Shown one piece after another: positions 1-64,000 of a DNA stretch of 64,000 nt (position 1 is the first letter of the stretch; each line of letters starts with the position of its first letter). Source of the stretch: a virus. Where the stretch lies: the IMG/VR virus record IMGVR_UViG_3300034062_002027; one strand, 5' to 3'. A program made the translations under genes and the position numbers. The notes below the pieces were generated by a model. The model was not told where the DNA came from. It saw only the letters and a list, made by a program, of their open reading frames with translations, and did not search any database.

Positions 1-214
1 CCTGAGCATTGTCATAAGCGATGGCTGCGCCTTCGTTCTTGACAGGAGCTGCGGAGAAGCCGGACAACTTAACTTCCTCTTCAAAGCTACGCTCTGAAGT
101 CTCGGTCTCGTAGATTTCCTTGTGCTGCTCGCCGTATTTAGCGTACTCCAAACCGAACAAAGCGTTCAAGCCGGGGAGAAGTTCTTTCAGCAGTTGTGCG
201 CGTGAAATAGCCAT
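1..214 (-). CDS. major capsid protein, N-terminal fragment (gene runs off the window start)
   Basis: ATG at 214 with GGAG upstream. My translation is MAISRAQLLKELLPGLNALFGLEYAKYGEQHKEIYETETSERSFEEEVKLSGFSAAPVKNEGAAIAYDNAQ, open to nt 1. It follows scaffold-like genes, and the complementary C-terminal fragment lies at the other window edge. Confidence 0.7.
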   Translation of the reverse strand, partial: MAISRAQLLKELLPGLNALFGLEYAKYGEQHKEIYETETSERSFEEEVKLSGFSAAPVKNEGAAIAYDNAQ

Positions 215-224
215 GATTTACTCC

Positions 225-821
225 TTAGACACCAGTGGTGTTGTTGTACTGGTGTGTGTTGATTTTCACCAACAACTCGGTGAAAGTGTCAGCAGCAGTA
301 GCTGTCTCAGGCACAACGTCGATCACACGGATTGGAAGGGTGGCAGTAGTGCCAGCGCCAGTCAAAGTGACGGCGAAAGCAGAATTACCGGTGGTGGTGT
401 TTCCAGCGTTCAGGACGAGCGCAAGGTTAGTACCAACAACAGTACGGCCAGCGGTGCCCATGGTCGTGCCAGAGGTTACGACAGCAACCTTGAACAGAGC
501 CATCGGGTCGTCAACAACGTAGGCCAGCGCCAGATTGGTGGACGTAGATGCCAAAGCGGGAATGAATTGACCTTGAACGGTTTGACCGCTCGAGTTCACG
601 TATTGCCCGCCCATGCACACGCCAACAATGTTGCCAGAGTCAGTTGTGGTGGATTTAACGAGAAAACCATCGCTGTTGATTACAACGGTATCGCCATCAA
701 AGATGGCAGTGCCGAAGCCAGCAGCTACGGGAATCTGACGAATTGCACCTGCGTACGGCATGCCATCAATACGATTGATTGCTTGCAGGCCGAAGGGTGC
801 CGAAACGGTGGGGTAAGCCAT
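225..821 (-). CDS. virion structural protein, possibly head decoration/cement protein
   Basis: 198 aa with a GGAG SD and T/G/A/V-rich beta-type composition. It lies directly upstream of the capsid gene. The function is guessed from position and a GD-x-V...G-x-V pattern only. Confidence 0.5.
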   Translation of the reverse strand: MAYPTVSAPFGLQAINRIDGMPYAGAIRQIPVAAGFGTAIFDGDTVVINSDGFLVKSTTTDSGNIVGVCMGGQYVNSSGQTVQGQFIPALASTSTNLALAYVVDDPMALFKVAVVTSGTTMGTAGRTVVGTNLALVLNAGNTTTGNSAFAVTLTGAGTTATLPIRVIDVVPETATAADTFTELLVKINTHQYNNTTGV

Positions 822-839
822 GTTTGGACTCCAAAAAAA

Positions 840-1307
840 TTAAATGCCTTTACCGAAAGTGACCTTTGTGCTGCGCTCTTTGAAAAGCGGCATACGCGGG
901 TCGTTCTCTCGCATGTAGGTGTTATCCACTGATTGCATCTGCGCATCTGCCTGTTGGGCGTAATACGCGTTCCGCTGCTCGGTGAACTCCACAGGTGTTT
1001 TGCAAAGCAACAAGCCACCAACTTCGATGCTGTCGGGGTAGTGGTTTTGCCCACTATTAAACAAGCGAATCTCAGGATGATCTGATGCTTTAACGGGCTC
1101 CCAGCCCTCTCGCCATTTGCCGGAAGCGTTCATGGCATCAGCCTTGCCAAGCGTGGCAATCCGAATCCAGCGATAAGCGTAACCCTCTTCCGGTGTCGGA
1201 TCGGGCAAAAGCTGGGGTGGCATCCATTTTTTTGGACGCTCGGTTGTTTCACGCGTTTGCAGAGCACGAGGCTCGCGGTTATCAAGTTCTGTTTTAGCCA
1301 TTTTCAT
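840..1307 (-). CDS. hypothetical head-module protein
   Basis: 155 aa. The ATG overlaps the upstream stop (ATGA). An alternative ATG at 1301 has better SD spacing (GAGGAA). Confidence 0.6.
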   Translation of the reverse strand: MKMAKTELDNREPRALQTRETTERPKKWMPPQLLPDPTPEEGYAYRWIRIATLGKADAMNASGKWREGWEPVKASDHPEIRLFNSGQNHYPDSIEVGGLLLCKTPVEFTEQRNAYYAQQADAQMQSVDNTYMRENDPRMPLFKERSTKVTFGKGI

Positions 1308-2260
1308 TTCCTCATTTCTGCCGCAACTGCACGGGCGTACTGCTCATTCGTCAGTCCCAACCGCTTAGCGAGTTCCACCTGCGTCCTTGTCAGCACGATC
1401 TTTTTAGGCGCTGTGCTGCGAGTTGCTGGTGCAACAACATTCGATTTCTTTGGAGAAGGAGTCGCATCCCCCAAAACTTCAGTATCCCCGGACTCGAACG
1501 CATCCGGAAAGACTTGTTTCATACGAGCATCGATGCGCTCGTAATATTCAGACGATGACGGCGTAATTCCAGATTTAACCAGCTTGTTGTGGAACCCCAA
1601 TGCAAAGCTGGTCATCTCGTCGTCATTGCCAAACCATGTGTTCTTATCTGTCCATTCCTGAGTTTTCGCATCAAGTTTGGGCCGAACTGGTTCAGCGGTA
1701 GGTATTTGTACCTGTTTTTCCTGCTCTTGTACAGGTGCTGGCCGAAAATTGTTTACACGCTCAGCTTTCATCTGAATCGAGGTCATTTTCAACTGGGCCG
1801 CAGTCAAGGCGTCAGAATCGCCACTTTCGTGAGCGGCCTTGAACTCTCGCTGCGCGTCCGCCAGCTCACTGGCTACAACCTTTTTAGCCTGCTCGAGGAG
1901 GGCGCTCTGGCCTTGGTGCAAGCTGCCTTTGAGTTTTTTGTTCTCTTCGACAACCTGCTGGGCAAGACGTACGGCCTCTTCGCGTTCCCGCAAAGCAGAC
2001 TCTTTGGCTCTACGCTCTTCGTGGTAGCCCTTGGTGAAGTGCTGAATGCGTTTACGAACGCCCTCGTCGTACTTGGAAAGCTCTTCGTCGGTTACATCCT
2101 TAGGAGGCTCTTCCATTGGCTTTCTGCCACGGTCCTCCTCGGGGGTGTCGTCAACAATCTCAACTTCTGGCTCGGCCTCTACAGCCTTTGATCCAGCGCG
2201 GGATTGCTTTTCCTCCACCTCGTCGGGGAAGGTAAATTCGGTTTTGTCAATTTCTGCCAT
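1304..2260 (-). CDS. scaffolding-like protein
   Basis: 318 aa, highly charged (E/K/Q/A-rich) with long coiled-coil-like stretches. It lies between the portal and capsid genes. Confidence 0.6.
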   Translation of the reverse strand: MAEIDKTEFTFPDEVEEKQSRAGSKAVEAEPEVEIVDDTPEEDRGRKPMEEPPKDVTDEELSKYDEGVRKRIQHFTKGYHEERRAKESALREREEAVRLAQQVVEENKKLKGSLHQGQSALLEQAKKVVASELADAQREFKAAHESGDSDALTAAQLKMTSIQMKAERVNNFRPAPVQEQEKQVQIPTAEPVRPKLDAKTQEWTDKNTWFGNDDEMTSFALGFHNKLVKSGITPSSSEYYERIDARMKQVFPDAFESGDTEVLGDATPSPKKSNVVAPATRSTAPKKIVLTRTQVELAKRLGLTNEQYARAVAAEMRK

Positions 2261-2269
2261 GGTTCCTCC

Positions 2270-2671
2270 TTAAACGCGCTGAATGCCGCGTGGGTCTTCG
2301 ACCACAGCCTCGACAGAGTCATCGTTGATGATCCGCCACTCGGTCCCGTGAATCTTCATTCGCGTTCCAGTGTTGGGTCTCACGATCACAAAGTCACCCA
2401 CCTTGCAGCTTGGGCCGCTTGGGAAACGTTTCTCATCTTTGAATGCATCTGGCCCGATCTTTGCCACAAACAGCACGGGCGACAGCAGCTCTTCAAACTG
2501 CATTGTCTGGTTGGCTTTAAGTAAGCCGCCCTCGTACTCTTCCTTGGCTTCTGGGAGCATGCACAGAAGATGGTAGGTTTGCGGGTCTGGAATCTGTGTG
2601 GCCTTGTCCTCAACAGTCTTGTTGAGAAGGCCAGACAGATCAACCGCCTGAACATCAAAGTTAGTCGTCAT
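2270..2671 (-). CDS. hypothetical protein with weak GroES/Cpn10-like pattern
   Basis: 133 aa. The C-terminal pattern KVGDFVIVRPNTGTRMKIHGTEWRIINDDSVEAVVE resembles the GroES KVGDxV...G....I.G.EY.I..E.DILAIV pattern. Judged by eye only. Confidence 0.4.
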   Translation of the reverse strand: MTTNFDVQAVDLSGLLNKTVEDKATQIPDPQTYHLLCMLPEAKEEYEGGLLKANQTMQFEELLSPVLFVAKIGPDAFKDEKRFPSGPSCKVGDFVIVRPNTGTRMKIHGTEWRIINDDSVEAVVEDPRGIQRV

Positions 2672-2858
2672 TGTCGTCTTTCAGTTTACGCACGAGGTCG
2701 CCAATTTCACGCTGTGCGGTCTGGAGACCTCGGATGACCCCGCACAACTCTCGGTAGTTGGCATAGTCTTTCGACTGGCCCACCACCAAAGCTTCTGAAT
2801 GACTTTTGACATGCTCCTCAATTCTTTTGTTGAGAAGCTCCAAAATTTGGTTGTCCAT
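2661..2858 (-). CDS. hypothetical small helical protein
   Basis: 65-aa ORF immediately downstream of the portal gene. It overlaps the next gene by 11 nt. Confidence 0.5.
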   Translation of the reverse strand: MDNQILELLNKRIEEHVKSHSEALVVGQSKDYANYRELCGVIRGLQTAQREIGDLVRKLKDDNDD

Positions 2859-2866
2859 GTTTCCTC

Positions 2867-5368
2867 TTAGTTCTCCGGCGATTTAGCAGCCGGTCTGTTT
2901 AAACGCTCCATCAGCTTAGCCTGCATCTTGGCGGATGCTTCCTGTTGCTTTTGGCTCATCTTTTGTTCAAACTCCTGCTGACGCTGAGCCATCTCTTGCT
3001 CGTGCAGTTGTCTGTCCATGATCATTTCTTGCTGCATTTTTGCTGCGGCAACCTCCGGGTTCTCGCCCTGACGGTTTGCGGCCTCTTGGGCTTTGAGCTG
3101 AAGTTCTTGCTGGCGGACAGCCAAGTCGCCCTGAACCTTTTGCTCTTTGATTGAGGCGTCTTTCATCTTGATCTGCAGCTCTTGTTGCTGCATTTGGACC
3201 AGTGGGTCTTGGGCTTGTTGCTGGGCTTGCTGCTGAGCAGCCTGACCTTTGCTCTGAGCTAGAACCTGCTGGGATGCTTGAGCAACCAGACGCGACAACT
3301 GAACCTCAACATCCTCTGGCAGGTCTTCATCGGGCTTGGGCATGGGCACGCCCAACTGCTCTTCGACCTTCTTGCGGTAGGCAAATGCCAAGTGCTCTGA
3401 GATGTGGGCCATGATTTCGGCCTGCATCTTTTGCGCTTGTGGGTTCTGACCAATCTGCGCGGCCATCAGGGGGTCTTGCATCAAAGCCATGTGGACTGCG
3501 ATGTGTGCGTCATGGTCTTGGTAGATGAACGCCTTGGTGGGCTTTCCGTTCAGAAATGCCATGTTCTCGCTGACTGGGTCGCGTGGCTTCATGTCATCAT
3601 CAATTGGAACCAGCTTGTCTGCGTTCTTGATTCCCAAGACCTCGATCATCTGACGGTGCAACTGCGGTAGGTCATAGATTTGAGGAGCCTGCGCGGCCAA
3701 CTGAATCACAGCTTGGTACTGCATGATCCGCTGGGCCATTGTGGAGCTGTTTGGATCACTGACCGGGATAACCTCGACCATGTCGTAGTCTTCCCGCTTA
3801 GCCATGCGGTCACCGCCTTGGGGCTCGTACTCGTATTCGCTTGGGGTGTTGTCGCGGATGATTTCCTTGAGCAGTTTAAATTCCTGCTTCATGGCGTAGT
3901 GGACCCGGGCTTGAACTGCGCTCATGGTTTTGAGTTGACGCTCCAGCAACGCCAGAGTTGTGCCGACAGGAGAGTTGGCACTCATGTCGCTGATGTTCAT
4001 ATCAGCGATGGAGCCCAGACGGCGGCCCTCTTCTGTGATGCGGTCAAGCAGAACAGCCAGAACTTGTGACGGCTCCTTGTATGGCAGGGGCATGATGTTG
4101 TCACGCACTGTGCCACCGGGCACGTCCACATCTCGCCATTCTCCGGGAGCGATTGGGGTGTCATCTCCTTTAATCCGCAGACCACGCGACTTCAAGCCAC
4201 CGGGCAGGTTGGACAGAGTTCCTGCGTCCACCAACTGACGGATCAGGGATGTACCCGCACGGGCATAGCCGCCGATCAGGTGGATGTAGCCGAAACCATA
4301 AGCGCCAAAACCGGGTACGTAGTCATACTGAACGAAATGCTGGCGCTTGATTTTTTTCTTGTCGGTCTCGTTCCAGTTACGGTAGACCGACAGAACCTTG
4401 CTGGTTCCCTTGTCGATGGTAACGATGTAAGGAAGAGCAATGCCATCCTTGTCCTCGTACCCGGGCATGTCGTAGTCCACTTGAATCTCAAGGAACTGAT
4501 AACGCTCGTCTTCGGTGACGGAGTAGCCCTGCTCTTCGGCTTTCTTTTTCTCCACATCGTTGTGGATCATGACGGGCTCACCCAGCTCAACATCACGGTA
4601 GAAGCCTGCGACCTGAAGCTTCTTGACATCGTTCTTTGTCTTGCGCATCACATGGGTAACGCGCTCGGCAGAGCGAGCACCCGATGAGCCGTAGGGGATG
4701 ACGATGTCTTCGGCGGGGCAGAAGATGGCTACCTGACGGCCAAGGCCGGGATCGAAGTAAACCTTCTTGAAGGCGGAGCCTGCCAGACCCAAGTTGAACA
4801 GCATGCGCTCATGCTCCGGGCGGTATTCAGGCATGCCGTCAACCAACTGGAAGTTCATGTCGGTGCGGACTCGCTCGGCTGCGTCTTCTTTCAATTTGTC
4901 GATTGCGCCAATGATCTGCGTTTTGACGGGGCCTTGAGCGGGGAAGGTCTCAATGATGGTCTCGGACTGGAAGCGGACTGCGGCTTCTGTCAGGAGGGTG
5001 GAGAAGACGCCACAGGCCCCCGTCCAAGGCTCGGTGCGCTCCTCATACTTCATGCCAAGGACCTCGAGCCCTCGCACATACATCTCTACCCATTCTTTAC
5101 GAGATGAGATGTCAGATTCCACTTCTCCTACCAAGTCAGAGCCAAGCTTTTCAAGCTCACCCTCATCCATAAACTCTGCCAAGTTGGCCTCGAACGACTC
5201 CTCTTCTTCTGGCATAAGGTCGATTGCCATGCCGTCGATGCCGATGATTACATCGTCGGGGTTCTCGATGATGATCTCCACTGCGGGGGTGTCATCTTGA
5301 ATCATGTCTGAGAAATCAATCCCCTCAGGGGCCGGGGAGAGAGACGAAACCATGCTGCTTGTTGCCAT
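2867..5368 (-). CDS. portal protein
   Basis: 833 aa with an AAGGA SD, directly downstream of terL. The size and acidic N-terminus are typical of portals. The last ~140 aa form a Q/E/K-rich coiled coil (QQQAQQQAQ...), reminiscent of a P22-type portal barrel. Confidence 0.8.
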   Translation of the reverse strand: MATSSMVSSLSPAPEGIDFSDMIQDDTPAVEIIIENPDDVIIGIDGMAIDLMPEEEESFEANLAEFMDEGELEKLGSDLVGEVESDISSRKEWVEMYVRGLEVLGMKYEERTEPWTGACGVFSTLLTEAAVRFQSETIIETFPAQGPVKTQIIGAIDKLKEDAAERVRTDMNFQLVDGMPEYRPEHERMLFNLGLAGSAFKKVYFDPGLGRQVAIFCPAEDIVIPYGSSGARSAERVTHVMRKTKNDVKKLQVAGFYRDVELGEPVMIHNDVEKKKAEEQGYSVTEDERYQFLEIQVDYDMPGYEDKDGIALPYIVTIDKGTSKVLSVYRNWNETDKKKIKRQHFVQYDYVPGFGAYGFGYIHLIGGYARAGTSLIRQLVDAGTLSNLPGGLKSRGLRIKGDDTPIAPGEWRDVDVPGGTVRDNIMPLPYKEPSQVLAVLLDRITEEGRRLGSIADMNISDMSANSPVGTTLALLERQLKTMSAVQARVHYAMKQEFKLLKEIIRDNTPSEYEYEPQGGDRMAKREDYDMVEVIPVSDPNSSTMAQRIMQYQAVIQLAAQAPQIYDLPQLHRQMIEVLGIKNADKLVPIDDDMKPRDPVSENMAFLNGKPTKAFIYQDHDAHIAVHMALMQDPLMAAQIGQNPQAQKMQAEIMAHISEHLAFAYRKKVEEQLGVPMPKPDEDLPEDVEVQLSRLVAQASQQVLAQSKGQAAQQQAQQQAQDPLVQMQQQELQIKMKDASIKEQKVQGDLAVRQQELQLKAQEAANRQGENPEVAAAKMQQEMIMDRQLHEQEMAQRQQEFEQKMSQKQQEASAKMQAKLMERLNRPAAKSPEN

Positions 5369-5376
5369 GACGATCC

Positions 5377-6870
5377 TTAATAGAAGGCGGTTTTGCGCCG
5401 GAAATAACGCTGCTCTTCGGGCTCATCAGATTCAATCTGAATGAATCCACCTCTTCTAAATCGAAGCAAGGCTTGGCTTGTTGAGTCCACAAGGTCGTCG
5501 TTTTCGCCGTTTGGGAACGCGGCCAACTCCTCCATCAACTCATCTGCCCATCGGGTTTCTGGACACCAAACAACTCCGGAAGCGAAAAGGTCTGAGATAG
5601 CGTTTACACGCGCAATCTTATCGCTTCCTTTGCCCGGTGTGTACTCCTCAAGCAAGATTCCTGTCTGCCGAAGCTCATAGATCAGCGGAGCGCCTGCCGC
5701 TTTCTTCTCCACAATCAGGGTATCTGGCTCCCATTCCTTGTACATCTCAAAAGCTTTTTGTTTAAGCTCAGGAAACTCCATGCGAGCTTTAAACGCATCC
5801 AGACAGATGATGTTGGTCTTCAGATTGCCCAAGCTGTCGGGGTGCTCGAAGATTCCCCACGTTGTGCAGGCTGAATAGTCTGCCCTGTTGGACTTTTCAA
5901 AGGCGGTATCCCAGCTTTGGATGATGTAATCGCACTGCGGAGCGGTGTCCGACTCCCAAATGCGCCACTGATCACGCTTAATGATCGCGCCTTCTTCGGA
6001 TGTGGGGTTCTGTTGGTACTGCGCTTCCCATTTGGCGACAGGAATCTCAGCCTTGATGGCTTCAAGTTCCGTTTTCTTCCAAAATCCGGGCCACAAAGGG
6101 GTTCCTGAGGGCAAAATCGCAGGAAACTCTATAACTTCCCAGTCATCCACGCCATCTTTTGAGGCATTTTTAAGAATCTGCCCAGTCAAATCTCTCTTTG
6201 ACCAGCGCGTCATCACGATGATGATCGCTCCCCCGGGCTGTAAACGCTGACGAGGGCCGGATGTGTACCACTCATACACGTTGTCATACACAGCGGGGTT
6301 GCCTTGCTTGGCCTCCTGCTCCGAATGCGGGTCATCAATGATCAGAAGGTCGGCTCCCTTACCCGTGACGGCTCCGCCGACACCAATAGCGAAGTAGTCG
6401 CCGCCTGCGTGGGTGTTCCAGCGACCTGCTGCCTTTGAATCAGAGGACAGTTTGGTGTCAAACACCCGGGAGAAGGCCTCAGAGGAGACCAAGTTCCTCA
6501 CCTTCCGGCCAAAGCCTACGGCAAGTTCTGCGGTGTGGGCAGTCTGGATGATCTTTTTCTCCGGGAATCTGCCCAAGAACCACGCAGGCAGGAGGTAGGA
6601 GGCAAACTCAGACTTGGTGTGCCGAGGAGGCATGTTGATGATGAGCCTCTTGAGTTGCCCCTTGGCAACTCTCTCAAAAGCATTCGCCATGATCTGGTGG
6701 TGCTTCCCAGAGATAAACCCCGGCCACATGTGGGAGGCGTAATAAATGAAGGACTCTTGGCACTTCTCCACTCTGTCGTACTCAAGAAGCATCATGATCT
6801 TGGCACGCTCCGCCTCATCCACAAGAGGAATCAATGCCCGGTAATCCTCCACCTCCTTACGGCTCATCAT
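5377..6870 (-). CDS. terL: terminase large subunit
   Basis: 497 aa. A Walker-A-like segment (NMPPRHTKSE) and a DLLIIDD Walker B are followed by a C-terminal RNaseH-like nuclease pattern (WDTAF...D.S). This is the typical terL layout, next to the portal gene. Confidence 0.9.
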   Translation of the reverse strand: MMSRKEVEDYRALIPLVDEAERAKIMMLLEYDRVEKCQESFIYYASHMWPGFISGKHHQIMANAFERVAKGQLKRLIINMPPRHTKSEFASYLLPAWFLGRFPEKKIIQTAHTAELAVGFGRKVRNLVSSEAFSRVFDTKLSSDSKAAGRWNTHAGGDYFAIGVGGAVTGKGADLLIIDDPHSEQEAKQGNPAVYDNVYEWYTSGPRQRLQPGGAIIIVMTRWSKRDLTGQILKNASKDGVDDWEVIEFPAILPSGTPLWPGFWKKTELEAIKAEIPVAKWEAQYQQNPTSEEGAIIKRDQWRIWESDTAPQCDYIIQSWDTAFEKSNRADYSACTTWGIFEHPDSLGNLKTNIICLDAFKARMEFPELKQKAFEMYKEWEPDTLIVEKKAAGAPLIYELRQTGILLEEYTPGKGSDKIARVNAISDLFASGVVWCPETRWADELMEELAAFPNGENDDLVDSTSQALLRFRRGGFIQIESDEPEEQRYFRRKTAFY

Positions 6871-7097
6871 AGCGAAGCAACTTCCCGAACACTGCGGTCA
6901 ATTACCCGGATGGAGTTGAACTGGTACGGCTTCACCGCAACCAATCCCTCATCCTTCAATTTATGGATGATCCGGTGAATGTTGGACTTACTGCGCATGC
7001 TGAGACCCTTGGCAATCACAGCATAAGACGGCGATACACCATGAAGCTTGATGTAAGCCTTGATGAAGTCCAGCACCAATTTATGTTTCTCCGGCAT
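6867..7097 (-). CDS. LexA-N-terminal-like winged-helix DNA-binding protein (DNA-binding domain only)
   Basis: I chose the internal ATG at 7097 (GAGGTGG SD). The sequence MPEKHKLVLDFIKAYIKLHGVSPSYAVIAKGLSMRSKSNIHRIIHKLKDEGLV aligns by eye with the LexA DNA-binding domain. There is no protease domain. The stop overlaps the terL start (ATGA). Confidence 0.6.
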   Translation of the reverse strand: MPEKHKLVLDFIKAYIKLHGVSPSYAVIAKGLSMRSKSNIHRIIHKLKDEGLVAVKPYQFNSIRVIDRSVREVASL

Positions 7098-7136
7098 AGC
7101 CACCTCGTGTAAACAGCGGTAGTTTAAACGCAAAAC

Positions 7137-7156
7137 GAACGTTCGTGCGAACATTC
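7137..7156. promoter_or_regulatory. tandem palindromic boxes GAACGTTC-N4-GAACATTC (candidate operator)
   Basis: Read directly from the sequence. It lies in the 5' leader of the wHTH-terL unit, just downstream of an AT-rich TATATATA stretch. Confidence 0.4.
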
Positions 7157-7275
7157 TGAAAAATATATATACCCCCGGGGGGTGGGGAATTTGGAAGCAA
7201 TGGGGGTATGTTGGGGAATGTGATGGGATGTGTGGATTACAGCGTAAGCGGGAGCGGGGCCGTCAGCGAGCATTT

Positions 7276-7298
7276 GGGGTGGTGGGGGATGGGTGGGG
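7276..7298 (+). other. G-quadruplex-forming motif GGGGTGGTGGGGGATGGGTGGGG
   Basis: Four or more G-runs with loops of <=4 nt on the plus strand. It is embedded in a 240-nt G-run-rich spacer between terS and the wHTH gene, and a C5G6 palindrome lies at 7172-7182. Confidence 0.45.
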
Positions 7299-7397
7299 TC
7301 GCCGTCCCAGCCGTTTACACGCACCGCCTGCCAGCCACAGGTGATAGTTCCCCCTCCCTGATGACCGTTGCCCTTCCCCATGCCTCTCCCCTTGCGT

Positions 7398-8036
7398 TTA
7401 CACGGCCTTGGCCTTGAGTGGCTTCACGTTGTCCAGTAGCTTGAGGTGACCTGAGAGTTCCTTACGCAACTGCTCTGCGCTGACCTTCTCAGTGGTCTCT
7501 GCGGCCTGTGGTTGGAACATCCCTGCGGCTCTGCCCATGAGTTCCAAGGCCTTTAAACGGGAGCCTTCTTGCTTGCCTCCCTTGCTAAGTGCCAAAAGCT
7601 CTTTGAGCACATACCGTTTGGTTGCGGATACGTCTTCGGCTAAGACCTCGACTGTCTCCCCCCAAGCTTCCTGAAGTGCCTTCTGTATCCGTTCATCCTT
7701 GCTCAGTCTGTATGCACTGGATGTGATCACCTGATCATTGCCCTTGGCGTTTGGGTATGCATCCCTGTAGGCTTGTCTCATGGTTTTCCCAATGATCATG
7801 CCCTTTGTGAATTCCATCTGGCTTGCTGTCAATGGCTTGGGTCTGCTGTATGCATCTGCTCCCTTTGGCTTTCCATCTACTCTCATAGGCGGTGGGCTTG
7901 CGTGAGCGGCTAACCGTTCCGCTTCGCTCAGTTCTGCCTCATCCTCCCAGCCCTCGCCGTCTGTTTCATCCATCGCCTCCAGTGCGTCCAACAGTTCGTT
8001 TTTGCTGGCCCGTCCCGGCATCCTTGTCTCATCCAT
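7398..8036 (-). CDS. terS: terminase small subunit
   Basis: 212 aa. The segment LTASQMEFTKGMIIGKTMRQAYRDAYPN...ASSAYRLSKDERIQ...KALELMGRAAGMF matches the terminase small subunit (P27/Terminase_2-like) pattern as I remember it. It is the first gene of the late operon. Confidence 0.75.
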   Translation of the reverse strand: MDETRMPGRASKNELLDALEAMDETDGEGWEDEAELSEAERLAAHASPPPMRVDGKPKGADAYSRPKPLTASQMEFTKGMIIGKTMRQAYRDAYPNAKGNDQVITSSAYRLSKDERIQKALQEAWGETVEVLAEDVSATKRYVLKELLALSKGGKQEGSRLKALELMGRAAGMFQPQAAETTEKVSAEQLRKELSGHLKLLDNVKPLKAKAV

Positions 8037-8090
8037 CGCAGTTCCCCTGTAGTTTCATCCAGCCTGTGTGTTTACACAGCACCGTTCTCA

Positions 8091-8185
8091 TTATCCACAG
8101 CCTGTGCATAACGTCAAGTTATCCACAGCCACCTGTGGACAGTGTGGATAACCTTGTCCACACCTTATCCCCAGCTTTATTCACA
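8091..8185. promoter_or_regulatory. DnaA-box cluster (candidate replication origin)
   Basis: TTATCCACA occurs at 8091 and 8119, and TGTGGATAA (reverse orientation) at 8143. Near-matches are TTGTCCACA at 8154, TTATCCCCA at 8165 and TTATTCACA at 8177. A moderately AT-rich stretch lies at 8224-8277. Confidence 0.6.
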
Positions 8186-8383
8186 CCCTCTCTTTTGTGT
8201 ACCACAGTGCTACTGCAACCATCAAATGTAAGCGCGAACTGTATAAACATACATGGCTCTAGAATCGATTTAAACAGGCCTTCCAGCCACTTTGACCCTT
8301 ACCCGCCACTACCCCCCTAGCTTCTCATTTGACCCCCCTTGCTGGCCGTTTTAACGAATATCAGTACTTGCTTATCCTTAACG

Positions 8384-8411
8384 AAAGTACTCAGTTTCAT
8401 GTGAGTACTTT
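8384..8411. promoter_or_regulatory. perfect 10-bp inverted repeat AAAGTACTCA-N8-TGAGTACTTT (operator or hairpin)
   Basis: Read directly from the sequence. A third AGTACT lies at 8363. The element is in the divergent early/late control region. Confidence 0.4.
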
Positions 8412-8544
8412 TTAGTCCAACTCACCAGAATGCACCCAACATATATAGATACACACCATCTGGCAGTCACCCTGTAGACCCCCTCACCATCAGCACCCAG
8501 CACCTCATCATCTGGAGTACCCACACGGTTTACTCGGGTATTGT

Positions 8545-8575
8545 TTGACACCTGTTTACACACTAGTGGTATCAT
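8545..8575 (+). promoter_or_regulatory. candidate sigma70-type early promoter
   Basis: TTGACA at 8545, a 19-nt spacer, then TGgTATCAT (extended -10) ending at 8575, pointing toward the early genes. The spacer is long, so this is tentative. Confidence 0.3.
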
Positions 8576-8816
8576 TCGTCCATGCACTAGCAATAGCGCT
8601 CCGGTGATCTCACCAGACCCTGTCCCCGGACAGTCAGTCAGCGGACAGCCCGCTCTAAGGTTGGTCTGAGGCGATACCCGCAAGGGAGCAAGTCAGACAG
8701 GGTTTAGCCCTGTAGCTGTCCACTGTGACGCTAGATAAAACTCTGACATAGATGCAACCGTCAAGCCCACTCTGTGGGCTTCGCAGTGCCATCTTGCACA
8801 TAACTGGAGAGACCAC

Positions 8817-9062
8817 ATGACCAAGACTCAAATCGCCAAAGCCTACGCCGCCCTGCAAGCCATCGGCGCACCAGTGTTCAACAAGCCTGACTGGTTTGTG
8901 ATCAGCGGTGAAGACAACTACGACAAAGACACCAAGGAATACAAAACTTGGGCACTCGCAGAGTTCGACTTCATGCACCCTGACATTGTCGCCATCCTGA
9001 AAAAGAACGGCCTCAATTACGAATGGTATGACGGCGGCACTGCAAAAATCTTCGCCGCCTGA
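8817..9062 (+). CDS. hypothetical early protein
   Basis: 81 aa, preceded by a hairpin (8763-8781) and the conserved ACTGGAGAGACC element. Confidence 0.7.
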   Translation: MTKTQIAKAYAALQAIGAPVFNKPDWFVISGEDNYDKDTKEYKTWALAEFDFMHPDIVAILKKNGLNYEWYDGGTAKIFAA

Positions 9063-9121
9063 CATTTCAGCGGTCAGCCCTACGGGGTTGACCAGTGCAA
9101 TGTCGCACTACTGGAGAGACC

Positions 9122-9316
9122 ATGCAAAAACTCATTGACCGCTATCGTGCCAACCCCACTGAAGCAAACGCCCGTGCCGTGCTGGCCTACGACATCAAGC
9201 ACCCCTTCTCTTCCCTGCTGTTGGACAAGAAAGACGTTGTCTTGCTGGCCCGCCTGTTGGTTACCGATTGGGCAACCGATAACTGGTTGCCGATTGAATC
9301 AATCGAGGGAGTCTGA
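9122..9316 (+). CDS. hypothetical early protein
   Basis: I chose the internal ATG at 9122 because it sits behind a hairpin (9072-9093) plus ACTGGAGAGACC. 64 aa. Confidence 0.65.
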   Translation: MQKLIDRYRANPTEANARAVLAYDIKHPFSSLLLDKKDVVLLARLLVTDWATDNWLPIESIEGV

Positions 9317-9318
9317 CC

Positions 9319-9489
9319 ATGACCAGAGCACAACGTGCAATCCACAACTTCAACTATTGGTTCAACTGGCACGGGCACTGGATGTACAGCACAAAAGAGG
9401 CGGCATTCAAAACGTGGGTTGACCGAGGCATTATTGACTTGGATGACGCACCCGCTGGCATCGCTTTTGCCGACTTGACCACAGCATGA
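9319..9489 (+). CDS. hypothetical W/N/H-rich micro-protein (56 aa, below the ORF-track cut-off)
   Basis: My translation is MTRAQRAIHNFNYWFNWHGHWMYSTKEAAFKTWVDRGIIDLDDAPAGIAFADLTTA. It has a GAGGGAG SD and starts 2 nt after the upstream stop. Confidence 0.5.
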   Translation: MTRAQRAIHNFNYWFNWHGHWMYSTKEAAFKTWVDRGIIDLDDAPAGIAFADLTTA

Positions 9490-9552
9490 CTGATGAGGCC
9501 TGACGGGCCGAAACCCCTGCGGGGGTCTCATGCAACTAACTGGAGAGACACC

Positions 9553-9855
9553 ATGTCCATCAATGCCGCCCATCTGCAAACCCTGAATGAAGCCGCTGGC
9601 CTGATCAAGCTTGAATTGGTCGCCGCCCAAAAGGCGTTTAACAAACTGCCCAACTCCACCAACTGGCAGGTGTGCCTTCGGGCCATGTTCTCCCACCAGC
9701 AGATCGACCATGCCGTCCGCTCCCACACCGTTGACCGAGCCAAGCTGGCCGTTGATCTGCACACAAGCGCCCGGGGCGAGTGGCAGAACATCATATGCCG
9801 AGCCACTTTGGGCCTTGGCATTCGGGACTGCATTCAAGAGTTCGCCGTTTTCTAA
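9553..9855 (+). CDS. hypothetical early protein
   Basis: 100 aa from the ATG at 9553, behind a hairpin and ACTGGAGAGACA. Confidence 0.65.
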   Translation: MSINAAHLQTLNEAAGLIKLELVAAQKAFNKLPNSTNWQVCLRAMFSHQQIDHAVRSHTVDRAKLAVDLHTSARGEWQNIICRATLGLGIRDCIQEFAVF

Positions 9856-9872
9856 TTCACTGGAGACCAACC

Positions 9873-10052
9873 ATGAACAACATCAACGCCCGTGATGCAA
9901 AACGCATCATCCGAGAACTGCGCCTGATCCTGTCAGCCACACCGATTGATGCCCTGCCCCATGTAGCCAAGGGGTTGGCTCAGTCCTACAACCTGCCCCA
10001 GCGGGTCATGCTCAAGGCAATGGCCCGATTCACCCGTACCCAGCGCAACTGA
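9873..10052 (+). CDS. hypothetical early protein
   Basis: 59 aa. ACTGGAGACC lies 5 nt upstream of the ATG. Confidence 0.6.
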   Translation: MNNINARDAKRIIRELRLILSATPIDALPHVAKGLAQSYNLPQRVMLKAMARFTRTQRN

Positions 10053-10121
10053 TTCCACCGTGATGCCCAGCGTGCTGGGTATTGCAGTGCAACCTGTTTA
10101 AACACCAACTGGAGAATGACC

Positions 10122-10328
10122 ATGAAATTTGTACACCACGACACGGGCGAATGGGTTCGCCACAACCACAACACTGCGGCAACACGCACATCCAGCAGTG
10201 TCGTTGAATACGAAAACCTCAACGACATCGACAACAACTTTGTGCGGGACACCTTTGCATGGATGCTGGACAACGGCATGACTGTGACTAACTGCGGCTC
10301 CAGCGTGTTTCAAATTCGCACCGCTTGA
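10122..10328 (+). CDS. hypothetical early protein
   Basis: 68 aa, behind a hairpin (10063-10082), a GTTTAAAC and ACTGGAGAA. Confidence 0.6.
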   Translation: MKFVHHDTGEWVRHNHNTAATRTSSSVVEYENLNDIDNNFVRDTFAWMLDNGMTVTNCGSSVFQIRTA

Positions 10329-10375
10329 CCCCTTCCATTTAAACAAGATACAATCACTAGCACTGGAGAATTGAT

Positions 10376-10954
10376 ATGACTACAACCAACCGTGAAGACT
10401 GGCTTTCAGCCGCCGTGAGTGAACTGCGCCCCTTCTTCGATGCAGTGGGTGCGCCCCTGCCAGCGAACGTTCGTGTGACCTGTGGTTTCCCGTCCAACGC
10501 CAAGCGCTCGGGTGCGATTGGTGAATGCTGGGCAGACACTGCCTCCGCTGATCAGACCTTTGAGGTTTTGATCAGCCCTGTGCTGGATGACCCCTTGCGG
10601 GTGTTCGATGTGCTGGTGCATGAGTTGTGCCATGCCACTGCTGGGGCAATGAACCACGGTGTCAACTTCCAAAAGGTTGCCGCCTTGATGCACCTTGTGC
10701 CGAGCGCTGGCCCCAAGGGCTGGAAAGCCACTGGCCCGTCAGCCTCATTCATCCCTACATTCGGGTCAATCATTGACTCGCTGGGCTCATACCCTCATGC
10801 CGCCCTGACCATGTCCAACCGCAAGGTGCAGACCACAAGGATGCTCAAAGCAGTGTGCCCGTCCTGTGGGTACACCGTGCGCCTCACCTCTAAGTGGGCG
10901 GCCCTTGGCCTCCCTTCCTGCCCCGTCGATTCCGACACCCTCAACCTCGCTTAA
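10376..10954 (+). CDS. SprT-like zinc metallopeptidase-fold protein with C-terminal zinc ribbon
   Basis: 192 aa. It contains VLVHELCHATAG (HExxH) and CPSCGYTVRLTSKW...SCP. Confidence 0.7.
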   Translation: MTTTNREDWLSAAVSELRPFFDAVGAPLPANVRVTCGFPSNAKRSGAIGECWADTASADQTFEVLISPVLDDPLRVFDVLVHELCHATAGAMNHGVNFQKVAALMHLVPSAGPKGWKATGPSASFIPTFGSIIDSLGSYPHAALTMSNRKVQTTRMLKAVCPSCGYTVRLTSKWAALGLPSCPVDSDTLNLA

Positions 10955-10967
10955 TTGGAGACCTGCC

Positions 10968-12431
10968 ATGACTGACCTGCAACTCAAAATCAAAATCTTG
11001 GAATTGCCCATCGCAGTGGTGCTGGGTGCTCATGCCCAGTATGGGCGGGGCACTTTTTCGGGCACACCGTCCGAGCAAAAGTCCAAGGCCGCTGATTACC
11101 TGATCTCTTGCATTCGGGCCAACAACCTGACCCTTGATGAAATCAGGAACGCCACACCCGTGAAGCCCGTGTCCACATCCGCTCCATCGGTGGATGTGTC
11201 TGCCATCACCGCCGTTGCCAACCGTGCCGAGGCGTCTGCCCTTGATGCCCACTCCAGCCTGAGTGCCTTGCGACTCACCCTGCGGGATGTGGAGAGCCAA
11301 CTCACCTGTGAGATCAGAGACCGCCGTGATGACATCCTTGATGTCAAAGATGCCCTCGACAAGATGGCCTTCCAAGTCGGACAGGTTTCCATTGATGACC
11401 GTAAGGTTCAAGATGCCGTTGCCAAGGTGGTCGCTGATGCGTTTAAACCCTTTGAGCAAGCCGTGAAAGCCGCCGGGGCTCAGGCTGTAGTCGCAGACCT
11501 TGCATCTGTCCAAGTGGTGGATGTCAAAACCTGCTATGACGCTTTTGGTGTCGATGTGGTGGATACCAAGGGAAACCCCCTGAACGTGAGCATCTGGAAT
11601 GACCCGTCTGCCCCTGCGGTTGACCCTCACTTCATCTGGACTGATGACATTCTCCAGCACCTGATCTTGTCTCAGGACTCGGGTGAGTCGGTCTGGTTCG
11701 GTGGGCCAAAGGGTACAGGTAAATCCGAGACCGCCCGTCAGTTTGCCGCCGTTACGGGCCGTGCGTTTAAACGCATCAACTTCCACAAGTACACCAGCGC
11801 CGAGGATTACATCGGTGCGGTGGGTTTGGAAAACGGGCAGACCGTGTTCAAGCGAGGCGACTTCCTCGCCGCCTTTACGCACCCCTCGACCGTCATCCTG
11901 TTGGATGAGGTGACCAACGCTGACCCCGGTGAACTGGCCCCGTTGAACGGCTTTTTGGAGCCCAACAGCGCCGTGTCATTCGGTGGGTCTGTCCAGACCC
12001 GTGCCCCCGGTGTGCTGGTGTTTGCCGCTGACAACACGCTGGGCAATGGTGACGATACAGGCCGCTACGCTGGCACACGCCAGATGAACAGCGCCCTTGT
12101 TGACCGCTTCGCCCGTGTGGTGCAGTTTGACTACCTGCCCCTAGCCTCTGAGGTGGAAGCCTTGGTGCGTCACACTGGATGCAACCCCAAGCTTGCCCTG
12201 CACATCCTTGAGGCTGTCCATGTGGCTCGGCGTCAGGTGCTGACAGGCGAGGTGATAGATGCTCCCTCCATTCGGTCGGTGATCGCCTTCATTCGTGCCT
12301 TGCGTGTCTTGCCTGTAGACAAGGCATGGGCGACAACCATTGCCGCCCGTCAACCAGCCGAGTCCCTTCCGGGCTTGTCTGCTATCTATGCGTCTTGCAT
12401 CTGCGAGACAACAATCAACAACTACTTGTGA
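10968..12431 (+). CDS. MoxR/CobS-like AAA+ ATPase with ~230-aa helical N-terminal extension
   Basis: I chose the ATG at 10968 (GGAG SD). Walker A is GGPKGTGKS and Walker B is VILLDEV. The segment ALVDRFARVVQFDYLP is typical of the CobS/AAA_5 type. Confidence 0.8.
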   Translation: MTDLQLKIKILELPIAVVLGAHAQYGRGTFSGTPSEQKSKAADYLISCIRANNLTLDEIRNATPVKPVSTSAPSVDVSAITAVANRAEASALDAHSSLSALRLTLRDVESQLTCEIRDRRDDILDVKDALDKMAFQVGQVSIDDRKVQDAVAKVVADAFKPFEQAVKAAGAQAVVADLASVQVVDVKTCYDAFGVDVVDTKGNPLNVSIWNDPSAPAVDPHFIWTDDILQHLILSQDSGESVWFGGPKGTGKSETARQFAAVTGRAFKRINFHKYTSAEDYIGAVGLENGQTVFKRGDFLAAFTHPSTVILLDEVTNADPGELAPLNGFLEPNSAVSFGGSVQTRAPGVLVFAADNTLGNGDDTGRYAGTRQMNSALVDRFARVVQFDYLPLASEVEALVRHTGCNPKLALHILEAVHVARRQVLTGEVIDAPSIRSVIAFIRALRVLPVDKAWATTIAARQPAESLPGLSAIYASCICETTINNYL

Positions 12432-12438
12432 GGTTCCC

Positions 12439-14052
12439 ATGAACATCGAAACCATCCTGACCCGCCCCTCTGTGCGTGGTCTTGAATTCCGTCTCGGCCT
12501 TGAAGCCTACGCCCACAAGGTGGGGTCTGCCCTTGGCCTGTCCCGTGTGCGTGTCCTCTGGAGGGCAGATGTCCAGACTGCTGGCATCAATGCCAACGGC
12601 GACCTGTACTTGGCGGGTGTGCCTGATGATGCCAAGGTGAGCCGCGCCTTGGTGGTCAAGTACGCCGCCTATGTGGTGCATGAGTTGTTGCACCACAAGT
12701 ACACCGACTTTGATGTCATGTCCCCTGAACAGTACATTCGCACCCTGCACAATGCGGTGGAGGATGGCTGGATTGAGAACACCGGGATTGCCTCTGGCTT
12801 GCTGGGTAACATCGGCCCCCTGCTGGGTGAGATGATCGACACCATGACCCGTGAGGCTTTGGCGACCGTCAAGGATTGGAACGATCCCCGCCAGTACCCC
12901 TACATCCTCGCTGTGCATTGCCGTAAACACGCCACTGTCAAGTGCCCCACCAACCCCAAGTTGACCGCCATCTTCGATGAGGCCGCACGTTGGTGCTTGA
13001 CTGCAAAGGACAGCAACCAGACCCTCGCAATTGCCGAGTGGGTTTATGAGCAGATCAAGCAAGCCAGCAAGGATGAGCCCAAGGGTGATGGCAAGAAAGA
13101 CAAGGACAAGGACGGCAAGGACGGCCCAAGCAAGCCCTCAGACGGGCCTACAAGCCCCGATCAGCCCGAGGGTGAGGACAAGGGTGCAGACAAGGCCGAT
13201 AAGGGCTCTGACGGCCCCGCTGGCCCCGTGCAATCACCCGAGGGTGTCGAGGCCGACCCCGTGGAGCCCAAGCTTGGCGAGGGTGGCATTGCTGGCGCTT
13301 ACTCCACTGACGTTTCACTCAGGGATGAGCGCTTCCACCTGTCCAGCCGCACCATCCCTGACTTGGTCAACGCACCCGTCCCTGCCAAGCTTCGCTATGA
13401 AGTTAAGCGCCTGTTTGATGACTCGGGTCTGTCTGACTTCACCCGCAACCGCAAGGCCGGGGTTGTCAACATCCATGCCCTGCCAACAGTGGCCACTGGC
13501 AACGACCGTGTGTTTAAACGCCGCCTTGAGGTGGAGGGCATTGACTCTGCGGTGGTGATCTGCCTTGATGTCTCGGGCTCCATGTTTGAGGTGGAGTCTT
13601 GGAGACCAAAGCCCCTGATCGGCCCCGCTGTTCAGGCTTGCCGTGCCCTGCTGGAGACGCTGGATGCGGCTGGGGTCAAGACTGCAGTGCTGTGCTTTGG
13701 TGGGCAGATTTCAGTGCCCAAGGGCTTCAACAAGAACGTCAAACAGGCAAGCACCCTGCTGGGCACGGTACAGGCTGGCGGTGGTACGAACGACTACGCC
13801 GCCCTGCGCTACGCCCACCAGATGCTGGCCCAGCGCCCCGAGCGCCGCAAGATCGCCTTTGTGATCACTGACGGGTACGGCAAGCCTGATGCTGTGAAAC
13901 AGCAAGTCGCATCGGGTAAAGCCTTGGGTGTGACAACCATCGGCATCGGCATCGGTGCTGATGTGTCGTGGATATACGGGCAAGCAGTGACTGTCCGGGA
14001 CATTGCCGACCTCGGCAACGCAAGCTTCAAGCAGATCAAGCTTGCGGCATAA
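12439..14052 (+). CDS. zincin-like (HExxH) + vWA domain protein (CobT/DUF2201-type partner of the AAA ATPase)
   Basis: I chose the ATG at 12439. The N-terminal region has VVHELLHHKYTD. A K/D/G/P-rich disordered linker follows. The C-terminal vWA MIDAS pattern is VVICLDVSGSM...GGGTNDYAAL...IAFVITDGYG. Confidence 0.75.
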   Translation: MNIETILTRPSVRGLEFRLGLEAYAHKVGSALGLSRVRVLWRADVQTAGINANGDLYLAGVPDDAKVSRALVVKYAAYVVHELLHHKYTDFDVMSPEQYIRTLHNAVEDGWIENTGIASGLLGNIGPLLGEMIDTMTREALATVKDWNDPRQYPYILAVHCRKHATVKCPTNPKLTAIFDEAARWCLTAKDSNQTLAIAEWVYEQIKQASKDEPKGDGKKDKDKDGKDGPSKPSDGPTSPDQPEGEDKGADKADKGSDGPAGPVQSPEGVEADPVEPKLGEGGIAGAYSTDVSLRDERFHLSSRTIPDLVNAPVPAKLRYEVKRLFDDSGLSDFTRNRKAGVVNIHALPTVATGNDRVFKRRLEVEGIDSAVVICLDVSGSMFEVESWRPKPLIGPAVQACRALLETLDAAGVKTAVLCFGGQISVPKGFNKNVKQASTLLGTVQAGGGTNDYAALRYAHQMLAQRPERRKIAFVITDGYGKPDAVKQQVASGKALGVTTIGIGIGADVSWIYGQAVTVRDIADLGNASFKQIKLAA

Positions 14053-14090
14053 ACCAACCGCCCCTTCGGGGGCTTTCAAGGAGAATTGAA

Positions 14091-14270
14091 ATGAACGCAG
14101 AACATGAATGGCACATTGAGTTGGACTACATCCTGAGCAAGGTGCGCTACGCCAAAGAGATTCTCGGTGAGGGCGGTCTCGACTGCGCCTACCGAGCCAA
14201 CAAGGAACTGGAGCCTGTGCTGTTTAGGCTTCAAGAACTGTGCGAGATAACCAAAGGAGAGACAGCATGA
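14091..14270 (+). CDS. hypothetical small protein
   Basis: 59 aa from the ATG at 14091 (AAGGAGA SD). A small GCCCC-TTCG-GGGGC hairpin sits just upstream. Confidence 0.55.
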   Translation: MNAEHEWHIELDYILSKVRYAKEILGEGGLDCAYRANKELEPVLFRLQELCEITKGETA

Positions 14271-15022
14271 AGACATTCACACCAGACTGGATTGCATGGA
14301 TCAAGACCAACGTGGAGGCTGGTGTAAACAAGGATGCCATCTTCAAGATACTGCTGGACGCTGGTCATGCTCACGACTACATCCAAAAGGAGATGGGCTA
14401 CACACCCAGCCTTTGGCTTGGAGTGTCAGACAACCCTCGCAGGGCATTGCATGAATTCCTTCCGAACTACACCCGCACAGGCTTTACAAAGCTTCCAGCC
14501 CCGACCCTTTTGTTTCGCAAGATACTGGAGTTTTATCGTGTGGGGCTGGAGTCTCAAAAGGACGAGTTTGTGGAGGGGGAGTTCATTGTCAACCCCTCCA
14601 CGCCGAGCCGAGCGCCCAGCACCCTGATTGACCTGCCTGATGAACTGCGCACAGAGATACACGACACCCTCAAGCCACTGATTGAGGCGTGGTGCGGCCT
14701 GTCTGTTGAGCCGTCCTATGTGTACGGGATTCGCCTGTACAGGGACAAGGCCGTACTCAAGCCGCACCGTGACCGCATTGAGACCCACATCTTTGGGGTC
14801 ATCTTGAACGTTGACCAGAACGTAAGGGAGGACTGGCTTTTGATGATTGAGGATCATGCGTACAACGAGCATCAAATCACCCTCAAGCCGGGGGAGATGT
14901 TGTTCTACGAGAGCGCCCGTTTAAAGCATGGCAGACCAATCCCGCTCGAGGGTAGCGTCTTCGCCAATATCTTTTCCCATTTCACACCCACTGGTTACAT
15001 ACCGCCAAAGGAGACAACATGA
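14267..15022 (+). CDS. 2OG-Fe(II) oxygenase superfamily protein
   Basis: ATG at 14267 (AAAGGAGAG SD). It contains PHRDRIETH (HxD) ... ARLKHGRP (distal His/Arg), with double-stranded beta-helix spacing. The substrate is unknown. Confidence 0.75.
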   Translation: MKTFTPDWIAWIKTNVEAGVNKDAIFKILLDAGHAHDYIQKEMGYTPSLWLGVSDNPRRALHEFLPNYTRTGFTKLPAPTLLFRKILEFYRVGLESQKDEFVEGEFIVNPSTPSRAPSTLIDLPDELRTEIHDTLKPLIEAWCGLSVEPSYVYGIRLYRDKAVLKPHRDRIETHIFGVILNVDQNVREDWLLMIEDHAYNEHQITLKPGEMLFYESARLKHGRPIPLEGSVFANIFSHFTPTGYIPPKETT

Positions 15023-15138
15023 GACATGACCCGTTTGAATTCCACGGACTTACCCGTGCCGAGCGATGGTGGCGAATCGTTTTCTTGGTGGCCCTCATCG
15101 CCGTGCTGGGCCTTGATGTTTTTTACTGGAGACCCTGA
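15019..15138 (+). CDS. single-pass membrane micro-protein (39 aa)
   Basis: My translation is MRHDPFEFHGLTRAERWWRIVFLVALIAVLGLDVFYWRP. It is coupled by ATGA and TGATG overlaps on both sides. Confidence 0.5.
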   Translation: MRHDPFEFHGLTRAERWWRIVFLVALIAVLGLDVFYWRP

Positions 15139-15371
15139 TGACCGTAGAGCAGGTGACAGATGATGACTTGTTTAAACGCATGAGCAGTGCGTACGACCAA
15201 GTGGTGGCGGTGCTTGATGCGCACAAACTTGACAGGGATGAGGGCTTTTCCTTGATGGCGCAGATTCTCTGCCAGTTGTCGCATGACAACCGTGAGGACT
15301 TTATATGGAAGATGGACAAGTTTTACAGCATGGAGCGCTTTTTGCGCCCACAACCAACGGAGGTGCATTGA
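15138..15371 (+). CDS. hypothetical protein
   Basis: 77 aa. ACTGGAGACC lies upstream. Confidence 0.65.
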   Translation: MTVEQVTDDDLFKRMSSAYDQVVAVLDAHKLDRDEGFSLMAQILCQLSHDNREDFIWKMDKFYSMERFLRPQPTEVH

Positions 15372-15601
15372 TGATAGAACTGATTCAAAAACTGCGTGAC
15401 GAGCATCTTAAGGTCACGATCCACGACATTGGCGAGGACAAGCCCGTGTTTGCTCTGGCTGTTGTGATTGACGAGCCTTTAGACGTTTGGTATGTGGCAT
15501 TTGCGATAGGGTATGGGTTCACGCCTAAAATTATCGGCAAACTGCTGGTGTTCCCGCAATTGGTGGTGGACGTAAAGACCTACGACTTCATCTGTGCGTA
15601 A
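15371..15601 (+). CDS. hypothetical protein
   Basis: 76 aa from the ATG at 15371, which overlaps the upstream stop (TGATG). Confidence 0.6.
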   Translation: MIELIQKLRDEHLKVTIHDIGEDKPVFALAVVIDEPLDVWYVAFAIGYGFTPKIIGKLLVFPQLVVDVKTYDFICA

Positions 15602-15827
15602 GGTCTCGACCCTGATTGACCCCTGCCCTCACTTTGCCCGACAGGCCTTGAAATACTCCCACCTTCTGGAGATCACCAATGACACAACTAACGTCAAGCG
15701 AAACGAGCGGTTCATCAGGTACAACCCAACCCGGCAGGTCTGGTGCGTTTACACGCAATCAACGACTCCCCAAATCTACGGGAGATATACCAACGTGATG
15801 AGCGCCGTGTTTCATGCGCTCAAATGA
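15594..15827 (+). CDS. hypothetical protein (start uncertain)
   Basis: GTG-initiated ORF without a clear SD, but the translation looks globular and it runs up to the terminator. Confidence 0.4.
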   Translation: MRKVSTLIDPCPHFARQALKYSHLLEITNDTTNVKRNERFIRYNPTRQVWCVYTQSTTPQIYGRYTNVMSAVFHALK

Positions 15828-15829
15828 AA

Positions 15830-15868
15830 GGGGGGAGAAGTTTCGGCTTCTCCCCCCTGTTTTTTTTC
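15830..15868. terminator. rho-independent terminator between convergent units
   Basis: Perfect 11-bp stem GGGGGGAGAAG / CTTCTCCCCCC with loop TTTCGG, followed by TGTTTTTTTT. It sits between the plus-strand early block and the primase-helicase gene stop. Confidence 0.85.
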
Positions 15869-15879
15869 GTCTGTACTTT

Positions 15880-17574
15880 TCAGAAATTGTCCAGATTCTC
15901 CGAGTACGTCCCTGCGGTCTTGTTGAAGATCAGGGTTGTCTCGCCTTGAGTGCCTACCCAGCGGTAGCGACTCTTCCAGACTGCCAACTCCGTGTAGGTG
16001 TCCTTGCGGTGTATCGTAATGCCGCAGTCTGTCTTCGCCCACCATGCCATCGACCCACTGATTGACATCCCGTCTGGACGGGGTTGCTCAACACCAGAGC
16101 GGTTGATCTTGCTTGGATGGGCGACAAACCATGTGTGAACGTCATGTGCCATGCAGAACTTCTTGACCCGTGTCAGCATATCGCTGATGGCATTGGTCTC
16201 GGTCTTGTCCTTGCCTTCCATCTCAATGTAGTTGTACGGGTCAATCACCAGACCCCTCACCCCCATTCTCTTGACCGCCGCCTTGGCCCTTGTGAGGATT
16301 GAGTCCAAGGTGCTGGGCTCTTCGCCGTTGGTGTCGATGAAAAGGAAGTGGTCATTCACCCAGTTAAACGCATCCTTCTTCACCTGATCGGACATCCTGT
16401 CCCGGCCCTCATAGAACGATTGGTGGCTGTACAACTCCATCAGGCGGGTGATGTGGACTTCGGGTTGATTCTCAAAGGAGCAGATCGCAAACTTCCAATC
16501 GGATGATCTTGCGAGGTTGACCATCAACTGATCAACAAAGTTGGACTTGCCTGATGACGGGTAACCTGTGACCACCGTCAACTGCCCCGGCGCTACGGTG
16601 TAAATGTTGTCCACCGATGGGTAGCCAGTGCTGAACCCCTTGCCCGTACCCTTGTTGTACAGGTCGTTGATCTTGTCAAAAAATGTTGATGCTTCTGAAA
16701 TGCCGTTGATGGGATAGGCTTCTGCGCCTTCGATGATTTTGTTTAAACGTTCCTTCGGGCCGTCGTCAGCCGTCGGGTCGTCGTCCATCCATGCTTCGTT
16801 TAAATCCTTCCATGCAAACTTGGCGAGTCGGCATTTCTCTTTTCCGATGCGTCTTGCCAGTTCCTCTGCAAGAGCCTGTCCCGGCCCGTCCTGATCGGTG
16901 GCGAGGACAACGTAGGGGGCGGCATCGATGATCTCTCTGGCGTTCCACACAAAGGCAAACTTCTTGTCTTCGGTCGGCAGCACTTTGCCATCTGCGACCT
17001 TGACGGGAGCGCCGCCCGGAACACTGACCACATTGTTTAAACCTGCTTCGATGGCGGTCAAACAATCCATCTCTCCTTCGACAATGATGATCGGTTCACC
17101 CTTGACCACCTGATCGATCCCAAAGAAATCGTGGGCTCCACCTGCGTCCTGTGTGAAGTCCTTCGCTTCGATACTTCGGTACTTTGCCGAGACGAGCGCC
17201 CCGCCTCTGTAATAGGGGAACCCAACTGCCTGTGTGGGTTTGCTGAGACGGGAGAAAAACTTTTCTGCTGAGAACAACCGCATCCTGTCTGCGGTTTCTT
17301 TTGAGATGCCCCGAGACTTGAGCCAGTCGTAGTGGGGAGGTGATAGTTTGTTGCTGGTTATCGTTGGTGACGGGACGGCGGTCAATTTAAACTCCTTGGG
17401 TTGCACCGATCCTGATGCAGAGCAGTGATGGCAGTGGTAGACAACGGCCCCGTCCGTCTTGCGGGTCAGCGTCATGTCTTTGATGTTTTGTTTTCTGCGG
17501 TCTGGAGAACAGAACGGGCAGATCACTCGGGTTGTTTCGTTGAAGTACGTCTCTTGGACGAGGGCTTCAATCAT
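15880..17574 (-). CDS. bifunctional primase-helicase (T7 gp4-like)
   Basis: 564 aa. It has an N-terminal zinc finger (CPFCSPD...CHHCSASG), a TOPRIM segment (IIIVEGEMDCLTAIEAG) and a DnaB/RecA-type Walker A (GYPSSGKSNF). Confidence 0.85.
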   Translation of the reverse strand: MIEALVQETYFNETTRVICPFCSPDRRKQNIKDMTLTRKTDGAVVYHCHHCSASGSVQPKEFKLTAVPSPTITSNKLSPPHYDWLKSRGISKETADRMRLFSAEKFFSRLSKPTQAVGFPYYRGGALVSAKYRSIEAKDFTQDAGGAHDFFGIDQVVKGEPIIIVEGEMDCLTAIEAGLNNVVSVPGGAPVKVADGKVLPTEDKKFAFVWNAREIIDAAPYVVLATDQDGPGQALAEELARRIGKEKCRLAKFAWKDLNEAWMDDDPTADDGPKERLNKIIEGAEAYPINGISEASTFFDKINDLYNKGTGKGFSTGYPSVDNIYTVAPGQLTVVTGYPSSGKSNFVDQLMVNLARSSDWKFAICSFENQPEVHITRLMELYSHQSFYEGRDRMSDQVKKDAFNWVNDHFLFIDTNGEEPSTLDSILTRAKAAVKRMGVRGLVIDPYNYIEMEGKDKTETNAISDMLTRVKKFCMAHDVHTWFVAHPSKINRSGVEQPRPDGMSISGSMAWWAKTDCGITIHRKDTYTELAVWKSRYRWVGTQGETTLIFNKTAGTYSENLDNF

Positions 17575-17819
17575 TTCATAGCCCCTGAGCTTGTGCGTTT
17601 AAACGAGCGGTTGGCTGACGCGGGCTTGGCCACGATGTTGCTGCGGGTTGTTGTGCCACCTTTCGAGAGGGGCCGCTTGTGGTCTACGTCCTTGCCGTCA
17701 CCCTTTTGGACAACCCCTTCACGCTCCAACATTCTTCGGGCCTTGTTTCTCTGCGCTCTTTTCTTTTTTACTTCGGGTGTGCCGTCATAGTTGGCATACT
17801 CGGCTTTGTAATCTCTCAT
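17571..17819 (-). CDS. small HNH-motif protein
   Basis: I chose the ATG at 17819 (AGGAGA SD). It contains DVDHKRPLSKGGTTTRSN. The stop overlaps the primase start (ATGA). Confidence 0.55.
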   Translation of the reverse strand: MRDYKAEYANYDGTPEVKKKRAQRNKARRMLEREGVVQKGDGKDVDHKRPLSKGGTTTRSNIVAKPASANRSFKRTSSGAMK

Positions 17820-17920
17820 GGCTTCTCCTGTTCGAGAGGGGCGGGGTACTCGCTGCGTCTGTGCTTGCTGTATTCCCAGCAAAACTGGGCAGGGCACAGC
17901 ATCCGCTTTCCCCCGATTAA

Positions 17921-18136
17921 TCAATAGTCCATTGCTTGGCGAATGTCACGAATCCGCATCTTCAAAAGCGGAGCCAAGTCCTGCTTGCTCTGTTGCAATC
18001 GCTCAATCTCAGCCTGAAGATGACGAATTTTAATGTCAATGTTTTCTTCAACGGTTGGGTTTACATCTACTGCGCTAATTTGGTTTGCGTAGTGCCGATG
18101 TTTTTCTTGCATTGCGTACAGTTGTTGTTCAACCAT
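17921..18136 (-). CDS. hypothetical coiled-coil protein
   Basis: 71 aa with an AGGAGA SD. Confidence 0.6.
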   Translation of the reverse strand: MVEQQLYAMQEKHRHYANQISAVDVNPTVEENIDIKIRHLQAEIERLQQSKQDLAPLLKMRIRDIRQAMDY

Positions 18137-18151
18137 GTCTTCTCCTGTTGG

Positions 18152-18301
18152 TTAAAAGCAGTTGGTGGTGCAGTTGCTGCCGTAGCAGCAAGTCGTGCAA
18201 GTCACAAACCGACCGTTCATGGTGTAGCTGTGGGTGGTGCAAGATGCCCACGCCATGGTGGCGAGGGTGGCGATGTAAACACCGATGATTGCTTTCTTCA
18301 T
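18152..18301 (-). CDS. secreted cysteine-rich micro-protein (49 aa, below the ORF-track cut-off)
   Basis: My translation is MKKAIIGVYIATLATMAWASCTTHSYTMNGRFVTCTTCCYGSNCTTNCF. It has a GGAGAA SD and a signal-peptide-like N-terminus with AWA|S. The 30-aa tail contains 6 Cys. Confidence 0.55.
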   Translation of the reverse strand: MKKAIIGVYIATLATMAWASCTTHSYTMNGRFVTCTTCCYGSNCTTNCF

Positions 18302-18315
18302 TTCAGTTCTCCAAT

Positions 18316-18522
18316 TTAAGGGCGGGGTGGTGCGGGGTTGATGAAAGAGCCAACATAGTTGCCCCTTGGTTGGTCAAAGAAGACACGATCCTTGAGGCTG
18401 CTCTCGGTGTGGAACAGGTCTGGGCGCTCCTCATGAACTCTGCGGATGGTTGCATCCAAGATTGAAGTCTTGGCGGCAAACTTCAAATTGTTTTGCAATT
18501 GAATTGGCAAAAGGGAGTGCAT
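18316..18522 (-). CDS. hypothetical protein
   Basis: 68 aa with a GGAGAG SD. Confidence 0.6.
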   Translation of the reverse strand: MHSLLPIQLQNNLKFAAKTSILDATIRRVHEERPDLFHTESSLKDRVFFDQPRGNYVGSFINPAPPRP

Positions 18523-18525
18523 GGT

Positions 18526-18741
18526 TTAACTCTCCAAGTTGAGTTCAGATTGATCGGGGTCACGGTAGTTCTCCACTGTAATGCCAGCAGACACCGCCTC
18601 AACGATGTCATCCTGCGTTGCCTTGCGGACAACAAACAAGCTGTTGGCTACATGGGACAAAGCTTGCTGTCGGTTTGTGGAACGCACCAGACGGACATTG
18701 TTGCCCGGAGTGCCGATAAAGTAAATACGAACGTTGCTCAT
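18526..18741 (-). CDS. hypothetical protein
   Basis: I chose the internal ATG at 18741 (AAGGAAA SD). 71 aa. Confidence 0.55.
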   Translation of the reverse strand: MSNVRIYFIGTPGNNVRLVRSTNRQQALSHVANSLFVVRKATQDDIVEAVSAGITVENYRDPDQSELNLES

Positions 18742-18749
18742 GGTTTTCC

Positions 18750-18983
18750 TTAAGTTGAAGTGCCTTGCGGCTCTTGGTGTGATTGGTTGATCTGCGTCAC
18801 CTTTTTTTGTATCTCCCTGTAGATTTCTTTGAACCTCTTCTCGTCTATCTGCCAGTGTCTGTTCGCCGCCAAGATGTCCGATGCCTCCCTCTTGGTCAGC
18901 CATATCAATGGCTTCCTCTTCCTGTATTCGAGGTGATCCCGTAACTCTTGCGTGACCGCCTTGTAGTATTCCTCAGAGGGCAT
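18750..18983 (-). CDS. hypothetical protein
   Basis: I chose the internal ATG at 18983 (AAGGA SD). 77 aa, basic. Confidence 0.55.
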   Translation of the reverse strand: MPSEEYYKAVTQELRDHLEYRKRKPLIWLTKREASDILAANRHWQIDEKRFKEIYREIQKKVTQINQSHQEPQGTST

Positions 18984-19257
18984 TTCTATCCTTGATACGC
19001 CGGATGGATAATTTCCACCCAAAGACCCCCTACCCCACGGGATGTGAGGCGAGGGGAAGGTTCCACCCCTGCAAAGCAGGATCATCATGTTACGGATTGT
19101 CCGTATACCCTCGGCTTGATGATGCGACCAGCCGCACGGATTATTCGGGAACTGCCCCCTAGACCAAGGTCATACCGTGTCGCGGTTTTCTTCCGAGCGG
19201 CCCCACTTGCGGCCCCTGCTGTCGTGCGGAGTACGGAAGGCGTGGAAAGTACAGACG

Positions 19258-19354
19258 AAAAAAAGCCGCTTGCAACTGCGATCCCGGTAGCAACCTTGCC
19301 TAATACCTCTCAACAGAGCATTAGGAAAGGCGGAATCGCATGTGTAAGCGGCCT
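19258..19354 (-). terminator. long imperfect hairpin followed by U7 (candidate terminator or 3' structured RNA domain)
   Basis: On the minus strand, AGGCCGCTTACACATGCGATTCC pairs (18 of 23) with GGGATCGCAGTTGCAAGCGGCTT around an inner hairpin CCTAATGCTCT-GTTG-AGAGGTATTAGG. TTTTTTT follows. Confidence 0.4.
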
Positions 19355-19458
19355 CAATTTTTCGTTACTTGCTACGGCAACAGCTTCACTGTATCACAGC
19401 TTTTTGGAACTTGCAATAAAAGATTGCGAACGTTCTTAGGGGTTTACCCTATACATGT

Positions 19459-19533
19459 TGGTTGCGGAGGACGGACTCGCACCGTCGATCTTCTGGTTAT
19501 GAGCCAGACGGATTACTTCTTTCCCACCCCGCA
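19459..19533 (-). tRNA. tRNA-Met-like gene (anticodon CAT) with encoded CCA and atypical D/T loops
   Basis: Hand-folded cloverleaf. The acceptor stem is 7 bp (TGCGGGG/CTCCGCA), with U8. The anticodon arm is TCTGG-CTCATAA-CCAGA and the T arm is GACGG-TGCGAGT-CCGTC. The discriminator is A, followed by CCA. The D stem is only 3 bp, and G19 and U55 are replaced. Confidence 0.55.
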
Positions 19534-19538
19534 GTTAA

Positions 19539-19567
19539 AGTTTAAACGATGGTGGCTCAGCCTGCAA
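19539..19567 (-). promoter_or_regulatory. candidate sigma70 promoter for the tRNA-like gene
   Basis: On the minus strand: TTGCAG, 17 nt, TAAACT, 5 nt, then the tRNA 5' end. The -10 overlaps a GTTTAAAC octamer. Confidence 0.4.
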
Positions 19568-19654
19568 GCTCATCTGGTGAGCCTGCGTGCAAGCCTGCGT
19601 GCCTTTCGTGTAAACTGCACTGGCGGGAACCTCCCCCCGCAGTTGCTTCTCCTT

Positions 19655-20089
19655 TTAGCCCCGGCCCTTGCGCTGGGGCTTCTTTTTTGGGGCAACCTCT
19701 TCTATCTTCTCGATCATGATCTCTGCCCGAGGGTTCTCAGGATCAAGGCCCCAGTACGCATGGCGCTCTTTGACCTGACGGTCGTTCTCATATATCAGTC
19801 CCTGCATCAGGTCGAGGATCAGCGTCTCGTCCAAGTCAGGTCTGCGGCTTGCGTAATAGATATGCAGCGTCACCCGAAGGTCGCCGGTCATAAGGCAGGC
19901 GAGCGGCCTGCATTGCTGTTTAAACACATCTGAGTAGTTGAGCGCCTTTTCGGACTTGATGAGCCGGGACACCCCGCCGAAACGTACCATCCTGCGACTG
20001 TTGCTTTTTGATGCTGGCTCACCAAAAATAATTTGCACTAGGGCTTGCAATTCTGTTGTATCATCACTATTATTGAGTTTCTCAGTCAT
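19655..20089 (-). CDS. rusA: RusA-family Holliday junction resolvase
   Basis: 144 aa. It contains GEPASKSNSRR...SEKALNY...RPDLDETLILDLMQGLIYENDRQV, the RusA catalytic Asp pattern. Confidence 0.75.
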   Translation of the reverse strand: MTEKLNNSDDTTELQALVQIIFGEPASKSNSRRMVRFGGVSRLIKSEKALNYSDVFKQQCRPLACLMTGDLRVTLHIYYASRRPDLDETLILDLMQGLIYENDRQVKERHAYWGLDPENPRAEIMIEKIEEVAPKKKPQRKGRG

Positions 20090-20109
20090 ACAAACCTTTT
20101 GGAGATGTA

Positions 20110-20967
20110 ATGGAAGTTACGAACGTTCATGGTGTACCAGAGCCTCTGGTCACCCTCGCAAAGCGGGAATACTACAGCAAGGGGGACTCGCAGTACAGCG
20201 TTACTGAGATCATGTCTCCCCCGAAGATTCGCAGGATGCGGGAAAAATACAACGACCAGATCAAGCAGGACGCAAGCGATATGTTGTGGACTCTGCTTGG
20301 CTCTGCCCTCCACGTTGTGATGGAGAGGGGCGAGACACCCGGGTGGCTCAAGGAAGAGCGCATCTTTACGGAGGTCAATGGGGTCAAGATCAGCGGGGCG
20401 ATTGACCTGCAAGAGGAAACGCCCGAGGGCGTGATCATCCACGACTACAAGTTCACCTCTGCATGGGCAGTCATGCAAGAGAAGGAAGAGTGGACTCAGC
20501 AACTCAACATCTACAAATGGCTGGTGGAGACCGTCAAGCGCAAGAAGGTGGTGGGCCTGAAGATTTGCGCCTTGGTGCGGGACTTCAACAGGCATGACCG
20601 TAAGGAAGGCTACCCAGCCGCTCCCATCGCCATGGTGGACGTTCCTATGTGGGACAGCGTACAGACCGAGACGTATATACGGGAGCGTCTGGAGATGCAC
20701 CGTGAGGCCAAGATGAGGGCGGACTTTGGGGAAGACCTCCAGAACTGCTCCAACGAGGAACGCTGGATGTCGGAAACGACATTCGCTGTGAAGAGGGAGG
20801 GCAGGAAGACTGCCATCCGTGTGTTTAAAACCATCGAAGAAGCCAGCACATTAGCTGAGAAGGAGAAGGGCTATGTCGAGACAAGACTTGGAGAAGCACG
20901 GCGCTGTGCCGGGAACTACTGCGGTGTCTCGCAGTGGTGCGACCAGTACCAGAAAGAGCTTTCGTGA
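20110..20967 (+). CDS. PD-(D/E)XK nuclease (RecB/Cas4-like exonuclease)
   Basis: 285 aa. It contains GAIDLQEE...VIIHDYKFTS (D...D-x-K) and a C-terminal Cys cluster RRCAGNYCGVSQWC. Confidence 0.7.
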   Translation: MEVTNVHGVPEPLVTLAKREYYSKGDSQYSVTEIMSPPKIRRMREKYNDQIKQDASDMLWTLLGSALHVVMERGETPGWLKEERIFTEVNGVKISGAIDLQEETPEGVIIHDYKFTSAWAVMQEKEEWTQQLNIYKWLVETVKRKKVVGLKICALVRDFNRHDRKEGYPAAPIAMVDVPMWDSVQTETYIRERLEMHREAKMRADFGEDLQNCSNEERWMSETTFAVKREGRKTAIRVFKTIEEASTLAEKEKGYVETRLGEARRCAGNYCGVSQWCDQYQKELS

Positions 20968-21253
20968 AAAGAAAGAGGCTTGGTGGGCTTGGCACAAGGA
21001 GAACCCTCAGGTGTGGGTTCTGTTCCAGAGGTTCTCGCTCGAAGCCATAGCCCATAGACACAAGAAGATTAGCCACTGGCTGATCATCAACCGAATCAGA
21101 TGGGAGACAGCCATCGTTACAACCGGAGGAGATTTCAAAATATCAAATGATTACATTGCTTTTTACGCCCGTCTTTGGAAAGCAAAGTACCCCGAACACA
21201 AAGACTTGTTTAACACGAAACGAATGATTGGAGAGATACATGAGCCAGATTGA
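20873..21253 (+). CDS. hypothetical protein (start uncertain; GTG at 20906 possible)
   Basis: The conserved-looking core is EAWWAWHKENPQVWVLFQRF...RIRWE...YARLW. The ORF overlaps the upstream gene by up to 95 nt. Confidence 0.5.
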   Translation: MSRQDLEKHGAVPGTTAVSRSGATSTRKSFREKKEAWWAWHKENPQVWVLFQRFSLEAIAHRHKKISHWLIINRIRWETAIVTTGGDFKISNDYIAFYARLWKAKYPEHKDLFNTKRMIGEIHEPD

Positions 21254-21908
21254 ACTCTTGAAGCTGAACGTCAACGAGCACGTTGAGAAGAAGCAAAACC
21301 TGTCTTACCTGTCATGGGCATGGGCATGGGCAGAAGCCTTGAAGGCCGACCCTGCCGCCACCTTTGAGGTCAAGACGTTCAAGCATGACGCTTACACGGA
21401 AGTGCCGTACATGGCAGTCAATGGAACTGCGATGGTCTGGGTCACCGTCACCGTATTTGGGAAGGCCATGACTTGCTTCCTGCCCGTCATGGATCACCGC
21501 AACAAACCCATCCAGAACCCTGACGCATTTCAGGTCAACACAGCCATCATGCGATGCATGGTCAAGGGGCTGGCACTGCACGGATTAGGGCTCTATATCT
21601 ATGCGGGTGAGGACTTGCCTCAAGTCGAAGAAACAGCGCCTGTAATCGTCAAGGCGCTCACTCCAGACGGCACTGCGATGGCAGATGTTCAGGTCAACAC
21701 CGGACAGGCAGATGCCAATGCCGAATTGTTTGCCGAAGGGATGATGACCTACACAAACCATTGCACTGATGTCAAAGGTTTAAACAGTTACTGGAAAGCC
21801 AATCAAGGGCAGCTTGATGGTCTCAAAGTAAGCCACCCTGATCTTTATGGTCAGGTTCGTAACCGCTTCGCAGAACTCAAGAAGCAACTCACGGAGAAAG
21901 CAGAATGA
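21240..21908 (+). CDS. Rad52/Sak-like single-strand annealing protein
   Basis: ATG at 21240 (GGAGAG SD). The N-terminus NLSYLSWAWAWAEALKADP...MVWVTVTVFG matches the Sak/Rad52-type SSAP pattern as I remember it. It lies next to the exonuclease and the SSB-like gene. Confidence 0.6.
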   Translation: MSQIELLKLNVNEHVEKKQNLSYLSWAWAWAEALKADPAATFEVKTFKHDAYTEVPYMAVNGTAMVWVTVTVFGKAMTCFLPVMDHRNKPIQNPDAFQVNTAIMRCMVKGLALHGLGLYIYAGEDLPQVEETAPVIVKALTPDGTAMADVQVNTGQADANAELFAEGMMTYTNHCTDVKGLNSYWKANQGQLDGLKVSHPDLYGQVRNRFAELKKQLTEKAE

Positions 21909-22225
21909 CCTACCAAACCAAAGCACCCGAGTACAAGCCGTACCCCGACAGCGGCTCCCTGCGCTCATCGACATCCAAGAAGGGGCCAAAGTCTCCCGAC
22001 TACTGGGGGAACATTGCCATCAACCTGAAGGACATGACCAACATTAAAACGGAAGACGGTTTGACCATCGTTAAGCTGTCTGGCTGGAAGAAGGTCGGCA
22101 AGGATGGCAAGACCTATCTGTCCATCGGCGTTGACCGCTTTGTGCCAGAGCAAAAGAATGGCGGCTATACCGCCCCAGCCACCCGCCAAGAAGATGACTT
22201 TGGCGATTCTGATGTCCCATTTTGA
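21905..22225 (+). CDS. non-canonical SSB-like protein with acidic C-terminal tip
   Basis: 106 aa, ending EDDFGDSDVPF (compare the bacterial SSB tip DDDIPF). It is coupled to the annealase gene by an ATGA overlap. Confidence 0.5.
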   Translation: MTYQTKAPEYKPYPDSGSLRSSTSKKGPKSPDYWGNIAINLKDMTNIKTEDGLTIVKLSGWKKVGKDGKTYLSIGVDRFVPEQKNGGYTAPATRQEDDFGDSDVPF

Positions 22226-22235
22226 GGAAAGCAAC

Positions 22236-22607
22236 ATGACTTTAAAAGCAAAGATTCTTGAGCACAAGAAAAACAACCCTGAGGCCACCGTTGCAGAGAT
22301 TGCAACGCTCCTCAACACCTCCAAGACTTACGTCTACCAGACCATCATGGATTACAAGACGCCTATGAGGCCAAAACCCGTTAAGGCGGAGAAAAAGGAA
22401 GCGGCTCCAACGGTGGCTCAGTTGACCAACCAGATTAGTTTTTTGGAGAAACAAATTCTCACCCTCAGAAGCGATGTCTATGAGCAGGAGGCTGTTGCCA
22501 AAGCCTTGAGGTTGCAAAACCGTGGTCTCTCAAATGTGATCACTTATCTTGAGAGCAAGTTGGGTATCGATGAAATCGATGCACGGCTCGAGGCCACAAG
22601 GGACTAA
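22236..22607 (+). CDS. HTH DNA-binding protein with C-terminal coiled coil
   Basis: ATG at 22236. The sequence NPEATVAEIATLLNTSKTYVYQTIMDY is HTH-like. Confidence 0.55.
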   Translation: MTLKAKILEHKKNNPEATVAEIATLLNTSKTYVYQTIMDYKTPMRPKPVKAEKKEAAPTVAQLTNQISFLEKQILTLRSDVYEQEAVAKALRLQNRGLSNVITYLESKLGIDEIDARLEATRD

Positions 22608-22608
22608 C

Positions 22609-23001
22609 GTGGCACTTCAGTTTGAAGCCCGTAAGGTGGCGTTGAAACAAGACCGCACAGGTTTTGTCTTGACGCTGGCGATCCACCCCGACGAGTGCCC
22701 AGAAGAGATTCTGCGTGACTTCGTTGGGGCGCGATACGGTTGTGCTCTGGTGCGGATTCAAGATGACGAGTCCGCCACTCAGTACAACAACAGGGTTCAG
22801 AAGGCAGGGATGCTCTGCCGGGAACCCAAGTTCCATGACCTCCTTGAGGTCAGCAGTGAAGCAGAGGCTGCGCTTGAGTTGTGTAAACGATGCGGCATAG
22901 AGAGCCGCACGGAGCTTCACGGGAACGAGGTTGCCAAGCAGTTGTTTGATGATCTTGTCAAAGAATACGAAGATTACAAATGGCCGGACGATCCGTTTTA
23001 A
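22609..23001 (+). CDS. hypothetical protein with SSB-tip-like C-terminus
   Basis: GTG start at 22609, directly after the upstream stop. 130 aa, ending EYEDYKWPDDPF. Confidence 0.5.
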   Translation: MALQFEARKVALKQDRTGFVLTLAIHPDECPEEILRDFVGARYGCALVRIQDDESATQYNNRVQKAGMLCREPKFHDLLEVSSEAEAALELCKRCGIESRTELHGNEVAKQLFDDLVKEYEDYKWPDDPF

Positions 23002-23011
23002 GGGAAAGAAA

Positions 23012-23335
23012 ATGACATTCAGTACAAACTACAAACCGTTCATGACGTACCTGACGCCCAAGGACATCATCAGGTTGAAGCGGTTTTCTAAGACCGCCAA
23101 GACGCCGATGAGCCAGATTGTCAGAGATGCCTTGAGTGCCAAGCTGGCATCTGGCGATCCTTACACCAGCGGGTTCAATGATGGCTTAAAGAAGGCAGTA
23201 GACGTTGTCTCTGGTATCCAAGCTGCGCAGATGAGGTTTCCCTCGGGGCTGTCGTTTGCGGAGCTGGTAGACCAAGAGGTATGCAAACATGAAATCCTTT
23301 CAGGAGGTCATCATGCGTCTGACGGGGAATCGTAA
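23012..23335 (+). CDS. ribbon-helix-helix (CopG/Arc-like) protein
   Basis: ATG at 23012. The sequence LTPKDIIRLKRFSKTAKTPMSQIVRDAL fits a strand-helix-helix pattern. Confidence 0.55.
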   Translation: MTFSTNYKPFMTYLTPKDIIRLKRFSKTAKTPMSQIVRDALSAKLASGDPYTSGFNDGLKKAVDVVSGIQAAQMRFPSGLSFAELVDQEVCKHEILSGGHHASDGES

Positions 23336-23549
23336 TCAATGCCAAGGGTGCAAGCAGTACTTCAACAGCACCACAGCATTTGACATGCATAGGACTGGAG
23401 AGCACGGCGTTGATCGTCGTTGCAGGACAACCGACGAGATGACCGCACTCGGGATGCTTGTTAATCATGCGGGGTTTTGGATAACGGAGAAATATGATGG
23501 AAACATGGACAGCCGATCACCTGAGCAATCAGAGCCCAACGAGGGTTGA
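23313..23549 (+). CDS. zinc-binding protein with FDxHR motif
   Basis: ATG at 23313 (AGGAGG SD). It contains CQGCKQYFNSTTAFDMHRTGEH. Confidence 0.55.
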   Translation: MRLTGNRNQCQGCKQYFNSTTAFDMHRTGEHGVDRRCRTTDEMTALGMLVNHAGFWITEKYDGNMDSRSPEQSEPNEG

Positions 23550-23694
23550 ACCCACGCGCCGCATAAGCGATCCAAAGTTTAAATGGCGGGACCCGTCAAA
23601 GACTGATGTGCAACGAACATGGCGCAAGGCAAGACTGCTACTGCGTTTAAATGGAGAAGCCTATGAAAGCCGTGCTCGAGTTCAACTATCCTGA
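23494..23694 (+). CDS. hypothetical basic protein (doubtful)
   Basis: 66-aa ORF with a GGAGAA SD that fills a 113-nt gap. It overlaps both neighbouring genes. Confidence 0.35.
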   Translation: MMETWTADHLSNQSPTRVEPTRRISDPKFKWRDPSKTDVQRTWRKARLLLRLNGEAYESRARVQLS

Positions 23695-23848
23695 AGACGA
23701 GAACAAGCTGGAGCATGCGCTAAAAGGCACTGCCTACCACGAGGCGTTAACCGCTATCGACACCATCCTGACTGCTCCATTTACAAAAGCAGAAGCACAC
23801 AGCAGGGTCAGGAAGATCATTGCACAAGTACTAGGAGAAGCACCATGA
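23663..23848 (+). CDS. hypothetical protein
   Basis: ATG at 23663 (GGAGAAG SD). 61 aa. Confidence 0.55.
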   Translation: MKAVLEFNYPEDENKLEHALKGTAYHEALTAIDTILTAPFTKAEAHSRVRKIIAQVLGEAP

Positions 23849-23985
23849 AAGCATTGTTTGAATACATCAAGAAGTTGTTCACCCGTGTGCCACCAGTTGT
23901 TGTGGACGAGCACTGCCCCTACTGCATGGGCCTTGGCTATGACAGCAGTGGGTTTACATGTAGCTGTTTGAGGGAGAAGAAATGA
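23845..23985 (+). CDS. zinc-ribbon micro-protein (46 aa)
   Basis: My translation is MKALFEYIKKLFTRVPPVVVDEHCPYCMGLGYDSSGFTCSCLREKK. It has ATGA overlaps at both ends. Confidence 0.5.
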   Translation: MKALFEYIKKLFTRVPPVVVDEHCPYCMGLGYDSSGFTCSCLREKK

Positions 23986-24344
23986 AAACCACGATAGACA
24001 TGGCCCGAGAAGTCAAGATGCCCTATGACTTTGTGACGGGTGAGCCAATCAACCTTGAAAAACTCAAAGCCTTTGAAGCCCTTGTTCGTGCTGATGAGCG
24101 CATGAGTTTTTATGGGCAAGACAAGCCAGCAGAATGCGCCGATGGTTGCCCACCAAACCAGATTTGTGATTACTGCCAAGTGGTTGCATCTGTTAAGGCA
24201 ATGATCCTTGCCGAGCGTGAGGCGTGTGCAAAGGTGTGTTCTGACCTTGTTCCTGATATGTCGCGCACAGCAAATGACGCATCCGTTTGGGATGTTGCCA
24301 CATTTGATTGCGCCGCCGCCATCCGAGCAAGGGGGAACACATGA
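23982..24344 (+). CDS. hypothetical protein
   Basis: 120 aa. The Cys-rich middle and the EREACAKVC...AIRARG tail are common in small phage proteins. Confidence 0.65.
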   Translation: MKTTIDMAREVKMPYDFVTGEPINLEKLKAFEALVRADERMSFYGQDKPAECADGCPPNQICDYCQVVASVKAMILAEREACAKVCSDLVPDMSRTANDASVWDVATFDCAAAIRARGNT

Positions 24345-24919
24345 AAGACGAAGCACTACGCATGGCGCTGGAGGCGTTGGAATGGATTTCCAATTTAGAA
24401 ACAGGTCGCTTCATTCGCCAAAAAGCAACGGAGCCAATTGCCGCCATCAAGCAAGCCCTTGCAGCACCTGTGCAGCCTGTAAAGCCATCCCTGTGGGAGC
24501 AATACCATGCAGCACAGCCAGCACCTGTGCAGGAGCCTGAGTCGTTTGAGCAATGGAATGCCAAGCAGCACGGCGACCCGGAGGAAATCGGATTCCTGCA
24601 AGCCTTGCGAATTGCGTATTGCTCTGGGCAAGACAGCGTGATGAAAGCTACCCCACCCGCACAACCAGCACCTGTGCAGCCTGTGGCGTGGGGCGTTTTT
24701 GAGGGCGGCAACCTACACGACATGTTTTTTACTAGAGAGGAGGCAGACAACATGGCGCACCTCAAAGGCTTACATGCAGAGATCAGGCCACTCACCACCC
24801 CACCCGCAGCACAGCCAGCCGTGCCCGATGCGTTTGGAACGCGAGAGGGTGAGCATCCCCAATACATCCAAGGCTGGAACGATTGCAGGGCAGAGATGTT
24901 GAGGGGGATGAAACCGTGA
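24341..24919 (+). CDS. hypothetical protein with AQPAPVQP repeats
   Basis: ATG at 24341 (ATGA overlap). 192 aa, with three A-Q-P-A-(P)-V-(Q)-P segments. Confidence 0.6.
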   Translation: MKDEALRMALEALEWISNLETGRFIRQKATEPIAAIKQALAAPVQPVKPSLWEQYHAAQPAPVQEPESFEQWNAKQHGDPEEIGFLQALRIAYCSGQDSVMKATPPAQPAPVQPVAWGVFEGGNLHDMFFTREEADNMAHLKGLHAEIRPLTTPPAAQPAVPDAFGTREGEHPQYIQGWNDCRAEMLRGMKP

Positions 24920-25152
24920 CCCCGAAACAAGAACAAGCCTTGCGAGAATATTTGCGTGAGGCTGTCGTGCCGCTGATCGAAGATGTGCTGGCTAAAAAGC
25001 TGGGGCAAGCCATGACGTTTGCAAAAGAAGAACTTACTCAGCCTAAACGTGAGTGGCAAGGCCTGACAGAAGATGAACGCGATACGATTTTGAGATCAGA
25101 AAGCAGCATCTTTGAAATGACCGAAGCTATTTTGAAAGCGAAAAACACATGA
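24916..25152 (+). CDS. hypothetical protein
   Basis: GTG at 24916 overlapping the upstream stop (GTGA). 78 aa. Confidence 0.5.
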   Translation: MTPKQEQALREYLREAVVPLIEDVLAKKLGQAMTFAKEELTQPKREWQGLTEDERDTILRSESSIFEMTEAILKAKNT

Positions 25153-25340
25153 CCCCCGAAGAACGTGAGAAGGCCATCAAGCGCAAGCCATGGAAGTTCT
25201 GCCGCAAGTGCAAGTGCGACATAAAGTCGCCAACGCAATACTGCTATGACTGCTACAAGGGTCATAACTTTACCGCCAGCCCCTACGGGCTTATCAACGC
25301 CAACAAAGCGTTCAAATTCGTACCTTCGGAGAACAGATGA
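25149..25340 (+). CDS. zinc-ribbon protein
   Basis: 63 aa, containing CRKCKC...CYDC. ATGA overlap. Confidence 0.55.
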   Translation: MTPEEREKAIKRKPWKFCRKCKCDIKSPTQYCYDCYKGHNFTASPYGLINANKAFKFVPSENR

Positions 25341-34309: not shown

Positions 34310-36031
34310 TTACCCTTTGATTCGCGTTGTCCCGTCCGGTGCTATGTAGCTTGCGCCTTTTGGCAGAGCATCATACTGTGCCTTCGTGGTTGGCGTCCCA
34401 CCACCGCCGCTGCCTCGCAGTATTTCTCGCTCCATGCGATCAAGCTCTGCAAGTCTCTTTGCTCCAATTTCTCCCGGCATGCCTGCGGCTTCAACTCTGG
34501 CTTTATAGATTGGCTCGAGCTTCATCTTTAGGATTTGATCCGTCTGGTTCTTGCCAGCACCCTTAAACTCATCAAGGCTGTCCAAAAGCATCTGCGCTTG
34601 TTGTGTTTTACCCTCAGACTTGAGCTTTAGGAATTGAGCAAACAACTGTTGGTCTGGAGTGCCCCGAGCAGACTCTGCCATACGCAGCTTTTGAATTTCC
34701 ATTTGGCTCAAGCGATCAAGAGCAGAATCAATGGCTCGTTGATCCACGCCAGCCATCTGAGCCAGCACTTCAGAGCGCGACTTCAGTCGGTCTTGGAATG
34801 ACTTGTTGGCTTCTTTCATTGCGCCTGTACGAGCACCAAACAGCTCCTTACCGCCTTCGTACTCACGCTTGTCAACGTTTGTCAGGAGTTCGTTCTGGCG
34901 CTGCTCCATTGCCAACTCTTCAGCACGTCTTTGTTGTTGGTTTGCGGTGTAAGCCGGGGCCAAGCCAGACAGGCCTTTGTACTGACCCGACTGACCAAAC
35001 ACACGAATCAGGTCATCCAAGCCAGAAGGACGAGTTTTCTCAAACGCAGCACGCTCACCAGCAGCACGTTGACGCTGCTCTTCCGAGCGCCTCTTCATGA
35101 AATCTTCTTGCATGGTCTCTGGAGACAGGGCCCTCTGCTCAGCAATGATGCCCTCTGGTGTTGGCGCGGCAATTGGTTTTGCCAAGTCTGCATTGACTTG
35201 AGTAAAGTAAGGAGAGCGTGCGGGAAGGGCTGTGGGCAAACCGCCTTGAGGAGCGGCAGGAGCAGCAGCCATTGGTGGGCGGGGAGGGCGTGGGGGAGCC
35301 TTGACCTCTGCTGCAGCCTTAACGCCACTTACAGGAACTGCGGCTTGAGGGCCAGCCATCATTGTGGCCTGAGCTTCAGACACCGGGCGGACTGGTGGCC
35401 TTGTTTCTCTTGTCCTTCCGGTGGCTTTAAACTCTTCAAGTTCTGCACGAGCTGCGGCTTCTTGCGGTGCTCCAGCTTGGGCCAAAAAAGCCACTTTTTG
35501 TTCAAGTTCCGCCCGTTTTCTTGATAGCCGCTCTTCTCTCGCCTTTAGCTCCCTTGCACTCTCCGCAAGTTCTGACTCCATTATGTTTGATGTGCCCATG
35601 GTGTCGCCGCCCGATTGAAACGCAACAATGCCGCCACCTGCATACTCAAACATATCGCTGCGCACAGGAATCCTTGCCAGACCACCACGAGCAGCCATCA
35701 TGGGTGCTTCTGGCTGTGGCTCTGGCTGTGGGACGTTTTCAGGCGCAGGCATAGGGCCACGAGGCTGAGATATTTGCTGGGCCATTTTTTGCTGCTGCAT
35801 TTGCTGCAAAGCCATTAAGCCAGCCCTCTGCTCAATCTGTTCTTTGACGCTTGGCTGTGGGCCTTGCATTCCGCCCTGAGCGGTAGCCATTTGCTTGTTT
35901 GACAACTCGCGGCGCTGCAACTCTCCTAGCGCCAAGTAAGGAGGAACCTCTGGGTTCATGCCGTTGGCGTACTGCTTGATGACTGACTCAGGCAAGTCTT
36001 TTAGGCGTTCGTTAATTTGTACGAGGTTCAT
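34310..36031 (-). CDS. internal virion protein
   Basis: 573 aa with an AAGGAAAAAAC SD. It is Q/A/P/E-rich with coiled coils, and contains MMAARGGLARIP and EYAGGGIVAFQSGGD motifs. Confidence 0.6.
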   Translation of the reverse strand: MNLVQINERLKDLPESVIKQYANGMNPEVPPYLALGELQRRELSNKQMATAQGGMQGPQPSVKEQIEQRAGLMALQQMQQQKMAQQISQPRGPMPAPENVPQPEPQPEAPMMAARGGLARIPVRSDMFEYAGGGIVAFQSGGDTMGTSNIMESELAESARELKAREERLSRKRAELEQKVAFLAQAGAPQEAAARAELEEFKATGRTRETRPPVRPVSEAQATMMAGPQAAVPVSGVKAAAEVKAPPRPPRPPMAAAPAAPQGGLPTALPARSPYFTQVNADLAKPIAAPTPEGIIAEQRALSPETMQEDFMKRRSEEQRQRAAGERAAFEKTRPSGLDDLIRVFGQSGQYKGLSGLAPAYTANQQQRRAEELAMEQRQNELLTNVDKREYEGGKELFGARTGAMKEANKSFQDRLKSRSEVLAQMAGVDQRAIDSALDRLSQMEIQKLRMAESARGTPDQQLFAQFLKLKSEGKTQQAQMLLDSLDEFKGAGKNQTDQILKMKLEPIYKARVEAAGMPGEIGAKRLAELDRMEREILRGSGGGGTPTTKAQYDALPKGASYIAPDGTTRIKG

Positions 36032-36040
36032 GTTTTTTCC

Positions 36041-38020
36041 TTACTTAACGCCAAGGCCAGCCAGTGTTTTATAAAGTGATGCCAGACCGCCGACATCGCT
36101 TTGAATTTTTGCAAGCGCGTCAGGGTTCACCGAGGCCGTGCTTGCTCCAATCGGAAGCCCGGACAATAGGCCCAACTGATACTGCGGCATCTTGTAGGCA
36201 AAGTCACGCTCTTCTTGGAACTGCGCTTTATCAGCAGCCAATCCTTCGGAGGTAATGCCTCGCTGCACTGCGCCAAGATCAGCCAACTGACCAACGGACT
36301 TGAGGCCAAAGTCGGCACTGTATTGACGGGACTTTTCTTGTGCAGCTTGATCTGCGGCAAAGCGAGAAGCTCCAGTGTCAAACGCACTCCTGTAGCCCTG
36401 ACCAATCACGTCCTGCTGCTTGTCCAATAGGTTGCGGCGGCCTTCCGATTCCATGATGGCCTGACGGCTACCGCCATAAGCGCCAGCCTTGGTCAAACGT
36501 GAAGCATCATCCAAACGGGCAATGTCGGATTGGCGCTTGAGTTCCTTTAACTGCGGGTCAAGCGAGGCCTGAATGTACGGGTTCATGTACTGGTTGGCTT
36601 GTGTTGCATCAAAGCTACCCATGAACGAACCGGGCGTGTAACCACCCATAGCAATTTCACTGCCCCCGGTAAACGCTTGTTGTTGAAGGTTGGATGCGCC
36701 AGCGGTCAATGGGCCTTGATAGGCTTGATAAGGGGCATTTGCCAGTGCAGCACCCTGACCAAGCGCGTTGGTCACATAGTCGCCAACCCAAGGAGATAGG
36801 GTAGATGTGCGTGACGTGTCCTGCGCAATACCACCGCCTGCGGCTGGAGGTGTTGGCGTAGGGGCAACCACTGAACTGCCGCCCGTTTGAAACCTCTGCA
36901 CTTCACCGCCGCCAGCATAAGCAGCCATCAAGCCACCTGAGGCTGCCGCAAGAAACTTGTCGGCATTGATCTCTTTGCCTTGTTCTTTGGTTCCGGTACG
37001 TGCCTCGCGGATTCGGTCCATCATGCTGTACAGCTTCTCGGCTCCGGCTTCGGAGTTTCCGTTACCCAAATGGGATACCACATCCGCAGGAATCACGAAC
37101 TCTCCGTGACTGAGAAGGGCAGGCTGTTCGCCGTCAATGCTGGTCTCGATCTCGTCAGCCATACCGTCCGTCTTGCCTTGCAGGTAACGCCCTGCATCAG
37201 CAATACCACCTCGGGCCATCTTGATCCCGCCTTCTGCGGTAAGTTGCTCCGCGTTTGGTACAGCAAGCAAGCCAGCGCCTTCTTTTGGAGCTGCAGCCAC
37301 CGGAGTAGGGTTGTATGCCATCGGTATCTTCCCTGCGTATGGATTGGGAGCGGGAGCTGCGTATCTGGGGGCGGCAGCGGCCAACCCGGCAGCTTGAGCC
37401 TGCGAGGCGGTGGTGGCAGCGGTCATGTTTGCCGTGTCGCCCTGAGCAACAAACAATGGGTTGGTCATGTAACGACGACCAGCCTCGCCCGGGCGACGGT
37501 TGGCGTCGTTATAGTCCACTTGTTGCTGGACCACATCTACCTTTGGGACTGGTTTGTTGTAGCCGCCAGACTCATCTCCGCCTTTAAATGCCTTAGCTGC
37601 TGCCAGTGCGGTCAACAAACTAGCGCCCGGATTTTTCATTACATTTTGAAGAACCTTTGCAGCCGTCGGGCCAAGGTTAGACGCAGTCCAAGAAAGAGCC
37701 CTATTAAATGCGGCAGAATTTCCCGTGGCGGTAGGGCTATCAGTGCTTCCAACGGGCGCACCATCTGGACCAACCGTCATCGTAGAGCCGTCATCGTACT
37801 TGTACGTTATGTTTCCACTTGAAGCGTCAACCGTTGTTTCTGAACCAGCATCTCCGGGGGCATCTCCCCAGCCAGTAAACCCGGAATCATCAAATCCAAG
37901 GTATTCATTGGCTCTGTCGTTTGGGTTGACATAAAAATCTGAAGAATCAAAGTCGCCAACGTAAGTGCTTCCAGCGCCGTCGTCAATATCAAAGCCCAAT
38001 TCGCCTGCATAGTTGTCCAT
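36041..38020 (-). CDS. internal virion protein
   Basis: 659 aa. It contains IKMARGGIAD...LSHGEFVIPADVVSHLGNGNSEAG...AASGGLMAAYAGGGEVQRFQTGG. Confidence 0.6.
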   Translation of the reverse strand: MDNYAGELGFDIDDGAGSTYVGDFDSSDFYVNPNDRANEYLGFDDSGFTGWGDAPGDAGSETTVDASSGNITYKYDDGSTMTVGPDGAPVGSTDSPTATGNSAAFNRALSWTASNLGPTAAKVLQNVMKNPGASLLTALAAAKAFKGGDESGGYNKPVPKVDVVQQQVDYNDANRRPGEAGRRYMTNPLFVAQGDTANMTAATTASQAQAAGLAAAAPRYAAPAPNPYAGKIPMAYNPTPVAAAPKEGAGLLAVPNAEQLTAEGGIKMARGGIADAGRYLQGKTDGMADEIETSIDGEQPALLSHGEFVIPADVVSHLGNGNSEAGAEKLYSMMDRIREARTGTKEQGKEINADKFLAAASGGLMAAYAGGGEVQRFQTGGSSVVAPTPTPPAAGGGIAQDTSRTSTLSPWVGDYVTNALGQGAALANAPYQAYQGPLTAGASNLQQQAFTGGSEIAMGGYTPGSFMGSFDATQANQYMNPYIQASLDPQLKELKRQSDIARLDDASRLTKAGAYGGSRQAIMESEGRRNLLDKQQDVIGQGYRSAFDTGASRFAADQAAQEKSRQYSADFGLKSVGQLADLGAVQRGITSEGLAADKAQFQEERDFAYKMPQYQLGLLSGLPIGASTASVNPDALAKIQSDVGGLASLYKTLAGLGVK

Positions 38021-38030
38021 TTTGATTCCT

Positions 38031-42704
<4,674 letters not shown>

Positions 42705-42724
42705 GTCTATTCCTTATTGCGTTG

Positions 42725-43033
42725 TCATCCGACACGCCAATTTGTACCGTCTGAGTACACGGGGGTCTTCACTGCTCCGCCACCAACGACTACGCTGCCA
42801 AATGTTGGGCCTGTCGCATTGGACACAAACGCCCTTGCACCTGAGCCAGCATCCGCCGCGCTTGGTAGCTCGGCTACAAGAAAGTTTGTGTTTGAAGCAA
42901 GCTGACCCAGCGTGGCCTGTATCTGGTTGAAGTACAGACGCAAGATGTTGTTCAGTTGGTCCTGATACTGCTGCTCAAACTGTTTGGGCGACAGAGGCAG
43001 CGAAGGCGAGGCAAAGATTTGTACGATAGCCAT
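42725..43033 (-). CDS. small tail-module protein
   Basis: I chose the ATG at 43033, which overlaps the HNH stop by 1 nt (TAATG). 102 aa. The C-terminus is GARAFVSNATGPTFGSVVVGGGAVKTPVYSDGTNWRVG. Confidence 0.55.
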   Translation of the reverse strand: MAIVQIFASPSLPLSPKQFEQQYQDQLNNILRLYFNQIQATLGQLASNTNFLVAELPSAADAGSGARAFVSNATGPTFGSVVVGGGAVKTPVYSDGTNWRVG

Positions 43034-43653
43034 TAAGCAACCCCCCAATGCAGACGCTCAAGTTCCTTACGTGCGGCAGCGGCTTCTTCCAAGTTTGTAA
43101 AACACTTGGAGTAAAACTTTTTTGTTTTAACGGTGATGGCGGCGTAATACCGATTGTTGTGAAACAACACGCCAGTAACTCCGGTTTTGCTGGTTTTTGG
43201 CACTCTAATATTCCTTGCTTGAATTGCCGGAGAGGCCCATCTTACATTTCCCGGCTCGTAGCTACCGTTGGGGTCAATTCGATCAAGCGTTTCTTTACCT
43301 GCTGGCTCCCCAACCGCGAGCGCAAAAGACACGTAATCATGCCACGCTGCATGCACCAAAATTCCACGCCCTCCCCATTTTGGGTAGTCTTTGTCGGCAG
43401 AGTTGTAACACCTGCGCATCATGGCTCGCCATGTGTTGTACGAGCCTTTACCCGTGCCACCATGCTTAAAGTTTTTACCAATACAACCGCACGACGTTGT
43501 GTTGCCTGTTACCAAGCTGCCAGAAACAACCACAACTTCTTTGCCGCATTCACACTGGCAGCGCCACAAAACCTTTTTTAAATTGTTGCGCCCAGCCTGC
43601 TCTAAGACGGTTAAGTTTCCAAAAACCTGTTTAGTTCGATCAACAAATTTCAT
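43033..43653 (-). CDS. HNH(HNH_3-like)/AP2-domain homing endonuclease
   Basis: I chose the ATG at 43653 (AAGGAG SD). It contains FGNLTVLEQ...WRCQCECG...CGC, LDRIDPNGSYEPGNVRWASPAIQARN and an AP2-like GVTGV...RYYAAITVKTKKFYSKCFTNLEEAAAARKELE. It is visibly AT-richer than its flanks. Confidence 0.75.
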   Translation of the reverse strand: MKFVDRTKQVFGNLTVLEQAGRNNLKKVLWRCQCECGKEVVVVSGSLVTGNTTSCGCIGKNFKHGGTGKGSYNTWRAMMRRCYNSADKDYPKWGGRGILVHAAWHDYVSFALAVGEPAGKETLDRIDPNGSYEPGNVRWASPAIQARNIRVPKTSKTGVTGVLFHNNRYYAAITVKTKKFYSKCFTNLEEAAAARKELERLHWGVA

Positions 43654-43714
43654 ACCAAGACTCCTTAATTTAAGAGTCTTCAGTATACACATATTTTTTA
43701 GATCAGTATACATG

Positions 43715-45622
43715 TCACCTGTGTCCATCTTTCTTGATGTCAATGCGGGGCACACCAAGCTGCCACGTTGTACCCAGTCGGTCGGAGTCCACCTTGAAGA
43801 TGAGCTGCCTGCCGCGCACACGGATGTACACCTGCCCCGTGAACTCCTCAATCGGAGCTGTGGCGATGCGTTGAATCTGAGCCGAGCTTGTGCCGTTTGT
43901 AGACGCAGGCGTTGTAAACCCAGAGCCAGAGTTGCGCATTGGGATCAGCGTCATGTTGCACTGAGGCGTCAAAGCGCCCGTGGAGTTCCGGAAGGTTATG
44001 TCCGGAAGTACACGCCAAATAAAGCCAAAGTTGTGCCCGTCGTCAATATCAAACTCAGACGAACTAATAAGCGCTGCAATAGCAGTAGGAGTGCCTGTTT
44101 GATTGTCATCTACACCTTGCTCATGGTTCACCAAGTTATAGGTATACGTAGCAGCCAATGGGTAGTCGCGCAGACCCGAGTCCAGCCATGCCGTGCGGCC
44201 TAGAGTGCCGTAGTACCAAATGTCTTCTGCGTAGTTGTACACCACATACTTGTCCACCACGTTGCTGCCAGCAGAGCAGTAGTACCACCAGACCTCATTG
44301 AAGCCTTCGTTCGTCCCAGCAAACACTTGCTGGTTCTGGAGCTGGTTGATGTCGCTGAAGATGTACTGGCGCAGGTCGCAGCGTAGGGTCTGGGTACGAC
44401 CGTCGTACTTATAGAATTTGTCTACGCCCATCCAGTAGATCACACCAGAAGCTACGGCCTTTGCGTTTGGCCCATAGATGGAGATGTTGCTTGCTAGAAG
44501 CTGGGTACTCCACACCGCAGGGACGCCCACATACTGCAACGAGTACAGGGCCGAATCGGTCCACGTCACAATTTCTTGCCGGGTTTGCAAGCAGGTGATC
44601 AATTCGGAACCATCAGACAACTGGATGCTTCCAGCTTGACCTGTGGGCGCAGGAGTCCAGTCCACCGCCGACTCTTGGTCCGACCAGCGAATCAGCATGG
44701 GGTTTTGGGTGGCCGAGCCGTAGTCGTTGCAGCCAAACGCAAAAACAAACCGACTGATATCCGACACAAAGATGAACTTCTGCACCGTCGGCACATCTGA
44801 TGCGCCGCCCAAAGACGACAACAAAACCCCGCGAGTGCTAACTCCCGAGGTGGCATCCCAGTAATAAATTTGCCCGTCACGCGGTGCAAAGATCAAGTCC
44901 TCGCCAAAATTGATCTGACTCCACAACCGCAGGGAGGCTTGGGAAGTTCCGCCAAAGCCCCAAACTCCAGCGCCCCAAGTGCCCGAGCCCCAGCCAGTGG
45001 TTGGAATTTGATATTCAGGACCGACATTGATCTGGTACGCGGTTGTCACCGTACCGCCGCCGGGAGAGCCCGACACGTCCGTAGCGTTGGCATTGACGCC
45101 AACATTGATTGTGTAGGAGTTTGCGCCGACTATGGTGACTTGATACTCCTTGTTGAGCACCGTTGCAGTAATGTTACCTCCCAGACCTGTAGCCCCGCTG
45201 TAAGTCACAAAGTCCCCTGTAACGCAGCCGTGCGCCGTATCTGCGACAGTGATGATTGCCGAGCCGTTGGTAGCGGTAAAAGGGTTGGTTAGAGTAACCG
45301 TATCCCGAATGGGCGTGATGTCGTAATAGGCTGCGCCGCGTTCAATGTAAAACTTGAGGTTTGTGCCAACGCCGACAAGGTTAAGAGAACCAAGCGTCAC
45401 CCAGTTCCACAGGGAGCGACAAACCCCAAGGAACGTGCTGGCAGAAATACGCTGCCAGCCGCCAATCTTCTCTGGCATGCCGGAGCGAAAGCGCACCTTC
45501 TCGGATTCATACCAACCACCAACAACTTGAGTTGCAGGTGCGGAAGCGCCGATCACCTCAGCGGCGTAGCGGGTTTGCTCCCGGTTTACGCCCGGGCGAA
45601 AGATTATGGACTTCAGTGGCAT
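43715..45622 (-). CDS. tail tubular/nozzle-like protein
   Basis: 635 aa. The N-terminus MPLKSIIFRPGVNREQTRYA...GGWYESEKVRFRSGMPEKIGGW and the GWGSGTWGAGVWGFGG motif are typical of podovirus tail proteins, from memory. Confidence 0.55.
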   Translation of the reverse strand: MPLKSIIFRPGVNREQTRYAAEVIGASAPATQVVGGWYESEKVRFRSGMPEKIGGWQRISASTFLGVCRSLWNWVTLGSLNLVGVGTNLKFYIERGAAYYDITPIRDTVTLTNPFTATNGSAIITVADTAHGCVTGDFVTYSGATGLGGNITATVLNKEYQVTIVGANSYTINVGVNANATDVSGSPGGGTVTTAYQINVGPEYQIPTTGWGSGTWGAGVWGFGGTSQASLRLWSQINFGEDLIFAPRDGQIYYWDATSGVSTRGVLLSSLGGASDVPTVQKFIFVSDISRFVFAFGCNDYGSATQNPMLIRWSDQESAVDWTPAPTGQAGSIQLSDGSELITCLQTRQEIVTWTDSALYSLQYVGVPAVWSTQLLASNISIYGPNAKAVASGVIYWMGVDKFYKYDGRTQTLRCDLRQYIFSDINQLQNQQVFAGTNEGFNEVWWYYCSAGSNVVDKYVVYNYAEDIWYYGTLGRTAWLDSGLRDYPLAATYTYNLVNHEQGVDDNQTGTPTAIAALISSSEFDIDDGHNFGFIWRVLPDITFRNSTGALTPQCNMTLIPMRNSGSGFTTPASTNGTSSAQIQRIATAPIEEFTGQVYIRVRGRQLIFKVDSDRLGTTWQLGVPRIDIKKDGHR

Positions 45623-45631
45623 GGGTCACCT

Positions 45632-46069
45632 TTATTTGCTGGCAACGCCTTTAGTCTTCTCAAAAGACCTCATGCCAGCGATGCCCAAGATGCCCGATAA
45701 TATCACCCAGAGCTGGTCTGCGTCCAGTACAGGAGGGGGCTCCAAGCCCGCAGGAATCCACCCGGTAGCCTGCGCCCACTTCCAACCCCACTGAAACAGC
45801 GGGTAGGCTAGAAACTGATAGCCCATAGCTGCAACGCCAATCCAGCCGATAGCAGGTCGCCAGCCAGAAACAAAGACGCTGGAGCTTGCGGCCTCGATCT
45901 TGTTGACCTCAATCTGGGCAAGGTCGGTGGCTTGGTCGATGCGCTTTTCTTCAAGGTCGAGCTTGCGCTGTTCAACCTCCATCTCCATCCGCTCTTTGTC
46001 GGTGGTGATAAGGTCTCCCGCAACCTTTCCGACCGCTTCAATGATTGATCCAACGCCAAGTAAGCTCAT
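45632..46069 (-). CDS. holin, GTA-type 3-TM family
   Basis: I chose the ATG at 46069 (ATGA overlap with the HNH stop). IEVNKIEAASSSVFVSGWRPAIGWIGV...ILGIAGMRSFEKTKGV matches the '3-TM holin for gene-transfer release' pattern. Confidence 0.7.
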   Translation of the reverse strand: MSLLGVGSIIEAVGKVAGDLITTDKERMEMEVEQRKLDLEEKRIDQATDLAQIEVNKIEAASSSVFVSGWRPAIGWIGVAAMGYQFLAYPLFQWGWKWAQATGWIPAGLEPPPVLDADQLWVILSGILGIAGMRSFEKTKGVASK

Positions 46070-46563
46070 GCGGCACTCCTGTGATGGCTGCAATAAATCT
46101 CTTCCGCCTTACGCCGAGCCGCCACGGCATCCTCAATTGAGGCAAACAACCCAAGGTAAACGTGCCGCCCAAGATGAGTAATTTGCGCAACGTACTTTTT
46201 AGCCCTTTTGTGCCAGCTAACCCCGAGAACTCCGGTGGCGCTATTTGATTTGGCCTTTGCGTGCTGGTTGTTTTCCGCATTGGTTGCGGGTCTTAGGTTG
46301 GAAATTCTGTTGTCCGCCCTGTCAAAATTGATGTGGTCAATCTGATTTTCAGGCCATGAGCCATTTATGTAAAGCCAAGCCAGTCTGTGGGCGTAATACT
46401 GCTTGCCCTTTATGCACAACTTCCTGTACCCGGTGGATTTATCAAGGGAACCCTGCGTAACAGCGCCAACAGACGCGCCTTTACCCGTGCCAAGCAAACG
46501 AACAAAGTCTCCCGTATCAGGGTTGTAGGTCACAAATGTTTTTAAAGTTTCTTGCGTAATCAC
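46066..46563 (-). CDS. HNH_3/AP2-domain homing endonuclease
   Basis: GTG at 46563 overlaps the endolysin stop (GTGA), behind an AAGGGG SD. It contains YAHRLAWLYINGSWPENQIDHINFDRADNRISNLRPATNAENN plus an AP2-like GVSWHKRAKKYVAQITHLGRHVYLGLFASIEDAVAARRKAE. It is AT-richer than its flanks. Confidence 0.75.
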   Translation of the reverse strand: MITQETLKTFVTYNPDTGDFVRLLGTGKGASVGAVTQGSLDKSTGYRKLCIKGKQYYAHRLAWLYINGSWPENQIDHINFDRADNRISNLRPATNAENNQHAKAKSNSATGVLGVSWHKRAKKYVAQITHLGRHVYLGLFASIEDAVAARRKAEEIYCSHHRSAA

Positions 46564-47075
46564 TTGAGGCCCCTTAATGTTCTTGCGACCCAACCCTTCA
46601 GGAACTTGACCTGCACAGGGTTCTTGTTGCAAATCTCAACATAACGAGCAATTTTGGCCAAGGCGTACTGCTCCTTGAAGCGTTGGCCGTCAGGTATCTG
46701 GTTGAGCTTCTCTACCGTCTTTGCGCCTACGCCGCCGTCAGGGGTAGCCCCAACAACGAGCTGCGCCAGCTTCACGGCCATGCCCATGCCAGCGTTTACG
46801 CCGAAGTTGAAGATGGTGTTGGCTACGTCTTGGTTGCTGATCTCGTTGCCGCGCATCTTGTCCCAAAACTCGGTACGGTAGAACTCACGCACCATGGGGG
46901 TGAGAGACCCGCCAAGCTCCTTCTTGTCTACCAGCGCCCAACCGGGCCACTGCGGGTTCTTGTTCCGGGCAATGCCTGCGTAGGTCATGCCCCCAGTGTC
47001 GCCGGGAACTTCGTGGAGGACGTAGCCGCCCTCGTCTTGCATCATCAGCTCAAAAGCTGGCTCAAACTGTGCCAT
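46560..47075 (-). CDS. endolysin, glycoside hydrolase family 108 with PG_binding_3-like C-terminus
   Basis: 171 aa. It contains MMQDEGGYVLHEVPGDTGGMTYAGI (the EGGY...D.GG.T..GI motif). Confidence 0.85.
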   Translation of the reverse strand: MAQFEPAFELMMQDEGGYVLHEVPGDTGGMTYAGIARNKNPQWPGWALVDKKELGGSLTPMVREFYRTEFWDKMRGNEISNQDVANTIFNFGVNAGMGMAVKLAQLVVGATPDGGVGAKTVEKLNQIPDGQRFKEQYALAKIARYVEICNKNPVQVKFLKGWVARTLRGLK

Positions 47076-47079
47076 TTCT

Positions 47080-47535
47080 TTACCCTTTCAATTCAAAGCT
47101 GAGATTGGGATGGCGGGGATACTGCACAACACGCTCCCCTTCAGGACATTTGTATTTGATGGTTGCCAGCAAAGTGGCTTTGCCGGGTGCAACTTTCTCT
47201 TTTCTCACCATCGTAAGTTGGTAGGTGAAAGTGTCAATTTCTGGCCCTGCTGGCCCACTGAACTTGCTTGCCGTAGTGGTGGCTTCATGCACCATACCTG
47301 CCGCATCGCGGATACTTGGCGTGAAGCTCTCAACCGAGCAGTCGTCCCGTTTTTTGATCCGTGCAACCGTCACGTTGATGGGCTTTCCGGCCTCGGCCAC
47401 AATTTTAAAATGCTCAGGCGTCCACTCAATGATGGCCCGATCAAGCAAGCCAAACTTGTCGGCAAGTGTGTAACTGCCACCCAGTGCGGCAACACTTGCA
47501 GCAACAGCCCCAATGGCTTTGGCAAGATCAACCAT
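47080..47535 (-). CDS. membrane-anchored lysis-cassette protein (function unknown)
   Basis: 151 aa with an N-terminal TM/signal-anchor AIGAVAASVAALGG. Confidence 0.5.
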   Translation of the reverse strand: MVDLAKAIGAVAASVAALGGSYTLADKFGLLDRAIIEWTPEHFKIVAEAGKPINVTVARIKKRDDCSVESFTPSIRDAAGMVHEATTTASKFSGPAGPEIDTFTYQLTMVRKEKVAPGKATLLATIKYKCPEGERVVQYPRHPNLSFELKG

Positions 47536-47623
47536 AAACCACTCCTATAAAAACGTATGCACACCAAACCACAAGGCCAACAAGAAGGGCCGCTGCAATA
47601 AATGCAACAGCCCAGTCTTTCAT
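47528..47623 (-). CDS. single-TM micro-protein (31 aa)
   Basis: My translation is MKDWAVAFIAAALLVGLVVWCAYVFIGVVYG. It overlaps the downstream start by 8 nt. Confidence 0.45.
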   Translation of the reverse strand: MKDWAVAFIAAALLVGLVVWCAYVFIGVVYG

Positions 47624-47625
47624 GA

Positions 47626-47826
47626 TCAGAGTCCCAGCAGCTTCTTCACCATCTCAGCCGCAACGCCGGGGCCAAGCAACACGGCAGCGATTACTGCGTA
47701 GAGCAGGTATTCAATCTTGGTCATGCGCTTCTCGCCAGCGTCAAGAGAGTCGTTGATCTTTTCGTAACGCTGGGCGCAAACGGCTTCATGGACTGACATA
47801 CGGGTCTCCATAGATTCCTCGGACAT
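47626..47826 (-). CDS. small membrane protein (holin/antiholin-like?)
   Basis: 66 aa with a C-terminal TM YLLYAVIAAVLLGPGVAA. Confidence 0.5.
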   Translation of the reverse strand: MSEESMETRMSVHEAVCAQRYEKINDSLDAGEKRMTKIEYLLYAVIAAVLLGPGVAAEMVKKLLGL

Positions 47827-47845
47827 GGACTACCTCATCAAAGAT

Positions 47846-47959
47846 TTAACCGCCAAATGGTGTTGACATGATTGGGCCTCCAGAGAAGGTTCCACTGACA
47901 ATCAAAACCCCAGCGCCCCCGTAGGAGCCACCGACAAAAGCCAAAACAATGCCACTCAT
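47846..47959 (-). CDS. Gly-rich TM micro-protein (37 aa)
   Basis: My translation is MSGIVLAFVGGSYGGAGVLIVSGTFSGGPIMSTPFGG, with a GGAG SD. Confidence 0.4.
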   Translation of the reverse strand: MSGIVLAFVGGSYGGAGVLIVSGTFSGGPIMSTPFGG

Positions 47960-47960
47960 G

Positions 47961-48233
47961 TCAGACTCCATACGTAAAGATTGCGATCTCGTCTGCCACA
48001 AAGACCACGTTGATCAAACACCTTGGCGGGAACTCCAAGTGGCTCTTCACCTTGGGCATCCCCGACCTGTAGGTCTGAGCCATCTTGGACTCAATAGTGG
48101 TGAACTTGTCCGTGTTGTTGAACATCACAAGAATGTCGCCCTGTTTAAAGACGCTCTCAGGCAGCGTCACCACCGTCAGCTCGTCAAACCGAACGATCTT
48201 GCCAAGATGCTCTCTGGACAGGACAAAGTTCAT
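47961..48233 (-). CDS. hypothetical protein
   Basis: I chose the ATG at 48233 (ATGA overlap). 90 aa. Confidence 0.55.
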   Translation of the reverse strand: MNFVLSREHLGKIVRFDELTVVTLPESVFKQGDILVMFNNTDKFTTIESKMAQTYRSGMPKVKSHLEFPPRCLINVVFVADEIAIFTYGV

Positions 48234-48673
48234 AGCCAAGAAGGTTTGGGGTTGTTGGTCTTCACGGCCTGAATCTGGGCCTGCATGTCCGTGGCTGCAT
48301 CGCCACCTTTCCACTGCGCATCCAACTGGTCACCCAAAGCAGGGTACTCGGCGCGGCGCTTGGCGTAGTAGTCAGGAACATCCGGGCGCACCACCTCAGA
48401 CTTGTCGATGTCCACGGTGATTGTCTCGCCCGTCATGGGGTCAAGACTCTCGCGGGTCTTGGGCGTCAGTGCAGCCCACTCAGCCTCTTTGGCGTCGATC
48501 TCGGCCCCCACGCTGGCATTCAAGCCGGAAACGAACTGCGACAGGTCTACGCCAGCAGGGACGTATCGCTGCCAGTCATAGGTCTGTCCGTTGTGCTCGA
48601 CCTTCAAAATAGCAATGGCGCGGTCTTCACCTGCCATGCCTGATTGCAAACCTTCAAGGGATACGGTGGTCAT
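48230..48673 (-). CDS. hypothetical protein
   Basis: 147 aa with an ATGA overlap with the upstream gene. Confidence 0.6.
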   Translation of the reverse strand: MTTVSLEGLQSGMAGEDRAIAILKVEHNGQTYDWQRYVPAGVDLSQFVSGLNASVGAEIDAKEAEWAALTPKTRESLDPMTGETITVDIDKSEVVRPDVPDYYAKRRAEYPALGDQLDAQWKGGDAATDMQAQIQAVKTNNPKPSWL

Positions 48674-50025
48674 TTAACTGCCTCCAATCTAAAGTTTTTA
48701 CCCGGATGCTGCCCTTCTACTGGCAGAATTTTAATGTCTTTAAAGCCGACCGCCGTACACAAGTCAGCCAGTGACTTCGGTGTGTAGCCCCACAGATGTG
48801 GAGACAAAGCGCCTTTCTCTTGCGTCTCAGGAGTAATGCGGTCTACGTGAGCGCCATAGATACACATTGCCGTCATGTGCTGATCTGCGCCGTCTTGTTC
48901 AAGGTAGTCTTTGCACAGGCCCGCAAGGTCGGGCGTTTCCATCACCAGCATACCGCCGTCTTTCAGCGTAGCCAGCCACTTCTCTAAGACTTTAGGAGCG
49001 CGATGCTGGGGGATATGCTCAATCACATGGCTGGCAAATATCTCGTCAGCGCACTGCTCTGGCAAGTCTAACTTCATGATGTCTTGCTTGATGTCCGCTG
49101 TATCGCTGTGCATATCAACACCAAGGTAGCCTTCAATACGATCACGCCCACAGCCCATGTTGAACTTAATTGGCTGACCTTCTTCTAGCAGCTTGGCAAT
49201 GACAGACTTGTAACTACCAGTACCTTCAGGCAGACGATCAGCCCAGCGACGGTCAATAAACTCCTTGTCGTCCAGCGTAAGAGGGCGGGTGGGCTTGATG
49301 TTGGTGTAGTAGTTCTTCAGGTCAACCGAAGGATGCGCGGTGTACATACCTGTCGCCAAGTCCATGTGCAGGCACTGAACGTCCGTGTTCACCAGCAGCT
49401 TGGTTCCGCGCTTGTGCAGGCGGTGGACGAAAAAGTTGTCCTCACCAATAAACGGGATGACGCCCTTGGGGCCATCAATTTGGCTGCCAATGCAGGTAAA
49501 CGGCAGGTCAGGCGCTTCGTCCTTCATCTTCTGAAGAAGACTGATCGGGATCATCATGACATCCATGCCGGTCTGCCACGCCTCAATCAGTTGGCCGGGG
49601 TCTACGTTGGGGATGGTGATCCAATCCTTGTTGCGTACCATAATCATTGCGTCTGAGCATTTGATGTAGTACACCCCAGTCACCACAGCGTCAGGGTTCT
49701 TCTCTGCTGTCTCGTGCAGCACCTTGAAGCCATCGTAAGGCAAAACGGTGTCCTCACCGATGAACAGCAGGTACTTAGCCCCGGAGGTCAATGCCTGCTC
49801 AATCAGGTAATTCCGAGCAACGTCAACCTTCTCGCCGCCGATGTGAACAAACCCGTGGGAGAACCCCATTAGGTCAATGTGGAGGCCGTCGTACCCGTCA
49901 AAGTTTTGGGCGGCGGTTTCGGCAAGGTCTCGGCGGGGTTGGGCGATCAGCACATAGGGCGCAATCGACTTGGACTCGTCGTAAATTTCCTGCATGACGT
50001 CAATGATCTTGTCGCGGTTGTACAC
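48670..50025 (-). CDS. glycosyltransferase (GT-A/GT2-like) fused to class I SAM methyltransferase
   Basis: 451 aa. The N-terminal half has LLFIGEDTV (DxD-like) and FIGEDNFF. The C-terminal half has FNMGCGRDRIEGYLGVD (motif I) and LKDGGMLVMETP. Confidence 0.7.
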   Translation of the reverse strand: MYNRDKIIDVMQEIYDESKSIAPYVLIAQPRRDLAETAAQNFDGYDGLHIDLMGFSHGFVHIGGEKVDVARNYLIEQALTSGAKYLLFIGEDTVLPYDGFKVLHETAEKNPDAVVTGVYYIKCSDAMIMVRNKDWITIPNVDPGQLIEAWQTGMDVMMIPISLLQKMKDEAPDLPFTCIGSQIDGPKGVIPFIGEDNFFVHRLHKRGTKLLVNTDVQCLHMDLATGMYTAHPSVDLKNYYTNIKPTRPLTLDDKEFIDRRWADRLPEGTGSYKSVIAKLLEEGQPIKFNMGCGRDRIEGYLGVDMHSDTADIKQDIMKLDLPEQCADEIFASHVIEHIPQHRAPKVLEKWLATLKDGGMLVMETPDLAGLCKDYLEQDGADQHMTAMCIYGAHVDRITPETQEKGALSPHLWGYTPKSLADLCTAVGFKDIKILPVEGQHPGKNFRLEAVK

Positions 50026-50043
50026 GGGCTCTCCTTGCTGCGG

Positions 50044-51420
50044 TTAAAATTTATTGAAAAACGGACTTAAAGCATAACCTACTTTTTGCTGTACGTTGGT
50101 GGAGATTGTTTGGCCGACTACACCGTTTCGCGGAACAAAATGTATATCGCCATTAGGCGCAAGGACGCCGCCAGCGTATGCGTCTAATATCGTGTAAACC
50201 AATGAATAAGTTGAGACTACTCCAGCAGCAGATATTTTCTGACCTCGGTTGGCGTTATAAGAAACAAAATGTATATCACCGTTGGGAGCAAGGACACCGC
50301 CAGCGTATGCCTCACTTCTTGTGTACACTAGCGAGTAGGTAGAGACTACACCCGCTGCTGATATTTTTTGGCCTCTGTTTGCGCTTTGCGGAACAAAATG
50401 AATATCACCATTTGGGGCTAGGACGCCGCCTTCGTATGCGTTTGATGCCGTGTACACTAGAGAGTAAGTTGAGACTACTCCAGCAGCAGATATTTTCTGA
50501 CCTACTACTGCGTCAAGTGGAACAAAATGTATGTCTCCATTTGGGGCTAAAACTCCACCTGCGTATGCTCCGCTTGCTGTGTAAACCAAGCTATACGTTG
50601 AAACAACTCCCGCTGCGGATATTTTTTGACCTACTGCTGCGCCATTAGGAACAAAATGTGTATCTCCGTTGGGAGCAAGGACGCCGCCTTGGTATGCTCC
50701 GTTTGCTGTGTAAACAAGTGAATAAGTTGAAACAACACCGGATGCAGAAATCTTCTGTCCTCGTCTGCCGCTAAGAGGCACGAAGTGAATATCTCCGTTG
50801 GGGGCGAGGACACCTCCGCTGTATGCAACTGATGTTGTGTAGACCAGTGAATAGGTTGATACAACTCCAGCAGCAGATATCTTCTGCCCTCTGTTGGCTG
50901 AATAAGGTACGAAGTGTATATCCCCATTAGGGGCTAAGACACCGCCAACGTATGCGCTTGCTGTTGTGTACACCAGTGAATACGTACTGACAATCCCACC
51001 CACACCATTGTTGTTGAACGGCACACCATTGACCACCCCGGCGTCAAGGTACTTCTTCAGGTTTGTCCACTCCACCAGATTGGTGCCGACCGATGAGTTG
51101 TCCGCTGTGGGCACTGTGCCCTGAGTAGCATCAGCCGGGTAGGTGGTGATAACGTCTTTATCGCCTGCGCTCCAGTTTACGGCAGCGTTGCTGTTGCTTG
51201 ATTCAAGGATCGTGGTGCGTGCCAGCGTTGTGCCAGAGGCGGTGTATGTGCCAATGCCGATTTCCCAGTCCGTACCGTCAGTCACGCTGTAGTACGTGGT
51301 GTTCCCATCCCCAACCACGGAGAAGTCTTGGAACCCATCAGCGGCTGTTCCCAGCGTGTACGTGCCAGTGCCCGTTGTGGTCGTTGTTGTCTTGACCCGG
51401 TCGTTCAGAACCAATGCCAT
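50044..51420 (-). CDS. tail fibre paralogue 1 with 7 x 43-aa propeller-like repeats
   Basis: 458 aa. The N-terminus is [24 protein letters not shown]. Seven units follow of the form [43 protein letters not shown]. It ends in FFNKF. Confidence 0.75.
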
Positions 51421-51429
51421 GGTGCGTCC

Positions 51430-52818
51430 TTAAAACTTGTTCAGATAGCTGCTCAGGCAGACATCGGATGGGAAGGGGATGGCGGGGCAGGTAGAGATTT
51501 TTTGACCTAAAGCGGCACTATGGGGGATAAAATAAATATCTCCATTAGGTGAGAGAATGCCGCCAATATAAGAACTTCCTGTTGTATAAACTAAAGAATA
51601 GGTTGAAACTACTCCTGCTGCTGATACTTTCTGGCCTCTTGCGGCGCTGAGTGGAACAAAATGAATATCTCCATTAGGGGCCAATAAGCCTCCTTGATAT
51701 GCGTTTCCAGCCGAATAAATTAATGAGTACGTAGAAACCACACCTGCCACTGATACTTTTTGCCCAATAAGATTATCTGTACTTGGAATAAAATGAATAT
51801 CCCCGTTGGGGGCTAGAACGCCACCAGTATAAGCACTAGATGCTGTATAAATTAACGAATAAGTTGAAACAACCCCCGCTGCTGATATTTTTTGACCAAC
51901 TTCTGCGCTTTTTGGAACAAAATGAATATCTCCATTGGGTGCTAAGACTCCGCCTTTATAAGCGCCGTTTATTGTATAAACTAAACTATAAGTAGAAACT
52001 ACGCCTACTGCCGATACTTTCTGCCCTTTATTTGCATCTTCTGGAATAAAATGTATATCCCCGTTAGGCGCAAGTACGCCGCCAGCATAGGCGCTTCCCG
52101 CTGTATAAACAAGGGAGTATGTAGAAACAACGCCAGATGAATTTACTTTTTGACCTCCGACGGCAAAAGCAGGTACAAAATGAATATCGCCATTTGCGGC
52201 CAATACACCACCTTTATAAGCATTTGCTCTTGTGTAAACAAGTGAGTATGTAGAAACAACTCCAGTTAAAGTGTTTATTTTCTGACCTATGTTGGCAGAT
52301 AGAGGAACAAAATATATATCGCCGTTAGGTGCGAGTACGCCTCCTGTATATGCTCCAGTTGTTGTATAAATCAAAGAATACGTACTAACAATCCCCGCTG
52401 TATCATTGTTATTAAACGCCACACCGCCGTTCACGCTGAGCTGGAGCTTCTTCTGGAAGTTCTGGAACGCAACGCCGTCCGTGCCAATGCTGCTGTTGTC
52501 TGCTGTAGCGTTTGCCAAGCCCGACGTTTCCGCAGGCAGGGGAATAAATACCGTCTTGTCACCAGCACCCCAGTTGACCAACGCACCGCTGTTGCTAGAT
52601 GCAAACACCTGTTGACGGCTCAGGGTCGTGCCCGATACCGTGTAAGTGCCGATCCCAACTTCCCAGTCAATATTGTTTGTAATGGTGTAGTAGGTTTGGT
52701 TGCCGTCGCCGACGTTGGTGAAGTCTTGGTAGCCAACAGAGGCCGCTCCAAGCGTAAGCGTGCCAGTCCCTGTGGTGGTCGTGGTGACCTGAACGCGATC
52801 TTTGAGTAAGAATGTCAT
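51430..52818 (-). CDS. tail fibre paralogue 2 (7 repeats)
   Basis: I chose the ATG at 52818 ([24 protein letters not shown]). 462 aa, with the same repeat architecture. It is the most AT-rich of the three copies and ends in YLNKF. Confidence 0.75.
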   Translation of the reverse strand: MTFLLKDRVQVTTTTTGTGTLTLGAASVGYQDFTNVGDGNQTYYTITNNIDWEVGIGTYTVSGTTLSRQQVFASSNSGALVNWGAGDKTVFIPLPAETSGLANATADNSSIGTDGVAFQNFQKKLQLSVNGGVAFNNNDTAGIVSTYSLIYTTTGAYTGGVLAPNGDIYFVPLSANIGQKINTLTGVVSTYSLVYTRANAYKGGVLAANGDIHFVPAFAVGGQKVNSSGVVSTYSLVYTAGSAYAGGVLAPNGDIHFIPEDANKGQKVSAVGVVSTYSLVYTINGAYKGGVLAPNGDIHFVPKSAEVGQKISAAGVVSTYSLIYTASSAYTGGVLAPNGDIHFIPSTDNLIGQKVSVAGVVSTYSLIYSAGNAYQGGLLAPNGDIHFVPLSAARGQKVSAAGVVSTYSLVYTTGSSYIGGILSPNGDIYFIPHSAALGQKISTCPAIPFPSDVCLSSYLNKF

Positions 52819-52820
52819 GG

Positions 52821-54206
52821 TCAGAACTTGTTCAAAAATGAGCTGAGGCACACGCCCAAGCCCAAAGGTTGACCGGGATTTGTGGAGATTGTTTGGCCCC
52901 TATTGGCAACGTCTGGAACAAAGTGTATATCACCGTTGGGAGCAAGAACACCTCCAGCGTATGTGCTTGTTGCTGTGTAGACGAGAGAGTATGTACTTAC
53001 AACCCCAGAGGCAGATATTTTCTGGCCTACGTTGGCACTAGCCGAAACAAAATGTATGTCTCCATTTGGGGCTAGGACGCCGCCTTGGTATGCGGATGTT
53101 GTTGTATAAACTAAAGAGTAGGTTGATACAACCCCAGATGGAGATATTTTTTGACCTTGGTTGGCGCTATAAGGCACAAAGTATATATCTCCGTTAGGAG
53201 CAAGCACGCCACCTTCGTATGCGGATGTTGTTGTATAAACTAAAGAGTAGGTTGATACAACACCTGTAGCTGAAATCTTTTGTCCAACAGCAGCATTTCT
53301 CGGGACAAAATGAATGTCTCCGTTGGGGGCGAGAACCCCACCAGCGTATGCGGCTGATTCTGTATAAACAAGAGAATACGTTGAAACAACACCCGCAACA
53401 GATATTTTCTGTCCTCGGTTGGCATTATACGGAACGAAATGAATATCACCGCTAGGTGCAAGGACGCCGCCTTGGTATGCGGTTGTTGTGGTGTAGACAA
53501 GCGAATACGTACTCACAACTCCAGAGGCAGAGATTTTCTGGCCTCTGTTTGCGCCTGAAGGAATAAAATGAATATCTCCGTTAGGGGCAAGCACCCCGCC
53601 TTGGTATGCGCCTGTTGATGTATAAACCAATGAATAAGTAGAAACTACTCCAGCAGCGGATATCTTCTGGCCTCTGTTGGCGCTACGAGGCACAAAGTAA
53701 ATATCCCCATTAGGGGCAAGTACGCCGCCAACGTATGCGCCCCCAGCATTTGTATAAACCAAACTGTAAGTGCTGACGATTCCGTTCGTGCCGTTGTTGT
53801 TGAACGTCTGCCCACCTACAACACCTTGGTTTAGCGCAGCCTGCAAAGCTGACCAGCCTGCCAGATCGGCGCCAATGTCCGAGTCGTCGCAAAAAGGAAT
53901 GCCCGGTTGAGTGACCGCCGAGGGTTGAGCGCACAGCACGTCCTTGGTTCCAGCACCCCAGTTCACCAGAGCGTTGGAGTTGGATGAGGCGTAGACCTGA
54001 TCTCGGCTCAAGGTGGTTCCTGACGCTGTGTACGTCCCCAGACCTGTTTCCCAGTTGATTTGGTCTGTGATCAGGTAGTACGTGGTGTTGGCGTCGCCAA
54101 TGGCGGAGAAAGCCTGATACCCAGTTGCAGCAGCGCCGAGCGTGAGTGTCCCCGTACCAGTCGTCGTGGTTGTGGACTTGACGCGGTTTTTGAGGACGAG
54201 AGCCAT
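52821..54206 (-). CDS. tail fibre paralogue 3 (7 repeats)
   Basis: I chose the ATG at 54206 ([24 protein letters not shown]), which overlaps the upstream stop by 1 nt. 461 aa, ending in FLNKF. Confidence 0.75.
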   Translation of the reverse strand: MALVLKNRVKSTTTTTGTGTLTLGAAATGYQAFSAIGDANTTYYLITDQINWETGLGTYTASGTTLSRDQVYASSNSNALVNWGAGTKDVLCAQPSAVTQPGIPFCDDSDIGADLAGWSALQAALNQGVVGGQTFNNNGTNGIVSTYSLVYTNAGGAYVGGVLAPNGDIYFVPRSANRGQKISAAGVVSTYSLVYTSTGAYQGGVLAPNGDIHFIPSGANRGQKISASGVVSTYSLVYTTTTAYQGGVLAPSGDIHFVPYNANRGQKISVAGVVSTYSLVYTESAAYAGGVLAPNGDIHFVPRNAAVGQKISATGVVSTYSLVYTTTSAYEGGVLAPNGDIYFVPYSANQGQKISPSGVVSTYSLVYTTTSAYQGGVLAPNGDIHFVSASANVGQKISASGVVSTYSLVYTATSTYAGGVLAPNGDIHFVPDVANRGQTISTNPGQPLGLGVCLSSFLNKF

Positions 54207-55243
54207 TACGAGACGTTTCCAGTGATGACACAAACTGTGCCAGAAATGAACAAGATGTTGCACACGCCACGAGTAGACAGCGTAACAGATGCCACATCAG
54301 TGTCTGTCCCGGCAATGTAGGCTGTGGTGATCGTGCAAGTAACCGTGATGTCACCAGTGGTGTTGTTGAACACCAGCACCGCATCACCAGCCGCAAAGGT
54401 TGCGTCAGGGATTGTGATTGAGCCACCAGTGCCCACGCCAACCACCTCACCAACATCGCCAACAGCCAACGAGTAAGAAGTGGTCTTGTCTGTCACATAT
54501 GGGATGTTCTTGTAGCCGACCAGATTGGTGCCATCAACAGTTGTTGAACTGGCCGACCCCACCTTGATTAGTTTCCCGGTCGTGCCATCAAACGCTACAA
54601 GGACGTTGTTCGTGGCGGATGCCGGTCCCACCACGTCGCCCGCCCCTACCCCAGTTGCAGCAATCGTAATAGACCCATCGCCATTGGTAATCGCAATATT
54701 AGCGCCTTGAGTCAAAGTGGCTTTTGTCAATCCGCCCGCTGCGTTACCAATCAATAGTTGGCCGCTAGTGTAGGTAGACTCGCCTGTTCCACCATTAGCT
54801 TCAGGTAATACGCCACTTACGTCCGAAGTAAGCACCACTGGGTTGCTGACGATTTTGACGAAATCAGAGCCGTTCCACGCCACCAGCGCCCGTGCGCCTG
54901 CGGGAAGCGTTACCCCAGTCGTTGGGCCTGCACCACGGATGACGATAGAGCCTGTACCCGCGTTGATCACGATGTAGGGCTTGCTCTGAGCAGGCGCTGT
55001 AATGTTGCGTGTCGTGGCTCCGTTACTGGCTGTCCAACGAATAATCGCCTGACGGGCTTGGTTGGCCGCAAGGACTGTGGTGGTCAGCGTAACGTCTGCG
55101 TCCGCGCTCAGGGTAGTTGTACCCGCAACGGCGGAGTCCACCAGCGAGGTGATCGAGTCGTTGACAACGTCGCCCCATGTGCCGTCAAGTTCGCCTTCAA
55201 CCGGCAGTGCCAGTCCAAGCAGCGTGGTATTTCCTGTTGTCAT
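54206..55243 (-). CDS. tail fibre/spike protein
   Basis: 345 aa. The N-terminus LLGLALPVEGELDGTWGDVVNDSITSLVDSAVAG is a common phage fibre N-terminus. The rest is T/G/A/V-rich. Confidence 0.65.
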   Translation of the reverse strand: MTTGNTTLLGLALPVEGELDGTWGDVVNDSITSLVDSAVAGTTTLSADADVTLTTTVLAANQARQAIIRWTASNGATTRNITAPAQSKPYIVINAGTGSIVIRGAGPTTGVTLPAGARALVAWNGSDFVKIVSNPVVLTSDVSGVLPEANGGTGESTYTSGQLLIGNAAGGLTKATLTQGANIAITNGDGSITIAATGVGAGDVVGPASATNNVLVAFDGTTGKLIKVGSASSTTVDGTNLVGYKNIPYVTDKTTSYSLAVGDVGEVVGVGTGGSITIPDATFAAGDAVLVFNNTTGDITVTCTITTAYIAGTDTDVASVTLSTRGVCNILFISGTVCVITGNVS

Positions 55244-55252
55244 TTACGACTC

Positions 55253-56002
55253 CTAAGTAACAACATCAACCCATGATGTTGACTGTGTATTGGTGATATT
55301 TTGCCAGTTGGCGTTTTGAATGTCATCCACTGGCTCCCAGAACCTTCTGCCTGATTGCGTTTCGGTGATTGCCGCCGTCTCTGACCGACTCACGTTGTAC
55401 GCCGTAATTGCAAATTCCTGTGCTGTCAGCGCCGCCAACTCGTTGATTGAGGCAACAAACGCGACAGCCGCTTCTTGTGTGGCCGTTGCCTCTGTGGTCT
55501 CATCAACCGATACCAAAAACTCAGCCGCGCCCTCTTCCGCAGAAGTAATTCCCACGGACTCGTCAACCGACTCATTGAAAGCGGAGCCAACAATTTGATT
55601 GTCAGTAACCCCAGCGCTCTCATTTACCGATAGGGCAAACGTGGCTGCAATAATTTGATCTTCTGCAATCGCCACACTTTCGGAAACTGCAAAAGCAAAT
55701 GTGGCTGCAACCGCTTGGGATTCAGCAAGGCCCGAAGTTTCCGACACAGAGACTGTATACGCCACTACGGCAGTTTGGTCTTCTGCAATACCCGCACTCT
55801 CCGCAACAACAGCCGAAAACCCCACGGCAACAGACTGATCTTCTGTAGCTGCAACGCTCTCAGCAACTGACAGCGCAAATGTAGCAACAACTGTCTGAAC
55901 TTCTGTGATTGAGACGGACTCAGATACGCTGTCGCTGAAAGCAGTAATACCGCCCCAGCCACCAGCGCCCCAAGTTCCTATGCCCCAAGCACGTCCGGCC
56001 AT
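55253..56002 (-). CDS. fibrous protein with ~10 x 19-20-aa acidic repeats
   Basis: 249 aa. The N-terminus is MAGRAWGIGTWGAGGWGG. Repeats of the form F-x-x-S-V-x-E-S-x-x-I-x-E-D-Q-x-x-x-A follow. Confidence 0.6.
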   Translation of the reverse strand: MAGRAWGIGTWGAGGWGGITAFSDSVSESVSITEVQTVVATFALSVAESVAATEDQSVAVGFSAVVAESAGIAEDQTAVVAYTVSVSETSGLAESQAVAATFAFAVSESVAIAEDQIIAATFALSVNESAGVTDNQIVGSAFNESVDESVGITSAEEGAAEFLVSVDETTEATATQEAAVAFVASINELAALTAQEFAITAYNVSRSETAAITETQSGRRFWEPVDDIQNANWQNITNTQSTSWVDVVT

Positions 56003-56004
56003 GA

Positions 56005-56568
56005 TTAGGTCAGAGTTGCAGAGTAGCTGACAGCAATTGAGTCACCGTTTACAACGGCCTTCGAGCTGGAAAAATCGCCAGCCGAAAACAATGTGCCCGT
56101 GGTGTTGTCAATTGTTGCGCTGCCACCAATGTTGATGAAGCAGCCAGCCACCGTGCCTGTCGATGTGATCGAGAAGGTGGAAGCCGAAGATGTGGCCTTG
56201 CTACCAGCAGCGGCAGCGCTAAACGATGGAGTCTTGCGGTTGCCAGAGTATGTGGGGGCGTTAGCCAGACCCACTTCCAGCCAGCTTGCGTGCGAGGCTT
56301 GGGTGTCCGCTACGTCGGCAGTGCCAACGCCTTTCAAGCCCATCACCACAGCGCCAGCAGCAGAGTTGCCAAGGATGGTGTCCAGCGTCAGATTCTTGCC
56401 CACGGTTGTCACCAAGTTCTTGATGTCGTCTTCCCACTTGACGTTACCCTGCGCGTCGTAGCAGACAGCGTGGTACGAGCCTTGAATGCTCATCTGGTCA
56501 GCGGGTTTTGTGTTGTAGCTGCAAGCAGCCTCCACCTTGTCAGTGGCATTGATGCGGTCTGTGGTCAT
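56005..56568 (-). CDS. virion structural protein
   Basis: 187 aa with S/T/A/G-rich beta-type composition. It appears related in pattern to the next gene. Confidence 0.5.
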   Translation of the reverse strand: MTTDRINATDKVEAACSYNTKPADQMSIQGSYHAVCYDAQGNVKWEDDIKNLVTTVGKNLTLDTILGNSAAGAVVMGLKGVGTADVADTQASHASWLEVGLANAPTYSGNRKTPSFSAAAAGSKATSSASTFSITSTGTVAGCFINIGGSATIDNTTGTLFSAGDFSSSKAVVNGDSIAVSYSATLT

Positions 56569-56577
56569 GGTGACTCC

Positions 56578-56991
56578 TTAAATTGAACTGCGAATGAGTG
56601 CCGTCGTTGCAGTGTTTTGCGGCATGGTGATGGTGAAGCTGGCCGATGTCTTGTCCGAACCAAAGTCCAGCACGGCGATAGACCGGTTGGCCTTGCTTGC
56701 GTTGTAGATCAAAGCGCAGCGTGCAGTTACCGAAGCCCCAAACGCCACGTTGTTGAAGTTGACGTAGGCCGTGTAGCCGGAGGAGCTGATAGTCACGCCG
56801 GTCAAGGTTACGCCGCCAGCCACATAGCCTGTACCCGTTACTTCGTTGGAAGCTGAATACGCAGTGGTGTCCTCGTTGAGGTTTGCATTGGCCGTGTACA
56901 GCGCAATACGCAGAGTGTCCGTGAGCAGATTGTGAATGCCCTCGTACAACTCCGCCTTGAAGCTGGTGGTCTGTGTCTGAACGATGCTCAT
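56578..56991 (-). CDS. virion structural protein
   Basis: 137 aa, containing LRIALYTANANLNEDTTAYS...GTGYVAGGVTL. Confidence 0.5.
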   Translation of the reverse strand: MSIVQTQTTSFKAELYEGIHNLLTDTLRIALYTANANLNEDTTAYSASNEVTGTGYVAGGVTLTGVTISSSGYTAYVNFNNVAFGASVTARCALIYNASKANRSIAVLDFGSDKTSASFTITMPQNTATTALIRSSI

Positions 56992-57647
56992 TGGACCGCC
57001 GTTCTAACTTGGCCGTTGCGGTACGCGTCACCGCGCTGCTTGCCGTCTGCCAAGTTCTTGTACAGGGCAACTGCCTGAACGTACCGTTCTTGGTACAGCT
57101 TGACCATGTCGGGCTCACCCTTCATGTAGGTCAGCGCCTCGTTCATGGTGCCGTACAAAAGAACAGAGTCAAAGTTGTCGCCCAGCCAAGTGCGGCCATC
57201 AGCAGCGTCCACAATCGACTCAGGGTAGGCGTAGTAGTGCAGCTCAGCGTTGTAAGCGGCATCAGGTGTCGGGCCGAGGATCAACGTCAGCTCGTCTTCA
57301 TTGTCCGAGCGAGGACCGAAGATGGCGTAGTGCTTGGGCTTACCTGTGGTAGCCGGATTGGGGTACGCCTGCCGGATGAAGTTCACATCCTTGTCCAGCA
57401 GATATTCATACGAGCCGCCAGCAGCAGGGTAGATCGCCAAGCTGAACACGGACAAGAAGTCCACCGGGCACTGAAGGTACTTGTTCCCCGCCGTCAACGA
57501 TCCAGTCACGTTCTTGCGCTGGTTGGCAGGCTGAGCGACGTTGAAGATGCGCTGCTCCGCTTGCCGGATGAACGTGTCCATGTCTACCGTCGAGAACACG
57601 TTCTCACAGTAGTTGGAAACAGCGGTGACCAGTTCGTTGTACGTCAT
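56988..57647 (-). CDS. putative head-tail adaptor/neck protein
   Basis: 219 aa. The call rests on position and the N-terminal pattern YNELVTAVSNYCEN...FIRQAEQRI, typical of connector proteins. Confidence 0.45.
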   Translation of the reverse strand: MTYNELVTAVSNYCENVFSTVDMDTFIRQAEQRIFNVAQPANQRKNVTGSLTAGNKYLQCPVDFLSVFSLAIYPAAGGSYEYLLDKDVNFIRQAYPNPATTGKPKHYAIFGPRSDNEDELTLILGPTPDAAYNAELHYYAYPESIVDAADGRTWLGDNFDSVLLYGTMNEALTYMKGEPDMVKLYQERYVQAVALYKNLADGKQRGDAYRNGQVRTAVQ

Positions 57648-57650
57648 TTT

Positions 57651-57917
57651 TTACGCCATCGGGCCTCGGGCCATGATGCCTTTGGTAGCAGCGCCAGTGC
57701 CACGGATTTTGATGCCGCTGGTCTTGGTGCCCATGCCGTCAGGCTTGTTGCTGATGCCGCCCACGCTCATATTTACCGTGTCGGCATTGCTGCGGTTTGG
57801 CTCTTTACCGGGGCTGCTGGATGCTTTGACAACCTTGCCCTTCATGGTGTGAGGTTCTGCGTAGACGCTGGCTTGACCAACTTCTTTACCCATCATTTTG
57901 TGACTGAATTTAGCCAT
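57651..57917 (-). CDS. small basic virion protein
   Basis: I chose the ATG at 57917 (AAGGAAA SD). 88 aa, K/G/S-rich. Confidence 0.5.
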   Translation of the reverse strand: MAKFSHKMMGKEVGQASVYAEPHTMKGKVVKASSSPGKEPNRSNADTVNMSVGGISNKPDGMGTKTSGIKIRGTGAATKGIMARGPMA

Positions 57918-57927
57918 GTCGTTTCCT

Positions 57928-64000: not shown

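Follow-up and report, generated by a model that had tools for sequence, protein, structure and literature searches.

A predicted CobS/CobT-type motor-adaptor pair with a retained HExxH motif is encoded beside an SprT-like zincin in an uncultured lake phage

Introduction

An uncultured lake phage of roughly 64 kb encodes, on the + strand, an SprT-like zincin, a CobS-like AAA+ ATPase and a protein that joins a HExxH domain to a vWA domain. Do these three genes form a single machine, and what might such a machine act upon? The first-pass annotation described them as a triad of early genes with two zincin modules and no established function, and named anti-defence and replisome remodelling among the possible roles. 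Our literature search agrees as to function, as it found neither an established function for such viral pairs nor biochemical or genetic data for any member of the viral family. The combination is not unprecedented, since HExxH, linker and vWA make up the standard CobT architecture, and both viral cobST (PMC8651126) and jumbo-phage MoxR plus metallopeptidase-vWA pairs (PMC7824862) have already been described. In the following, the window is the whole stretch of 64,000 nucleotides that was analysed.

Results

ORF1 (10376-10954, +, 192 aa; SprT-like minimal zincin), ORF2 (10968-12431, +, 487 aa; CobS-like AAA+ ATPase) and ORF3 (12439-14052, +, 537 aa; HExxH domain, linker and MIDAS vWA) are indeed consecutive and tightly spaced, with gaps of 13 nt and 7 nt when ATG starts are used. 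The program-made list of open reading frames began ORF2 at GTG 10866 and ORF3 at TTG 12340. A GGAG/GAGG ribosome-binding site precedes each of ATG 10968 and ATG 12439, and the starts of homologues agree with these two codons. With 409-1098 database homologues each, the three ORFs are real genes and did not arise by chance.

A candidate sigma-70-like promoter (TTGACC-18 nt-TACAAT, 10325..10354, +), which agrees with the consensus at 10/12 positions in a consensus scan, lies 21 nt 5' of the ORF1 start codon. The element TTGACCCCTTCCATTTAAAC...TACAAT occurs only once in the window and is kept 5' of sprT in relatives of at least 80% identity. At the other end, the GC hairpin GCCCCTTCGGGGGC (14060..14073, +) is located 8 nt 3' of the ORF3 stop codon, is followed by TTTC and possibly acts as a weak terminator or attenuator; a strong predicted bidirectional terminator is found further 3' of ORF3, at 15829-15858. 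Judging from this operon layout, the three genes are predicted to be co-transcribed. They belong to a non-structural block on the + strand and adjoin primase/helicase, with the structural genes on the opposite strand; the label 'early' derives from gene position only.

In line with the first reading of this gene, ORF1 is a tri-His zincin of SprT/Wss1 type in its own right and ends in a zinc-ribbon-like tail. It matches phrog_6361, a phage SprT-like zincin family, at E 1.6e-39 and contains HELCH (residues 82-86), a third His (H94) and the zinc-ribbon-like motif CPSC...SCPVD (161-185); H82, E83, H86 and H94 are invariant in 15 diverse homologues. ORF1 shares with SprT/Spartan/Wss1 and the phage SprT-like family the minimal zincin fold, the HExxH motif followed by a third His, and a small domain resembling a zinc ribbon at the C-terminus. 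However, the ribbon motif of ORF1 consists of three Cys and an Asp (CxxC...CxxD), where relatives have CxxC...CxxH, so that its fourth zinc ligand is Asp and not Cys or His. Foldseek placed 4jiu proabylysin first (probability 0.99) for the AF2 model (pLDDT 78.8), with no Spartan structure in the top 50, and a PDB profile search with ORF1 found nothing. The Pfam SprT-like match (E 0.004, 17.5 bits) remained under the 25.6-bit cut-off, and hhalign against E. coli SprT/YggI gave a probability of 56% (E 1e-4). Annotated phage SprT-like proteases are 33-44% identical to ORF1. Among its homologues is the phrog_6361-type SprT-like protease gp46 of Arthrobacter phage Lizalica (39% identity), for which the authors reported an HHpred match of >99% to SprT protease and likewise 4JIU as the top Foldseek match.

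For ORF2, the earlier assignment to MoxR/CobS-type AAA+ ATPases was borne out by matches to AAA_5 (E 1.5e-14), bpMoxR (E 2.9e-7, only just over the Pfam cut-off), phrog_249 (E 7.9e-41) and, best in the PDB, Brucella CobS 9ujv_A (E 5.7e-20). The CobS-like module (residues 188-487, 11529..12431, +) carries Walker A GGPKGTGKS (245-253, nt 11700-11726), Walker B VILLDE (309-314, nt 11892-11909) and the CobS signature ADNTLGNGDDTGRYAGTRQMNSALVDRF (354-381; pattern NT.G.GD..G.Y.GT...N.A..DR). The score against NCBIfam PD_CobS was 61.6 bits at a cut-off of 558.55. In hhalign with Rhizobium CobS (probability 98.7%) homology begins at residue 188, and Walker A stands at position 245, compared with 71 in a Rhizobium CobS. 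Residues 1-187 (10968..11528, +) thus have no counterpart in canonical CobS; the extension, given as ~230 aa in the first-pass annotation, measures about 175-187 aa beyond it (roughly 180 extra residues). It is rich in A/V/D/L, poorly conserved over residues 1-140, with few invariant alignment columns before residue 143, and gave no match in Pfam, PDB or PHROG.

ORF3 has the parts originally read from it, namely a HExxH module, a K/D/G/P-rich linker and a MIDAS vWA domain. The N-terminal zincin domain (residues 1-210, 12439..13068, +) contains HELLH (81-85, nt 12679-12693) and NAVEDGWIE (105-113, nt 12751-12777), and its AF2 model (pLDDT >90) has the order helix 1, 3-4-stranded sheet, HExxH helix, Glu helix. 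The wider family comprises 211 representatives at E<=1e-30, 32 of which were sampled for conservation; H81, E82, H85, N105, E108, D109 and E113 are invariant in these 32 sequences, down to 21% identity. True CobT has RLACH and FDAVEQARVE at these sites, so that two residues of HExxH, the Glu and the first His, are lost, whereas the ORF3 family retains HExxH...NxxED...E. A Pfam search with the N domain returned no peptidase family, and the Foldseek top 50 of ORF3, dominated by the vWA domain, held no peptidase match. The assignment to the zincin fold rests on motif conservation, the secondary-structure order and a bridge via Pfam, as distant family members match the CobT N-domain PF06213 (P0499, E 8e-6). 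The conserved HExxH could have a metal-binding or structural role instead of a catalytic one.

The low-complexity linker that follows (residues about 212-312, 13072..13374, +) is rich in D, G, P and K (D16, G15, P12, K11), differs in length between homologues and is predicted to be disordered at residues 215-257 (pLDDT <50). The next segment (residues 313-366, 13375..13536, +) is homologous to the CobT segment before the vWA domain, to which a preprint assigns the 'shaft' inserted into the ring of CobS (bioRxiv 10.64898/2026.07.21.739949). The match found by hhalign between the family alignment A5 and Rhizobium CobT (probability 99.8%) starts at ORF3 residue 313 and CobT residue 354. In this segment R319, L325, F326, G341, F359, K360, R361 and R362 are invariant, and residues 327-366 have low pLDDT in the monomer model. 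The vWA domain (13537..14052, +) has a complete MIDAS (DVSGS 377-381, T450, D478), with D377, S379, S381 and D478 invariant and T450 nearly invariant in the 32 sequences of A5. Matches were obtained to VWA_2 (E 8e-13) and CobT_C (E 1.9e-7) in Pfam and to CobT 21vt_A in the PDB profile search (E 1e-10). The NCBIfam CobT equivalog score was 40, against a cut-off of 759.

The possibility that ORF2/ORF3 represents a new fusion was rejected; it is a viral cobST-type pair with the three-part architecture of CobT. True CobT consists of an M48C-like N domain, a ~90 aa disordered linker and a vWA domain (bioRxiv 10.64898/2026.07.21.739949), and ORF3 shares with it the zincin-like N domain, disordered acidic linker, pre-vWA shaft segment and MIDAS vWA. 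For both ORF2 and ORF3 the best PDB sequence relative is CobS/CobT of the Brucella melitensis CobSTN holoenzyme, and by homology the two are predicted to be a CobS/CobT-type two-component machine. They differ from cobaltochelatase in equivalog scores 9- to 19-fold under the cut-offs, from true CobT in HExxH where it has RLACH, and from cob operon genes in their position in a phage beside replication genes. No CobN domain was found among the large ORFs scanned in the window.

The viral cobST cluster is known to be widespread, its cobT often being annotated as 'peptidase' (PMC8651126). In these clusters of tailed phages and haloarchaeal tailed viruses, including Microcystis phage Mae-Yong1326-1, Roseobacter phage CRP-810, Vibrio phage ICP2 and Gordonia phages, the AAA+ and vWA genes are adjacent as here, CobS is long (508 and 617 aa), and the CobT-like proteins combine HExxH and N(A/C)LED motifs with MIDAS and a linker of low complexity. 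Structural matches over the full length were found in BFVD. Their identity to ORF2/ORF3 is 24-31% in the C-terminal halves only, the N-terminal part of their CobS is not alignable to the ORF2 extension, and none has an upstream SprT-like gene, unlike the present triad. Group 2.2 jumbo phages likewise encode a MoxR-type AAA+ ATPase with a vWA partner bearing an N-terminal metallopeptidase (Iyer et al. 2021, PMC7824862), a likeness drawn from their description only. NorQ/NorD, CbbQ/CbbO and RavA/ViaA share the motor-adaptor-client logic and have known metalloenzymes as clients. NorD in NorQD complexes was the top Foldseek match of ORF3 (E 5.6e-10), covering the C-terminal half and pre-vWA segment only and leaving the N domain outside; sequence similarity of NorQ to ORF2 was weak (E 5e-4).

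Besides Microcystis and Roseobacter phages, archaeal viruses and conjugative plasmids have the HExxH-linker-vWA and AAA pair, and a phage-plasmid-like replicon of E. coli carries it adjoining dnaE. The CobT-like gene is present on about 1000 enterobacterial and Acinetobacter plasmids and in Vibrio cholerae ICP2 phages. MoxR-DUF3150-vWA trios on large conjugative plasmids (Shewanella pSx1, Klebsiella pKOX) have a MoxR/AAA ATPase close by and differ from the phage pair by the additional DUF3150 gene; CobT-like and AAA pairs resembling ORF3/ORF2 are found on roughly 110-kb non-mobilizable enterobacterial plasmids, in E. coli with the CobT-like gene before the AAA gene. Like ORF3, the vWA proteins of both plasmid groups carry HExxH in their N-terminal part and MIDAS, with acidic repeats in the linker; their identity to ORF3 is about 28-31% in the vWA domain only, and neither group has an SprT-like neighbour.

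As to the triad itself, linkage to the SprT-like gene is strict within one freshwater phage lineage (ATPase at 52/53 loci, vWA gene at 40/40, counting loci with enough sequence) and absent outside it, so that the triad is not supported as a general unit. All syntenic loci carry the same primase/helicase (61-89% identity), and the synteny may therefore be simply inherited. Elsewhere, SprT-like homologues adjoin SSB, RecA or polymerase genes, or replication, recombination or integrase genes. No cobST was found beside SprT-like genes in phages of Arthrobacter, Microbacterium, Dinoroseobacter, Bordetella, Burkholderia and Acinetobacter; the host genera of phages with either gene scarcely overlap, and cobST-like pairs in the other phages and plasmids compared are without an SprT-like gene.

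Discussion

Domain identities, conserved catalytic, MIDAS and Walker residues, CobS/CobT homology, operon layout and distribution were established by computation. The reading that we favour, and to which we give an even chance, is that the ORF2/ORF3 motor-adaptor uses ATP to remodel, and probably to cleave or process, a protein client, with ORF1 as a separate protease. ORF2 would be a hexameric MoxR-class AAA+ motor and ORF3 its adaptor, whose conserved pre-vWA segment would insert into the motor pore. The MIDAS site might grip an acidic residue on the client, which would be remodelled and perhaps cleaved, the N-terminal zincin domain being tethered by the flexible linker. That the motor would be a hexamer into which the shaft inserts, and that force would be passed on and the client proteolysed, is argued by analogy with the CobST and NorQD structures. 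The viral pair most likely remodels, and probably processes, its client because in this family of viruses and plasmids the zincin site is as conserved as MIDAS, yet degenerate in true CobT; cobalt insertion into corrin is less likely. ORF1, by analogy, is probably a co-expressed, DNA-associated protease of its own, which has been captured by the ORF2/ORF3 transcription unit in this phage lineage.

It is rather unlikely, in our estimation, that these are auxiliary metabolic genes whose CobS and CobT replace or supplement the host motor-adaptor, dock on host CobN and raise cobalamin supply, for instance to feed a B12-dependent ribonucleotide reductase during infection. Such a role has been hypothesised for viral cobST (PMC8651126) and is echoed by PHROG and GenBank annotations of 'porphyrin/cobalamin biosynthesis'; CobS and CobT are the closest characterised relatives, and the shaft-like segment and MIDAS site are conserved. 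However, the zincin motif is intact, in contrast to true CobT, the NCBIfam scores lie far under the equivalog cut-offs, CobN was not found among the large ORFs of the window, and the conjugative-plasmid pair is accompanied by DUF3150 rather than cob genes. The recurrence of the same architecture on E. coli phage-plasmid-like replicons and conjugative plasmids, as well as in other phages and in archaeal viruses, makes cobalt chelation doubtful as a general role. E. coli, Klebsiella, Yersinia and V. cholerae phage replicons all carry family members; of these hosts, E. coli is not known to have CobN or to synthesise B12 de novo.

We regard as similarly improbable an obligate three-part machine, in which the motor-adaptor would supply the SprT-like protease with proteins that it has unfolded, whether DNA-bound or crosslinked, possibly for replisome clearance or the removal of host DNA-binding defence proteins. 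In eukaryotes p97 aids SPRTN (PMC9127365), which offers an analogue, and the strict synteny within the lineage, the short gaps, the common promoter-like element and the position near replication genes would fit. Yet the linkage is missing in the six phage host genera compared outside the lineage, the two gene types occur in phages of largely different hosts, cobST-like pairs exist elsewhere without the protease gene, and the common primase/helicase leaves mere inheritance as an explanation of the synteny.

Slightly less probable still is a chaperone and processing protease for virion assembly, comparable to p618/p892, which form the MoxR-vWA pair in Acidianus two-tailed virus. This has a published precedent in the proposal for jumbo-phage pairs (PMC7824862), and maturation of protein complexes is a general activity of the MoxR-vWA class. 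ORF2/ORF3, however, lie in the non-structural region of a ~64-kb phage, apart from the structural genes on the opposite strand, and the conjugative plasmids and the dnaE-adjoining replicon that carry homologues build no virions. Finally, a phage-borne defence-type conflict system, acting for example in superinfection exclusion against other mobile elements, is very improbable: ternary MoxR, vWA-peptidase and sensor systems are described as counter-invader systems (PMC7159879, PMC12839542), and ORF2 barely passes the bpMoxR cut-off, but PADLOC gave no significant match (in two hits of E 0.002-0.008 every matched stretch stayed under the threshold), the neighbours scanned with Pfam or PHROGs included no sensor gene, whether STAND-like, beta-propeller or other, and CobS/CobT are nearer relatives than the ternary-system clades.

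Overall, our data point to a module of known kind, in which a viral CobT-like adaptor has an intact protease motif that the true cobalt chelatase lost.

Gene organization of the triad

The three genes lie on the + strand between positions 10376 and 14052 and are consecutive and tightly spaced, as the first-pass annotation had described them. ORF1 (10376-10954, 192 aa), the SprT-like zincin gene, is followed after 13 nt by ORF2 (10968-12431, 487 aa), which encodes a CobS-like AAA+ protein, and after a further 7 nt by ORF3 (12439-14052, 537 aa), whose product joins an HExxH module to a vWA domain. A mechanical ORF list had placed the starts of ORF2 and ORF3 at a GTG (10866) and a TTG (12340). 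We replaced these by the ATG codons at 10968 and 12439, since both are preceded by a GGAG/GAGG ribosome-binding site and fit the N-terminal ends of homologous proteins. Each of the three proteins has between 409 and 1098 database homologues, so that they can be regarded as products of real genes. The motifs that the annotation had named are all present: HELCH (residues 82-86) in ORF1, Walker A and B in ORF2, and HELLH (81-85) and DVSGS (377-381) in ORF3.

ORF2 and ORF3 are related to CobS and CobT

Pfam assigned ORF2 to AAA_5 (54.6 bits, cut-off 22) and bpMoxR (30.2 bits, cut-off 27), and its Walker A (245-253) and Walker B (309-314) motifs are intact. With the MIDAS-bearing vWA gene ORF3 7 nt downstream, it is a MoxR-class AAA+ protein with a vWA partner, the pairing that had been proposed. 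The PHROG match, phrog_249, is labelled 'porphyrin biosynthesis', and the nearest solved relative is Brucella CobS (PDB 9ujv_A, E 5.7e-20, residues 212-443). Similarity to Rhizobium CobS (hhalign, 98.7%) extends from residue 188 onward; the N-terminal extension noticed earlier does exist, but measures about 180 aa and not about 230. Searched alone, this extension gave no match in the PDB and nothing meaningful in Pfam.

ORF3 matches VWA_2 and CobT_C in Pfam (the latter with 31.4 bits, cut-off 21), and its nearest solved relative is Brucella CobT. Residues 313-537 align with residues 354-623 of Rhizobium CobT (hhalign, 99.8%), the segment preceding the vWA domain included, and the best fold match of the C-terminal half (Foldseek) is NorD in NorQD complexes. 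The structural model begins with helix 1, a sheet of 3-4 strands, the HExxH helix (69-88), then a further helix with N105, E108, D109 and E113, and four more helices. The N domain is followed by the disordered linker, a conserved segment of low confidence (327-366) and the vWA domain. As had been predicted, the linker is rich in D, G, P and K, with pLDDT <50 at residues 215-257.

An exhaustive profile search collected 211 cluster representatives of the ORF3 family at E<=1e-30, from which we sampled 32 members of 530-850 aa with identities down to 21%. H81, E82, H85, N105, E108, D109 and E113 are invariant in all 32, and so are the MIDAS residues D377, S379, S381 and D478; the HExxH motif and the spacing between H85 and E108 are likewise unchanged among the sampled members. 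Together with the order of helices and sheet in the model, this would suit a gluzincin-type metallopeptidase. The N domain alone had no match in a PDB search and matched no Pfam peptidase family. No peptidase structure was among the listed PDB matches of the full ORF3 model (Foldseek), a list that is filled by vWA matches and hence does not allow the N-domain fold to be assigned. Of the two Pfam families of CobT, PF06213 and PF11775, the N-domain family PF06213 is not matched by ORF3 itself but by four distant members among the 32; the distant member P0499 aligns over residues 52-297 (E 8e-6, 26.0 bits, cut-off 26.1). The N domains of ORF3 and CobT are probably linked through these distant members. 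Moreover, the order of secondary-structure elements in the ORF3 N domain agrees with the published description of CobT_N.

According to a bioRxiv preprint on CobSTN, CobT consists of three parts: an N domain of M48C-like type, ~90 disordered residues as a linker, and a MIDAS vWA domain; the 'shaft', which enters the CobS ring, is placed in the segment preceding the vWA domain. The model of ORF3 shows the same three-part plan, including a conserved shaft-like segment before the vWA domain. The combination of HExxH module, linker and vWA domain thus corresponds to the architecture of CobT and is no new fusion. The two differ in the zincin site: a true CobT shows LRLACH where ORF3 has VHELLH, and FDAVEQARVE where ORF3 has HNAVEDGWIE. 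It has neither the first His nor the catalytic Glu of HExxH left and is degenerate at the site, whereas ORF3 retains the motif.

Judged by their sequences, ORF2 and ORF3 are a CobS/CobT-type pair and are not bona fide cobaltochelatase subunits. A viral pair might still act in chelation by hijacking CobN, the catalytic cobaltochelatase subunit, of the host. We consider this unlikely, since neither Pfam nor PHROGs revealed a CobN or CobN-Mg_chel domain in the large ORFs of the window that were scanned, and the equivalog scores fall far below their cut-offs (ORF2 against TIGR01650 for CobS, 61.6 bits, cut-off 558.55; ORF3 against TIGR01651 for CobT, 40 bits, cut-off 759.05; both NCBIfam).

ORF1 is an SprT-like zincin

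ORF1 is a full-length member of phrog_6361 (E 1.6e-39, residues 4-184 of 192) and is 33-44% identical to genes annotated as 'SprT-like protease' in 164 phage records. H82, E83, H86 and H94 are invariant among its homologues; the protein has the HExxH motif, the downstream third His and the minimal zincin fold of SprT/Wss1-type zincins. Among the Foldseek matches of the model, proabylysin (4jiu, probability 0.99), a minimal metallopeptidase, ranks first. The score against the Pfam SprT-like family PF10263 stays below threshold (17.5 bits, cut-off 25.6, E 0.0038). An alignment of the ORF1 family compared with E. coli SprT/YggI by hhalign gave a probability of 56% (E 1.1e-4) over 69 columns, which span helix 1, the sheet and the HExxH helix, while a PDB profile search with the SprT-like alignment returned only chance matches to Rubisco. 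For Lizalica gp46, which is 39% identical to ORF1, the authors reported an HHpred match of >99% to SprT and the same match to 4JIU.

The C-terminal tail carries a CxxC...CxxD motif (C161, C164, C182 and D185), where the model confidence is 51-78. Relatives have CxxC...CxxH, and the actinophage members lack the first CxxC. ORF1, which belongs to a known phage SprT-like family, may fairly be called an SprT-like zincin whose tail resembles a zinc ribbon, although the Pfam cut-off is missed. The idea that ORF1 and the N domain of ORF3 are paralogues was rejected (hhalign probability 21%).

Linkage of the three genes is restricted to one lineage

In two sets of IMG/VR loci from one freshwater phage lineage, the order sprT-AAA-vWA holds wherever the sequence is long enough; in the second set the ATPase gene was found at 52/53 loci and the vWA gene at 40/40. 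SprT identity among these loci ranges from 54% to 97%. They all share a primase/helicase (61-89% identical), so that the synteny may be inherited and not selected. When diverse SprT sequences were aligned and used for a further scan of viral loci, the best 80 loci again came only from the same lineage. The lineage is also present on L091 (CAITMU010000062.1), a contig binned into an 'uncultured beta proteobacterium' MAG, with a vWA protein 64% and a primase/helicase 65% identical; either the contig was mis-binned or it points, weakly, to the host.

Outside the lineage, the linkage disappears. The SprT-like genes of six other phages, with Arthrobacter, Microbacterium, Dinoroseobacter, Bordetella, Burkholderia and Acinetobacter as hosts, have no link to cobST, the paired CobS/CobT-like genes of viruses, and neighbour genes for DNA polymerase, DNA helicase, primase/helicase, SSB, RecA-like protein, exonuclease, sigma factor or integrase. 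The host genera of phages carrying SprT-like genes and of those carrying CobS-like genes hardly overlap. None of 38 bacterial loci had an SprT-like gene near a related vWA gene, and in a scan of genome contigs with a closer alignment the only finds were two phage contigs that had been mis-binned and distant vWA genes resembling NorD/CbbO, with no SprT-like gene close by. The linkage is thus strict within the lineage and absent from the six phages outside it; the triad is a lineage-specific gene arrangement and no general system. The strict order within the lineage would suit an obligate machine built from all three proteins, but its loss elsewhere makes such a machine improbable.

Genomic setting and transcription

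The window represents nearly an entire phage genome; the contigs that encode identical proteins reach 64,590 bp. Its sequence was found again in lake-water metagenomes, and megablast of the triad region against GenBank phages gave no match. Upstream of the triad, genes for both terminase subunits, small and large, and for the portal are located on the - strand. From downstream, a primase/helicase gene converges on the triad block, and exonuclease and Sak-like annealing genes come after it. The triad therefore sits in a non-structural, replication-proximal block, which leaves a role of the pair in virion assembly with a rather small probability.

A candidate sigma-70-like promoter, TTGACC-18-TACAAT, is located on the + strand 21 nt upstream of ORF1; it occurs once in the window and is kept in relatives that are at least 80% identical. 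The sequence scan also found a GC hairpin after ORF3 on the + strand and a strong bidirectional intrinsic terminator at 15829-15858 (stem of 12-13 bp, 8 GC pairs), which separates the + strand block from the convergent primase/helicase gene. Given these three elements, co-transcription of the triad is plausible. No RNA sequencing run was found to contain the region. Many sprT relatives of ~60-70% identity (loci L032-L068 and others) lack the TTGACC...TACAAT element. In these relatives, a GC hairpin and, after it, a conserved TGC(A/G)AGTG...GCAC motif precede sprT by about 60 nt, and the two may be a terminator and another type of promoter; the motif is absent from the window.

Several other features of the window were recorded. 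Downstream of the hairpin, the + strand carries a 59-aa ORF (14091-14270) and a 251-aa ORF (14267-15022). The latter matches phrog_2954, 'ferrochelatase' (E 1.4e-15), has no Pfam or NCBIfam match and was not found in any related locus, and the label looks unreliable. For nine small ORFs in the neighbourhood, Pfam returned no meaningful match. A tRNA-Met (CAT) gene (19459-19533, - strand) lies inside a mechanical ORF (19340-19933, + strand) without a PHROG match. On the - strand, a 2302-aa ORF (27395-34306) with ART-PolyVal (residues 1303-1445) and LPD38 (2016-2187) domains in Pfam is a 'polyvalent protein'; proteins of this kind are presumed to accompany phage or plasmid DNA on its delivery. 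A 1556-aa ORF (38031-42704, - strand) gave a weak RTX-repeat match alone; it is overlapped by a long antisense ORF (38368-39504), and the stretch of 38-40 kb has an unusual GC skew of +0.28.

Distribution on mobile elements

Microcystis phage Mae-Yong1326-1 and Roseobacter phage CRP-810 likewise carry genes for HExxH-linker-vWA proteins next to AAA+ genes, and a CobT-like gene is present in V. cholerae ICP2 phages. Full-length structural matches in BFVD are many and include uncultured Caudovirales, Gordonia phages, haloarchaeal tailed viruses and a Thermus phage. In conjugative plasmids, a DUF3150 gene lies between the two genes. Shewanella pSx1 (IncP; locus L188, 929-5774) and Klebsiella pKOX (MOBH; locus L189, 531-5001) have MoxR/AAA ATPase, DUF3150 and vWA genes in this order, with one hypothetical gene between ATPase and DUF3150 in pSx1; their vWA proteins have an N-terminal HExxH and an acidic repeat linker. 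The one paper on DUF3150 that we found was uninformative. The E. coli plasmid pCTX (NZ_CP047004.1; locus L191, 2252-5691), a non-mobilizable IncFIB plasmid of 112 kb, encodes a 702-aa 'CobT' with HEVAH, NALED and DLSGS, followed by an AAA ATPase gene and then dnaE. Altogether, a CobT-like gene annotated as porphyrin or cobalamin biosynthesis is found on ~1000 enterobacterial and Acinetobacter plasmids. E. coli is not known to possess CobN or to synthesize B12 de novo. Cobalt chelation is for this reason unlikely as a general function of the HExxH CobT-like family.

Viral cobST clusters have been reported to be widespread, with cobT 'mistakenly annotated as a peptidase' (PMC8651126), and a pair of MoxR and metallopeptidase-vWA genes is known from jumbo phages (PMC7824862). 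Conflict systems of MoxR and vWA-peptidase proteins have also been described. ORF2 and ORF3 are accordingly a divergent viral cobST or MoxR-vWA-peptidase pair of a kind already known; our literature search found no experimental test of such a viral pair. That the phage carries the triad as a defence system is very improbable, since PADLOC gave two matches only (E 0.002-0.008), no matched stretch over threshold, and the scanned neighbours encode no sensor component such as an inactive STAND or beta-propeller protein (Kaur et al. 2020).

Possible function and implications

The computations show which domains the proteins contain, that their catalytic, MIDAS and Walker residues are conserved, that ORF2 and ORF3 are homologous to CobS/CobT with the shaft included, and how the operon is laid out. 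We give about even chances to a function of ORF2 and ORF3 as motor and adaptor in protein remodelling, combined with cleavage by the zincin domain and with a separate role of ORF1. If the structures of CobST and NorQD are taken as a guide, ORF2 would form a hexamer, and segment 313-366 of ORF3 would insert into its pore. ATP hydrolysis would then pull on the adaptor ORF3, and a client bound at the MIDAS site would be remodelled. The tethered zincin domain, to judge from its conserved HExxH...E, might cleave the client or ORF3 itself. For ORF1, a role apart from the pair, as a DNA-associated protease, is the most likely.

A far-reaching extension of the motor-adaptor function, to which we assign a low probability, is that the HExxH CobT-like proteins of phages and plasmids and their CobS-like motors are active proteases powered by ATP, which the MIDAS site directs to host proteins for takeover or anti-defence and not for chelation. 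The cobaltochelatase adaptor CobT would then descend from this family of mobile elements and be catalytically dead, and the coupling to a DNA-bound SprT-like protease in the lake-phage operon would be a prokaryotic-virus analogue of p97-SPRTN.

For the window itself, the gain is a corrected annotation and the recognition of the triad as lineage-specific. In viromes, viral 'cobS/cobT' genes are routinely classed among the auxiliary metabolic genes that serve vitamin B12, a label that is now doubtful, because the full zincin motif lost in CobT is kept in the virus and plasmid family and the genes reside on replicons of hosts like E. coli. The remaining interest concerns the family and not the window, namely the complete zincin site in CobT-like proteins of mobile elements and their client. 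If these proteins are true remodelling proteases, they would represent a widespread, uncharacterised tool of phages and plasmids for host manipulation.

Follow-up and report, generated by a model that had tools for sequence, protein, structure and literature searches.

Does a tRNA-like sequence with unusual loop bases and a long structured tail represent one odd RNA, or do two genes lie side by side? The question arises from the minus strand of a 64,000-nt DNA stretch (IMGVR_UViG_3300034062_002027, here called the window), which is the near-whole genome of an uncultured tailed phage. A preliminary description made from the letters of the window had proposed a tRNA-Met-like gene with a disrupted elbow and a structured 3′ extension of about 200 nt, to be read as a functional phage tRNA, as a decoy or as the 5′ domain of a larger non-coding RNA. 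We suggest that the locus instead probably holds two adjacent and separable RNA genes, a tRNA and a small RNA, which occupy a hypervariable non-coding slot in the replication module of the phage.

Genomic context

The source phage is an uncultured aquatic podophage of about 64 kb, in short a lake phage. Matches to PHROG identify the portal (2867-5368), the large subunit of the terminase (5377-6870, minus strand), a primase/helicase (15880-17574) and a RusA-like resolvase (19655-20089). Phage DSL-LC04, phage 023Pt_psg01 and the Pelagibacter phages HTVC027P and HTVC023P have terminases which share 55-58% identity with that of the window. The slot lies between the genes of the RusA-like resolvase and of the primase/helicase, and the genes which flank the tRNA/small-RNA locus are on the minus strand. 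Probable coding sequence ends at 19655 and restarts at 18983; the intervening DNA, about 670 nt, is non-coding.

Part of this DNA does not belong to the RNA module. Positions 18984-19257 (minus strand) form a further conserved non-coding leader in front of the next probable gene (ATG at 18983), and lineages differ here. In the lineage of the window, 275 nt of other conserved non-coding sequence separate the U7 tract at the end of the small RNA from the next ORF. In L107, the listed small ORF has its first ATG about 60 nt behind the U-run; L126 and L060 lack this ATG, and by eye we see no good promoter in this gap of L107.

Some features of the surrounding DNA may be recorded as well. GCACGCAGGCT is present twice in the window at 19602-19580, and relatives have iteron-like direct repeats in the slot, directly in front of the RNA unit. 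The cumulative GC skew is near its minimum at 16-20 kb; it also tracks the direction of transcription.

The tRNA gene

The only tRNA which ARAGORN reports in the window is a tRNA-Met(cat) at 19459-19533 on the minus strand. Rfam RF00005 matches it over the full model (1-71) with 59.2 bits, the gathering score being 29. The cloverleaf that had been folded by hand is found in the sequence: a 7-bp acceptor stem (with U1-A72 and G6-U67), U8, the CUCAUAA anticodon loop with the anticodon at 19501-19499, a 5-bp T stem, A73 and an encoded CCA. The D stem does have 3 bp only, and to this we add an A13/A22 mismatch. Of the readings that had been offered, that of a phage-borne, probably functional tRNA(CAU) is supported.

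In bacteria a CAU anticodon, A73 and the pairs G2:C71 and C3:G70 are the determinants for MetRS and the formyltransferase, and all of them are present in the window tRNA. It also has G11:C24, a purine11:pyrimidine24 pair which is reversed in elongator tRNAs. At 1:72, bacterial initiators lack a strong Watson-Crick pair (C1xA72 in Escherichia coli), and the U1-A72 of the window tRNA can pair weakly. A further hallmark of initiators are three consecutive G:C pairs in the anticodon stem (29:41, 30:40 and 31:39), of which G30:C40 and G31:C39 are present, whereas 29:41 is U:A. With a possible U1-A72 pair and U:A at 29:41, the tRNA departs from a strict initiator, and we therefore label it as initiator-type, which stops short of a claim of formylation.

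The sequence of the E. coli initiator tRNA and its identity rules are established knowledge. With tRNA-fMet of the metZWV/metY type the window tRNA shares the CAU anticodon, G2:C71, C3:G70, G4:C69, A73, purine11:pyrimidine24, G30:C40 and G31:C39, and its acceptor stem ([U]GCGGGG/CUCCGCA) is close to CGCGGGG/CCCCGCA of E. coli. It differs in the weak U1-A72 pair which replaces the mismatch, in 29:41 U:A, in its 7-nt D-loop and in having A18/G55 for G18/U55. Our assessment, made with some confidence, is that the gene would yield a working initiator-type tRNA(CAU) which may be charged and formylated. Given U1-A72 and U:A at 29:41, dual or elongator use may also occur. During infection the phage tRNA would probably supplement or replace the initiator tRNA of the host.

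A promoter had been proposed directly in front of the tRNA, namely TTGCAG and TAAACT at a distance of 17 nt. The hexamers and the spacing are present (putative -35 at 19562-19567 and putative -10 at 19539-19544, both minus strand), but they agree with the consensus at only 7 of 12 positions, and our consensus promoter scan left the promoter unreported, below its threshold. The -10 hexamer ends 5 nt before position 1 of the tRNA and overlaps the GTTTAAAC palindrome at 19540-19547. The window, L120 and L068, three close relatives, agree in the two hexamers and in the 17-nt distance between them, although the spacer of L068 has diverged in sequence; relatives without the tRNA lack TTGCAG. In L020, GAGCTTGCAG-18-TATACT (with the -35 TTGCAG) is found about 85 nt upstream of the tRNA. 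Across unrelated contexts a promoter at the same spacing is not conserved. A weak promoter of its own, with the start at or beside tRNA position 1, is thus plausible for the tRNA. By inspection of the sequence we see no terminator between the tRNA and the small RNA; transcripts from this promoter therefore probably run on to the U7 tract and would share this terminator with the small RNA. We also considered GTTTAAAC as a phage promoter motif and dismissed it: the 24 copies are without an extended consensus and lie mostly inside ORFs.

The tRNA is found in few relatives. Among 52 relatives gathered via the primase/helicase, only L017 and L020 have it. L068 and L120, which were found via the tRNA itself, are 86-89% identical to the window at the DNA level and carry it in the same slot, and with the window these four are the only slot carriers. 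Five relatives which are 90-100% complete have no tRNA anywhere in the genome, and the closest tRNA-less relatives have other sequence in the slot, including the iteron-like repeats. Judged by this distribution, the tRNA is accessory cargo of a minority of the phage lineage.

A tRNA family with a coupled change in the elbow

The D-loop and the T-loop had been taken to be so altered that their contacts would be broken, with U in place of G19 and G in place of U55. The second change is real: G55 is at 19480 (minus strand) in the T-loop UGCGAGU, and it is common to L068, L120, L017, L020 and 90 viral stretches. Canonical tRNAs have U55, modified to pseudouridine. The first change is an artefact of numbering which arises when the short loop is counted without a gap. 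The D-loop of 7 nt, AGAAGUA, aligns with the family as A14 G15 A16 A18 G19 U20 A21. G19 (19516) is thus in place and pairs with C56 (19479), and the replaced base is G18 of canonical tRNAs, which is A18 at 19517 (minus strand). In place of the contact of G18 with U or pseudouridine 55 we find A18 and G55, a pair that co-varies across the family.

We searched with a degenerate pattern which extends from the anticodon arm to the T arm, has G at 55 and fixes 30:40 and 31:39. It matches 90 stretches in IMG/VR and, in a set of about 186,000 prokaryotic species with a single genome for each, only eight contigs, which are of Bacteroidales type apart from one Saccharibacteria MAG; this comparison of viral and cellular sequences covers the G55 pattern alone. 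The U55 version of the pattern matches at least 117 viral stretches. In 48 of the 53 unique G55 sequences the D-loop ends in AG[U/A/C]A, while GG stands at the same place in nearly all of the 92 unique U55 controls, which also come from IMG/VR; the G55 counts are those of related sequences and not of independent events. By this co-occurrence the odd elbow is a coupled base swap, G18 to A18 with U55 to G55, and not damage; the two bases would then be in physical contact. The supposed disruption therefore dissolves into an intact G19:C56 pair and a family-wide coupled substitution.

In the G55 family the usual acceptor stem is CGCGGGG/CCCCGCA. At 1:72, 32 of 53 sequences have C:A and most of the remainder C:C, U:U, U:A or A:U, and no tallied sequence has G:C. 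G2:C71 and C3:G70 are present in 52/53, purine11:pyrimidine24 in 50/53, and A73 and an encoded CCA in 46/53 each. At 29:41 we counted A:U 21 times, U:A 19 times, G:C ten times and C:G three times. Where the stems differ between members, the changes are compensatory. The acceptor features, purine11:pyrimidine24, A73 and CCA are hallmarks of bacterial initiator tRNAs, and by these features the 53 unique sequences are a coherent, mostly viral family of initiator type. At the loci with a G55 tRNA(CAU), 618 tRNAs of other isotypes retain TTC; the phages which carry the G55 tRNA are therefore not simply sloppy.

Since the A18/G55 elbow keeps G19:C56, an L-shaped fold is expected, and the altered elbow should still permit it. 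Such a tRNA is unable to carry pseudouridine 55 or Gm18. The most similar tRNA-Met genes which we list from cultured phages are those of Mesorhizobium phage vB_MseS-P1 (where it is unannotated), Rhizobium phage RR1-A, Rhodobacter phage RcXuper and a Bohxovirus, with 75-76% identity over the full length. They share with the window tRNA a D stem of the GGGA/GAGA type and a loop of 7-8 nt; unlike it, they are canonical in both loops, with D-loop GG and T-loop UUCGA. We found no cultured phage with more than 80% identity to the commonest G55 member, and a literature search on A18/G55 or G55 in phage tRNAs gave no relevant description.

A separate small RNA with its own promoter

The sequence behind the tRNA had been described as nested hairpins and a long stem ending in U7, all as an extension of the tRNA. 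The structure is borne out: the 204 nt behind the tRNA fold with z = -4.9, none of 200 shuffles being as stable, and the U7 tract is at 19264-19258. The attachment to the tRNA is not. BLAST and alignment find the segment conserved in relatives without the tRNA, among them complete ones which have no tRNA at all, and it has a near-consensus promoter of its own. This consists of a -35 TTGCAA (19411-19416, minus strand), at whose homologous position most relatives have TTGACA, and, after a 17-nt spacer, an extended -10 TG-a-TACAGT (19388-19396, minus strand). More than 24 representatives, some of them from a second phage lineage, conserve the extended -10 as TGnTA[C/G]AGT, TGcTTATAAT or TGgTACACT, always with the same spacing to the RNA. 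The promoter is sigma70-like and reaches the full consensus in relatives. To judge from promoter and conservation, the supposed extension is an independent small-RNA gene. We also looked at GAACGTTC, just upstream of the -35 of this gene, as a possible operator; it has only four copies against 0.95 expected, a number which two of 100 shuffles reach.

With the 5′ end placed by the promoter and the 3′ end by the U7 tract, the gene would give a pseudoknotted small RNA or leader of about 125 nt (19258-19385, minus strand). In relatives the RNA has 97-133 nt and ends in a hairpin and U5-U8. A covariance model built for it, R1, scores 65.5 bits at the window locus and detects the RNA, in sense orientation, in 36 loci of the helicase group as well as in five further loci of different gene order, which are similar to the window at the DNA level only in the tRNA. 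R1 has no match in 877 kb of control phage DNA, and a search of the nearest four cultured phages (DSL-LC04, 023Pt_psg01, HTVC027P and HTVC023P) with E values of up to 1 was negative too. There is one copy of the RNA per genome, and in all we count more than 40 loci, with or without the tRNA. It is always co-directional with the genes downstream. Rfam 15 gives no minus-strand match besides the tRNA, either at gathering thresholds for the whole window or at E up to 10 for positions 18900-19800.

Several arrangements set the RNA apart from the tRNA. In the lineage of L107 and L126 the order is G55 tRNA, small terminase, a 102-aa ORF, large terminase, RNA, small ORF and an ART-PolyVal giant protein; the tRNA and the RNA are 2.4 kb apart in the L107 lineage, with the terminase genes between them. 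In L055 a tRNA array ends in its own hairpin and U5 terminator ahead of the TTGACA promoter of the RNA, and in L068 the window-type tRNA is paired with a different variant of the RNA. The RNA unit is therefore modular. Around the RNA, the proteins of L107, L126, L096, L060 and L055 share nothing with the neighbours in the window at E below 1e-4.

Structure and covariation of the small RNA

All features described here are on the minus strand. The RNA begins with a hairpin, H1 (19363-19383), whose stem is CUGUUG/UAACG and which forms in all 18 representatives. Its 10-nt loop contains the 5′ strand of a predicted pseudoknot, CCGUAGCAA (19369-19377); the 3′ strand, UUGCUACCGG (19284-19293), is internal and abuts the inner helix. 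A long basal helix spans 19265-19353, with outer arms at 19353-19344 and 19273-19265 and inner arms at 19341-19331 and 19286-19277. It encloses an apical hairpin, CCUAAUGCUCU/AGAGGUAUUAGG (19299-19325), which is variable among relatives; most of them have an apical CCCC-loop-GGGG hairpin, with or without a second hairpin. The RNA ends in the U7 tract at 19258-19264, and U5-U8 is found at this place in all relatives.

The basal helix covaries. RNAalifold on 21 unique sequences predicts 18 pairs with double compensatory changes at eight of them. With 31 sequences, 96.9% of the cells are paired and 12 of the 18 pairs show double changes; the sequences in these counts are phylogenetically related. 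The covariation score is 0.565 compared with 0.28 for shuffled and at most 0.17 for slid partners, in an alignment (A5) of 31 sequences which was fitted to the structure of the model and favours the nested pairs that are counted.

For the pseudoknot, counting by alignment columns was tried and given up, as MAFFT and cmalign put the strands in different registers across the subgroups. For this reason an alignment-free test was used in which cognate and non-cognate duplexes are compared. Cognate strands pair with a mean of -12.7 kcal/mol, non-cognate ones with -7.75. Compensation is seen in 18 distinct variants, and not one permutation out of 20,000 is as good. The strands of the pseudoknot are at the same time the least conserved paired segments (identity 0.40-0.51 compared with 0.66-0.75 for the outer helix). 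This variability, together with that of the apical part, argues against an aptamer for a small molecule. A T-box-like or other riboswitch was likewise rejected, there being no Rfam match and only poor conservation of the core bases.

The basal hairpin and the U7 tract are a predicted intrinsic terminator: a covarying GCCGCUU...AAGCGGC stem is followed directly by U7. A simple terminator scan does not call this hairpin, because the stem closes about 70 nt of inner structure.

Proposed role of the two units

We suggest that the locus is best read as two units, an initiator-type tRNA and a promoter-proximal leader or attenuator RNA, and we put more trust in this reading than we withhold from it. 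The small RNA is most likely such a leader or attenuator, a function to which its position and its predicted terminator point. Transcription could proceed as follows. The sigma70 RNA polymerase of the host would start at the strong promoter and make the RNA of about 125 nt. The loop of H1 would then pair with the internal strand of the long terminal hairpin and form the pseudoknot. The majority of the transcripts would end at U7 and accumulate as a stable small RNA, and a fraction which reads through would express the downstream operon, here small ORFs and the primase/helicase. In the other lineage, read-through would express the polyvalent giant protein. This scheme takes the ends of the transcript from sequence signals and presupposes that read-through is regulated and that other promoters are absent downstream.

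Antiterminator RNAs with a comparable position are known from phage HK022, whose putL and putR RNAs of about 70 nt have two stem-loops, a V shape and a triplex (PMC9378689). Like the window RNA, the put RNA is a structured product of the host RNA polymerase made right after a phage promoter and before terminators and an operon. It has, however, neither a pseudoknot to a terminator hairpin nor a built-in terminator, and the window RNA in turn shows no sequence similarity to put and does not have its architecture, but a 5′ hairpin, a long hairpin and a pseudoknot within 97-133 nt. The '6S' RNA of phage lambda is a short terminated RNA from a strong promoter (PR'-tR') in front of an operon, a layout which the window RNA shares. 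The position of the window RNA hence resembles that of HK022 put and of the lambda PR'-tR' leader; its structure does not. In the immunity RNAs P4 CI and P1/P7 C4, co-varying complementary boxes co-evolve fast between close relatives. The complementary segments of the window RNA do so as well; unlike in CI and C4, both partner strands are within one RNA of about 125 nt. Rfam, which presumably includes the C4 family, has no match for the window RNA, and we know of no Q-like or immunity function in this phage.

A single composite RNA, in which a tRNA-like 5′ domain and a structured 3′ domain of about 200 nt together act as a decoy or a larger non-coding RNA rather than in translation, would explain why we see no terminator between the tRNA and U7, so that a joint primary transcript is likely, and why tRNA genes precede the RNA unit in three settings (the window group, the group of L017 and L020, and L055 with the L107 lineage). 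We nevertheless give it little chance. The RNA has a conserved promoter of its own and is present in complete genomes without the tRNA, the same tRNA is joined to a different RNA variant in L068, a terminator precedes the promoter of the RNA in L055, and terminase genes part the two units in the L107 lineage; the tRNA family is moreover found in about 90 other contexts without the RNA. That the tRNA is a decaying pseudogene or the remnant of a host-derived attachment site, its loop changes being damage, seems to us still more improbable. Two near-universal bases, G18 and U55, are indeed altered, the D stem has three pairs and an A/A mismatch, and most relatives are without the gene. Yet all four stems are intact and the Rfam score is high (59.2 bits), both changes occur together in 48 of 53 distinct sequences which differ elsewhere by compensatory changes in stems, and the gene is full-length, with CCA and a candidate promoter. 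As the pattern is found in only eight records among about 186,000 cellular species genomes, the tRNA was not copied from an ordinary host gene.

For the small RNA itself, one may think of a free-standing RNA of about 125 nt which acts in trans by binding a protein or another RNA; the terminator would then just end the gene, and the operon would have other promoters further downstream. The strong promoter and terminator, the compact conserved fold, the single copy per genome and the fact that this form is kept in two different gene neighborhoods would fit. We consider it rather unlikely, since the most variable paired segment is the internal one of the pseudoknot, no conserved exposed seed was found, the linker and the apical parts are poorly conserved, and the RNA always lies just upstream of, and co-directional with, an operon. 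Origins of replication which depend on transcription are known from phages and plasmids, and the unit could be part of one, its short strong transcript activating or priming DNA synthesis. The site lies within the replication module, flanked by the RusA-like resolvase and the primase/helicase, iteron-like repeats lie just upstream in relatives, the window has the two copies of GCACGCAGGCT, and the GC skew is near its minimum. Against this stands the L107 lineage, in which the RNA follows terminase genes and precedes the virion polyvalent protein and not replication genes; the skew also reflects the direction of transcription, and a primer or activator has no obvious need for a conserved pseudoknot. 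An origin function is in our view very doubtful.

The leader or attenuator reading, which we prefer, can be extended, and here we only speculate, with considerable doubt. Promoter, RNA and terminator might together be a new class of self-contained phage transcription gate. The pseudoknot, which evolves fast and is always compensated, might be its specificity determinant, comparable to heteroimmunity boxes, and set the balance between stopping at U7 and entry into the operon. The slot upstream might be a preferred landing site for tRNA cargo, including the A18/G55 tRNAs, which would do without the otherwise universal contact of pseudouridine 55.

In practical terms, an annotation should list two genes here, one for the tRNA and one for the structured region that follows. 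The second is a compact, strongly covarying, pseudoknotted RNA behind a consensus host promoter at more than 40 loci of uncultured aquatic phages, which makes it a candidate for a new family of regulatory RNAs. As for the first, the contact of G18 with pseudouridine 55 is, to our knowledge, treated as universal in tRNAs, and the A18/G55 initiator-type family shows a second workable design of the elbow. This raises the questions whether such tRNAs depend on TruB or TrmH, how enzymes which read the elbow recognize them and how sensitive they are to tRNA-directed defenses of the host. The window offers a simple case, a phage of about 64 kb whose only tRNA is of the A18/G55 type. In the viral locus L123, the swap is present in 14 of 15 tRNAs.

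An overrepresented palindrome and the variable slot

The window contains 24 copies of the 8-bp palindrome GTTTAAAC (for example at 19540-19547, 7122-7129 and 63706-63713), where 0.78 would be expected. Across the 52 relatives found through the primase/helicase we counted 512 copies in 534 kb, that is, 9.6 per 10 kb, versus 76 copies of the next most frequent 8-mer palindrome; the density in unrelated phage loci is 0.16 per 10 kb. Most copies lie within open reading frames, and a search for an extended consensus around the copies found none. Possible roles of GTTTAAAC are those of a protein-binding, a modification or a recombination site.

Additional copies of the palindrome are also found in the slot which in the window is occupied by the tRNA and which is hypervariable among the relatives (for example L007:4180-4300, L002:4196-4440 and L001:272-560, all from related viral loci). 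There they accompany iteron-like direct repeats, which are frequent in the slot and of which GTGGTTCTGCC (2.5 copies), TCCAACAACA (two to three copies) and ATGGGGTAT(A)CCCC (three to four copies) are examples. It is possible that this hypervariable, repeat-bearing slot is an origin or a regulatory hub.

The tRNA and its upstream flank

Upstream of the tRNA, on the minus strand, we find a hairpin GGCUCA...UGAGCC followed by ACCA (19550-19583) and two copies of the direct repeat GCACGCAGGCU (19580-19602). Elsewhere in phages, many G55 tRNAs have a hairpin plus GCCACCAACAACTTTTAT in front of them. The sequence comparison suggests either that the tRNA was mobilised along with about 20 nt of its upstream flank or that this flank is what remains of an upstream tRNA.

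As judged from the gene sequences, the elbow swap is not confined to initiator tRNAs, because 14 of the 15 tRNA genes of viral locus L123 (7165 bases in total) combine NGC[A/G]A T-loops with AG D-loops, and in the Met-Gly-Pro-Tyr array of a second viral locus (L055:12840-13180) the Met, Pro and Tyr tRNAs carry G55.

The non-coding leader and a plus-strand hairpin

Beyond U7 extends a non-coding leader (18984-19257, minus strand) without a match in Rfam, which is conserved inside the helicase group and has a different sequence in other lineages. It contains a small three-way junction (for example 19135-19179, minus strand), CACGG-UAU-GAC(N4)GUC-UA-GGG(GGCAGUU)CCC-GAAUAAU-CCGUG, whose stems are kept across the relatives while the N4 loop varies.

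The plus strand has a G+C-rich hairpin of 9 bp with TCTTTTTT after it (19657-19680). This element lies within the 3′-terminal part of the RusA-like gene and gives a weak, below-threshold Rfam match. No plus-strand gene is evident in this region. The predicted hairpin and TCTTTTTT would act as a stop for antisense transcription out of the non-coding island.

Follow-up and report, generated by a model that had tools for sequence, protein, structure and literature searches.

The β-propellers closest to the proteins described here, in sequence and in fold, are the virginiamycin B (Vgb) lyases (Pfam PF24684; structures 2z2n, 2z2p and 2qc5), which have seven blades and repeats of about 42 residues. 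The next-best fold matches, the PknD sensor, NHL and designed 'Pizza' propellers, are highly symmetric with near-identical blades, although all are six-bladed and unconnected with phages, and Pizza is man-made. In phages, the K1F endosialidase tailspike is a six-bladed propeller enzyme in which the propeller occupies a distal position on a trimeric tail protein and touches surface glycan. Gp45 of Staphylococcus phage phi11, with its five-bladed propeller platform, is arranged likewise (PMC4901313). Both are homotrimers encoded by single genes, with other blade numbers and from other families, and neither is known to come with a tandem triplet, hypervariable repeats or a linked glycosyltransferase. 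Among viral proteins, the best fold matches are collagen-repeat proteins of giant viruses (Hokovirus A0A1V0SG21 and Klosneuvirus A0A1V0SKR9; E 7e-24, 23% identity), whose predicted structures place a similar propeller after a trimer-forming collagen stalk; these are single large genes of eukaryotic viruses. Two further systems resemble the locus in organization rather than fold. The virophage DSLV2 carries three consecutive paralogous fibre genes, a trio conserved across its lineage, whose products form a 1:1:1 heterotrimer by co-expression and pull-down (PMC12724248). The PBCV-1 enzyme A064R combines glycosyltransferase and methyltransferase domains, joining GT-A-type sugar transfer and SAM-dependent sugar O-methylation on one polypeptide (PMC9614988).

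We analysed a 64,000-nucleotide stretch (the window) of IMG/VR record IMGVR_UViG_3300034062_002027, which comes from a lake-water podophage of roughly 64.6 kb and of the HTVC023P/DSL-LC04 type. Three tightly packed minus-strand ORFs, here genes C, B and A in order of transcription, encode the tandem paralogues that the initial annotation had described (Table 1). For B and C, the ORF finder placed starts at upstream GTG codons, but homologues begin at the ATGs used previously. Within the tail-gene block, the three genes share one strand, are tightly packed and are flanked by a fibre-like gene on one side and by the holin and endolysin genes on the other, with spacers of -1, 2 and 9 nt along the fibre-like gene, C, B and A; the stop codon of the fibre-like gene overlaps the start of C (TAATG). 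This upstream gene has a PHROG tail-fibre match and is unrelated in sequence to the trio (BLASTP against C, E 0.87), in line with its earlier description as a fourth, unrelated fibre, and a homologue occupies the same upstream position in 43 loci of the same lineage.

Table 1. Features of the fibre locus and its neighbours (positions in the window)
Feature	Position (nt)	Strand	Residues	Basis or remark
Fibre-like protein upstream of C	54206..55243	-	345 aa	phrog_31660 tail fiber, E 1.5e-9
Fibre gene C (triplet position 1)	52821..54206	-	461 aa	ORF and repeats
C, anchor	53922-54206	-	aa 1-95	
C, linker with short helix	53781-53921	-	aa 96-142	
C, seven blades	52875-53780	-	aa 143-444	
C, C-tail	52824-52874	-	aa 445-461	...GLGVCLSSFLNKF
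Fibre gene B (triplet position 2)	51430..52818	-	462 aa	ORF and 7 blade-HMM matches
B, anchor and linker	52393-52818	-	aa 1-142	
B, seven blades	51484-52392	-	aa 143-445	
B, C-tail	51433-51483	-		...SDVCLSSYLNKF
Fibre gene A (triplet position 3)	50044..51420	-	458 aa	ORF and repeats
A, anchor and linker	50995-51420	-	aa 1-142	
A, seven blades	50092-50994	-	aa 143-443	
A, C-tail	50047-50091	-		
Putative fusion of GT-A-like glycosyltransferase and SAM methyltransferase	48670..50025	-	451 aa	PHROG, Pfam
Putative glycosyltransferase half			about aa 1-265	PHROG glycosyltransferase, E 7.6e-8
Putative SAM methyltransferase half			about aa 285-451	Pfam Methyltransf_23/11

The three proteins share one anatomy. 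Their N-termini are alike, each opening M(ALV/TFL), and the N-terminal region previously called an adaptor corresponds to a tail-fibre anchor common to annotated fibres of cultured podophages: residues 1–97 are 47–61% identical to the tail-fibre N-termini of CRP-6, CRP-603, Venkman and 023Pt_psg01 (tblastn; those annotations are themselves predictions). CRP-6 and CRP-603 are Roseobacter phages and Venkman is a Methylophilales phage; tail fibres of HTVC023P-type phages fall in the same identity range. Each gene then carries exactly seven repeat units, as had been reported, each opening [IV]VSTYSL and visible in the DNA as a 129-nt period (67–74% matches; Tandem Repeats Finder). The unit length of 43 residues holds for 17 of the 21 units, the other four having 44 (B1, B5, C1 and one more by register), and the conserved NKF ending is present throughout (FFNKF, YLNKF or FLNKF). 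In the arrangement we propose, the anchor would fix each chain to the tail and be followed by a short neck helix, the propeller and a conserved C-tail of about 16 residues ending in NKF. The best overall explanation, which we consider likely as a whole, is that A, B and C are paralogous receptor-binding tail-fibre subunits with a hypervariable binding face on replaceable blade arrays, forming an old trio co-inherited with a glycosyltransferase gene; their location in the virion and binding to receptors are parts of this reading that we infer.

The suggestion that the repeats form a seven-bladed propeller was borne out by Pfam, an AlphaFold2 model and Foldseek. C and A matched Vgb_lyase (PF24684) at 81.7 bits (E 5.1e-23) and 70.7 bits (E 1.2e-19), above the gathering cut-off of 50 bits; no Vgb_lyase match for B was listed above the filter, though B shares the repeat pattern and aligns throughout. 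In the model of C, 28 strands fall into seven sets of four, one set per repeat, with pLDDT about 90 over the blade region, mostly 87–97 and 74–86 in the last blade, which the first strand would close to give a closed seven-bladed ring. Foldseek aligned about 300 residues with Vgb lyase at TM 0.88–0.90 (2z2n, TM 0.90; 2qc5), rmsd 2.4–2.5 Å, E about 1e-19 and 17–20% identity, and its nearest folds were Vgb lyase, NHL and PknD-type propellers. The repeats also share the Vgb motif register, GD(I/V)WF..(A)N.I.(R)I...G in Vgb and GDIHFVP..A..GQKIS..G in the phage. The catalytic and metal-binding residues of Vgb form a His/Glu set; across the blades covered by the HMMER alignment, which stops short of the last one, the matching loop positions of the phage proteins are either Gly or hypervariable. 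Unlike Vgb, the phage propeller is fused to a fibre anchor and its blades are far more alike. Streptogramin B lyase proper, the Vgb resistance enzyme, was rejected as an assignment, the scores falling far below the curated NCBIfam cut-off of 600 bits.

Variation among blades is concentrated in two loops, as expected of a binding surface. The initial annotation had located it correctly but counted only 3–4 positions per blade; the alignment of all 21 blades gives about 8–10, strongly variable at positions 11–13, 16, 31, 32, 34 and 35 and more weakly at 41 and 43 (column entropy). One loop precedes the innermost strand and the other joins the second and third strands. From the strand order in the model and general propeller topology, both loops probably open on the same face, which would then present about 60–70 variable residues per propeller and which we take to be the putative receptor-binding surface. 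Compared with the closest relative, L005, the anchors are 94–95% identical in C and A and 81% in B, and the blade frame is 83–89% identical, whereas the variable positions retain only 33–39% identity.

The trio behaves as a unit. Exactly three genes were present in 51 of 54 clusters in a first scan and in four of six further clusters; overall, triplets account for 55 of about 58 informative clusters, roughly 95% of the complete clusters on related contigs. At least two lineages, and probably a third, carry triplets; their anchors differ and their genomes range from 60 to 230 kb. Position for position, the triplets of the two main lineages do not match one another. When each protein was assigned its nearest neighbour, that neighbour came from the same gene position in 81 of 81 cases for the N-terminus and 79 of 81 for the C-tail, but in only 27 of 81 for the propeller, which is the chance level. 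None of the three looks pseudogene-like: across more than 50 loci each gene is intact and shows strong purifying selection. The conserved triplet does not support a loose set of alternative fibres, or the separate acquisition suggested for the middle gene. Judged from these comparisons, the trio is an ancient co-inherited unit whose gene order is fixed and whose termini are specific to gene position. DSLV2 likewise keeps three consecutive paralogues as a set; its proteins differ in being 196–247 residues long with a T4 gp37 tip-like fold, and they lack a propeller and a linked glycosyltransferase. A, B and C may thus build one heterotrimeric fibre with three different propellers, a possibility that we rate somewhat short of even. 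Alternatively, they could be independent fibres, each a homotrimer, displayed together or mixed for several receptors and with copies gained and lost freely. Several receptor-binding proteins on one phage are well known, the three variable faces of a single phage are unlike one another (only 20–33% identity between paralogues at the variable positions), and a doublet (L102) and a singleton (L074) exist, both still followed by the glycosyltransferase gene. Against this stand the near-fixed copy number in lineages with different anchors and the conservation of gene order and termini. In cultured phages, moreover, a single fibre gene per genome bears this anchor, which would leave three homotrimers vying for the same docking site. 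We therefore regard independent fibres as possible but somewhat doubtful.

Receptor binding through the variable loops alone does not account for how extremely the frame is conserved. Of the 43 residues in each blade, 33 are near-invariant, and the blades are 68–79% identical in protein, yet four-fold sites between blades differ at 0.59–0.66, close to saturation (0.69–0.71), and the longest exact DNA word common to blades is 45 nt (median 11). Blade likeness is thus kept by selection rather than being a relic of recent duplication, a natural symmetry unlike that of the designed propellers. Tachylectin-2 and the Photorhabdus PLL-type proteins are lectin propellers with sites between blades, and a strict multivalent lectin with seven identical sugar sites, formed between blades by conserved Ser, Thr, Tyr, Asn, Asp, His, Gln and Lys residues and with variable loops tuning access, would suit both this selection-kept conservation and the polar or aromatic nature of many conserved residues. 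We nonetheless consider such a lectin unlikely: known lectin propellers were absent from the best 50 Foldseek matches, and identical sites in every phage leave the wholesale loop turnover between near-identical phages unexplained.

The kinship with streptogramin B (virginiamycin B) lyases, the closest relatives in both sequence and fold, and the name lactonase given by sources to some homologues raise the further alternative that the propellers act as a lyase, lactonase, esterase or depolymerase and degrade a host surface polymer, for which K1F offers a propeller precedent. However, the scores of 69.4 and 67.7 bits against NCBIfam NF000022 and NF000096 compare with a cut-off of 600, identity to Vgb is low, and the strongly conserved residues all recur in every blade, as frame residues should. 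In GDIHF, the conserved His falls opposite the Trp of the Vgb repeat (GDIWF), a structural position. The loops on the usual active-site face of propeller enzymes, which also carries the active site in the Vgb–quinupristin structure, are the hypervariable ones in the phage. An enzymatic role is very unlikely on these grounds, and receptor-binding fibre subunits remain the preferred reading.

Comparison with related phages revealed that the cassette exchange anticipated in the initial annotation is real and striking. In 29 orthologous pairs the anchors are 90–97% identical in DNA, while the blade arrays average 69.6% (maximum 77%), the same identity as in unrelated pairs. Phages with 91–97% identical flanks share only 61–75% in all three blade arrays, the maximal difference; L015 and L037, for example, match at 0.91–0.95 in the N-terminal parts and 0.92 in the glycosyltransferase but at 0.61–0.67 in the blades of all three genes. 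Arrays of otherwise near-identical phages are either identical or maximally different. No donor allele for the swapped arrays was found in the sample compared, so we infer recombinational replacement from the mosaic pattern, in which the blade arrays would act as replaceable cassettes bounded by neck and C-tail. Base composition follows the same borders. The middle gene is indeed more AT-rich (GC 0.455 versus 0.499 and 0.505), as had been noted, but this is no peculiarity of B, since all arrays are AT-rich: third-position GC (GC3) falls sharply at the first blade in all three genes (change points after codon 145 in C, 134 in B and 137 in A; in B, 0.27 in the blades versus 0.66 in its own N-terminal part), and the coincidence of the low-GC3 island with the blade arrays is family-wide. 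Targeted hypermutation by a diversity-generating retroelement or similar, rather than exchange of old alleles, is hardly credible: variation is limited to defined codons on a fixed frame and the arrays are AT-rich at third positions, but nowhere else in the 64-kb window does blade DNA have a template copy, no two repeats there exceed 77% identity, no reverse transcriptase match was found among the scanned ORFs (part of those in the window), synonymous sites of frame codons also differ between close relatives, and lake metagenomes from 2020 and 2024 both contain the same allele (word share 0.97–0.99).

The initial annotation passed over the gene beside the trio, which encodes a putative glycosyltransferase–methyltransferase fusion. 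Its methyltransferase half scores 27.4 bits against Methyltransf_23 (cut-off 27; relatives reach 7e-20), and its glycosyltransferase half has a weak Pfam GT2 match below cut-off; the AlphaFold2 model of the fusion is poor (pLDDT 52), and gave weak Foldseek matches (E about 3e-3), every one of them a GT-A enzyme. Relatives bear sugar O-methyltransferase domains of the TylF or RMNT type. In 53 loci from two lineages, the gene immediately downstream of the fibre genes is a homologue, and the glycosyltransferase gene is 93–98% identical among phages whose anchors are only about 70% identical. By this distribution, the glycosyltransferase(–methyltransferase) gene evidently completes the cassette as its fourth and constant member, and it follows the trio in at least two unrelated lineages. 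The enzyme might glycosylate and methylate the fibre, an assignment we make tentatively; the alternative target is a host glycan. A064R, which decorates a virion (capsid) protein of a eukaryotic virus and has two glycosyltransferase domains, unlike the phage fusion, offers a functional parallel; no sequence similarity between the two was found.

A more speculative scheme, which we think distinctly improbable as a whole, joins these elements: A, B and C would form one heterotrimeric fibre, the enzyme would decorate a motif in every blade, and host range would shift by swapping whole arrays from a low-GC allele pool common to unrelated lineages. If true, decoration of a blade motif would account both for the 33 of 43 residues that stay fixed throughout the 21 blades and for the enzyme's stronger conservation relative to the other tail genes, and the locus would be a natural repeat-scaffold binder system, like leucine-rich-repeat receptors.

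With 4,419 cluster representatives at E ≤ 0.001 and over 2,500 close proteins, the propeller-fibre family is large, and it is confined almost wholly to viral or unbinned contigs; no description of it was found in the literature searched. Receptor-binding proteins set which bacteria a phage kills, and for freshwater phages they are almost unknown. A rigid, almost perfectly symmetric natural frame with a replaceable variable face is of interest in protein engineering and in deducing host range from sequence data, and the fixed trio with its linked sugar-modifying enzyme points to an assembly or maturation step undescribed for phage fibres. The trio makes heterotrimeric fibres in tailed phages, self-encoded fibre glycosylation and the movement of binding modules between lineages testable. 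It looks like a swappable host-recognition kit that recurs in many uncultured phages.

The window is nearly the complete genome of an uncultured lake-water phage, whose large terminase (5377-6870) is 50-58% identical to those of DSL-LC04 and the pelagiphages HTVC023P and HTVC027P; these were the closest terminases among cultured phages, in which no near-identical DNA was detected. Three tandem fibre paralogues, genes C, B and A, lie between a further fibre-like gene and a fourth linked gene encoding a glycosyltransferase-methyltransferase fusion, with spacers of -1 nt (TAATG), 2 nt and 9 nt between the fibre genes. The protein cluster of the glycosyltransferase gene was present on eight contigs, the longest of 64,590 nt, and lake-water metagenomes from 2020 and 2024 contained the fibre region at a word share of 0.97-0.99. 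Contigs from public metagenome runs, compared to look for population variants, were either identical to the window or repeat-collapsed chimeras. One contig, from run X9, joins the ends of window 50206-50465 and omits 258 nt, exactly two blades, reflecting either repeat collapse by the assembler or a gene A variant that naturally has five blades.

Fibre genes and linked genes of the window, in minus-strand order
Feature	Coordinates	Strand	Place in order
Fibre-like gene, 345 aa	54206-55243	-	first
Gene C, 461 aa	52821-54206	-	next after the 345-aa gene
Gene B, 462 aa	51430-52818	-	after C
Gene A, 458 aa	50044-51420	-	after B
Glycosyltransferase-methyltransferase fusion, 451 aa	48670-50025	-	after A
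Endolysin and holin			farther downstream of the fusion gene

Directly upstream of the 345-aa fibre, a 249-aa protein (55253-56002, minus strand) has about ten imperfect ~19-residue repeats recognizable by eye (A.F..SV.ES.....E.Q); Tandem Repeats Finder detected no DNA-level repeat in its gene, and the protein had no PHROG match. Elsewhere on the minus strand, a 1,557-aa open reading frame (ORF; 38031-42704) contains a long run of 6/12/18-nt repeats at 38217-39100, which probably represents an acidic, low-complexity region rich in Thr and Ser within an internal or ejection protein, and also an RTX calcium-binding nonapeptide match. A 2,303-aa polyvalent protein with ADP-ribosyltransferase (ART-PolyVal) and LPD38 domains (27395-34306, minus strand) lies beside further ORFs of very large size in the structural block, and a MoxR-type AAA ATPase adjoins a VWA/CobT-like protein on the plus strand (10866-14052), the structural genes lying on the opposite strand.

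The initial annotation had described the three fibres as sharing an N-terminus, exactly seven 43-aa repeats and an NKF end, and had predicted a propeller-type domain. The gene sizes, common N-terminus, repeat number and NKF end were all present, and a profile derived from the 21 blade units yielded seven matches in each of A, B and C; the repeat length held for 17 units, the remaining four being 44 aa long. The propeller prediction was backed by a Pfam family, an AlphaFold2 model and Foldseek matches. A and C scored 70.7 and 81.7 bits, respectively, against the Vgb_lyase propeller family (cut-off 50). The AlphaFold2 model of C, based on 28 homologues, had a mean pLDDT of 78.6 (87-97 throughout most of the blades, dropping to 74-86 in the seventh) and comprised seven repeats of four strands. 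Its best Foldseek match was virginiamycin (streptogramin) B lyase (Vgb; TM 0.88-0.90, rmsd 2.4-2.5 Å), followed by the designed Pizza, NHL and PknD propellers. In the model, no partner strands precede the first strand (IVSTYS, residues 143-148) and none follows the seventh repeat, a strand order from which we infer that the usual 'velcro' arrangement would close the ring. The conserved His of the GDIHF motif aligned to the repeat Trp of Vgb, a structural position. A streptogramin lyase acting as the Vgb resistance enzyme was ruled out (69 bits versus an NCBIfam cut-off of 600). No related solved structure was found for the N-terminal anchor (residues 1-95), even at E<=10.

Variation among blades, thought initially to fall at three or four positions in each, does cluster in two loops, but involves eight highly and two moderately variable positions. 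Column entropies across the 21 blades clearly set off 33 near-invariant positions from the variable ones: positions 11-13 and 16 belong to the loop leading into the GGVL strand, positions 31, 32, 34 and 35 to the loop that follows FVP, and the two moderately variable positions are in the SAAG turn. Each modelled repeat runs from VSTYS through a long variable loop to YxGGVL, a tight turn and 10-residue stretch, the second variable loop, GQKI and another tight turn. Because successive antiparallel strands alternate faces, this topology would place both variable loops on one face of the propeller and both invariant turns on the other. Vgb and NHL repeats suggest by analogy that GGVL is the innermost strand, which would make the variable face the canonical 'top' face.

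Blades of one gene share 68-79% protein identity but only 66-70% DNA identity, and 51-57% of codons for identical residues differ between them. Since four-fold sites are near saturation (0.59-0.66 differing between blades versus 0.69-0.71 expected at full saturation) and exact words common to two blades are short (longest 45 nt, median 11), blade near-identity is old and kept by purifying selection, which is unusual for propellers. The same two measures ruled out recent duplication or gene conversion as the source of blade similarity.

Comparison with related phages revealed a mosaic that points to cassette exchange. Between loci L015 and L037, similarity was 0.91-0.95 in the N-terminal parts, 0.73-1.00 in the C-tails and 0.92 in the glycosyltransferase versus 0.61-0.67 in the blades of all three genes, and another pair of loci (L012 and L026) showed a similar pattern. 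Relative to L005, the closest relative, identity was 94-95% (C and A) or 81% (B) in the anchor, 83-89% in the frame of near-invariant blade positions and 33-39% at variable positions. Across 515 orthologous pairs, anchor identity rose from 60% to 97% while blade DNA stayed flat at ~69%, reaching 100% only in duplicate contigs. Propellers were all ~72% identical regardless of position or genome, and the nearest neighbour of a propeller occupied the same gene position in 27 of 81 cases, the chance level.

The arrays are also marked by third-codon-position GC (GC3), which fell from 0.66-0.68 ahead of the first blade to 0.27-0.38 within the arrays and rose again to 0.65-0.80 in the C and B tails. 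The low-GC3 stretches are the blade arrays themselves (window 50092-50994 in A, 51484-52392 in B and 52875-53780 in C), and the change points, after codons 134-145, coincide with cassette boundaries. Low array GC3 was found in 173 of 178 related genes (112/113 and 61/65 in two lineages). The proposal that the middle gene alone was acquired separately was abandoned, because the same break occurs at the first blade in all three genes and family-wide. Amino-acid composition was ruled out as the source of the low GC, as each amino acid taken separately showed reduced GC3. Read most simply, the pattern points to recombination that exchanges entire arrays, drawn from an old and diverse pool of alleles with rather low GC; the GC3 contrast may instead stem from repeat-specific mutation or codon bias. 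In-place hypermutation of the arrays is unlikely, since no template copy of the blade DNA is present in the window, frame codons differ at their synonymous sites too, and the window allele was unchanged between the 2020 and 2024 samples. The lack of a template in the window was also the ground for rejecting a diversity-generating retroelement. Antisense to the fibre genes (50211-53408, plus strand), many blades contain promoter-like matches (TTGA.A, 16 nt, TATTTT) at intervals that are multiples of 129 nt, the repeat length; these matches arise from the AT-rich repeat and are not evidence of promoters.

We scanned 75 IMG/VR loci and one JGI contig for the triplet, counting clusters flanked on each side by 400 nt or more. 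Exactly three tandem genes were present in 51 of 54 clusters, and in two of the three exceptions the cluster stops no more than 460 nt from the end of its contig. A second scan yielded four more triplets, another whose third gene is interrupted, and one true doublet. This doublet is L102 (5956-9007); L074 (5806-7873) is a true singleton with a different N-terminus. On two large-phage contigs, L128 (8213-10516) and L078 (8204-9976), the third fibre gene is broken after five blades; in L128 a 169-aa ORF separates the halves, and the last three blades and an NKL tail form a separate ORF. The interruption may be a mobile insertion or intron-like element. Triplets occur in at least three settings: ~60-kb podophages that have the 95-aa anchor, 84-238-kb contigs whose anchor is a different one of ~58 aa, and contigs with 14/14/7 or 14/20/18+ blades. 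In the first lineage, the nearest neighbour in another phage lay at the same gene position for 81 of 81 N-terminal domains and 79 of 81 C-tails. Tails end in LGVCLSSFLNKF at position 1, in xDTCLSSYLNKF at position 2 and in a 12-residue end of its own at position 3, the positions corresponding to C, B and A in the window. No correspondence was detectable between the gene positions of the two main lineages; the trio is therefore either ancestral, with an eroded signal, or arose more than once.

The family is large: a word-indexed search returned more than 2,533 relatives, and an exhaustive propeller-only search returned 4,419 cluster representatives at E<=0.001, of which 213 reached E<=1e-30, in proteins of up to 2,747 aa. 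Its architectures include the ~460-aa form of the window, a ~716-aa form in which a second, different propeller-like insert replaces anchor residues 34-95, a ~670-aa form with a LamG domain, and chains of 14 to 20 blades. Some position-1 or position-3 genes encode 716-729 aa (L001 6435-8603; L032, L035, L043 and L048), keeping the first ~33 anchor residues, followed by a ~255-320-aa insert with faint SGL/lactonase matches and then seven blades. Among cultured phages, only Cylindrospermopsis phages have a distant propeller (35-40% identity), which in Cr-LKS4 is single-copy and ends a 1,130-aa protein. A host or cellular origin was rejected: 185,579 species genomes gave only five matches, all on metagenome-assembled-genome contigs (four distinct contigs, three under 2.5 kb and one of 257 kb bearing two matches). 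Our literature search found no paper specific to this propeller-fibre family.

A homologue of the fusion gene lies directly downstream of the fibre genes at 53 loci in both main lineages and was absent from only one triplet locus among those with enough downstream sequence; the doublet and the singleton are followed directly by a glycosyltransferase-only form (268-277 aa). The fusion enzyme is 93-98% identical in phages with ~70% identical anchors and 48-73% identical between lineages. Its C-terminal half belongs to the class I SAM methyltransferases; relatives have in its place domains of the TylF, Methyltransf_24 or RMNT type, which typify sugar O-methylation. The N-terminal half has a PHROG glycosyltransferase match and a sub-threshold GT2 match; because the AlphaFold2 model was poor (pLDDT 52), its weak fold matches, all GT-A and several of them protein glycosyltransferases, only hint at a GT-A fold. 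One possible role of the enzyme is to glycosylate and methylate the fibre; PBCV-1 A064R, likewise a glycosyltransferase-methyltransferase encoded by a virus, decorates a virion protein and provides a precedent (PMC9614988). Alternatively, the enzyme of the window may act on a host glycan. Modification of the fibre would also give a reason for the same 33 residues being frozen in every blade.

The anchor domain is also found at the N-terminus of fibres encoded by single genes in cultured podophages; some of these fibres carry an S74 chaperone domain at their end, as trimeric fibres typically do. In Pelagibacter phage HTVC023P, gp58 (L003 8001-8456) consists of the anchor alone (151 aa), and the next four genes encode 443-491 aa; anchor and distal part can therefore be separate polypeptides. 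We tentatively favour a heterotrimeric fibre containing one chain each of A, B and C, an arrangement that fits the fixed copy number, position-specific termini and tight coupling of the genes. The three-gene tail set of virophage DSLV2, shown to form a heterotrimer (PMC12724248), offers a precedent but is unrelated to the fibres described here. Three separate homotrimers are a somewhat more doubtful possibility; the doublet and the singleton indicate that three genes are not strictly required.

Rather than the multivalent module of independently acquired fibres first envisaged, the locus is a conserved unit of four genes whose hypervariable blade arrays can be swapped, and is predicted to belong to a known kind of system, the phage receptor-binding proteins. 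As we propose it to work, the N-terminus would anchor each chain to the tail, the propeller would turn its variable face to the host surface, and specificity would shift by replacement of the blade array.
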